A DNA stretch of 40,168 bases, from NCBI GenBank assembly GCA_000438255.1, contig FR901943.1, positions 1 through 40,168 on the forward strand. The letters run 5' to 3'. Position 1 is the first letter of the stretch. Each line of letters opens with the position of its first letter. Shown here one piece after another: positions 1 to 40,168 of the stretch. The position numbers were made by a program, and so were the translations under genes. The notes beneath the pieces are model-generated. The model was not told where the DNA came from. It searched no databases and saw only the letters and a list, made by a program, of their open reading frames with translations. This DNA is from Clostridium sp. CAG:389. GTDB lineage: Bacteria > Bacillota > Clostridia > TANB77 > CAG-508.

Positions 1-430
1 TAATTTTTGTATTTTCAAATGCAACTTTCATATTCATTTCTTTTGCATATTCTGTAATTTTTCTAATTCTATTTAATCCAACTTCTCCATACATAGGAGC
101 TTTTTCCTTACTTGTTAAATGCATCACTACCATTGGTATTCCATTTTCATGACAGTCTTTAATGTCCTTTTTATATCTTTCTACTTCTCTATCTCCTATT
201 TCTCCTTCTTCCCATATTGAATTAATATTTTGATATCCTAAATGTGCAAATATAATGTTAAGCCCTAATTTTTGGCATATTTCAACTTGTTCAATTTGGC
301 TATGTTCCCAATTCTTATCATACCATTGAACAAATACATTTTTAAATCCTACTTTCTTTACAGATTCTATTGTTTGAATAGCATTTACTTTTTGATTATC
401 ATTTTGAATTACTACTGCAAGTTCTCTCAT
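1..430 (-). CDS. sugar phosphate isomerase/epimerase (xylose isomerase-like TIM barrel), N-terminal part only; C-terminus lies beyond the window start
   Basis: Absent from the ORF track because it runs off the window. Hand translation of the minus strand from ATG at 430-428 (GGAGGT at 441-436, 5 nt spacer) gives MRELAVVIQNDNQKVNAIQTIESVKKVGFKNVFVQWYDKNWEH...EMNMKVAFENTKI. The frame is open to position 1, and the VAFEN-type strand motif is typical of this fold. Confidence 0.55.
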   Translation of the reverse strand, partial: MRELAVVIQNDNQKVNAIQTIESVKKVGFKNVFVQWYDKNWEHSQIEQVEICQKLGLNIIFAHLGYQNINSIWEEGEIGDREVERYKKDIKDCHENGIPMVVMHLTSKEKAPMYGEVGLNRIRKITEYAKEMNMKVAFENTKI

Positions 431-518
431 TTTATACCTCCATTTTTTATTTGCATTGTATCATGAAAGAATAAAAAAATAAATAGTATAAAAGATAATT
501 TTTCCTTTATTAGATAAT

Positions 519-560
519 AAAAACACCTATTAAATTTTTTCAATCTAATACGTGTCTTTA
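519..560 (-). terminator. probable intrinsic terminator downstream of glyQS
   Basis: Minus strand reads AAAGACACGTATTA-loop-TAATAGGTGTTTTT, an imperfect 10-11 bp stem followed by a T-run, about 20 nt after the glyQS stop. Confidence 0.45.
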
Positions 561-579
561 ATATAAAATTTATTTAATT

Positions 580-1962
580 TTAAAACTCAATTTTTTCTGC
601 AATCCAAGATTCCAAGTCATCAATTTTAACTCTAACTTGTTCCATTGTATCTCTATCTCTAACAGTAACTGATTCATCCTCCAATGTATCAAAATCAACA
701 GTTACGCAATATGGAGTACCAATTTCGTCCTCTCTTCTATAACGTTTACCAATTGAGCCCGCAGCATCATAATCACACATAAATTTCTTAGCAAGTTTAT
801 TATATACCTCTTCTGCTTTATCTGATAATTTTTTAGATAATGGAAGTACTGCAACTTTATAAGGTGCTAATGCTGGATGTAAATGTAAAACAATTCTTGT
901 ATCTCCTTCTGCAATTTCTTCTTCATCATATGCGTTGCATAAAAACGCTAGAACAACTCTATCTGCTCCTAATGATGGTTCAATTACATATGGTACATAT
1001 TTTTCGTTTGTTTCTGGGTCTTGATATGATAAATCTTGTTTTGAGTGATTCATATGTTGTGTTAAGTCATAATCAGTTCTATCAGCGATTCCCCATAATT
1101 CTCCCCATCCGAATGGGAATGCAAATTCTATATCAGTTGTTGCTTTACTATAAAATACCAATTCTTCTGCTGAATGGTCTCTTAATCTAATATTTTCTTT
1201 TTTCATTCCTAAATTGATTAAGAAGTTTTCACAATAATCTTTCCAATATTTATGCCATTCTAGGTCTGTTCCTGGCTTGCAGAAGAATTCAAGTTCCATT
1301 TGTTCAAATTCTCTTGTTCTAAATGTGAAGTTTCCTGGTGTTATTTCATTTCTGAATGCTTTACCTATTTGAGCAATTCCCATTGGCATTTTCTTTCTTG
1401 ATGTACGTAATACATTTTTGAAATCAACAAATATTCCTTGTGCTGTTTCTGGTCTTAAATATACAGTTGATGTTGTATCTTCTGTAACTCCTTGGAAAGT
1501 TTTGAACATTAAATTAAATTTTCTTATATCTGTAAAGTTTGTTTTTCCACATGATGGGCATGGTATTTTATTTTCGTTTATGAAATTGATTAATTCTTCA
1601 TCTGTCATTCCATCTGCTATCATGTCTTTTCCGTTTTCATGTGCCCATTCTTCAATTAATTTATCAGCTCTGTGTCTTGTTTTACATTCTTTACAATCTA
1701 TTAATGGGTCTGAAAATCCTCCAACATGTCCTGATGCTACCCATGTTTCTGGGTTCATTAATATTGCTGCATCAAGTCCTACTATATTTGGTTGCTCTTG
1801 TATGAATTTTTTTCTCCATGCTGCTTTTACATTGTTTTTTAATTCATTTCCTAATGGTCCATAATCCCAAGTATTTGCTAATCCTCCGTAAATTTCTGAT
1901 CCAGGATATATAAATCCTCTTCCTTTGCATAATGCTACAAGTGTGTCCATTGATTTTAACAT
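580..1962 (-). CDS. glyQS: glycine--tRNA ligase (single-chain class II GlyRS)
   Basis: 460-aa ORF with strings characteristic of GlyQS ([33 protein letters not shown]). SD GGGAGG lies 7 nt upstream of the ATG, and a Gly-specific T-box lies upstream. Confidence 0.95.
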
Positions 1963-1975
1963 AATGATTCCTCCC

Positions 1976-2100
1976 TTTTGAAACTGTTTTTGGGGACGGA
2001 GGAAAAAAACAGTTTTTAATTTATTTTATTTTTTACTATTATTTTGTTTTTGTATTTTCAAAACTGTTTTTTTCCTCCGTCCCCAAAAACAGTTTCAAAA
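1976..2100. repeat. 125-bp perfect palindromic element (41-bp arms, 43-nt AT loop), copy 1 of a repeated module
   Basis: 1976-2016 (TTTTGAAACTGTTTTTGGGGACGGAGGAAAAAAACAGTTTT) is the exact reverse complement of 2060-2100. The same 29-38 nt module recurs at 18700-18837. Confidence 0.9.
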
Positions 2101-2310
2101 AAACTTCCGAGCCTAGCTATACATTTAGCTAGGGACGAAAGTTTAGTTCCGCGTTTCCACCCTAATTCTTAAAGTTTTGCATAGCTTTTGCTTGCTATTG
2201 CCGTTCTTTAAGCACCTTAATTTTTTATTACTCCAAAGCTCCCCATACTTATTTTATTACGAATATCTCAGCATACTATTCGCTCTCTTTAAATAAAATT
2301 TTTAGTATTT
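2101..2310 (-). promoter_or_regulatory. T-box riboswitch leader, glycine specific (GGC specifier)
   Basis: Minus strand carries the conserved T-box sequence AATTAGGGTGGAAACGCGG (2167-2149) and an AGAGA box near 2300. The candidate specifier loop is GAACGGCAA, with GGC at 2202-2200. The terminator is AACTTTCGTCCCTAGC...GCTAGGCTCGGAAGTTTTTTT (2145-2101). Confidence 0.8.
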
Positions 2311-2333
2311 TTTCTTTTTCATCGTAATTTTTA

Positions 2334-2408
2334 TGGCAGGGGTAGAAGGACTCGAACCCTCACAGGCGGTTTTGGAGACCGATGTGCTACCATTGACACT
2401 ATACCCCT
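2334..2408 (-). tRNA. trnW: tRNA-Trp (anticodon CCA), CCA end encoded
   Basis: Minus strand reads AGGGGTATAGTGTCAATGGTAGCACATCGGTCTCCAAAACCGCCTGTGAGGGTTCGAGTCCTTCTACCCCTGCCA. It has a 7-bp acceptor stem, anticodon loop CUCCAAA and T-loop GGTTCGAGTCC. There is one mismatch at the top of the anticodon stem. Confidence 0.9.
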
Positions 2409-2446
2409 ATAATTATTTTAGTGTCTTTTTTTCTAAGACATTTATT

Positions 2447-2475
2447 ATCTTAGCACATTTTCTTATTTTTGACAA
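2447..2475 (-). promoter_or_regulatory. sigma-A type promoter for tRNA-Trp (and probably the glyQS leader)
   Basis: Minus strand has TTGTCA, a 17-nt spacer and TAAGAT with TG at the extended -10 position. It lies about 35 nt upstream of the tRNA 5' end. Confidence 0.45.
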
Positions 2476-2524
2476 GTAGTCTTTTAAAATCTTTTTAAAT
2501 TTTTTACTATTTTTTATTTGTATC

Positions 2525-3181
2525 TTGTTTTTCTTTTTATTTTATGTTATAAATTTTATATCTTATTTCTATCAAAAATTTTTTATTTATAAGGATGTGA
2601 TTTTTATTTTAAATTTATTCAAAAAATTACTATTTAGTATTATTTTATTTTCAATACTTATATCGATATTTTTTGTTCCAATAATTCAAAGTAACAATAT
2701 TACCTCAAAAGATTCTTCTAACAAAGAGTTTATTGGTTTCAATCCAGATGGATTTTTATGGCCTCTACCTGGATATACAAGTATAAGTTCTCCTTTTGGA
2801 AAAAGAAAATCCCCCACTGGCAGTGGTTCTGGATTTCACCATGGTATTGATATTCCTGCACCAGAAGGTACTAAGTTCGTTGCCATAAATGATGGTGAAA
2901 TTACTTTTCGTTCTTTTCTTGGTGCTGGTGGATATACTATTACTCTTTCTTTTGATAATTATAAAGTTTCTTATTGTCATGTTTCTCCTAATTTTATTGT
3001 TAATGTTGGTGATATTGTTAAACAAGGTCAGGTTATTGGTTATGTTGGTCCTAAATATGTTTATGGTGTACCTGGAAATATTTATTCTGATAGTTCTGGT
3101 AAGCCTACTAATGGTTCTACAACTCGGTTGTCATCTCCATTTACGGTTTTAGAATTGATGATGAATATGTTAATCCTTTAA
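2525..3181 (+). CDS. M23 (LytM) family metallopeptidase with N-terminal membrane anchor; C-terminus frameshifted, probable pseudogene (restored reading would end at 3192)
   Basis: The HxxxD motif is in FHHGIDIPAPEGT, and GQVIGYVGP is also present. The expected GxHLH motif (GCHLHL) is encoded at 3126-3143 in another frame, and the family-typical end FRIDDEYVNPLKFF* (3148-3192) is in the third frame. The start is uncertain (TTG 2525 or GTG 2597). Confidence 0.75.
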   Translation: MFFFLFYVINFISYFYQKFFIYKDVIFILNLFKKLLFSIILFSILISIFFVPIIQSNNITSKDSSNKEFIGFNPDGFLWPLPGYTSISSPFGKRKSPTGSGSGFHHGIDIPAPEGTKFVAINDGEITFRSFLGAGGYTITLSFDNYKVSYCHVSPNFIVNVGDIVKQGQVIGYVGPKYVYGVPGNIYSDSSGKPTNGSTTRLSSPFTVLELMMNMLIL

Positions 3182-3246
3182 AATTTTTTTAATTTATATG
3201 TTGTTTTATTATAATAATGTGTAATATTGTTATATAAAATGAAATA

Positions 3247-3271
3247 CAGAGCCACTTCAATAGTGACTCTG
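3247..3271. terminator. hairpin between the convergent M23 gene and the 3301-3843 gene
   Basis: CAGAGCCACT-TCAAT-AGTGACTCTG forms a stem of about 9 bp with one mismatch. The flanking runs are T-rich on the minus strand and A-rich on the plus strand. Confidence 0.4.
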
Positions 3272-3300
3272 TAAAAAAGATGTGAATAGATTGCTTAAGC

Positions 3301-3843
3301 TTAATTGAAAAATTTGATGTCAAATTCTACCACGACAATTTGGCAGTCATCGGATATGTTTATATCCGATGATATAACGCCTTCATAAGCATTAAAGGTT
3401 TTCAACATCATATCAAAATCTTCTTCGAAAGTTGTTGTTTCTTCCGATAGATCTTTTTTAATTTTCATGAGGACTTTTGTATTTTCAGAAAATATTACTG
3501 CTACATTTTTTACATGATAGCAATTTAAGCCTACAGTTTCTTCACCAAATTCAAGTGAACTTGTACTAAACTTGTATCCTGAACTTTCCTCGTGATACAT
3601 CCACCATTTTTTGTCTATGTTTTGCAACAAGGCCTTACTCAAATCTGGCCATTTAATCATTCCAACCTCACCTTGCTCGTAGTCCACATCTACAACACTT
3701 GCAAGTGGATTTACATTTTCTTGGTAGTATGGGCATTTCTCTATTTTTCTTTTTGCATCATTGAAAACCTCAATAAATACCCGTTTCAATGTACTATTCA
3801 CCTTTCTTTTTTCTTCTTCTTGAAATTCTTCAAATGTCATCAT
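3301..3843 (-). CDS. hypothetical protein (about 180 aa), no recognisable domain
   Basis: Long ORF. I place the start at ATG 3843 (MMTFEEF...) because AGGAGG lies 7 nt upstream, so the ORF-track TTG extension reads through the RBS. It has its own consensus promoter and a downstream hairpin. Confidence 0.7.
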   Translation of the reverse strand: MMTFEEFQEEEKRKVNSTLKRVFIEVFNDAKRKIEKCPYYQENVNPLASVVDVDYEQGEVGMIKWPDLSKALLQNIDKKWWMYHEESSGYKFSTSSLEFGEETVGLNCYHVKNVAVIFSENTKVLMKIKKDLSEETTTFEEDFDMMLKTFNAYEGVISSDINISDDCQIVVVEFDIKFFN

Positions 3844-3942
3844 TCGTTTTCTCCTCCTTGCCAATTATGGCTATGATTTTATTTATTCTCCCACTAATCT
3901 GAGAGAGAATATCGCAGCTTGTTGTTTCAACTCACTTCTTTT

Positions 3943-3971
3943 ATTATATAACATTATGTAAATTTTGTCAA
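3943..3971 (-). promoter_or_regulatory. consensus sigma-A promoter for the 3301-3843 gene
   Basis: Minus strand has TTGACA, a 17-nt spacer (AAATTTACATAATGTTA) and TATAAT, about 100 nt upstream of the ATG. Confidence 0.6.
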
Positions 3972-3982
3972 TTTTGATCTGA

Positions 3983-4342
3983 TTACATATCCTCTTCTTC
4001 GTCATCTGAATCTCCACATCCAGAGCATCCACAACAATGTCCTGAACATCCATCTTCATCGTCTTCTAATTCTCCTGACCAATCTAATTCAATTATATTT
4101 TTACATTCTGGACATTCAATTGCATTTTGATCTTCATTTGCATCTATCACAAACTCATGCTCACAATATGGGCATACGATTTCAAGATCAAATCCTTCAT
4201 CATCATATATATCAGTTTTTATATGTTCAACAACTTGTTGCATTTTATCCATTTTTTCATTCATTATTTTTTGATTTTCTTTTAATTCTTGAATTTCTTT
4301 TAAAAGATTTTCAATTTGTTCATTAAAATTTGTTTCACTCAT
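3983..4342 (-). CDS. zinc-ribbon protein with coiled-coil N-terminus and acidic Cys-rich tail (resembles the clostridial CD1247 N-terminal domain family)
   Basis: 119-aa ORF. It carries CPYC...CPEC, a four-Cys zinc-ribbon motif, and the tail CSGHCCGCSGCGDSDDEEEDM. Confidence 0.65.
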   Translation of the reverse strand: MSETNFNEQIENLLKEIQELKENQKIMNEKMDKMQQVVEHIKTDIYDDEGFDLEIVCPYCEHEFVIDANEDQNAIECPECKNIIELDWSGELEDDEDGCSGHCCGCSGCGDSDDEEEDM

Positions 4343-4436
4343 AAATATTCTCTCTTTCTTTAATTAATATTTTTATATAAAATTTTATCCTAATATATCT
4401 TTATGTATATATTAGGATAGTCTCTTTTATTATATT

Positions 4437-5003
4437 TTATACTCTTTCCATATATTCACATGTTCTTGTATCGATTTTTAATATATCACCGATATTTACA
4501 AACATTGGAACTTGTAATTCTAATCCAGTTTCTAATGTTGCTGGTTTTCCAGATGTTGTTGTTGTGTTTCCAGCAAATCCTGGTTCTGTATATGTTACTT
4601 CTAATTCAACAAATGTTGGAGGTTCAACTGCAAATACTTTTCCTTTGTATGAAAGAATTGTAACTTCCATATTTTCTTTTAAGTATTTTAAGCAATCTCC
4701 TAATGTGTCTTTGTTTAAAGGCATTTGATCATATGTTTCATTATCCATAAAATAATATAAATCTCCATCTGCATATAGATATTGCATTGTTTTCTTTTCT
4801 ATTTCTGCTCCTGGGAATTTATCTGATGGGTTAAATGTTTTTTCTAATGTTGCCCCTGTTATTACATTTTTTAATTTTGTTCTTACAAATGCTGAACCTT
4901 TTCCTGGTTTTACGTGTTGGAATTCAACAACTCTGAATACGTTTCCTTCCATTTCAAATGTTGTTCCGTTTCTAAAATCTCCTGCTGAGTATACTCCTGC
5001 CAT
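4437..5003 (-). CDS. efp: elongation factor P
   Basis: 188-aa ORF with [19 protein letters not shown], the EF-P KPGKG loop. SD AAGGGAG lies upstream. Confidence 0.95.
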
Positions 5004-5186
5004 ATTTATTCTCCCTTCTCTTGCTTTGCTTGCTCATCGTCAGCACTAATGGCTGTCAAATTTTTTTTGCTTTGCTTCTCATAAATTTTATTTTTTACTT
5101 TTCTATTTTACTACATATTCTAGGAAAAATCAAGCTTTTTAAAAAATTTAGAGAATGTCCCAAAAAGATACGTTCCAAAAAGGACA

Positions 5187-6245
5187 TTATATAATTACAT
5201 ATCCTTTATCTGAATTGGTTAAACTTATACATCCAAATTTAGTTATTTGAACAGTATCTTCTATTCTAACTCCGAATTTTCCTGGAATATAAATTCCTGG
5301 TTCATCAGTAACTACCATGTTTTCTCTTAACATACAGTCATTTCTGTAACCAATATATGGAGGTTCATGTATTTCTAGACCAACTCCATGTCCTAAACTA
5401 TGAATTAAATCATATCTATTTAGTTTGAAATCATTTTCTACCATTTTTGTAAGTTGTCTTGTACTTGCTCCTTCTTTATATTGCTCAAGTGCAAATTTTT
5501 GATTATTTAAAACTAAATCATATACTTTTTTCATTTCTTCTGTTGGTTCTCCAACAAAAAATGTTCTTGTCATGTCTGAGCAATAGCCATTTACTTTGCA
5601 TCCCATGTCTATTGTTATAATATCTTTTTCTTGAATTTTTCTATCTGTTGGTACTGCATGTGGTTTTGATGAGTTTTCTCCTGATGCTACTATTGTGTCA
5701 AATGATATTCCATCTGTTCTTTCTATATAATAATCGTCTATTTCTTTTGCTATTTGTTTTTCTGTCATTCCTGGTTTTATATAACTTAATATATATTTAA
5801 AACAGTCATCTGTTATATTGCATGCTTTTATGATATTACTAATTTCTTCGTCATCTTTTATCATTCTTTGTTTTTCTATTATATATTCTGTTTCTACAAA
5901 ATTATGTATTTTGTATTTTCTTATATATTCTTTATATTCTGCATATGATATGTAGTGTTCTTCAAATCCTACATTTTCACAGTACATGAATATATTTTCA
6001 TAATCTTCTTTTGATAGGTCACTTGCGTCATATACTATGATTTCATCAAATAATGTTAATATACTATGTACATGTTCTATATATCTTCCATCTGTTATAT
6101 ACATATTTTCTTTTGGTGTTATTACTAATGTTCCTTCTGCATCTATGTTTGTTAAGTATTTTATATTTACTGGATTTGATATTATTATTCCTTGCATGTC
6201 TAGACTTGACATTTTATTTCTTAACCATTGAAGTTTTTGATTCAT
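5187..6245 (-). CDS. M24 family Xaa-Pro aminopeptidase
   Basis: 352-aa ORF with the metal-ligand context DMGCKVNGYCSDMTRTF, HSLGHGVGLEIHE and VTDEPGIY. The position upstream of efp is a common synteny. Confidence 0.9.
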   Translation of the reverse strand: MNQKLQWLRNKMSSLDMQGIIISNPVNIKYLTNIDAEGTLVITPKENMYITDGRYIEHVHSILTLFDEIIVYDASDLSKEDYENIFMYCENVGFEEHYISYAEYKEYIRKYKIHNFVETEYIIEKQRMIKDDEEISNIIKACNITDDCFKYILSYIKPGMTEKQIAKEIDDYYIERTDGISFDTIVASGENSSKPHAVPTDRKIQEKDIITIDMGCKVNGYCSDMTRTFFVGEPTEEMKKVYDLVLNNQKFALEQYKEGASTRQLTKMVENDFKLNRYDLIHSLGHGVGLEIHEPPYIGYRNDCMLRENMVVTDEPGIYIPGKFGVRIEDTVQITKFGCISLTNSDKGYVII

Positions 6246-6271
6246 TTGTAAACTTCCCCCTTACAAATTTT

Positions 6272-7024
6272 TTATTTTGCATATAGTCCTAGTGTGAAAA
6301 ACATTAATAGTGCATATTTTATTGTTTCAAATGGTACAAATATGCTAATAAATGTTCCTAATACTATAAATGGTCCAAATGGTATGTATTCATCCATTTT
6401 TTTGATTTTTGTTATTAATAATATTACACTTAATACTGCTCCTATTAAGAATGAAACTAATGTTATTGCAATTATATTTGATAGTCCAAAGTATAACCCT
6501 AATGCTCCCATTAGTTTTACATCGCCAAATCCCATTGCTTCTTTTCCATATATTACTCCACCTACTAATGTTATAAGTAAGAATATTCCTCCTCCTGCAA
6601 GCATTCCGAGTGCCATGTTTATTGTTATTGCTACATCTGATAGTCCATATAAAAATGCTATTACTAACCCTATTTCAAACATTGTTAGATTTAATCTGTT
6701 TGGTATTATTTGCAATTTATAGTCTATTACAAATGCTGATAATAGCATTGGTGTTAATATAGCAAATTTTATTAAGTCTAAATTTGCTATAAAGGTTGAT
6801 TTTATTCCATAAAAATATAACAATGCTACATATATTGTTGCTGTTACAAACATTAATATATAATTTGGTCTAAATTCTGCAAAGTATTCTGTGAATATTT
6901 CTTTTGAAAATACTTTTTTATATTCTGGGAGTCTTTTGTTCATCCAGTCTACAAACATTCCTACAAAAAGTCCTATTATAGCAAATACTGCATAATATGC
7001 TATGTGCGTTTCATTAATATACAT
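6272..7024 (-). CDS. A24 family prepilin peptidase
   Basis: 250-aa polytopic membrane ORF with the GFGDVKLMGALG active-site Asp motif. Confidence 0.85.
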   Translation of the reverse strand: MYINETHIAYYAVFAIIGLFVGMFVDWMNKRLPEYKKVFSKEIFTEYFAEFRPNYILMFVTATIYVALLYFYGIKSTFIANLDLIKFAILTPMLLSAFVIDYKLQIIPNRLNLTMFEIGLVIAFLYGLSDVAITINMALGMLAGGGIFLLITLVGGVIYGKEAMGFGDVKLMGALGLYFGLSNIIAITLVSFLIGAVLSVILLITKIKKMDEYIPFGPFIVLGTFISIFVPFETIKYALLMFFTLGLYAK

Positions 7025-7532
7025 TTTTGTTTTTCTCCTCTTTTGCTTTATAGTTGTTTTTTATTTTGTTTTCTATTGGTCTTTTCCATGCTGTGTACCA
7101 GTAGTCTTTTTGTGAGTCTATTGGATCTACCAGTATTGTGAACATATTGCTTCTGTTTCCTCCTAGTACGTCTGTGAATATTTGATCTCCTACTACTGCT
7201 ATGTTTTCTGGATTAATTTTCGTCTCTTTTTGTATGTATTTGAACCCTCTTTTTAATGGTTTCATTGCAAAGTGTTTGTATGGTATTTCTAATGTTTGTG
7301 CTACTTTTTCTACTTTTTCTTTATTGTTTGTGTTTGATAGTATATATAGTTTTATTCCTTGTCCTCTCATTTCTTTTGCCCATTTTTTTACTTCTTCTGA
7401 TAGGTTTTTATAGTAGTCTATTAGTGTGTTGTCTACGTCTAATATTAGTAGTTTTATTTTATTTTTTATTAGTGTTTCTATTGTTATTTCTTCTACTTTT
7501 GTGTAGTAGAGGTTTGGATATAATTTTTTCAT
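7014..7532 (-). CDS. yqeG: YqeG family HAD-IIIA phosphatase
   Basis: Contains LILDVDNTL (DxDxT), SNTNN and VGDQIFTDVLGGN. I place the start at ATG 7532 (MKKLYPN), preceded by GAAAGGAAG. It overlaps the next gene by 11 nt. Confidence 0.85.
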   Translation of the reverse strand: MKKLYPNLYYTKVEEITIETLIKNKIKLLILDVDNTLIDYYKNLSEEVKKWAKEMRGQGIKLYILSNTNNKEKVEKVAQTLEIPYKHFAMKPLKRGFKYIQKETKINPENIAVVGDQIFTDVLGGNRSNMFTILVDPIDSQKDYWYTAWKRPIENKIKNNYKAKEEKNKNVY

Positions 7533-7610
7533 TTTTCTTCCTTTCATCATGTTTTTATTATATTAAGAATGTCTCGTTTTTTACTTTTTCTTCTTTCGTT
7601 TTTCATAAAT

Positions 7611-7639
7611 ATAATATCAATATGGCTCTGATTTGTCAA
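7611..7639 (-). promoter_or_regulatory. sigma-A type promoter upstream of yqeG
   Basis: Minus strand has TTGACA, a 17-nt spacer and TATTAT. Confidence 0.5.
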
Positions 7640-7700
7640 GAAATTTGTTTAAAATTTGATATCATAATATATTAAAAGCTTCTTACTGAATTATGACTTT

Positions 7701-7727
7701 AAAAAGGGATGCCATATTGGTATCCCC
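7701..7727 (-). terminator. intrinsic terminator after pheT
   Basis: Minus strand reads GGGGATACC-AATA-TGGCATCCC followed by TTTTT. Confidence 0.65.
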
Positions 7728-7765
7728 ATAAAATTTTACTGTTTTTGAATTATATATACATATTT

Positions 7766-10138
7766 TTATTTTCTTATTTCTAGTCCTTTGCTTTCCAAAT
7801 CTTTAATAATATTATCTAAAATACCATTAATTTCATCATCATTTAAAGTTCTATCAGGTGTACCAAAAGTTAATGAATACGCAATACTTCTCTTATTAGA
7901 ATCAATATTTTTACCCTCATAAACATCAAATACATTTATATCCAATAAAAGTTTTCCAGCCTTTTTCTTAATTAGCATTTCAACATCTTTTGATGTAACA
8001 TTTTTATCAACTAGTAATGCTAAATCTTTTTTAATAACTGGGAATTTTGAAATTTCCTTAAATTTCATTTTTCCTACTCTTTTTGCTAGTAATTTATCTA
8101 AGTTGATTTCCATTACATAAACCGCTTCTTTTTCTACTGATGGATGTATTCTTCCAACAATACCTACAACATCATTATTTACTGAAATTTCAGCAGTTTG
8201 ACCTGGATGGAATTCTGCTGGAATTTGTTTTGGTAATACAAAACTATATCTTCCTGCATATCCTAAGTAATCTAATAATTCTTCTGTTACACCTTTGATG
8301 TCATAGAAATCCACATTTTTGTTATGTCCTATTCCTTCATAATATTTTCCTGTCATTAATACACAGATTTTTTGATTTTCTCCGTATTCTTCACCTTTTT
8401 TCCAGAAACCTTTTCCTATTTCAAAAAGACAAACATCTTTGTTTTCACGTGCTTTGTTATATTCATAAATTTTGTATAATGATGGTATCATACTGTATCT
8501 TAATGTGTTTCTTTCTTCTGTTATTGGGTCTAATAATCTGACTTCTTCAAATTCATCTGTTGTGAATTTGTGAACGTCTTTATCATTTATTAAGATATAT
8601 GATAATGTTTCGTTTAATCCCATATTTGACATTTTTGCTCTTATTTTTCTTGTTGTTTTGTCTAAATGTCCCATTTTCATTGGAACTACTGGTAGTTTTC
8701 CTTCTATATTATCAACTCCGTAAATTCTTCCAACTTCTTCTATTAAGTCTGCTCTAATTGATATATCTATTCTTCTTGTTGGTACTGTAACGATTACAGT
8801 ATCTTCTTTTTCTTCTGTTTTGAAGTCTAATTTTCTAAATACATCAACAATATCTTCTTTTGATATATTTGTTCCTAATACATCGTTTATTTCTTTATAT
8901 GATATTTCAATTACTTTTTCATCATTTTTTGTAACATCATATTTTACAATTCCTGTTTCAATTTCTGCATCTGCATATTTTTCAAGTAAAGTACAAGCTC
9001 TTTCCATTGCCATATAAGTTCTTGCAGGGTCTAAGCCTTTTTCAAATCTGTTACTAGCTTCACTTCTTAATATTTTATTTGATGTTTTTCTTACTTTTAC
9101 TGAATCAAATATTGCTGATTCAATTATTACATTTTTAGTTGTTTCTTCAACTTCTGTATCTAAACCACCCATAACACCTGCTAAACCAATGGCTTTTGTT
9201 CCATTTGTTATTACTATATCTTCATTTGATAATGTTCTTTCTGTGTTATCTAGTGTTGTTAATTTTTCTCCATTTTCTGCCATTCTAACAACTATTTTCT
9301 CTCCTAAATTGTCAGCATCATAGAAGTGTAGTGGTTGGCCTAATTCTAGCATTACATAGTTACTGATGTCTACAACATTGTTTATTGGTCTTACTCCACA
9401 AGCTATTAATCTATTTTTAATGAATTCTGGACTTTCTTTTATTGTTACATTTTTAACCTTTTTTGCTAAGAATAATTTACAATTTTCTGTATTTACTTGA
9501 ACTGAGAATTCTTTGTTTACATCTTCTCCATTTTCTTTATATCCATACTCAACTGGTTTTACTTTTTTATCATAGATTGCACCTAATTCGTAAGCCATTC
9601 CTAAAATGCTTAATAAATCTCCTCTGTTTGCTGTTAATTCAAAATCAATAACACTATCATCTAATCCCATATATTTAATTGGATCTTCTCCTACTGGTGC
9701 ATCTGCTGGTAATTCGTGTATTCCATTTTTGTCTGCTTCTGATAAGAATTTTTTGTCAATTCCTATTTCATATAAAGCACATAGCATTCCATTTGATTCT
9801 TTACCTCTTATTGTTCCTTTTTTGATTTTGAAATCTCCTGGAAGTTCTGCTCCGACTTGTGCAACAATGACCTTTATTCCTTTTCTTGCATTTGGTGCAC
9901 CGCAAACTATGTCTAGTACTTCATTTCCTATATCAACTTTGCATAGGTGCAAGTGGTCAGAATCTGGATGCATTTCGCATTCTTTTATTTCTCCTATTAC
10001 TAGTTTTGTTGCATTTACTAGTTTTTCTGCTGAATCATATTCATTTCCAGCTTTTGTCATAGCTTCTGCTATTTGTTTAACATCTAATTCATTATCTAAA
10101 TCTATATAATCTTTTACAAAATTTAAACTTAAATTCAT
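7766..10138 (-). CDS. pheT: phenylalanine--tRNA ligase beta subunit
   Basis: 790-aa ORF with an N-terminal tRNA-binding domain and B3/4, B5 and FDX-ACB-like regions. It lies immediately downstream of pheS, with SD AAGGAG. Confidence 0.95.
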   Translation of the reverse strand: MNLSLNFVKDYIDLDNELDVKQIAEAMTKAGNEYDSAEKLVNATKLVIGEIKECEMHPDSDHLHLCKVDIGNEVLDIVCGAPNARKGIKVIVAQVGAELPGDFKIKKGTIRGKESNGMLCALYEIGIDKKFLSEADKNGIHELPADAPVGEDPIKYMGLDDSVIDFELTANRGDLLSILGMAYELGAIYDKKVKPVEYGYKENGEDVNKEFSVQVNTENCKLFLAKKVKNVTIKESPEFIKNRLIACGVRPINNVVDISNYVMLELGQPLHFYDADNLGEKIVVRMAENGEKLTTLDNTERTLSNEDIVITNGTKAIGLAGVMGGLDTEVEETTKNVIIESAIFDSVKVRKTSNKILRSEASNRFEKGLDPARTYMAMERACTLLEKYADAEIETGIVKYDVTKNDEKVIEISYKEINDVLGTNISKEDIVDVFRKLDFKTEEKEDTVIVTVPTRRIDISIRADLIEEVGRIYGVDNIEGKLPVVPMKMGHLDKTTRKIRAKMSNMGLNETLSYILINDKDVHKFTTDEFEEVRLLDPITEERNTLRYSMIPSLYKIYEYNKARENKDVCLFEIGKGFWKKGEEYGENQKICVLMTGKYYEGIGHNKNVDFYDIKGVTEELLDYLGYAGRYSFVLPKQIPAEFHPGQTAEISVNNDVVGIVGRIHPSVEKEAVYVMEINLDKLLAKRVGKMKFKEISKFPVIKKDLALLVDKNVTSKDVEMLIKKKAGKLLLDINVFDVYEGKNIDSNKRSIAYSLTFGTPDRTLNDDEINGILDNIIKDLESKGLEIRK

Positions 10139-10224
10139 TTTTTATTCTCCTTCCAATTTCTAATTTTCAAAAGAAAGTATAATTTTTTATATTTTATAAT
10201 AAAATTAAATCGCTATTCTTTTAA

Positions 10225-11280
10225 TTATTCTTCATCTTTTCTATCAAATTGACCTAAAAATCTAACATCATTTGTATATAAATATCTCATATCAGTGATT
10301 CCATATCTAAACATAGCTAATCTATCAATACCTGTACCAAATGCAAAACCACCGAATTTTTCTGGGTCATATCCATTCATTTTTAAAACATTTGGATGAA
10401 CAATTCCTGCTCCTAAAACTTCTATCCATCCTGTTTGTTTACATAGATTGCAGCCTTTTCCTCCACATTTAAAACATGTTACATCTACTTCATAAGATGG
10501 TTCTGTGAATGGGAAATAACTTGGTCTAAATCTTAGATCTAAGTTTGCTCCTATTATTTTTCTAACAAAAACTTCTAATGTTCCTTTTAAATCTGCAAGT
10601 GAAACATTTCTTTCTTTTTTGTCTATTACTAATCCCTCTATTTGATTGAATTGATGTGAATGTGTTGCATCGTCTTCTCTTCTATATGTTTTTCCTGCTG
10701 TAATCATTCTTATTGGTGATTTTTCTGTGTTTGCCATCATTGTTCTTGCTTGAACTGCTGATGTTTGTGTTCTTAATAAATATTCGTCTGTTATATAGAA
10801 ACTGTCTTGCATATCTCTTGCTGGATGTCCTTTTGGAAGGTTTAATCTTTCAAAACAATATTCATCATTTTCAAGTTCTGGTCCTGTTACTACATCATAT
10901 CCCATTGATACAAATAAGTCTTCTATGTCTTCTATTATTCTTGTTACAGGGTGTAAGCTTCCTCTTTTCATTTTTGTACTTGGTAATGTGATGTCTATTT
11001 TTTCTGCTTCTAGCTTCTTGTTTAATTCTTCTATTTTGAATTTTTCTTCTTTTTCTTCTATTAATTTTTCTAAACTTTCTTTTGCTTCATTTACTAATCC
11101 ACCTATTATTGGTCTTTCTTCTGGGCTTAGTCCTCCCATTCCTCTTAAAACTGCTGTAAGTTCACCTTTTTTTCCTAGATATTTTACTCTTGCATTTTCT
11201 AGTGTTTGTAAGTCTTCTGCTTTTGCTATTTCTTCAATAGCTGTTTTTTTGATATTTTCAATTTGTTCTTTCATTTTCAT
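10225..11280 (-). CDS. pheS: phenylalanine--tRNA ligase alpha subunit
   Basis: 351-aa ORF with class II motifs ([36 protein letters not shown]). The start could instead be the second ATG at 11274, which has better SD spacing. Confidence 0.95.
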
Positions 11281-11385
11281 ACTCCTTTCTTTTCACTTTT
11301 TGTCCTTTTTATCATTTTGTCCTTTTGGGGACGTTTCTTTTTGGGACTTTGTATATTTGGGTGATGACATTTCAGTAAATTTAGA

Positions 11386-11676
11386 TATAAAAAAGTCCAT
11401 TTCTGTCCTAATAGCACTATTAAATTTTGTGCTTATAGGACGAAATGGACTTTTGTTCTCGATTCCGTGGTACCACCTATTTTTATTAGTTTTAATATTA
11501 TATATCCTCTGTTGAATTTTATATAATATAAATTTTTAACTAACCTTATTTTAGTTCTAACGTTACAACCGCTTCTTTCTACTTATTGTATTTTATCTTT
11601 GTTCAAAAGAAGTCTTAAAAAGTGAAATTTCTACATATTTATACAAATATCTCTCAGCCTCTGTGTTATAATTCAC
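11386..11676 (-). promoter_or_regulatory. T-box riboswitch leader for pheST (probable UUC specifier)
   Basis: Minus strand carries the T-box sequence AGGTGGTACCACGG (11478-11465) and a GAGAGA box near 11655. The candidate specifier is AAATTTCAC, with TTC at 11626-11624. The long terminator is AAAAGTCCATTTCGTCCTATAAGCAC...GTGCTATTAGGACAGAAATGGACTTTTTT (11454-11386). Confidence 0.8.
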
Positions 11677-11682
11677 TTCCTT

Positions 11683-11711
11683 ACTATATTTAATAATGGA
11701 ATAAATTGTAA
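11683..11711 (-). promoter_or_regulatory. sigma-A type promoter for the pheST leader
   Basis: Minus strand has TTACAA, a 17-nt spacer and TATAGT. Confidence 0.45.
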
Positions 11712-11845
11712 CACCTTGGATATTTTCTCTGTTATTTTCAAACATATATACTTTGCTTTTTAATTAGATTTTTTATATTAATAATTTTAAATTTTTATTT
11801 TATTATATTAGCACAATTCAAAATGTTTTACATGTTTTTTCTATT

Positions 11846-13993
11846 TTATTCTTTAATTTCAGTATTTTCATCTGAATTGTCTTCTGATTTTTCATCAGAT
11901 AATATAGCTGTTAAATTTACTCTACCTTGTTCATCAATATCTGTAACTTTTACAGTTACTTTATTTCCAACATGAAGAACATCTTCAACTTTCTTAATTC
12001 TTTCCTTAGAAATTTTTGAAATGTGTAATAATCCTTCTTTTCCAGCTACTCCTAAGTCAACAAATGCTCCAAAGTTCATTATTCTTGTGACTGTTCCAAG
12101 GTAAATTCCACCAACTTCAACTTCTCTAACTATATCTTCTATCATATCTAATGCTTCATTAGCTTTTTCAGAATCATTTGAATAAATCATTACTTGTCCA
12201 TCTTCTTCGATGTCTATTTTTACACCTGTTGCATCAATTATTTTGTTTATAGTTTCTCCACCTTTTCCGATTACATCTTTGATTTTTTCAACTTTTATTT
12301 TTGTTGATACTATTCTTGGTGCGTATTTTGATATTTCTGTTCTTGGTTTAGAAATTACTGGTGCCATTACATCTTCTAAGATGTGTTTTCTAGCTACTCT
12401 TGTTCTAGCAAAGGCTTCTTCAATAATTTTGTATGATAATCCGTCAACTTTGATGTCAACTTGGATTGCTGTTATACCTTTTTCTGTTCCACCAACTTTG
12501 AAGTCCATATCTCCGAAAAAATCTTCTAGACCTTGGATATCTGTTAACATTACATAGTCATTTTCGTCATTAGGATTTGTTACAAGTCCTGTTGATATAC
12601 CTGCAACTGGTCTCTTAATTGGTACACCTGCTGCCATTAATGATAATGTGCTTCCACATATACTTGCTTGTGATGTTGAACCATTTGATGATAATACTTC
12701 TGATACAACTCTTATTGCATATGGGAATTCTTCTTTTGATGGTAATACTGGAACTAATGCTTTTTCTGCTAATGCTCCATGTCCTATTTCTCTTCTTCCT
12801 GGTCCTCTTGGTGGTCTAGCTTCACCTACACTGTAACTTGGGAAGTTGTATTGATGCATATATCTTTTTGATTCTTCTGTATCAATTCCGTCTAATGTTT
12901 GTTCTTCACTTATCATTCCTAATGTTGTAACTGAAAGTACTTGTGTTTGTCCTCTAGTAAATAATGCACTTCCGTGTACACGTGGTAATAAGTCTATTTC
13001 ACATGATAATGGTCTTATTTCGTCTATTGCTCTACCATCAACTCTTTTATGTTCATAGAATATCATATCTCTTACTGTCTTTTTCTCTAATTTGTAGATT
13101 GCTTCTCCTATGTCTGCTTTGTGTTCTGCTGTTGCTTCTTCTCCAAATTTTTCAGCATATGCTGTTACTATTTTTTCTGATACAGCTGCAACATTGTTGT
13201 CTCTTGTTTCTTTGTCTGCTTCTTGAAGTGCTTGTTTTACATCTTCTGCAAAGTTTGTTTCTATAAACTCATATATGTCATGGTCAACTGCAAATGATTT
13301 GTATTCAAATTTTGGTTTTCCAATTTCTTCTTTCATTTTTTCGATGAATTTACAAATCTTTTTGATTTCTTTGTGTCCTTCTTTGATTGCTTCTAACATA
13401 ACATCATCTGGAACTTCATTTGCTCCTGCTTCAATCATAGCTATTTTTTCTTCTGTTCCTGCTACTGTTAATGTTAAATCAGATACTTCTCTTTGTGCCT
13501 CTGTTGGGTTTATAACTATTTTACCATCAACCAATCCAACATTTACTGCTGCTGTTGGTCCTCCAAATGGTATATCTGATATTGAAAGTGCTGCTGATGC
13601 TCCTATCATTGCTGCTACTTCTGGTGAGTTGTCTTGTTCTACTGAAAGTACTGTTGCTACAACTACTACATCATTTCTAAAATCTTTTGGGAATAGTGGT
13701 CTTAGCGGTCTATCTATTGCTCTTGATGTTAATATAGCTTTATCACTTGGTTTTCCTTCTCTTTTTTGGAATGATCCTGGAATTTTTCCAACTGCATATA
13801 GTTTTTCCTCATAATCTACTGATAGTGGAAAAAAGTCTATTCCATCTCTTGGTTCTTTTGATGCTGTAACGTTTACCATTACAACTGTGTCTCCATATCT
13901 TACTGTTACACTTCCATTTGCTAAGCCTGCAAATTTTCCTGTTTCTATTGTTAATTTTCTTCCTGCTAATTCTGTTTCATAAGTTTTAAACAT
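11846..13993 (-). CDS. pnp: polyribonucleotide nucleotidyltransferase (PNPase)
   Basis: Two RNase PH domains plus KH and S1 domains are recognisable. I place the start at ATG 13993 (MFKTYETELAGRKL), preceded by AAGGAAG. The 20-codon ORF-track extension is unlikely to be translated. Confidence 0.95.
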   Translation of the reverse strand: MFKTYETELAGRKLTIETGKFAGLANGSVTVRYGDTVVMVNVTASKEPRDGIDFFPLSVDYEEKLYAVGKIPGSFQKREGKPSDKAILTSRAIDRPLRPLFPKDFRNDVVVVATVLSVEQDNSPEVAAMIGASAALSISDIPFGGPTAAVNVGLVDGKIVINPTEAQREVSDLTLTVAGTEEKIAMIEAGANEVPDDVMLEAIKEGHKEIKKICKFIEKMKEEIGKPKFEYKSFAVDHDIYEFIETNFAEDVKQALQEADKETRDNNVAAVSEKIVTAYAEKFGEEATAEHKADIGEAIYKLEKKTVRDMIFYEHKRVDGRAIDEIRPLSCEIDLLPRVHGSALFTRGQTQVLSVTTLGMISEEQTLDGIDTEESKRYMHQYNFPSYSVGEARPPRGPGRREIGHGALAEKALVPVLPSKEEFPYAIRVVSEVLSSNGSTSQASICGSTLSLMAAGVPIKRPVAGISTGLVTNPNDENDYVMLTDIQGLEDFFGDMDFKVGGTEKGITAIQVDIKVDGLSYKIIEEAFARTRVARKHILEDVMAPVISKPRTEISKYAPRIVSTKIKVEKIKDVIGKGGETINKIIDATGVKIDIEEDGQVMIYSNDSEKANEALDMIEDIVREVEVGGIYLGTVTRIMNFGAFVDLGVAGKEGLLHISKISKERIKKVEDVLHVGNKVTVKVTDIDEQGRVNLTAILSDEKSEDNSDENTEIKE

Positions 13994-14382
13994 TGTATTT
14001 TCTTCCTTTCCTTTTTCGTCTTTTTTGCACCATTTTTTAATTAATTCAAACATATTGTTTTCCTTTCTCTTTGCTTTTATTTGTTTTCTCTCATCCGGAA
14101 ACTTTAATAAGTTTTGAACATGATATTCACAATTAAAAGTAAAATATATTTATTTTAAATTTGAGCCGTATTTAGATTGTAACCTCTATAATATTCTGGT
14201 TTAATATTCAACCTTTTTTTCTTGAATATTAATATCTAGTTATAAATATTTGTGTGATATCCAGCACATTATACAAGCTACTTACCTAAATTCTTGGCTC
14301 TTTTTTCAACCATTGGGGACGTTGTTAAATTGGTTAATTTTCTATCTTTTTAGTTTTGTCCCTATGTGTTGACTTTTTCCAC

Positions 14383-14419
14383 AAAAAGCCTATGCTAAAT
14401 CTTTTGTTTTGCATAGGCT
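14383..14419 (-). terminator. intrinsic terminator after rpsO
   Basis: Minus strand reads AGCCTATGC-loop-GCATAGGCT followed by TTTTT. Confidence 0.7.
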
Positions 14420-14430
14420 CTTATATGAAA

Positions 14431-14694
14431 TTATTTTCTTAATCCTAATTTTTCAACGATGTCTCTATATCTTTGTACATCTTTTTTTGCTAGGTAGTTT
14501 AGTAAATTTCTTCTTTTACCAACCATTTTTAATAATCCTCTTCTTGAATGATTATCTTTAACATGTACTTTTAAGTGTTCTGTTAATTCATTAATTCTTT
14601 CTGTTAAAAGAGCGATTTGTACTTCTGATGATCCAGTATCGTTTTCTTCTCTTTTATATGTGTTAATGATTTCTTGTTTTCTTTCTTTTGTCAT
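14431..14694 (-). CDS. rpsO: 30S ribosomal protein S15
   Basis: 87-aa ORF with [52 protein letters not shown] lies upstream. Confidence 0.95.
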
Positions 14695-14785
14695 TTCTTT
14701 ACACCTCCTATTTTTTTACTCCTTTAACTGAGCTTTTAGCTTTGGTGCTTTGCTTGAAAAGCTAAGTAAAAGGTTTACCTTGAAT

Positions 14786-14814
14786 AGTATACTATATTTT
14801 TTTATATTTATCAA
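14786..14814 (-). promoter_or_regulatory. sigma-A type promoter for rpsO
   Basis: Minus strand has TTGATA, a 17-nt spacer and TATACT, about 90 nt upstream of the rpsO ATG. Confidence 0.55.
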
Positions 14815-14856
14815 GGGTTTTGGAAAAATTTTGTTAAAGTATTTGATGTTATTTTA

Positions 14857-14888
14857 AAAGTATTACATTTTTAGTTGTAATACTTTTA
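14857..14888 (-). terminator. AT-rich hairpin terminator after the 14898-15218 gene
   Basis: AAAAGTATTACA-8 nt-TGTAATACTTTT is a perfect 12-bp stem with T-runs on both sides. Confidence 0.45.
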
Positions 14889-14897
14889 AAATATAAA

Positions 14898-15218
14898 TTA
14901 ACAAACAAGAATTCTTCCAAACGCTTCTACACCTCTTTTGGTTCTTCTTTTATGTTCTCTTAGTTCATTTAATATTTTGGAATGTTCTCTATTATCCCTT
15001 TCTTCAATTTTAACGCATAATTCGTTAATTTGAGTTCCTACATCTGCTGATATTGCTTCTATAGTTTCACTTAATTTTTTGTCAAACTCATCTCTTAAAG
15101 TTGTAACAATTCTATCTTCTGTTTTTTCAAATTTTTGATCAATTCCATCAAATCTTTGGTTCATTTGTTTTAGTTGTACATTAATATTCTCAAGCTCTTT
15201 TAATATTTTTTCTTCCAT
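14898..15218 (-). CDS. hypothetical coiled-coil protein (about 106 aa)
   Basis: ORF with a heptad-like K/E-rich sequence. I place the start at ATG 15218 (MEEKILKELEN), with GGAGG 7 nt upstream. The ORF-track TTG start reads through the RBS. Confidence 0.55.
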   Translation of the reverse strand: MEEKILKELENINVQLKQMNQRFDGIDQKFEKTEDRIVTTLRDEFDKKLSETIEAISADVGTQINELCVKIEERDNREHSKILNELREHKRRTKRGVEAFGRILVC

Positions 15219-15311
15219 TGACATACCTCCTTCCATTAAATATTCACTATATAGAAATACTCTTTTTCTAGACAAAAAATTTAAAACATCATAATTTATT
15301 TTTATAAAAAC

Positions 15312-15340
15312 ATTATAATATCAATTTTTTCAAAAGTCAA
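15312..15340 (-). promoter_or_regulatory. sigma-A type promoter for the 14898-15218 gene
   Basis: Minus strand has TTGACT, a 17-nt spacer and TATAAT. Confidence 0.55.
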
Positions 15341-15555
15341 TATTTATCTCAAAGTTTATTTTTATTTTTTCTCTGTTAATTATATTTAAATTTAATTTTC
15401 TGGGAATCTACTCGATTAAAAGTTAATATAAAAAAATTTGAATTAAAACTATATATCTATATAGCTGTATTATGTATATCATAGTATTATAAATTTGTAA
15501 ATAAAAATCACAAAATTTACATCAAAAATCGACCGCAAAATTCGACAAATAAATA

Positions 15556-15590
15556 CAATAAAAGTGAGACAATTTTGCACTGTCCCACTT
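15556..15590 (-). terminator. intrinsic terminator after gap
   Basis: Minus strand reads AAGTGGGACA-loop-TGTCTCACTT followed by TTATT, 12 nt after the stop. Confidence 0.55.
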
Positions 15591-15601
15591 ATCTCATTTT
15601 A

Positions 15602-16618
15602 TTATCCTAATTCTGCAAAATATTTAATAGTTCTAACCATTTGGCTTGTATAAGAATTTTCATTATCATACCAAGAAACAACTTGAACTTGATATAAACC
15701 ATTTCCAATTTCTGTTACCATAGTTTGAGTTGAATCAAATAATGAACCATATCTCATTCCAATAACATCAGAAGAAACTAAATATTCATCTGTATATCCA
15801 AAAGATTCACTACTTTGAGCTTTCATTTCAGCATTAATTGATTCTTCTGTTATATTTTCACCTTTAACAACTGCAACTAATATTGTTGTTGAACCTGTTG
15901 GAACTGGAACTCTTTGAGCTGAACCTATTAATTTTCCGTTTAATTCTGGTATAACTAATCCGATTGCTTTTGCTGCACCTGTTGTATTTGGTACAATATT
16001 AACAGCTGCTGCTCTTGCTCTTCTTAGATCTCCTTTTCTGTGTGGTCCATCTAATACCATTTGGTCACCTGTGTAAGCATGGACTGTTGTCATTATTCCT
16101 GATTGAATTGGTGCATAGTCATTTAATGCTTTTGCCATTGGTGCTAAGCAGTTTGTTGTACATGACGCTGCTGATATTATTTTGTCTTCTGGTGTTAATA
16201 CATTTTGGTTTACACCATAAACTATTGTTGGTAAGTCTTTTCCTGCTGGTGCTGAAATAACTACTTTTTTAGCTCCTGCATCAATGTGTGCTTGTGCTTT
16301 ATCTTTTGATGTATAGAATCCTGTACATTCTAGAACTACATCTACTCCTATTTCTCCCCAAGGTAAGTTTGCTGCATCTTTTTCTGAATATATTTTTATT
16401 GTTTTTCCATCTACTGTTATTGAATCTTCTCCTGCTTCTACTGTTTCAGCTTTTTCATATCTTCCTTGTGCTGAATCATATTTTAATAAATGAGCTAACA
16501 TTTTTGGACTTGTTAAATCATTTATTGCTACGATTTCATATCCTTCTGCTCCAAACATTTGTCTAAATGCTAGACGTCCTATACGTCCAAATCCATTAAT
16601 GGCTACTTTTACTGACAT
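15602..16618 (-). CDS. gap: type I glyceraldehyde-3-phosphate dehydrogenase
   Basis: 338-aa ORF with INGFGRIGR (NAD binding), the active site SCTTNCLAP and WYDNE near the C-terminus. SD AAAGGAGG lies upstream. Confidence 0.95.
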
Positions 16619-16740
16619 AATAAAATTCCTCCTTTAATTTAGCATTGGTTTTCCTTTGCTTTTTCTTTTTAGTATTACCATATTTTTTTTGGCAATTCAA
16701 TTTTATATCAAATTTATTTTATTTTCAAGTGTTATTGATA

Positions 16741-18681
16741 TTATTTTCCCATATATTTTTCTAAAACAATAATAAACATAGCATGTGACCAACCAAGTCC
16801 TATTACCCAATTAGATTTTAAAGTTTCATTATCAACTTGCTCTCCTAAGAAATAATGTTTACCTGCTGTTTTGATAACAAAATCAAATGTTTCTTTTGCT
16901 TTTTTCTTTTCTCCTGTTTCTAAGTAATACAAAGTCATCCAAAGGTTTGCAATTGGCCAAGGATTACCATTCATATAATTATCATTTTCAAATCTTTGAT
17001 AGCCACCTGTATATGTCCTTAAACTCAAATTAATTCTTTCAACAGTGTTTTGAACTTTCTTTTCTTTTGGTTTAAATACTTCAAATGGTGTAACTGCACC
17101 GATTATACTTATGTCCATCTTTTTGTCTTCTGAATTTCTGATATATGATTTTTTTTCTTCGTCATACAAATATTTATTAATATATTTTTTTATTTCAAGT
17201 TGCAATTTTTCTATTTCTTTTTTTGATTTTTCAACTTTTTCTTGTTTTAATCTATTGTTTTCAAAATCTGATATATCTTTTCCTAATACATTATAAATTT
17301 TCAACATATTTTCAAATGCTGAATAAATGCTTGATAATGAGTATAAATGCACTCCTTCACACATTTCCCATAAATCATAACTTACATGATATTTATGTTC
17401 TCGTATATTTGTTTGACCTTCTTGTTCTTCATTTTTTAATGATGGTTCTATCCAATCTCTTATATATTTTTTTAAGAAATCTATTGCTTTTTCGCACATT
17501 TGCAAATTATCCTTTAAAAATTTTTCAGATTCTGTATATTTATAATGTTCATATACTCCAAAAACTACACTTGCTGTTTCATCAACTTGATATCCCCAAC
17601 AAGGAGCTAATTTACCATCTGTATAAAATCGCTGTTCCCACATTCCATTTTTGCTTTGTGTTTTTTGACAAAATACTTTGTAAAACTTTTCTGTCTCTTT
17701 ATTCATTTTTAAAATATCCATAGCTTTTGTCATAAATACTGCATCTCTTGGCCAGCAATATGCATATCTTCCACATTTAGTAAAATTTTCATCTATTTCA
17801 GGTGATGCTATAATTGCCCCTGTATCAGTATTTGTCAATAAAGGAAATAGTAAAATACTTCTCTTATAAATTTCATATATTCTTTCATCATAACTATTCT
17901 CAGGCTCTTTTATTTTCAAGCCATTATGATCTTTCACATATTTTCTCCAATATGATTTTGTATTAGTATATTCTTTGTCAAAATCAATTCTTTTAATTCT
18001 TTCGATTTCATCCTCAATATCAGATATATTCTTGTTTTCATCAATTAAAATTGTAATTTCTAGTTCTTTCTTCTCTCCCGGTTTTATTGTTCCAACTTCA
18101 TATGCAATTGATGTATCTTTTGACATTCCAATATAATCTTTATCATGTATTTCAGTTCTTTTTATATTCTCAATGCTACCATTTATCTGATGTTTTATTA
18201 TATCTTTTCCTTTTGCAAAAGTTGAAAATACAAAGTCATGTGCATATTGCATCATTCCACCATCAACAATTTTGCATCCTACAAAATTATTTGTATCTGA
18301 TAATAGTTCAGAATGAATATAAAATTGAGTATTTAAATCTATTTTTCCTTCATTTAAAAATGTATATCTTTTTAGTAATACATTTTCCTTAATTAATATA
18401 AAATCAGTTTGTACTATTTTTAAATTGAAGTATGTATTTGTTATTTCTGTATTTAATATATTTGTGTCTGTATCATAATATTGTTTGTATGTGTTATTTA
18501 TATCGTCATGTAAATATATTAAATCAGATTCATTTATTTTTACTCCTGTATGGAAATAATTTATATATTGTCTATTATCTTTGCTTGGAAAATATATTCT
18601 TTGCATTTCTCCTTTTGATGTAAATGTTGCTATTATTTTTTTATTTCCTATTATTGCTTCATTTAAATATTTGTTTTCCAT
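16741..18681 (-). CDS. glycoside hydrolase family 15 (glucoamylase/glucodextranase-like) protein
   Basis: 646-aa ORF with YCWPRDAVF and a C-terminal (alpha/alpha)6-type region (NLWMTLYY, GLGWSHAMF). The family assignment is from motif memory. Confidence 0.8.
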   Translation of the reverse strand: MENKYLNEAIIGNKKIIATFTSKGEMQRIYFPSKDNRQYINYFHTGVKINESDLIYLHDDINNTYKQYYDTDTNILNTEITNTYFNLKIVQTDFILIKENVLLKRYTFLNEGKIDLNTQFYIHSELLSDTNNFVGCKIVDGGMMQYAHDFVFSTFAKGKDIIKHQINGSIENIKRTEIHDKDYIGMSKDTSIAYEVGTIKPGEKKELEITILIDENKNISDIEDEIERIKRIDFDKEYTNTKSYWRKYVKDHNGLKIKEPENSYDERIYEIYKRSILLFPLLTNTDTGAIIASPEIDENFTKCGRYAYCWPRDAVFMTKAMDILKMNKETEKFYKVFCQKTQSKNGMWEQRFYTDGKLAPCWGYQVDETASVVFGVYEHYKYTESEKFLKDNLQMCEKAIDFLKKYIRDWIEPSLKNEEQEGQTNIREHKYHVSYDLWEMCEGVHLYSLSSIYSAFENMLKIYNVLGKDISDFENNRLKQEKVEKSKKEIEKLQLEIKKYINKYLYDEEKKSYIRNSEDKKMDISIIGAVTPFEVFKPKEKKVQNTVERINLSLRTYTGGYQRFENDNYMNGNPWPIANLWMTLYYLETGEKKKAKETFDFVIKTAGKHYFLGEQVDNETLKSNWVIGLGWSHAMFIIVLEKYMGK

Positions 18682-18699
18682 TTTTTTACCTTTCTAGAA

Positions 18700-18837
18700 C
18701 TGTTTTTGGGGACGGAGGAAAAAAACAGTTTTTAACTCAAATAATGTTACACGTTCAAGCCTATTTCTTATTAAATTGTAATTAAATAATATTTTTTTAA
18801 TTCAAAGACTGTTTTTTTCCTCCGTCCCCAAAAACAG
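18700..18837. repeat. 138-bp palindromic element (30-bp perfect arms, 78-nt loop), copy 2 of the repeated module
   Basis: 18700-18729 (CTGTTTTTGGGGACGGAGGAAAAAAACAGT) is the exact reverse complement of 18808-18837. The arms are identical to the core of 1976-2100, but the loop is unrelated. Confidence 0.9.
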
Positions 18838-18846
18838 CCTTAAATC

Positions 18847-20496
18847 TTATCCTTCAATTACATTCAAAATTTGTTTTTCTAATTCTTTAATTTTTTCATT
18901 AATTCTAAACACATCAGCATCTTTAAGCTCATTATTGTTGATATCAGATTTAACACTATTCTCCATATCGTCTATCTCAGCTTTTAATTTTTCTAATCTC
19001 TTCAATACTTCTGTTTTCATATTAACAGGTAATTTTTTATCAATTTTATGTGTTAATTTAACATCTTCATCTACATTTAATTCGTATGTTTCGCCATAGC
19101 TTGGAATTATAACAGGTAATTGAGCCTCATTTTCAATTTTTTGTCCAAGTACTTCTTGTGATTCTTCTTCTCCATGGATTAAAAATACTTGTTTTGGTTT
19201 CTTTCTAAATGAATATACAAAGTTCATTAGTCCGTCTTGATCTGCGTGTCCTGAATAGCCTTCTATATATTCAATTCTTGCATTTACTGCTATTTCTTCT
19301 CCAAATATTTTTACTCTTTTTGCTCCATTTACTATGCTATATCCTAATGTTCCTGGTGCTTGGTATCCTACAAATAATATAGTTGAATTTGGATTCCATA
19401 AGTTATGTTTTAAGTGATGTTTTATCCTTCCTACATCACACATTCCACTTGCTGATATTATTATACATGGTTCTGGATTTTCATTTAATGCTTTTGATTC
19501 ATCTGCTGTTGTTGTAAATTTTAGTCCTGGAAATTCAAGTGGATGGTCTCCTTTTCTGATTTCTTCTTGTGTTTCTTCGTCAAATAAATCCATATTTTCT
19601 TTAAATACTTCTGTTGCTGATATTGCAAGTGGGCTGTCTACATATACTGGTGCTTTCATTAATTTTTCATACTCATGTATGAATTTTTCGTCATCTTTTG
19701 TTTCTTTTATTTTATTTAATTCATATAATATTTCTTGTGTTCTTCCTACTGCAAATGATGGTATTACAACAGTTCCTTTATTATCAAGTGTTTCTGATAC
19801 TATATCCAAAAACATTTCTGCTTTTTTGTCATTTTTTATATGTTTTCTGCTTCCATATGTTGATTCCATTACTAAGAAGTCTGCATCTTCTATCATTGTT
19901 GGTTCACTTAATAATGGTATGTCATTATTTCCTAAGTCTCCTGTGAAAACTGTTTTTGTTTGTTTTCCATTTTCATTTACCCATAATTCTATAACACTTG
20001 AACCTAACATATGTCCTGCATCATTGAATCTTACATGTATGTCTGGTGTTATGTCTATAATTTGGTCGTATTGTACTGGTTCAAATATCTCTAAACATCT
20101 TGCTGCTTGTTCTGCTGTGTATAATGGTTCTCTGGCTTCTAGTCCTTTTCTCATTCTTTTTCTGTTTTTCCATTCATTTTCCATTTCTTGAATGTGTCCA
20201 CTGTCTGGTAACATTAGTGCACATAAATCACATGTTGCTTTGTGTGCATATATTTTATTTTTGAATCCTTCATTATATAGTTTTGGTATTCTTCCTGAAT
20301 GGTCAATGTGTGCGTGTGTTAATAACATAAAATCTATTTCTGATGGATTAAAATCAAATTCATCAAAATTTTCTTCTTCTAGTTCTTTTCTTCCTTGCCA
20401 CATTCCACAATCTACTAAAAATTTTTTTCCTGCGGCTTCTACTAAGTAATTTGAGCCTGTTACTGTTTTTGTTGCTCCTAAAAATGTGATTTTCAT
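18847..20496 (-). CDS. MBL-fold beta-CASP family hydrolase (RNA-metabolising nuclease type) with C-terminal coiled-coil tail
   Basis: 549-aa ORF with the metallo-beta-lactamase motif HAHIDHSG, FTGDLG and GYSGHADQ. SD AAGGAGG lies upstream. Confidence 0.85.
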   Translation of the reverse strand: MKITFLGATKTVTGSNYLVEAAGKKFLVDCGMWQGRKELEEENFDEFDFNPSEIDFMLLTHAHIDHSGRIPKLYNEGFKNKIYAHKATCDLCALMLPDSGHIQEMENEWKNRKRMRKGLEAREPLYTAEQAARCLEIFEPVQYDQIIDITPDIHVRFNDAGHMLGSSVIELWVNENGKQTKTVFTGDLGNNDIPLLSEPTMIEDADFLVMESTYGSRKHIKNDKKAEMFLDIVSETLDNKGTVVIPSFAVGRTQEILYELNKIKETKDDEKFIHEYEKLMKAPVYVDSPLAISATEVFKENMDLFDEETQEEIRKGDHPLEFPGLKFTTTADESKALNENPEPCIIISASGMCDVGRIKHHLKHNLWNPNSTILFVGYQAPGTLGYSIVNGAKRVKIFGEEIAVNARIEYIEGYSGHADQDGLMNFVYSFRKKPKQVFLIHGEEESQEVLGQKIENEAQLPVIIPSYGETYELNVDEDVKLTHKIDKKLPVNMKTEVLKRLEKLKAEIDDMENSVKSDINNNELKDADVFRINEKIKELEKQILNVIEG

Positions 20497-20524
20497 AAAT
20501 TTCCTCCTTATTCTTTTTACGTCC

Positions 20525-22096
20525 CTAGTAGGACATTATTGCTCTTTTTTTGTTTAACTTTATTTCTAGCTCTTTTGGCTTTTGTATTTCAATTTTTTCC
20601 TCAAAAATATTTTCATCAAATATTTGTAAATAATATTTATCTTTTTCTTTTGTAATTTTTAAATATGAATCTTCAAGTCTTATAATTCTTACATGAAATA
20701 TATTTTTTAGAATTTGATAATTTGTATCATTATCTGATGATAAGCTTTCAATTACTTTATTTTCAATTGCTTTATCAATTATTTTTTTTGCAATCTTATC
20801 TATATCTGTGTTCAGCTCTTTTACATTTTTAATTTTTCTTTCATAATCGTATTGCAATAATGAATAATATCTAAAATCATATATTATTTTTTCAATTTCT
20901 TGCTTTGTTTCTGCTTTTTTTATATTTATTTCTAACATATTTAAAAACAATTTTTGTAATTTTATTTTTAATTCATTTATTAATTTATCTTTATCTCCTG
21001 AATCTAAAACTTTTAAGTATTTATCTTTTTCTTCTAACTCTTTTTTATATTTCACAAAATTTTGTGGGTTTAATATTTTATTTAAATTTTCTAATTCATT
21101 TAGTTTTTCTTTTTTTTCATCTTCCATTATTTTCGATAATATTCTCATACTAAATATTTTCTTTTCTAATGGCAATTGTTCATTTCTTTTAAAATATTCT
21201 TCTTGTAATAAATTTTTATCATTAATTGTTTCATCTATTAATTTAATTTGATTGCTTATATCTATCTTTTTCTGAGTTGTTTTTTCTATAAATTCTTGTT
21301 TATTTTTAATTTTTTCGAGTTCACTTTCAACTTTTTCTTTTATTTCTGATATTTCCTCATATTTATCTTTATTAAATTTTATACTTAATAATATGGATAT
21401 TTTTGATAATAATTCTATCATTTTTTCTTCATTTTTCTTTCCATATTGATTTTCTAATTTTTCTTTAAATAAATAAAAATAATCAATTATGAACTCATTA
21501 TTTTTAATCCATTTATTAAGAAATTCATGCCCTACTAAAATTCTTAGATTTTGATATATCAAATTATGGTCAATACTTTCTATTTCTTGTGGGATTGTTG
21601 TCCATGAATATCCATTAAAATCTCTTAATGGTTCTACCATATTGATACTGTTTCCTACATTTATTAATTCTGAAATTGTTTCATTTATCAAGAAATATTC
21701 ATCTTTTATTATTTCCTCTTTTTTACCAATTTTGCTTATAGCATATAATATTTTTCTTTCTATTGGATATGCTATTATTTTTTTATTCTCTTGGTCTATT
21801 ATATATGTTTTTTTATCTGGTATCTTGTTTTGTTCATCACTCATTTTTATAATTTCTATTGAGTCGCAATTATTTTTTATTATTTCTATTATGTTTGCTA
21901 CATATTCTTCTTTTGTTTGTATATCTTTTTTTACTGTTTCTATGTCTTTGTATGATGCTTCTATTTTATAAAGAATTCCTAGAAGGGTACTTTTTACATT
22001 TTCATCAAATTGTTTTTTTTCTAAAACTTCTTCTAGCTCATTATTGTAATCTTTTTTTACAATTTTTTCTAATAAGCTTTTCTTTTTTTGTAACAT
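20525..22096 (-). CDS. hypothetical K/E/I-rich protein (about 523 aa)
   Basis: Long uninterrupted ORF between ftsK and the beta-CASP gene. I place the start at ATG 22096 (MLQKKK), with GGAGGG 5 nt upstream. No domain is recognisable by eye. Confidence 0.7.
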   Translation of the reverse strand: MLQKKKSLLEKIVKKDYNNELEEVLEKKQFDENVKSTLLGILYKIEASYKDIETVKKDIQTKEEYVANIIEIIKNNCDSIEIIKMSDEQNKIPDKKTYIIDQENKKIIAYPIERKILYAISKIGKKEEIIKDEYFLINETISELINVGNSINMVEPLRDFNGYSWTTIPQEIESIDHNLIYQNLRILVGHEFLNKWIKNNEFIIDYFYLFKEKLENQYGKKNEEKMIELLSKISILLSIKFNKDKYEEISEIKEKVESELEKIKNKQEFIEKTTQKKIDISNQIKLIDETINDKNLLQEEYFKRNEQLPLEKKIFSMRILSKIMEDEKKEKLNELENLNKILNPQNFVKYKKELEEKDKYLKVLDSGDKDKLINELKIKLQKLFLNMLEINIKKAETKQEIEKIIYDFRYYSLLQYDYERKIKNVKELNTDIDKIAKKIIDKAIENKVIESLSSDNDTNYQILKNIFHVRIIRLEDSYLKITKEKDKYYLQIFDENIFEEKIEIQKPKELEIKLNKKRAIMSY

Positions 22097-22120
22097 TATA
22101 CCCTCCATTCTTTATAAAAA

Positions 22121-24547
22121 TTATTCTTCTACTTCTTCTTGTGGTGATGTTCCCATCTTCAACTCCTCAAGTCTTTCTTTTGTAATTAAAACTTCTCTTG
22201 GCTTGCTTCCTTGGTATCCAGATATTATTCCTCTTTCTTCCATTTGATCTATAATTCTTCCTGCACGTGCATAGCCTACTTTAAATCTTCTTTGTATAAA
22301 TGATGTTGATGCTGTTCCCTGTTCTACAACTGCATCTATTGCATCCATTAAGAATGGATCAGTTTCATCATCTTCTGCTTGTTCTTGTACTAATTCTTTT
22401 TCTGTTTTATTGCTATTTTCTATTGATTCTAATATATCTTCACTATAATTTGCTGTTCCATTTTGTTTTACAAATCCTACTATTTTTTCAACTTCTTCAT
22501 CTGATACAAATGCACCTTGAACTCTGACTGGTTTTGGGTATCCTGTTGGAAAGAACAACATATCTCCTTTTCCTAGTAGTTTTTCTGCTCCTACTGAATC
22601 TAGTATTGTTCTTGAATCTACTTGTGATGATACTGCAAATGCTATTCTTGATGGCACATTTGCTTTGATTAACCCTGTAATTACATCTACTGATGGTCTT
22701 TGTGTTGCGATTACTAAGTGCATTCCTGCCGCTCTTGCTTTTTGTGCTAATCTACATATTGCCTCTTCAACATCTTTTGCTGCAACCATCATTAAGTCAG
22801 CCAACTCGTCTACAATTATTACTATTTGTGGTAATTTTCCTTGTCCTTCTTCTTTCTCTATTGCCTTATTATATCCTTTTATATCTCTTACACCTTTTGA
22901 TGCAAATAAATTATATCTATTATCCATTTCTTGTACTGCCCACGCTAATGCTCCTGCTGCTTTTTTAGGGTCTGTTACAACTGGTATTAATAAATGTGGT
23001 ATTCCATTATATACTGATAATTCAACAACTTTAGGGTCTACCATTACCATTTTAACTTCACTTGGTTTTGCATTATATATGATACTTGAAATTATAGTGT
23101 TTATACACACACTTTTTCCTGAACCTGTTGAACCTGCAATTAATACGTGAGGCATTTTTGCTATATCTGCTAACTGAATATTTCCTGCAACATCTTTTCC
23201 TAATGCTACTGTTAATTTTGAATTATTATTTTGAAATTCTTCACTTTCTAATACTTCTCTTAAATGTACAGCTTCTTTTTCTTTATTTGGTACTTCAATT
23301 CCTACTGCTTGTTTTCCAGGGATTGGTGCTTCTATTCTGATTGTTTCTGCTGCTAAATTTAGTGCTATATCATCTGCTAAATTAGCTATTTTACTTACTC
23401 TTACACCTTCTGCTGGTTTTAGTTCATATCTTGTTATTGCTGGTCCTACTGATACATTTTCAACTTTTGCTGATACTCCGAAGCTATATAATGTTTTTTG
23501 TAGTTTTGTTGCTGTATCTGTTAAAGCTTTTGCTCCGCCTTTTAATTTCTTTTTATCTGGTTTTCCTAATAATTCAATTGGTGGATATTCATAATTTTCG
23601 TCTTCTACTATCATCGCATGTTCTAATTGCAAAACTTCTTTTGTTTTATCTTCTTTCTTTTCTTCTTCTTGTCTAAATAAATTATTTTCAATAACGTCTG
23701 GTTGTATAGTTTGAGTCTTCTTTGTTTCTTTTGTTAATGGTGTTAAGTCATCATCTTTGTGGTCATATTTTTTTCTACCTTTTTTATCATCTTCTTCTAA
23801 TATTCTACCACCGAAATTTATTTTTATTTGTTCTCCAACATTCTCTTCTTCTAGTGCTTCTTTTCTTGCTTGTTCTTTTTGTAGTTCTTTTGATTTTTTT
23901 CTATTTTCTAACTCTTCTTGTCTAGCTTTTTGCTGTTCTTCTTTTAATTGTTGTTTTCTTTGATATTTTTCTTCTCTATTTTCTTCTGTTTTCTCAACAA
24001 AATTGTTTATAATTTCTGATATATTTATTCCAAAAGTGAATACTGCAAGCATTACAACAATTCCTATGCATAGTATGATTGCTCCTACTGGGCTTAATAG
24101 ATTAGCAAGTGGTGTTGCAAGTATTGCTCCTAATGCTCCTCCACCTTTATCTTGTGTTCCATAATTATAAGCCTCTTTTACGATTGTTGATAAATCTTTA
24201 TTTGCTATTGTCATTTCTCCTGAATTAATTTGCCATGCAGTCATTAATACTGCTATACTTATTAATAATACTGCATATTGTGTTAATTTTGATGTTAGAT
24301 ATTCATCATCATTTAATGCTAGTTTTATTCCTATTGCAAATGTTCCTATTGGTAGAATGTATTTTATAATTCCCATCATTCCGCCTAATATTTCATTTAA
24401 TTTTATACCAATTATTCCTGATTTTCCATATATTAAGACACATAATAATATACTTAATATTATTAATGCAACTATTGCTAAATCTATGTTTGATGCTCTT
24501 TTTTTAGCTCTGCTATTAGTCTTTTTTCTGCTTTTTCTTTTAGCCAT
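22121..24547 (-). CDS. ftsK: DNA translocase FtsK/SpoIIIE
   Basis: 808-aa ORF with N-terminal TM helices, a K/E-rich linker, Walker A GSTGSGKS, Walker B IVIIVDELADL and a C-terminal gamma (winged-helix) domain. Confidence 0.95.
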   Translation of the reverse strand: MAKRKSRKKTNSRAKKRASNIDLAIVALIILSILLCVLIYGKSGIIGIKLNEILGGMMGIIKYILPIGTFAIGIKLALNDDEYLTSKLTQYAVLLISIAVLMTAWQINSGEMTIANKDLSTIVKEAYNYGTQDKGGGALGAILATPLANLLSPVGAIILCIGIVVMLAVFTFGINISEIINNFVEKTEENREEKYQRKQQLKEEQQKARQEELENRKKSKELQKEQARKEALEEENVGEQIKINFGGRILEEDDKKGRKKYDHKDDDLTPLTKETKKTQTIQPDVIENNLFRQEEEKKEDKTKEVLQLEHAMIVEDENYEYPPIELLGKPDKKKLKGGAKALTDTATKLQKTLYSFGVSAKVENVSVGPAITRYELKPAEGVRVSKIANLADDIALNLAAETIRIEAPIPGKQAVGIEVPNKEKEAVHLREVLESEEFQNNNSKLTVALGKDVAGNIQLADIAKMPHVLIAGSTGSGKSVCINTIISSIIYNAKPSEVKMVMVDPKVVELSVYNGIPHLLIPVVTDPKKAAGALAWAVQEMDNRYNLFASKGVRDIKGYNKAIEKEEGQGKLPQIVIIVDELADLMMVAAKDVEEAICRLAQKARAAGMHLVIATQRPSVDVITGLIKANVPSRIAFAVSSQVDSRTILDSVGAEKLLGKGDMLFFPTGYPKPVRVQGAFVSDEEVEKIVGFVKQNGTANYSEDILESIENSNKTEKELVQEQAEDDETDPFLMDAIDAVVEQGTASTSFIQRRFKVGYARAGRIIDQMEERGIISGYQGSKPREVLITKERLEELKMGTSPQEEVEE

Positions 24548-24602
24548 TTTATCTCTTCCTTTCTTCTATTGTAAATCTGACTTTCATTTTGATGTTTCAT
24601 TT

Positions 24603-24660
24603 AAAAAGTGCCCTAATAGTGACAAGTCCACATGGGACATGTCTTATTGGGACACTTTTT
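24603..24660 (-). terminator. compound hairpin terminator after the 24675-25178 gene
   Basis: Minus strand reads AAAAAGTGTCCCAATAAGACA-[TGTCCCATGTGGACT]-TGTCACTATTAGGGCACTTTTT. It is an imperfect stem of about 17 bp enclosing a mini-hairpin, followed by a T-run. Confidence 0.55.
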
Positions 24661-24674
24661 GTCCATTAGGGACA

Positions 24675-25178
24675 TTATTTTAATTCTTTTCTACTGTTTT
24701 GAACTGTTTTTAATGTATCTTCTATTGACATTTCCATTAGTTTTAAGGCTTCTGATATATTTTTTTCTAGTCCTCCTAATGTTTGTGTTAATACATCTTC
24801 TGTATGTGCTAATAATTCATCAGCATATTCTTTTGTTCCATTAGAAATCTCTCTTGATCTTTCATTTGCACTTTCTATTATTTCTTTCTTTTGTTCATAT
24901 GCTTTTCTTGTAATTTCATGTTCATCTATCATAGAAATAATTCTATTTTCAGCTTCTTTTACTATTCCATCAGCTTCTTTTTGGGCTTCAACTAATATAC
25001 GTTGTCTCTCTTCTTTTACCCATTTTGCTTGTTTTAATTCATCAGGAAGTTTTAATCTTATTTCCTTTATTAAATCTAATATTTCATCTTTATCTACAAT
25101 TCCTTTGCTTGAAAATGGTAAATTTCTACCTCTTTCAATTATATCCTCCAAAGTTTCTAGTAGTTCAAATATCTCCAT
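24675..25178 (-). CDS. conserved coiled-coil protein (ATP synthase b/H-subunit-like, often annotated ATPase)
   Basis: 167-aa ORF, predominantly E/K-rich helical. It starts 5 nt downstream of the rsmD stop. Confidence 0.55.
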   Translation of the reverse strand: MEIFELLETLEDIIERGRNLPFSSKGIVDKDEILDLIKEIRLKLPDELKQAKWVKEERQRILVEAQKEADGIVKEAENRIISMIDEHEITRKAYEQKKEIIESANERSREISNGTKEYADELLAHTEDVLTQTLGGLEKNISEALKLMEMSIEDTLKTVQNSRKELK

Positions 25179-25182
25179 GGTT

Positions 25183-25740
25183 TTACCCCTTTCTAATTTT
25201 TATAAAGATTAATGTTGCTCGTCCATATCTTCTTTTATCTATAATTTCAGTTTCTATTTTCCTTAGTTCTTCTAATATTTTTCCTTCGTTATCTGTTTCT
25301 ATTATTATAGTTGAATTTTCATCAATCAATTTTTGATTTATTATGTGTTCAACTGATTTTATTGCAAAGTCTGAGTCATATGGTGGATCTATGTATATAA
25401 TATCCATTTTTTCTTTTATTTTTGTTTTTAATAGTGTTTCATAGTCTAAATTATATAATTCAACTTTTTCTTTTAGATGTGTTTTTTCAATGTTTTTGTT
25501 TATTATATTTATTGCTTCTTTTGATTTGTCACATAATATAACTTTTTTTGCTCCTCTACTTGCAGCTTCTAATCCTATTGCTCCACTTCCTGAAAATACA
25601 TCTAAAAAGTTTGAATTTATTATTTCATTTTGTATTATATTAAACAGTGATTCTTTTACTCTATCTAATGTTGGTCTTGTTGTTTTTCCTTCTAATGTGT
25701 ATAGTTTTGTTCCTCTGGCAGTTCCACTTATTATTCTCAT
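25183..25740 (-). CDS. rsmD: 16S rRNA (guanine(966)-N(2))-methyltransferase RsmD
   Basis: 185-aa ORF with MRIISGTARG, the SAM motif FLDVFSGSGAIGLEA and the DPPY motif. Confidence 0.9.
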   Translation of the reverse strand: MRIISGTARGTKLYTLEGKTTRPTLDRVKESLFNIIQNEIINSNFLDVFSGSGAIGLEAASRGAKKVILCDKSKEAINIINKNIEKTHLKEKVELYNLDYETLLKTKIKEKMDIIYIDPPYDSDFAIKSVEHIINQKLIDENSTIIIETDNEGKILEELRKIETEIIDKRRYGRATLIFIKIRKG

Positions 25741-25966
25741 TTTGCTTTTTCTCCTATGCTATAATTTTATCTTTTTTTTTGTCAATGTCAATAGTATTAA
25801 TGAAATTGTAATATATATTTAATAGTTCTGTAATATTGTTCCATTTTTGTAATATTTTTTAATATGCATCAAGCATAAAATAGTTACACTTCAATAAAAA
25901 TATCACCCGATAATAGACTTTTCTATAATACAAAAAAGATTGAAGATTTAATCTCCAATCCTAATT

Positions 25967-26419
25967 TTAGTCATCTTTATTAACATCTTTTAATAATTCT
26001 AATTGTGAAATCAATAAAGATTCCATTTTGGCTTTATATATATCAAATTGTTTTTTTACATCATCTAATTCTTTTTGTTTCATTAAAATCTCATTATTTA
26101 ATTCATCTACTTGTTTTTGGGCATTTGATTTTGCTTCTTCTACTATTTGGTCAGCTTTTTGTTTTGCAACATTTTTTACTTCTTCTGCTGTTGATTGAGC
26201 CATAACTAATGTATTTTGTAAAGTTGATTCAATTGTTTTATATTGAACTAAACTATTATTCAATTCTTCAACTTTTGCTCTTAATTCATTAACTTCTTTG
26301 TAATTTTTTGAATAATCAGTTGTTAATTCATCTAAAAAATCGTCAACTTCTTCAACATTATATCCATTTACCATCTGTTTTGAAAATTTTTTATTATCTA
26401 TATCTAATGGTGTAATCAT
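25967..26419 (-). CDS. divIVA: DivIVA domain-containing cell-division protein
   Basis: 150-aa ORF with the N-terminus MITPLDIDNKKFSKQMVNGYNVEEVDDFLDEL typical of DivIVA, followed by a coiled coil. Confidence 0.85.
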   Translation of the reverse strand: MITPLDIDNKKFSKQMVNGYNVEEVDDFLDELTTDYSKNYKEVNELRAKVEELNNSLVQYKTIESTLQNTLVMAQSTAEEVKNVAKQKADQIVEEAKSNAQKQVDELNNEILMKQKELDDVKKQFDIYKAKMESLLISQLELLKDVNKDD

Positions 26420-26448
26420 TTTTTCCTCCTACACTGTAAAAAACTATA

Positions 26449-26934
26449 CTAATTATTTACATTGTTATTTTTTAACCATGAAACTGATAGTTTGTTTTTC
26501 ATTTCTTCTCTTGCCATTTCATTTGTTATTTCATAGTTTGATGGTGCTACTAAAAAGATTGAATTTGAAACTTTTTGGATATATCCGTCTAATGCATAAA
26601 CTCCACCACTAATAAAGTCTACTATTCTTCTAGCAACATCTTTGTTTACATATTCCAAATTAACAATTACAGATTTCTTTTCTTTTAAGAAACTGCATAT
26701 CTCATCTGATTGTTCAAATGTTGTTGGTTGTGAAATAACCATTTTTATAGCTTGTCCTTGTGCTTGTGGCATATTTACAACCTTATTGTTATTTTTTCTA
26801 CCAAATATTTTTTTATCTTCTACTTCGTCTTCTTCATTATCATAATCATATATGTTTTCGTCATCATATTCTTCTGGTTCTGCTGAATCCATTCCAAATA
26901 AATCCCAAACTTTGTTCATTAATGCTCCTGACAT
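26449..26934 (-). CDS. sepF: cell division protein SepF
   Basis: 161-aa ORF. It has an acidic linker, then the SepF core (PTTFEQSDEICSFLKEKKSVIVNLEYVNKDVARRIVDFISGGVYALDG). The position next to divIVA fits. Confidence 0.85.
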   Translation of the reverse strand: MSGALMNKVWDLFGMDSAEPEEYDDENIYDYDNEEDEVEDKKIFGRKNNNKVVNMPQAQGQAIKMVISQPTTFEQSDEICSFLKEKKSVIVNLEYVNKDVARRIVDFISGGVYALDGYIQKVSNSIFLVAPSNYEITNEMAREEMKNKLSVSWLKNNNVNN

Positions 26935-27059
26935 AAAAAAACCTCCTAAAACTTTCTTACATATTATGCTAATAGTATCTACTTTTTTTTCTTTATTGTC
27001 AATAGTTTTTATAAATGTAATAAAACTTTAATATTATTGTAATATTATTGTAACATTTA

Positions 27060-28328
27060 TTAATTTACCTTACTTAAATCTGGATTTAATATAAGTTCAT
27101 CATATATTGAAATACTTTTCATTGAGTTAATATCAGTACTTGAAAATCCTAATTCTTTTAATTCATTTGTACTGTAATTAGTAACAATTGAATATTTATC
27201 ATTTTTCTTTGTGACCTTTACAGCTATCTTGTCTAAATATCCTGCCCTATTTCTAACAACATAATTAATTCCATTTTCTTCAACAATAGCTTGATTTGGT
27301 ACTTTTAATCCAGATTCATTCCACCAAATTAAATCAAATGATATTTTTCTATAATTTGCAAGTTCACTTATTTGTTTATTTATTTCTAATACTATTAAAG
27401 TCTCTTCTTCATTTTCTTGTGATACATATGCCACTGTTGATTTTATAACTTTATTGCTAGATAATCTTACTTTTACAGAATCTCCAACTGATGTCTTTCT
27501 TGCTTGTTCTGAATCTGATATTGTTGCAATATAACATTTTGAACTATCAATAATTTTTCCACATTCATCATTTGTTGCTATTAGTTGTCCTGTCTTTATT
27601 TTTAATTTTTCCAAAAATTCTTTACTTAATGTTGAAAAATTATTTGGTGTTAATGTTTCTTCTAATCCATCAACTTTATATGATACAATTCCGCTTTCTG
27701 GTGCTTTTATATATTCTGCTCCCGAATTTAGCTGTTCTTCTAGTTTTGTTCTTTGATTATAAAGTTGTTTTAAGTATGTTCCTGCTGAACTTGATTCTCC
27801 TGTTAGTTTTGCTTTTTTACTTATAATATCATTTATTTGTTTTTTGTATTCTGTTATTTTTGATATATCTGATGTTTTGCTTAATAGTGCAATTTTTTCA
27901 TCTAGTTGATTTTCTAATAATTTTATATCTGCTAATTTTAATGTAGAATCTATTGATGTTTGTCCTTGTAGTGCTTCTTGTACTTTTGTATCTAATTCAG
28001 CAATTTGTTCTTTTAATTTTTCTTCATTTTTGCTGTAATACCTATAAATAGAATCGTCTTTTGCTGTTTTTTCACCTTCATTTTTTATTCTTTCCATTCC
28101 ATTTTTGTAGTTATTCCCTTTTACTACTTGTTCATTTCTTATTATGTATCCAATGTCTGTTTCTTCTAAATATAAGGTTCCTTTTTCAACTGTAACTTTA
28201 TCTGTTGGTTGTCTTACTAAAAGGTAAACTGCATATGCTAAATATATTAATATCAACACTAGTGCAATATATATAATTATTTTTTTTCTATTAACTTTCT
28301 TTTTAGTTATTTTGTTTTCTTCTTTCAA
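27060..28328 (-). CDS. HlyD-family-like membrane-fusion/adaptor protein (N-terminal TM, coiled coil, beta-barrel)
   Basis: 422-aa ORF. The TTG start has a strong GGAGG 9 nt upstream, embedded in the 3' end of miaA (26-nt overlap). The architecture of a TM helix plus a long coiled coil is the basis for the call. Confidence 0.55.
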   Translation of the reverse strand: MKEENKITKKKVNRKKIIIYIALVLILIYLAYAVYLLVRQPTDKVTVEKGTLYLEETDIGYIIRNEQVVKGNNYKNGMERIKNEGEKTAKDDSIYRYYSKNEEKLKEQIAELDTKVQEALQGQTSIDSTLKLADIKLLENQLDEKIALLSKTSDISKITEYKKQINDIISKKAKLTGESSSAGTYLKQLYNQRTKLEEQLNSGAEYIKAPESGIVSYKVDGLEETLTPNNFSTLSKEFLEKLKIKTGQLIATNDECGKIIDSSKCYIATISDSEQARKTSVGDSVKVRLSSNKVIKSTVAYVSQENEEETLIVLEINKQISELANYRKISFDLIWWNESGLKVPNQAIVEENGINYVVRNRAGYLDKIAVKVTKKNDKYSIVTNYSTNELKELGFSSTDINSMKSISIYDELILNPDLSKVN

Positions 28329-29250
28329 TATTTGATACCTCCAAAATAATATTTACATTATTTTGTATTTCATTTGTTCCTTCAAGCCATGTTGTTTGCT
28401 TATTTTTTCTAAACCATGTTAATTGTCTTTTTGCATATCTTCTGGTTTCCATTTTTATTTTTTCTATCATTTCTTCTTTTGTATATATTCCATTTAAGTA
28501 ATCTACTACTTCTTTATATCCTAATCCTTGCAATGCTGTTGGAAATTTATTATATTTTTCTAAAATATTTTTTACTTCTTCTATCAATCCCTGTTCAATC
28601 ATTATGTCAACTCTTTTATTTATTCTTTGATATAATTTTTCTCTATCCCAATTTATCGCAAAAACTTTATAGTCATATTCTATCGGTTTTTGTCTTGATT
28701 CTATTTCTTGTTGTGTTTTTGTTTTTCCAGTTGCTTTATATATTTCTAAAACCCTCATTATTCTTTTTTTATCATTTTCGCTTATTTTTTCCATCGCTAT
28801 TGGATCTATATCTAAGGCTTTTTTATATAAAATTTCTAGTCCTTGTTTTTCTGCTATTTCTTCTAATTCTTTTCTGTAATTTTCATCTAATTCTATGTCA
28901 TTATATTCAATTTCATATATTAGGCTATCCACATATAAGCCCGTTCCTCCTACAATTATAGGTTTTTTTCCTTTTTGTAATATTTCTTTTATTGCTTTTT
29001 TTGCATCTTGTTTATATTGTGCAACACTATATCTTTCATCTGGTGATATAAAGTCTAAAAGATAATGTTGAATTCCTTGCATCTCTTCTTTTGTTGGTTT
29101 TGCTGTTCCTATATCCATATCTTTGTAAATTTGCATTGAGTCTGCTGATATAACTTCTCCATTTATTGTTTTTGCTAATTCTATTGATAATGCTGTCTTT
29201 CCTGACGCAGTAGGTCCACATATTACTATAACTTTTGATTTAGGTTCCAT
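28303..29250 (-). CDS. miaA: tRNA dimethylallyltransferase
   Basis: 315-aa ORF with the P-loop GPTASGKT, ISADSMQIYKDMDIGTAKP and RRYAKRQLTWF. Confidence 0.95.
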   Translation of the reverse strand: MEPKSKVIVICGPTASGKTALSIELAKTINGEVISADSMQIYKDMDIGTAKPTKEEMQGIQHYLLDFISPDERYSVAQYKQDAKKAIKEILQKGKKPIIVGGTGLYVDSLIYEIEYNDIELDENYRKELEEIAEKQGLEILYKKALDIDPIAMEKISENDKKRIMRVLEIYKATGKTKTQQEIESRQKPIEYDYKVFAINWDREKLYQRINKRVDIMIEQGLIEEVKNILEKYNKFPTALQGLGYKEVVDYLNGIYTKEEMIEKIKMETRRYAKRQLTWFRKNKQTTWLEGTNEIQNNVNIILEVSNIERRKQNN

Positions 29251-29269
29251 TACATTATCCTTTCTGTTT

Positions 29270-29692
29270 TTATCTATTAATCATTGTTAAAATATTATTT
29301 TGTATATTTCCAAAATATGAAGTTTCAAAAACAAATATAAATATAATAGTAGCTACTAAAAAAATAATACTTTTTGTTATTTTTTCTTTTTCTATTTCGT
29401 CATTATTTATTTGTTCTAATTTTTTAAATATGAATGGTAATATTACATATCCATTCATTATTGAAAATAGTATTACAAATACGTTTTGTATTGTTTTCAT
29501 TGCTTCTTTATTTTCATATGTTATTCCTATTTTTGATATGCTGAAAATTATTAATGTTAATATATATACTGCTAGTATTCCACATGTTATTAATATGATT
29601 TTTGTTTTCTTTTCTATTGTTCCTAAACTGTTCCACGTCCATGCTAATAAAATCAAGAACATTATTAGCATTATTGTTGAAATTAGTGTCAT
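29270..29692 (-). CDS. small integral membrane protein (4 predicted TM helices), hypothetical
   Basis: ORF between mutL and miaA. I prefer ATG 29692 (MTLISTIML), with AAGGAA 8 nt upstream. The ORF-track TTG start at 29734 would overlap mutL. Confidence 0.5.
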   Translation of the reverse strand: MTLISTIMLIMFLILLAWTWNSLGTIEKKTKIILITCGILAVYILTLIIFSISKIGITYENKEAMKTIQNVFVILFSIMNGYVILPFIFKKLEQINNDEIEKEKITKSIIFLVATIIFIFVFETSYFGNIQNNILTMINR

Positions 29693-29720
29693 CTTTCTTT
29701 TCCTTTCTTTTATTAGTTGT

Positions 29721-32015
29721 TTATTTTCTTGCAAACTTTCTTTCTATATCATATTTACTCATTTTAATAGCTGTTGGTCTTCCATGTGGACATGTAAATG
29801 GGTTTGGCAATTCTAATAATTTATCCATTAAATTTTCAACTTCTGCTTTATCTAATACCATATTAGCTTTTACTGCTGCTTTACATGCTACTGTTGCTAT
29901 AAATTTTTCTTCTTTTTCTTGTTTTGCAGTTCTTGCTATTGCATTTATTTCGTCTAATGTTTCTAAGAATAATTCTTTATTATCTATGTCTATGCACACT
30001 GTTGGTACACCTGTTAATTTTATAGTATTTTCTCCAAATTCTTCAAGACTGAATCCTGCTTTTTCAAACATATCCATATTGTCTTTTGCTATTTCCATTT
30101 CTTTATGTGATAATGTTATAATATCTGGTAATAGTAACATTTGTGAGTCTTTTGAATTTTCACTATAATAGTTGTTTTTTACTTTTTCATACATAATTCT
30201 TTCATGTGCTGCATGTTGGTCTATTATGTACATTTCTTTGTCCATTTCTATTATTATGTATGTATTAAATGCAATTCCTATAAATTTGTATATTGGTCTT
30301 TGATATTCTTCACTGTCTTCAAATACTGACACATTGTTTTTTATTAAATCTATTGCTGTATTTTCTTCTTTTTGTTCTTCCTTTTTTTGTTCTAGTGGTG
30401 TTTCTATTGGTTTTGTTCCAAATAGTTTTTCATACATTGTGTTAAAGTCTAGTTCTGGTGTTTCGTCATAGTTTAAGTTTTCTAGTTTTTCTATTTGTTC
30501 TTGTATTTGTTCTAGCTTTTCTTGTGGTTCATTTTTTATTTCTGTTTCTTTGTCATCTTCTTGTAATTCGCTGTCTTTTTCTGTTTCTTGGTTACTTTTT
30601 TGCTGTTCATTTTCTATTTCTGTTTCTTTATTATTTTCTTGTAATTCGTTATCTGTTTCTGTTTCTTGATTACTTTCTTGTAGTTCACCGTTTGTTTCTA
30701 TTTTTTCAATATCATCTTGTGATTGAGTGTTTGTTTCTATTTCTTCTTTTTCAGCTATTTGTGTTGATTCTTCTTCACCATTTATTTGTTTTTGTAGGTC
30801 TTCTCTCATTTTTTTCAATTGTTCCAATATATCAGCAGTATTTACAGGCCCACCTTGTCCCATGTTAAATTGTTTAAAATCAACATTTGTTTTTATTTTG
30901 CTTTCTGCATCATTATATTGTTCTATTTTTTGAGTTTCATTTTTTCTAAAATCAAATAATCCTTTTGATTGTTCATTTTTTTCTTCTGGTTCTTTATCTT
31001 CACTTTTTTCAGTGTTAGCAACTAATTCACTCTCTAATAAAGTATTTTTTATTGCATGATATATTGATTGAAATATTTTATTTTCTTCTTCAAATCTTAC
31101 TTCTAATTTTGCAGGATGAACATTTACATCAACTTTTGATGGATTCATTGTAATATTTAAAATTACGAATCCATATTTTCCAATAGGTATTAATCCTTTA
31201 AAAGCTTGTTCTGTTGCAGATGATAATACTTTGTCTTTTATATATCTTTTATTTACGAAAAATAATTGATTTGCTCTATTTGATCTTGCTATTTCAGGTT
31301 TTCCTATAACACCTGTAACTTCTATATCTTCATATGTATAATCTACTGGTAAAATTCCAGTTGCTACATCTTTTCCATATATACTATAAATTACACTTTT
31401 TATATCTCCATTACCATTTGTTTGTATTACTGTTTTTCCTGTATTTATAAGTTTTATTGCAATATTGGGATTTACCAAAGCTATTCTTGTTATAACATCT
31501 TCTATATAGCCTGCTTCTGTATAATCTTTTTTCAAGAACTTATATCTTACTGGTGTATTAAAAAATAGATTTTTTACAACTATACTTGTTCCTGTTTGGC
31601 ATCCAACTTCTTGTTTATCTAAGACATTTCCAGCTTCTACTATTATTTTATACCCTGTGTCTTGACTCTCTGTTTTTGAAGTTAGTTCAACATTTGCAAT
31701 AGCTGCTATACTTGCTAATGCTTCTCCTCTGAACCCCATTGATGTTACTACATCTAAATCTTCTGCTTTTCTTATTTTACTTGTTGCATGTCTTTCAAAG
31801 GCAATTTCTAAATCATCTGGTGCAATTCCTTTTCCATTATCTGAAACTCTTATATATGAAATCCCACCATTTTTTATTTCAACTGTTATATTGTTTGCAC
31901 CAGCATCTATTGAGTTTTCAACCATTTCTTTTATTACAGAAGCCGGTCTTTCAATAACTTCTCCTGCTGCTATTTTGTTTATTGTTAAGTCATCAAGTAA
32001 AACTATGTTTCCCAT
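29721..32015 (-). CDS. mutL: DNA mismatch repair endonuclease MutL
   Basis: 764-aa ORF with the GHKL ATPase N-terminus (IAAGEVIERPASVIKEMVENSIDAG, DNGKGI, GFRGEAL), the C-terminal endonuclease motif DQHAAHERI and a CPHGRP end. It has an unusually long acidic linker. Confidence 0.95.
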   Translation of the reverse strand: MGNIVLLDDLTINKIAAGEVIERPASVIKEMVENSIDAGANNITVEIKNGGISYIRVSDNGKGIAPDDLEIAFERHATSKIRKAEDLDVVTSMGFRGEALASIAAIANVELTSKTESQDTGYKIIVEAGNVLDKQEVGCQTGTSIVVKNLFFNTPVRYKFLKKDYTEAGYIEDVITRIALVNPNIAIKLINTGKTVIQTNGNGDIKSVIYSIYGKDVATGILPVDYTYEDIEVTGVIGKPEIARSNRANQLFFVNKRYIKDKVLSSATEQAFKGLIPIGKYGFVILNITMNPSKVDVNVHPAKLEVRFEEENKIFQSIYHAIKNTLLESELVANTEKSEDKEPEEKNEQSKGLFDFRKNETQKIEQYNDAESKIKTNVDFKQFNMGQGGPVNTADILEQLKKMREDLQKQINGEEESTQIAEKEEIETNTQSQDDIEKIETNGELQESNQETETDNELQENNKETEIENEQQKSNQETEKDSELQEDDKETEIKNEPQEKLEQIQEQIEKLENLNYDETPELDFNTMYEKLFGTKPIETPLEQKKEEQKEENTAIDLIKNNVSVFEDSEEYQRPIYKFIGIAFNTYIIIEMDKEMYIIDQHAAHERIMYEKVKNNYYSENSKDSQMLLLPDIITLSHKEMEIAKDNMDMFEKAGFSLEEFGENTIKLTGVPTVCIDIDNKELFLETLDEINAIARTAKQEKEEKFIATVACKAAVKANMVLDKAEVENLMDKLLELPNPFTCPHGRPTAIKMSKYDIERKFARK
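30530..30700. repeat. 78-nt in-frame tandem repeat (about 2.2 units) inside the mutL linker
   Basis: ATTTCTGTTTCTTT recurs at 30538 and 30616 (period 78). The protein units are SNQETETDNELQENNKETEIENEQQK and SNQETEKDSELQEDDKETEIKNEPQEK. Confidence 0.8.
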
Positions 32016-32038
32016 ATTTTCTCTTTCCTTCCTAGGTT

Positions 32039-32701
32039 TTAATTATCTTCTTTTGTTTTTTCTTCTAAATCTTTATCAAACTTTGTTGTAATCATATATA
32101 TTGAGATTATAAATATAGCTAATACTGTTGGCATTGTCCATAGTCCTATTGGCATTCTTGTAATTGCTATTATTGATAATAGTAATAATTGTGCTATAAC
32201 AATTGTTATAAATGATTTAGTTATTACTTTTAATGAATTTATTTTATAATATCTTATAGCTAAATATGCTAATATTATTACAGTTACAATTATAAATGGT
32301 GTAATATATGGTTTTATTATATCTCTACCTCTGATGTGTCCATTTTCTTCTATTGTTACATCATCTGTTGATATTTCTTTACCATATTTTTCATTTATTT
32401 TTGTTATTAAAGTATTTTTTTGTTCTTCTGTAATATCTGTTGTTGTTATACTTACAGCATCTTTATATACTTCTATTGCTTGAATTAAAACTGGTTGTTT
32501 TCCAAAAACATCATCAGTTATTTCTTTGATATCTTTTTCTTCAAATTCTTTTCCAATATTTATTTCAATTTTCTTGCTATTTGCATAATTTAAGTTAAAT
32601 TTTAATCCTTTTGTAAATGTCATTACTATTCCTGCTATTAATATAATTGCTATTAATGCAATTATTATTTTTGTACTTTTTTGTTTCATTTTTAATTTCA
32701 T
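32039..32701 (-). CDS. SecF-like membrane protein (short, divergent)
   Basis: 220-aa ORF with an N-terminal TM helix, a periplasmic-type domain (GLKFNLNYANSKKIEINIG resembles the SecF GIDFxGG region) and then 3-4 TM helices. It lies downstream of the SecD-like gene. The conserved C-terminal SecF motifs are not seen. Confidence 0.5.
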   Translation of the reverse strand: MKLKMKQKSTKIIIALIAIILIAGIVMTFTKGLKFNLNYANSKKIEINIGKEFEEKDIKEITDDVFGKQPVLIQAIEVYKDAVSITTTDITEEQKNTLITKINEKYGKEISTDDVTIEENGHIRGRDIIKPYITPFIIVTVIILAYLAIRYYKINSLKVITKSFITIVIAQLLLLSIIAITRMPIGLWTMPTVLAIFIISIYMITTKFDKDLEEKTKEDN

Positions 32702-32741
32702 TCCTTTCTTGGCTCAAACATAGTTGTTATCACTTATATAT

Positions 32742-34115
32742 TTATTTGTTTTTTATTTTCATTAATGAATTTGTTACTACTGCATTATAAATTGCAATCA
32801 TTACAATTCCCCAAAAAGCTGTCATTCCAAAACTACTCATTGGTGTCCATTTCACAAAGCAAAATGCTACTACCATAATACAGATTGGTATTATTCTATC
32901 AAAGAATTTTATATATGTTTTTGATATTGATTCATTCATAACATTTTCAGTTTTTTCTTCTTTTAATTTTTTAATGTTATATAATAACATTGCTGTAAAT
33001 ATATAGTTTAATATTAAAACTATTGCTATTGCAAAAATTGATTCTATTGATATTGTTACATTTGTATATCTTATTAATAATAAATATAATGCTGTAAATC
33101 CAACATATGCTATTCCTGTTAATAATCCATTTGATTTATATTTTATTGTTAATATTATTATTGCTATTACTGCAATTACTGTTATTGCAATTACTATATA
33201 TGTTAAGTCTTGTTTTGATATATTTGATAATATATATTGATTTTTTTCTAAGTCATATTTAACTGGTAATTTTCCACAATCTAGTTCTGTTGCAACATTT
33301 TGTGCTTGTTGTATATATCCATTTAATGTTGTTGTATCTGTTGATGCTGAACCTACTGATAATTGTATTTTTCCTGTTGTTATTGGTTCTTCAAAATATG
33401 TTGACATTATTTCTTTGTCATCAATTTTCATTGTTATTTTCTTTTCTGTTGATGTTGTTGTATCTGTTGTTGTGTTTGTTTCTTCTGAACTATTTGTATC
33501 TTCTGTTGTTGTATTTTCTGTGCTTGTATTATTTTCTGATGTTGTAGTGTTTTTTGATTTTACATATGTTTTGCTTACTTCTTCTAATTTACTTTTTCCT
33601 TCTTTATTAAATGCTATTTCTAAGTATACAGATGTTCCTGATTTTGTTGTATTATATAATACACTTGAAGATTGTATTGAATTATTATCTAATAATACTT
33701 CATTTGTTTCACTATCAATTATTTCAAATTTTCCTACTGTTGTTAAATTTGAAACAATTGAATCTGTACTTGTGTTTTCTGGCATTTGAATTATCATCTC
33801 TCCATTTTCACTATTTAATGCTATTTTATATTCTTCAACACCTAATTTTTTTAGTCTTTTTTCTATTATTGTTTTTGCTTTTTGATAATTTTCTTCTGTT
33901 TTTTCTTCATCACTGTTTTCTGAATTTAATACTAATTTTAATGTTCTTGCTCCATTTAAATCCATTGCATATGAATAGTCTTTTACTATGTTAGACATTT
34001 GATTTTTATTTTGTTTATAGATTCCAAAAAATCCTATTATTGATACTAATACAATTAATAATATAATTGTTAATATTTTTATATTTTTCATTATGTTTTT
34101 ATTTTCTTTTTTCAT
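32742..34115 (-). CDS. SecD-like membrane protein (divergent, with a Thr/Asn/Glu-rich insertion)
   Basis: 457-aa ORF with a TM anchor. MDLNGARTLKL and IEKRLKKLGVEEYKIALNSENGEMIIQMPE...VGKFEIID match the SecD P1-domain layout, and a 6-TM-like C-terminus follows. The conserved GMAVDANV-type TM motif is not recognisable. Confidence 0.55.
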   Translation of the reverse strand: MKKENKNIMKNIKILTIILLIVLVSIIGFFGIYKQNKNQMSNIVKDYSYAMDLNGARTLKLVLNSENSDEEKTEENYQKAKTIIEKRLKKLGVEEYKIALNSENGEMIIQMPENTSTDSIVSNLTTVGKFEIIDSETNEVLLDNNSIQSSSVLYNTTKSGTSVYLEIAFNKEGKSKLEEVSKTYVKSKNTTTSENNTSTENTTTEDTNSSEETNTTTDTTTSTEKKITMKIDDKEIMSTYFEEPITTGKIQLSVGSASTDTTTLNGYIQQAQNVATELDCGKLPVKYDLEKNQYILSNISKQDLTYIVIAITVIAVIAIIILTIKYKSNGLLTGIAYVGFTALYLLLIRYTNVTISIESIFAIAIVLILNYIFTAMLLYNIKKLKEEKTENVMNESISKTYIKFFDRIIPICIMVVAFCFVKWTPMSSFGMTAFWGIVMIAIYNAVVTNSLMKIKNK

Positions 34116-34226
34116 TTATATTTCATTCCTTTCATTTCTCTATACGCTTTCATTGTCATTCAAAAATTTTCTCAAAAATTTCGTATGTCAAATCTTGTAT
34201 ATTTTTGTTCATGGCTTCTTAAATTT

Positions 34227-34886
34227 TTATAATAATTTTGTATCATTTATTATTAATTCAAACCATATTTTTAGGTATTTTGCAGCATATTTGCACATCA
34301 TAGTTCTTTGCATAAATATTTCAAAATAATCAAGTACTGGACATATTGTTGTATCTATTGTTAATTTTAATTTTATTTTTCTTTCTTTTTCATCAATTAT
34401 TAAATCTGCATCTGTTACAGCATAATTCACTCTATCATGTATATCAAATGTAGATAGATTTTTGTTTACTACTCTATCTCTATGTACATCTGACTTGTCT
34501 GCTAATATTAGTGCTGCTGATATGTCACTTACTGCTGTTCCTGTATTTTCATCATGGTTTCCTATTGCCATCATTATTTCTGTTATTTCTTCTATTGGCA
34601 TTCCCATTTCTCTTAAAATGTTGTATGCAAGTATTGCTCCTGTATGTGCATGGTCTACTCTGTTTACACAGTTTCCTATATCATGCATGTATCCTGCAAT
34701 TCTTGTTAGTTCTACTGTTCTTTCTGGATATCCTAATTTTTCTAATATATCTCCTGCTCTTTTTGATACTATTGATATGTGCCTATGTCCATGTTCTGTG
34801 TATCCTATTGCATTTAGTTGTTTTTGTGATCCTCTTATTAGAGCGTCTAGCTCTTGGTTTTCTTTAATGTCTTTTAAAGTTATCAT
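34227..34886 (-). CDS. HD domain-containing phosphohydrolase
   Basis: 219-aa ORF with H...HD metal motifs (HGHRHISIV, GYMHDIGN, GNHDE). SD AAGGAGGAAA lies upstream. Confidence 0.8.
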   Translation of the reverse strand: MITLKDIKENQELDALIRGSQKQLNAIGYTEHGHRHISIVSKRAGDILEKLGYPERTVELTRIAGYMHDIGNCVNRVDHAHTGAILAYNILREMGMPIEEITEIMMAIGNHDENTGTAVSDISAALILADKSDVHRDRVVNKNLSTFDIHDRVNYAVTDADLIIDEKERKIKLKLTIDTTICPVLDYFEIFMQRTMMCKYAAKYLKIWFELIINDTKLL

Positions 34887-35042
34887 TTGTTTCCTCCTTT
34901 TTGTCTTTCTAGATTTTATATTAATTTACTAAAAATATCAACAGTTTTTTGTGATTTTTTGATATTTATATTACACTTAATGTTACAATTTATAGTTTCT
35001 ATATTACCGAAACTATAAACATTTATAACCGTAGAATATAAT

Positions 35043-35084
35043 AAAAGCTAGAAATACGCCGCTAAGATGGCTTTTCTAGCTTTT
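35043..35084. terminator. bidirectional hairpin terminator
   Basis: AAAAGCTAGAAA-18 nt-TTTCTAGCTTTT has A/T runs on both sides. It lies downstream of the acyltransferase pseudogene. Confidence 0.6.
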
Positions 35085-35144
35085 ATTATCGTTTTTCAAC
35101 GCAAATTTATACATATTAAATTTATGTTACAGTTCTTAGCAAAA

Positions 35145-36108
35145 TTATAGTTCTAGTTCATTCTCTTGCTTATCTATTGTTTTTTCAAATTCTGGTATTG
35201 ATGTAACATATTGTGGTAGTTCCTCATGCATTATTGTTCTATATAATACAGGTTTTCCATAAAATTTCTCATATGTTTCTTTGCAAAAAGTATAATCGGT
35301 ATCTCTCATTTTTTTAATGTTTTCTTTTGGTGTCAATTTTTTATCTGGATAAATTGGCGTACCTATATTTATATTATAGTCTTGAATTTCTGTATTTTCT
35401 CTTGTGATAAATGTAGGAATGATTGGTACATTATTCAAAGTTGCCCATTTAAAAGCACCAAACTTAAATGGCTTTGGCTGTTTGTAATCAAGCCACATAC
35501 TTTGCTCTGGACAAACTATTATAAAATCTCCATTTTCCAAAATTTTTTCTACTGCTTCATCAAAAATCTCCATTGTTTCTGGTATCTGGCTCAATGGTAA
35601 TGTATTATCATTTTTAAAGTAAAGTCCTATGTTCCCCGGAAAATTTGTATAATTTCCTTCTCTTATTACTTTATATACTCTTTTCTCTATTCCAGAATCT
35701 TTTATTGTTTTTTCTATTGCAAATGTATCAAATGGGTTAAAATGATTAACAGTTATAATTGCTCCTGTTTGAACTTTTTTTAAATTTTCTATTCCTTTTG
35801 TTGAATTTATTTTTAATATACCGTTTCTTTATCGCATTATTTACAAATGCTTCTTTCCATACATTTGAAATTTGATTTTTTTTAGCATTTTCTGGTTTTG
35901 TTTTTAAATAATCTACGTTTTCTGATTTTAACGGAATATTTGGTGGATCATCATTTATATCTAAATAAAATAATCCAGTTTCTTCTAAAAATTTAATCTT
36001 ATTTTCATTACTTAAATTGAAAAATTTATGTTTTCTTAAAAATTCTGTTTGTTCATTTGAACTCATATTAAAAAATCCATATTCTTTTAATTTTTTTATA
36101 TTTACCAT
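35145..36108 (-). pseudogene. lysophospholipid (1-acyl-sn-glycerol-3-phosphate, PlsC-type) acyltransferase, interrupted by one frameshift
   Basis: ORFs 35746-36108 and 35145-35594 are two parts of one gene. The frame of the downstream ORF stays open upstream to about 35825 and encodes ...KINSTKGIENLKKVQTGAIITVNHFNPFD (HxxxxD motif), then VCPEQS (PEG-like motif). Removing one A from the A5 run (T5 on plus, 35810-35814) joins ...AIKKRYIK to INSTKGIENL. Confidence 0.75.
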
Positions 36109-36229
36109 ATTTTCACCCTTTCTTATTTCATTATTATTTTATCATCTTTTTGCCTAATGTCAAATATTTTTTTATTTTATATACAACTAATTCAATTATT
36201 TTGTTTTTGTACATATTTTTAGTATACTA

Positions 36230-36257
36230 TTGAAAAATCTAATATTTATTGTATAGT
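36230..36257 (+). promoter_or_regulatory. possible sigma-A type promoter for the EamA gene
   Basis: TTGAAA, a 16-nt spacer and TATAGT, about 40 nt upstream of the ATG. Such matches are frequent in AT-rich DNA. Confidence 0.35.
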
Positions 36258-36294
36258 AAAAAAGAATTTTATTAGAAAGTAGTTTTTTTTAAAT

Positions 36295-37149
36295 ATGTGG
36301 ATTGTTTTATGTTTATTATCGACACTTACATCAGGTCTTGCATCTATCATTATGAAAAAATGTTCTAAAAATAATAATGCAAAATCAATTGCATTAATTG
36401 GATTATTAATAAGTCATATTTTATATGTAATTGTATCTATCTTATTTACTGATGTTTTAACAACATTTAATATTAAAAGTTTTGTACAAATAGCACCTTT
36501 AACAATATGTCAAATGATAGGCTATATATGTGGAATATTATCTGTAAAATATGCTAGTGTTTCTACTGTTATACCAATTAGAAAGTGTAATACAATAGTT
36601 ACTTTAATTTTAGGAATTATTATTTTAAATGAATCTATACCAATTTTAAAGTTAATAATATCATTAATACTCGTTTGTTTAACAATCTTTATAGTTAAAG
36701 AAGATAAAATTTCCGATGATAAAGATAGTAAAAAAGGAATTATATTTGCATGGTTGTTTGTCATTTTTAATGGAATATCATCAATGTTAAATAAATATTA
36801 TATAAATATTTTTATAAATCCTTTGGTTGTAACATTTTATTATAGTCTTTGTGGAATTTTCATAGTACTTTTATATTGTTTATTTACTAAAAGTTGGAAA
36901 TATTATAATTTGAAAAATATAAATAAATCATATTTTTTATTTACTTATATTTTATTTGATTTTGTCTCTAATTTAAGTTATAGATTCTGTTTAGTAGATG
37001 GTCCTGTTTCATTAGCTCAACCAATACACTCTAGTTCAATAATCATTACTATTATAGGATCTTATTTTATACTAAAAGAAAAAATTTCTAAAAAGAAATG
37101 GTTAATGATTGCTGGTGTAATAGTGTGTGTAATGTTACTATCCATTTAA
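36295..37149 (+). CDS. EamA/DMT superfamily transporter
   Basis: 284-aa ORF with about 10 TM helices in two halves typical of EamA duplications. The RBS is weak. Confidence 0.75.
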   Translation: MWIVLCLLSTLTSGLASIIMKKCSKNNNAKSIALIGLLISHILYVIVSILFTDVLTTFNIKSFVQIAPLTICQMIGYICGILSVKYASVSTVIPIRKCNTIVTLILGIIILNESIPILKLIISLILVCLTIFIVKEDKISDDKDSKKGIIFAWLFVIFNGISSMLNKYYINIFINPLVVTFYYSLCGIFIVLLYCLFTKSWKYYNLKNINKSYFLFTYILFDFVSNLSYRFCLVDGPVSLAQPIHSSSIIITIIGSYFILKEKISKKKWLMIAGVIVCVMLLSI

Positions 37150-37204
37150 TATAATAAAATACAAAAGAGATTCCGACTAAATCAATTTAGATAAAGCAGT
37201 ATTA

Positions 37205-37325
37205 AAAAAAGAAAAAATCAACCATTTCTGATTGATTTTCATATCATCTGTTCTATAAAAAGTTCGAACAGATTTGTTATTGGAGCGGGTAAGCAACAGC
37301 TTACGAACTACAACGCTCTCTTTCT
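37205..37325 (-). ncRNA. candidate small RNA (about 120 nt) bounded by a consensus promoter and a terminator
   Basis: Minus strand has TTGAAA, a 17-nt spacer and TATAAT (37360-37332). A locally GC-rich stretch follows with three hairpins: GAGCG/GTAAGC-TGTT-GCTTAC/CGCTC, then ATCTGTTC-12 nt-GAACAGAT, then the terminator hairpin plus U-tract. No convincing ORF or RBS lies inside. Confidence 0.3.
37214..37239. terminator. AT-rich bidirectional hairpin (EamA terminator and/or terminator of a minus-strand sRNA)
   Basis: AAAATCAA-10 nt-TTGATTTT. The U-tract is much longer on the minus strand (TTTTTTCTTTTTTT) than on the plus strand (TTTTC). Confidence 0.45.
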
Positions 37326-37429
37326 AAAAATATTATATATGAAATCTTATTAAATTTCAATGGGAGTATATGAAATTTTTAACATTTATAGTATAATATT
37401 CATATAATATACTTTTTTAGGAGATATGT

Positions 37430-38029
37430 ATGAAAATCGGAATAGATATAGATGGTGTTTTGACAGATGAAAAAAAATATGTAATAGACTATGGTACAAA
37501 GTTTTTTTTAGAGAATAATATTCACTATAAAGTTCGTGATAACAAATTTGATGGCAAGGAAATTTTTGATGTTACAGAAGATGAATATAATTTGTTTTTA
37601 AATAATTATATATTTGAATATTCAAAAAATATTCAAATTAGACCATTTGCTTCAGAAATTATAAAAAAATTAATAAAAAAACATAAAATAATTATTATAA
37701 CAGCAAGAGACTATACAACTTTTGAAAACAAATATCAGACAAAGATGCAAGATATAGTAAAAAAATGGCTTTGTGATAATAGTGTTTTATATGATGAAAT
37801 AGTTTTTAGCAAAAATAAAGCACTTATATGTAAACAAAAAAAGATTGACATTATGATTGAAGATAGACCGGAAAACATAGTTGAAATTGCTAAAAAAATA
37901 CCAGTTATATGTTATAACAATGTATACAATAAAAATATATCTAATAAAAATGTTTATAGATGTTTTAGTTGGTATGATATATATAATAAAATTAATAATT
38001 TGGATATTATTAAAAATCAATCTAATTAA
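37430..38029 (+). CDS. HAD superfamily 5'(3')-deoxyribonucleotidase-like (NT5C family) protein
   Basis: 199-aa ORF with motif I GIDIDGVL, ITAR and the IMIEDRPENI motif. SD AGGAG lies 6 nt upstream. Confidence 0.65.
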   Translation: MKIGIDIDGVLTDEKKYVIDYGTKFFLENNIHYKVRDNKFDGKEIFDVTEDEYNLFLNNYIFEYSKNIQIRPFASEIIKKLIKKHKIIIITARDYTTFENKYQTKMQDIVKKWLCDNSVLYDEIVFSKNKALICKQKKIDIMIEDRPENIVEIAKKIPVICYNNVYNKNISNKNVYRCFSWYDIYNKINNLDIIKNQSN

Positions 38030-38052
38030 ATTTAAAATTTGTAGGAGGAAAA

Positions 38053-39207
38053 ATGCAAGAATATTTTTACAAGAGAGAATATAAATATATGTATTTAAGT
38101 ATATTTTCATATAATTTTGCAAACGCATTAAGTGAAACTTTTGGTACTGTTATGTTGTATAAAGCTGGATTACCTCTATATATAATATTATTAATATATG
38201 GCATAAGATTTTTGATTATGGGATTAATAACTCCATTATTTATTACTATATCTAATAAAGTCGGTATTGCAAAATGTATATTAATTTCAAATATATTTAA
38301 TATAATTTATGCTTATTTTATATTAATCAATAAGAATTTAGTATCAAATATAATTATATTTGTATTAGCAATGGGGTTAAATGGATTATCAAATCCATCT
38401 TCAGATTCATTATCTAGTAAATACGTAGAAACTAAGCATAGAGGTAGGTTTAATAGTTTATATAGCATAAGCAAAATATTAGGCACCGTATTGGCCAGTT
38501 GTTTAGTTGCTTGGGGAGTTATCAGTAATAGTACATTTATATTATTCATTATACTTTCAGTTTTCTTTATACTTCAATATTTATTAATACAAAGAATAGA
38601 CTATAAACCCGAAAGAAAATCAAGTGTTTTTAAAACAAGTATAAAATATTTGATCAATATTAAAAGTAAATATAAAATTATTTATGCTTTACGAACTAAT
38701 CATATAATAGAAAGACAATTTGTGCCTTTATATTTATATTTAATACTAAAGGATTTTAAGGTATTTTCTGTAGTTACGATAGTGTCACTTTTATTTCAAT
38801 CTGTAACTATTATTTTAATAGGCAAATACACAGATAAAAATATAAAAAAAGCAAATAATTTGGTTACAATTATTAAGACTAGTATTACATTAGTATATTT
38901 ATTTGTAAAAAATAAATTTATAATTTCACTTAATAAAACTGTCAGTGATAATGTGTCAAAAGTCTATGATACTTCAATTCAAACATCTATTCAAAATATT
39001 ATTAAAGAATCAAAAGAAGATAATGATCTATTATCTTCGGTAGGTCAAATGAGTTTATGTTTCACTGAAGTCATTACATTTACTATATTAGCTATATTAG
39101 CAAAATTTGTTGGGCAAAAAATATTTTATGTAATTTTTATTCTTTCTATAATTTCAACTGTAGCTATAAATTTTGAAATAAAAAAAGAAAATAAAAATCA
39201 AATGTAG
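38053..39207 (+). CDS. MFS-type transporter
   Basis: 384-aa polytopic ORF of about 10-12 TM helices, with a cytoplasmic loop in the middle. The strong SD is GTAGGAGGAAAAATG. It starts 23 nt after the HAD gene, so the two are a likely operon. Confidence 0.65.
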   Translation: MQEYFYKREYKYMYLSIFSYNFANALSETFGTVMLYKAGLPLYIILLIYGIRFLIMGLITPLFITISNKVGIAKCILISNIFNIIYAYFILINKNLVSNIIIFVLAMGLNGLSNPSSDSLSSKYVETKHRGRFNSLYSISKILGTVLASCLVAWGVISNSTFILFIILSVFFILQYLLIQRIDYKPERKSSVFKTSIKYLINIKSKYKIIYALRTNHIIERQFVPLYLYLILKDFKVFSVVTIVSLLFQSVTIILIGKYTDKNIKKANNLVTIIKTSITLVYLFVKNKFIISLNKTVSDNVSKVYDTSIQTSIQNIIKESKEDNDLLSSVGQMSLCFTEVITFTILAILAKFVGQKIFYVIFILSIISTVAINFEIKKENKNQM

Positions 39208-39308
39208 TATTGTAATAAGGGTATGGGAATTCCCATAATAGAATTTGTACGGGAGTACAAATTCAGTGCTTGCTAGACAAAGTTTTTACTCCCATACTTA
39301 GTAAAATA

Positions 39309-39339
39309 TAAAAAGAGGATTAAATTTTTCCTCTTTTTT
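39309..39339. terminator. bidirectional intrinsic terminator between the MFS gene and tnpV
   Basis: AAAAAGAGGA-9 nt-TCCTCTTTTTT has T-runs after the hairpin on both strands. Confidence 0.65.
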
Positions 39340-39348
39340 GATATTTTT

Positions 39349-39701
39349 TTATATAAATATATACTCATTTAATATAACTTCTTCAGCAATGTTTTTATAA
39401 TTATTCATTAATTTTATCCATTCAAGTTGATTATTACTTTTACTTTTTCAGATAGTAATGGGTTAGATTTTTTATATTGTCCCATTAAAATATTTAATCT
39501 ATTTTCTGCTTCAATACTGACTGAAAGAAGATGATTTGTTAATTCATTTTTCATTAAAAGTGTAGTATATAATCCTTTTTTATGATTTTTAATATAATCT
39601 AATCTTAAATATCCATACTTATTAATTTGTTTATAATCTTGTTTTTTTATTGTTAAATCTGGTAATAAATAATCTCCTTTTTTTGTATAAGTAACTTTCA
39701 T
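39349..39701 (-). pseudogene. tnpV: transposon-encoded TnpV family protein, frameshifted
   Basis: The N-terminus MKVTYTKKGDYLLPDLTIKKQ...YGYLRLDYIKNHKKGLYTTLLM matches my memory of TnpV. The family-typical C-terminus QLEWIKLMNNYKNIAEEVILNEYIFI* is present but in another frame (ends at 39349). The switch lies at the T5/T4 runs at 39438-39448. Confidence 0.7.
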
Positions 39702-39722
39702 TTTTTATCATTCCTTTCTCAT

Positions 39723-40168
39723 TTAAATTTCATTAATTAATTCATTTTTAGGTACTAATATTAAAATATCTTTAATAACATTTTTCTCAATATACGGACA
39801 ACTAACAATGCCATTTATATATAAATGATTTTGTGATTTACTAATAAATTCTTCTAAAAATTCATTAGAATATTCTTTGTTTTTCATTTTCATAATTGAT
39901 AAAATATCATAGCTTGATTTCATATTTTTCAAATCATTTTCGTTAATTTTTTTATGAAATTTAATTCCAATATTATTATCATTTATAATTGTATTAAGAT
40001 ATTTAAGTATTTTTTACTGCTTTTAGTTATAAATTCATCTGTGAATTTTATATCTTTAATTTCAATATTGTAGTTTTTATCACGTTTAATTTCTATCATA
40101 GATATAAGTCTATGAATCATATCTCTTTTAGCTTCTCTTGATAACAAATCATAAAGAAAAGCAAAGCC
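39723..40168 (-). pseudogene. 3' end of a larger gene running off the window, frameshifted; possibly the C-terminal region of a TnpX/TndX-like large serine recombinase
   Basis: Minus-strand frame a reads GFAFLYDLLSREAKRDMIHRLISMIEIKRDKNYNIEIKDIKFTDEFITKSSKK and then hits a stop. Adding one A to the A6 run (T6 on plus, 40010-40015) continues it as ILKYLNTIINDNN...MKSSYDILS...NELINEI*, which is ORF 39723-39932. The recombinase call rests only on its position upstream of tnpV and on an IxxIEI...I.I segment. Confidence 0.35.

Follow-up and report, generated by a model that had tools for sequence, protein, structure and literature searches.

A probable REPIN in the glyQS leader of a gut Clostridium belongs to a dispersed hairpin family with a RAYT-like Y1 partner

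Introduction

REP/REPIN-RAYT systems, or REPtrons, are defined by a hairpin repeat, by head-to-head doublets of about 100 bp, by the extragenic location of the copies and by a bracketed Y1 gene kept in a fixed slot (PMC3333891, PMC3116915, PMC5581495, bioRxiv 10.1101/2021.07.10.451892). Short extragenic hairpin repeats of this kind include those of the E. coli REPtron (rayT/yafM) and the REPINs of Pseudomonas fluorescens, and the canonical rules for a REP are a GTAG or GTGG foot, a G+C-rich stem and a loop of 2-5 nt (PMC6006769). Bertels et al. placed Group 1 RAYTs in Clostridia and reported a strong association with repeats for Groups 2 and 3 only (PMC5581495), and according to Quentin et al. 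2018 the TnpA-Y1 subclasses that carry a large C-terminal domain are not associated with REPs (PMC6006769). In the portions of the GTAG and CGTC surveys searched here, neither Firmicutes nor Clostridia are mentioned (PMC3733652).

Three other types of elements resemble these systems in part. The IS200/IS605 family (IS608, ISDra2) and the PATEs rely on the same kind of Y1 HUH enzyme, carry subterminal hairpins recognized in single-stranded DNA and produce no target-site duplication; the two ends of an IS200/IS605 element do not form an inverted repeat, and its transposase, present in several copies, travels together with the ends. The Rickettsia RPE and the CGTC REPs (Di Nocera et al. 2013, PMC3733652) are palindromes that can be inserted in frame into genes, with head-to-head dimers predominating; in the CGTC elements the loop measures 4-5 nt, a CGTC tag marks the terminus and no associated transposase is known. 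Finally, the Correia elements (CREE) of Neisseria and DDE MITEs found in 5' UTRs are small palindromic leader insertions whose duplex RNase III can cleave; those of the Correia type are flanked by TA target duplications, carry functional promoter and IHF sites and lack a Y1 partner. We describe here a perfect palindrome lying in the leader of the glyQS gene of Clostridium sp. CAG:389 and compare it with these systems.

Results

A palindromic doublet between the glyQS T-box terminator and the Shine-Dalgarno sequence

The window, that is the whole stretch of 40,168 nt that was analysed (GCA_000438255.1, contig FR901943.1), contains a glycine--tRNA ligase gene (positions 580 to 1962, minus strand; NF003211, 703 bits) preceded by a glyQS-type T-box leader (positions 2128 to 2331, minus strand; Rfam RF00230, 71.7 bits, E 1.2e-15), with a tRNA-Trp gene just upstream of the leader. 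The match to RF00230 is full-length (model positions 1 to 219), yet it scores under the gathering threshold of 93, and the alignment lacks the stem II region. The terminator hairpin and its U-tract (positions 2101 to 2144, minus strand), identified from the inverted repeat, the T-box alignment and the fold, have their arms at 2101-2119 and 2126-2144 and lie directly 5' of the palindrome on the glyQS transcript.

The palindrome, 125 bp as first described (positions 1976 to 2100), was recovered by an inverted-repeat search and by sequence comparison. Its 41-bp arms carry no mismatch, 2060-2100 being the exact reverse complement of 1976-2016, and they enclose an A/T loop of 43 nt (2017-2059), all as the initial annotation had stated; the A+T content of the loop is 91%. 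When one mismatch was allowed, the arms reached 44 nt at 98% complementarity. Each arm was also said to be self-complementary, and indeed a single arm folds as single-stranded DNA into a stem of 11 bp that closes a 13-nt loop (-7.5 kcal/mol, z about -4). On the minus-strand RNA the element starts directly after the terminator U-tract and ends 4 nt before the Shine-Dalgarno (SD) sequence GGGAGG. This SD (1970-1975) and the AUG (1960-1962), assigned from sequence and fold, occupy positions 1960 to 1975 (minus strand). The extent given for the palindrome needs one correction: judging from the alignment with a relative described below (L125), the element proper probably spans about 1980 to 2096, and the outer 4 bp (TTTT at 1976-1979 and AAAA at 2097-2100) would be target flank that existed before insertion, because the empty site of L125 has the same T-run and A-run.

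With a covariance model of the hairpin (R1), the left arm was matched on the plus strand (positions 1981 to 2015; 56.5 bits, E 5.5e-11) and the right arm in inverted orientation on the minus strand (positions 2061 to 2095; 56.5 bits), the latter being the exact reverse complement of the former. The stem of the left arm is AAACTGTTTTT/AAAAACAGTTT and its plus-strand loop is GGGGACGGAGGAA. We call this pair of REP hairpins REPIN 1. A second module had been noticed at 18700-18837 next to a ribosome binding site, and it is real: REPIN 2 (18697-18840) has arm cores identical to those of REPIN 1 and a longer, unrelated spacer, the A/T-rich spacer of REPIN 1 (positions 2016 to 2060) not being shared according to sequence comparison. 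The left arm of REPIN 2 (positions 18697 to 18731, plus strand; 54.7 bits) abuts the SD of a glucoamylase-like ORF (16741-18681, minus strand), and the loop of its right arm (positions 18806 to 18840, minus strand; 52.9 bits) begins 17 nt past the stop codon of a beta-CASP ORF (18847-20496, minus strand), in sense orientation. The two copies form duplexes of 41 bp and about 30 bp. Four occurrences of the 29-mer arm core were counted in the window, where shuffles predict 0, and a covariance-model search with filters off found no degenerate copy in the window beyond these four. Given that the two copies have unrelated spacers, it may be that what replicates in this genome is not the entire doublet. 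The window also contains hairpins with the loop GGGGACGTT (5149-5186, 11318-11355 and about 14305-14345), which the hairpin model does not match. Rfam scans, run with gathering and with E-value thresholds, returned only the tRNA and the sub-threshold T-box, with no RNA family covering the arm; matches to plant and animal miRNA precursors were spurious and due to the long hairpin.

The element is absent from the glyQS leaders of relatives

All six metagenome contigs encoding an identical GlyRS carry the element. It is absent from all the other leaders inspected, in relatives whose GlyRS is 74-96% identical, as shown for the T-box leaders of L126/127, L130-133, L137 and L139. In L132, L133 and L139 the T-box and terminator are followed by a short spacer and then by the SD. 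The same terminator-SD spacer is occupied by some 230 nt of inserted, unrelated direct-repeat sequence in L126/L127 (90% GlyRS identity), by an unrelated 60-nt palindrome in L130 and by yet another repeat in L137; on this comparison it appears to be a permissive landing pad. An alignment of orthologous leaders, which had been proposed as a check, led to an empty site in L125 (96% GlyRS identity). This leader reads ...GAAAGTTTTTTT / AAAAATTGGAGGG...ATG, and the filled site of the window reads ...GGAAGTTTTTTT (GAAACTG...CAGTTTC) AAAAGGGAGG...ATG. By sequence, L125 is a clean empty site, and comparison of the filled and empty sites revealed no target-site duplication. The presence or absence of the element at glyQS between relatives is an indirect sign of repeat mobility. 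The idea of an attenuator or an extension of the T-box was ruled out by this comparison of leaders.

Predicted effect on the glyQS mRNA

We then considered the RNA. The region 1950-2150 is predicted to fold with an MFE of -86.8 kcal/mol (z -15), and the predicted fold of the full-length RNA keeps the terminator, adds the 41-bp hairpin and leaves the SD and the AUG unpaired. When the 5' arm was removed, the MFE fold paired UUCCUCC with GGGAGGA, with a z of about 0 relative to shuffled controls. Occlusion of the SD by the proximal CCUCC, one of the mechanisms first put forward, is thus predicted for the RNA lacking the 5' arm only, and there it does no better than shuffled sequence. As the terminator, the SD and the AUG are left intact, a dedicated regulatory role is unsupported; in these models the insertion gives the impression of being tolerated, not of serving a function. 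Cleavage by RNase III or stabilisation of the 5' end would be possible side effects of the 41-bp duplex, and a hairpin of this length lying 4 nt upstream of the SD may incidentally affect mRNA processing or stability, without being a designed regulatory layer.

A hairpin family dispersed in gut Clostridia

The repeat unit is a 35-nt hairpin with a stem of about 9 bp and the 13-nt loop GGGGACGGAGGAA. We scanned genome contigs, with one genome per species, for the exact 19-mer TTTTGGGGACGGAGGAAAA, so that the conservation of the loop in the resulting set is by construction; the independent evidence on loop variation comes from the flanks of the RAYT genes (see below). Further copies, whose search had been suggested, were found in the window, in relatives and in many gut Clostridia MAGs. 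Among the matches listed, the 19-mer occurs in more than 118 stretches of 8 kb from about 45 MAGs, nearly all of them named Clostridia or Clostridium sp. and originating from animal or human gut (sheep, rabbit, chicken, mouse and human). Two MAGs have at least 9 blocks each. Searches of 2.9 million viral contigs and of phage and plasmid collections gave no copy, an absence that is also typical of Proteobacterial REPs. The insertion hypothesis had been set against the case of a stem present in all glyQS leaders and of no copies elsewhere; the outcome was clearly the reverse, with dispersed copies and relatives' leaders devoid of the element.

The flanking stem is uniform within a genome and shows compensatory changes between genomes, with variants such as CATGATTTT/AAAATCATG, CTTGTTTTT/AAAAACAAG, GGTTACTTTT/AAAAGTAACC and GAAATTTT/AAAATTTC. 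In a set of 28 representatives, 87.7% of the pairing cells were paired (72.7% for shuffles) and 8 of the 12 pairs changed on both sides. The covariation score was 0.342, compared with 0.106 for shuffles (0/500 reached the observed value) and at most 0.115 for slid controls; as the search pattern itself dictates the loop and the inner TTTT/AAAA, the outer stem alone is informative in this set. Pair 8/30, for instance, is found as AU (14), UA (9) or CG (2), and pair 4/34 as AU (8), GC (8) or CG (6). Beyond about 9 bp (pairs 1-3) the positions are unconserved and pair no better than shuffled controls.

All 35 doublets are head-to-head, with a G-loop followed by a C-loop on either strand, and they span 48-133 nt. 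Proteobacterial REPINs are likewise head-to-head doublets, about 100 bp long and able to fold into one larger hairpin. Solo hairpins are about as frequent as doublets. Like Proteobacterial REPs, the copies are mostly extragenic (147 of 166 lie outside ORFs of at least 90 aa, with mechanical ORF calls) and occasionally found in frame inside genes: UvrC and a GH94 protein both contain the inserted peptide HDFGDGGKNH, a palindromic in-frame insertion of the type known for RPE. When used as a literature string, the loop sequence retrieved unrelated primers only. In Fusibacter tunisiensis DSM 24436 (L079), the GGGGACGGAGG loop motif occurs in hairpin-like repeats that are candidate family members; this strain is cultured and so may offer an experimental entry point.

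A RAYT-like Y1 gene bracketed by inverted hairpins

No Y1 ORF is present within the window. A phmmer search with E. coli RayT over the ORFs of the fetched loci retrieved a 169-aa ORF from a Spirochaetales MAG (L017) with the hairpin motif 72 nt upstream, and this ORF, used as query, led to a 253-aa ORF in a mouse-gut Clostridia MAG (L037). The L037 gene lies between an ABC-F ATPase gene and tex, with a sense hairpin right after the ABC-F stop codon and an inverted hairpin just before the SD of tex; the orthologous ABC-F...tex junction of L061 holds a solo hairpin only. The same organization, a HUH/Tyr Y1 gene of about 250 aa flanked by an upstream sense hairpin and a downstream inverted one, was found in 11 related lineages (L037, L206, L209-214, L216-218, L220 and L222-225). 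Most of these genes are in the same ABC-F...tex slot, those of P0118 and P0156 being elsewhere, and the gene looks single-copy. The Y1 gene corresponding to the CTGTTTTT stem was not among P0152, P0156, P0126 and P0125, each of which is again hairpin-flanked and belongs to other lineages. Such a gene, bracketed by inverted copies and mostly kept in the same slot across related species, is what is found in REPtrons; the inverted orientation of the flanking hairpins and the single syntenic slot set it apart from IS200/IS605.

The protein has 1630 database homologues at E <=1e-5, and those listed are mostly 245-260 aa long. Its HUH (NHAHLL) and Tyr (YIHxNPV; YxxxNPV) motifs align with those of E. 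coli RayT. The L017 and L037 proteins score 50-55 bits with Pfam Y1_Tnp; against NCBIfam NF047646 (REP_Tyr_transpos) the two proteins reach 78.1 and 72.9 bits, just below the curated cut-off of 80, and against the IS200 model 29 and 18.5 bits for a cut-off of 55. A single Clostridial protein gave no match to the PDB by phmmer; with a profile of the family, the best hit was TnpA-REP (4ER8, E 1.5e-5), ISDra2 TnpA coming at 0.08. The AlphaFold model (pLDDT 89.1) was closest, in a Foldseek search, to 4ER8_A, the RAYT-REP hairpin complex (E 4.8e-6, TMt 0.67), with IS608 and ISDra2 at 3e-4 or weaker. The protein, closest to a REP transposase in both sequence and fold, therefore leans clearly towards the RAYT clade rather than IS200/IS605 TnpA, though it stays below the NCBIfam cut-off. 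It differs from known RAYTs in its last 90 residues or so, which are modelled as an extra helical domain with a weak S25/winged-helix profile match.

The loop changes with the protein lineage (GGGGACGGAGG, GGGGTCGGAGAC, GGGGCCGGAGC, GGGGACGGGGC). Thus GGGGACGGAGGAA accompanies the genes of L037, L206 and L222, GGGGTCGGAGACA those of L209-L214, GGGGCCGGAGCAA and GGGGACGGAGCAA those of L216/L217 and L220, GGGGACGGGGCAA that of L224 and GGGACGGGGTCAA that of L223. A partial duplication is polymorphic between L211/L213 and L210/L212, a further indirect sign of mobility. The core conserved across protein lineages is GGGGNCGGRG, and the SD-like GGAGG of the loop is not universal, being GGAGA, GGAGC or GGGGC in sister lineages. 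This replacement led us to set aside the loop as a conserved SD, a standby site or a CsrA-type GGA site.

Hairpins follow stop codons in sense orientation

Looking at hairpins that lie within 25 nt past the stop codon of ORFs of at least 100 aa, we counted 64 in sense orientation, with the G-rich loop on the sense strand, and 3 in antisense; for solo hairpins near stop codons the figures are 34 and 3 (p about 1e-7). For 8 hairpins the TGA within the stem CATGATTTT serves as the stop codon, and for another 8 the ORF continues across the hairpin and ends shortly beyond it. At convergent gene pairs the solo hairpin adjoins the gene that shares its sense strand, which means that replication orientation alone does not explain the strand bias. 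The bias could come from targeting of the non-template strand exposed by transcription, from selection against free CCUCC loops in mRNA, or from host use of hairpins at 3' ends. Liang, Rudd and Deutscher are said to have found in 2015 that E. coli REPs lying about 15 nt or less from a stop codon reduce translation through ribosome stalling. SECIS-like, read-through and attC-like readings of the post-stop hairpin were discarded, as the ORFs terminate in the usual way, the neighbouring genes have housekeeping functions and cassette arrays are absent.

Discussion

Altogether, these data make it very probable that the glyQS palindrome is a REPIN, a member of a chromosomal hairpin family, dispersed in a lineage of low-GC gut Clostridia and cognate to a RAYT-like Y1 protein, that was inserted at glyQS. 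By analogy with the known systems, the REPIN was most likely mobilised in trans as single-stranded DNA. The Y1 protein would recognize the hairpin folded in single-stranded DNA, as do E. coli TnpA-REP and IS200/IS605 TnpA, with the loop GGGGNCGGRG as probable main determinant; it would then cleave and rejoin DNA, copying hairpins or doublets to new extragenic sites without target-site duplication. One such event would have placed a doublet between the terminator and the SD of glyQS in the window species only, and it would have been tolerated because terminator, antiterminator, SD and AUG all remain intact. The proposal of a small non-autonomous palindromic insertion made in the initial annotation therefore survives as a REP doublet with a RAYT-like Y1 partner, and its Correia-like, DDE-MITE version does not.

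The family departs from the described ones in several respects. The canonical foot, G+C-rich stem and short loop are not found in the Clostridia hairpins (rules of PMC6006769 and PMC3733652): their stem is A/T-rich, with TTTT/AAAA beside the loop, and the conserved part is the 13-nt loop. The published REP rules of Quentin et al. would have missed them. Compared with Proteobacterial REPs, the host lineage is different and the placement after stop codons is strongly strand-specific. Unlike the terminal tag of CGTC elements, GACG lies here inside the loop, where not all copies have it, and the family has a cognate Y1 gene. The TA duplications, promoter and IHF sites of Correia elements were not seen in the Clostridia element.

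Several other explanations of the glyQS palindrome were weighed. That it is an intrinsic, conserved part of the glyQS class of T-box leaders deserves practically no credence: its position directly after the terminator is all that speaks for it, and the repeat is missing from the leaders of L126/127, L130-133, L137 and L139 and dispersed over hundreds of unrelated loci. A classical MITE, that is a deletion derivative of a DDE insertion sequence with terminal inverted repeats (Correia- or ERIC-like) moved by cut-and-paste, is hardly more credible. A length near 120 bp and terminal arms inverted about a variable core would suit it, but the filled and empty sites differ by no target duplication, single arms are about as common as doublets, every arm forms a hairpin of its own whose stem covaries, the copies were not seen to have a DDE transposase beside them, and in 11 of 11 lineages the sole protein bracketed by the arms is a Y1 HUH enzyme. 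We also regard as improbable a second regulatory layer specific to glyQS, in which RNase III cleavage or SD occlusion by the CCUCC arm would modulate GlyRS after read-through of the T-box. The perfect 41-bp duplex 4 nt from the SD, the pairing of UUCCUCC with GGGAGGA in the MFE fold once the 5' arm is removed and the presence of the element in all six contigs of the window species are compatible with such a layer. Against it, every other leader examined lacks the element, including that with a 96% identical GlyRS, other repeats fill the same spacer in relatives, an identical module lies at an unrelated gene, the fold that occludes the SD does not exceed shuffled sequence in stability, and the full-length fold leaves both terminator and SD free. 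The second layer contemplated in the initial annotation is thus not borne out.

A function of the hairpins at the RNA level for the host, the Y1 protein being a domesticated disseminator, is unlikely in our opinion, although it has more in its favour. Transcribed hairpins would be kept for roles at mRNA 3' ends or between cistrons: they might shield the transcript from 3' exonucleases, be coupled to translation termination, bind a protein or the 30S subunit through the GGA/GGAGG-rich loop, or supply an SD. The glyQS copy would then be a stabiliser or a processing site. The 64 to 3 bias within 25 nt after stop codons and the side taken by solo hairpins at convergent pairs fit this explanation, as do the great stability of the 41-bp RNA duplex, the positions kept between species at orthologous loci (L061/L037/L206, L082/L107 and L085/L111) and the GGAGG of the loop, which seems to serve tex and obg as their SD (L061, L049). 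However, the variation of this GGAGG across lineages does not agree with it, no ORF lies upstream of the glyQS copy, the glyQS leaders of relatives lack the element, and the stop-codon bias could stem from insertion targeting and purifying selection in a compact genome.

For glyQS, the REPIN reading is deflationary: the palindrome is a passenger repeat and not a new T-box module, and annotators should not assign regulation to it without data. For the family, we conclude that an undescribed group of hairpins with its own RAYT-like tyrosine transposase is spread through gut Clostridia, which extends REPIN/RAYT-type systems, described and quantified before mainly in Proteobacteria, to a Bacillota lineage. 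More tentatively, and with less than even confidence, these elements could represent an unrecognised class of REPtrons in uncultured gut Clostridia, characterized by loop recognition, a C-terminally extended transposase and stop-proximal, strand-specific placement. Recognition would have moved from the GTAG foot to the 13-nt loop GGGGNCGGRG, which co-diversifies with the transposase, and the protein would have gained a C-terminal helical domain, possibly a winged helix. If this were true, the stop-proximal placement would imply an insertion coupled to transcription or translation, for example through the exposed non-template strand, or else the use of the hairpins by the host at mRNA 3' ends and as spare SD sequences. 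The repeat is atypical in that the loop, and not the foot, tracks the transposase, and the family offers a natural series of protein/hairpin pairs for asking how HUH enzymes read hairpins, the sense bias at stop codons being a clue either to how the enzyme finds its target or to how the host uses the hairpins.

The glyQS leader in relatives

We looked at the spacer between the terminator and the Shine-Dalgarno (SD) sequence of glyQS in relatives (L-numbers denote fetched loci of other genomes or metagenome contigs). L126 and L127 carry there, at about 2270-2490, two copies of a direct repeat of ~100 nt that contains AAATTGTTCATCTTAYG...GCTGGCAACTTATAAAA; L130 has a perfect palindrome of ~60 nt (about 2400-2470), and L137 yet another repeat, upstream of position 985. 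None of these is related to the glyQS REPIN of the window, and the spacer appears to be a landing site that is used recurrently.

The empty site L125 (metagenome contig OIYO01001421.1, 1906-2512) encodes a glycine--tRNA ligase 96% identical to that of the window. Its tmRNA and tRNA-Trp genes are followed directly by the 5' half of the terminator hairpin, the U-tract, the SD and glyQS, and an Rfam search of this leader (E <= 0.01) gave no T-box. The region from Stem I to the antiterminator seems to have been deleted and the terminator retained, an arrangement that makes the expression of glyQS in L125 puzzling.

Hairpins in genes and at start codons

The 35-nt hairpin was also found inside coding sequences, namely uvrC (L082, about 5160-5230; L107, about 4620-4690) and the gene of a GH94-domain protein, 1818 aa long in L085 (L085, about 3790-3860; L111, about 460-530). 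For each protein the site is orthologous in two species, and the hairpin is in frame, always in frame 0, and translated as HDFGDGGKNH, which resembles the Rickettsia palindromic elements. Elsewhere the repeat looks to have been co-opted as a ribosome-binding site. The hairpin of L061 (about 3850-3900) has lost its 3' stem, the loop GGAGG being followed by AAAACA and ATG, and this GGAGG appears to be the SD of tex; in L049 (about 2400-2450), GGAGGAAAAAATCATG seems to supply both the SD and the start codon of an Obg-like ORF (MFIDYTKII...).

Part of the hairpin, namely the 5' stem with the first 3-7 loop bases, is recurrently duplicated in tandem, as in TGATTTTGGG|TGATTTTGGGGACGG (L034, L035, L040, L066, L088, L091, L108 and L113). 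Upstream of the RAYT-like gene such a duplication is polymorphic (L211/L213 compared with L210/L212) while the encoded protein is identical. It may mark the point of cleavage or joining.

Other elements of the window

Hairpins with loops of the GGGGACGTT type follow the stop codon of the M24 peptidase gene, precede pheS and separate rpsO from pnp (5149-5186, 11318-11355 and about 14305-14345); in one example a TGTCC...GGACA stem surrounds CAAAAAGAWACGTYCCMAAAA. R1, the covariance model of the 35-nt hairpin, matched none of the three. Similar hairpins occur in MAG loci L090, L096 and L109 (GAACTTTGGGGACGTTCCTTAAAGTTC), and they may represent a second repeat family.

The beta-CASP/MBL ORF at 18847-20496 (minus strand, 549 aa) scored 463 bits with NCBIfam cas14_MBL_CASP (type VII CRISPR Cas14), below the cut-off of 800; with aCPSF1 it reached 313 bits. 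It was not seen in any CRISPR context and probably encodes a housekeeping beta-CASP RNase.

The loop motif outside the Clostridia MAGs

The Spirochaetales MAG contig SPDA01000263.1 (L017, 48% GC), whose host belongs to a phylum other than that of the Clostridia carriers, has a RAYT-like gene (1636-2235, 169 aa; 78.1 bits with NF047646) with the loop motif of the hairpin family 72 nt upstream; no inverted hairpin copy was found downstream of the gene. This case hints that the loop/protein pair is of older or horizontally shared origin.

Fusibacter tunisiensis DSM 24436, a cultured isolate, carries four hairpin-like repeats within 8 kb (L079, NZ_JAFBDT010000005.1, 72001-80000), at least three of them followed by GGACCC(C/A)TGACCTG. 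They share the loop motif GGGGACGGAGG with the window family but differ in architecture, and are therefore candidate members only. This isolate could offer an experimental system.
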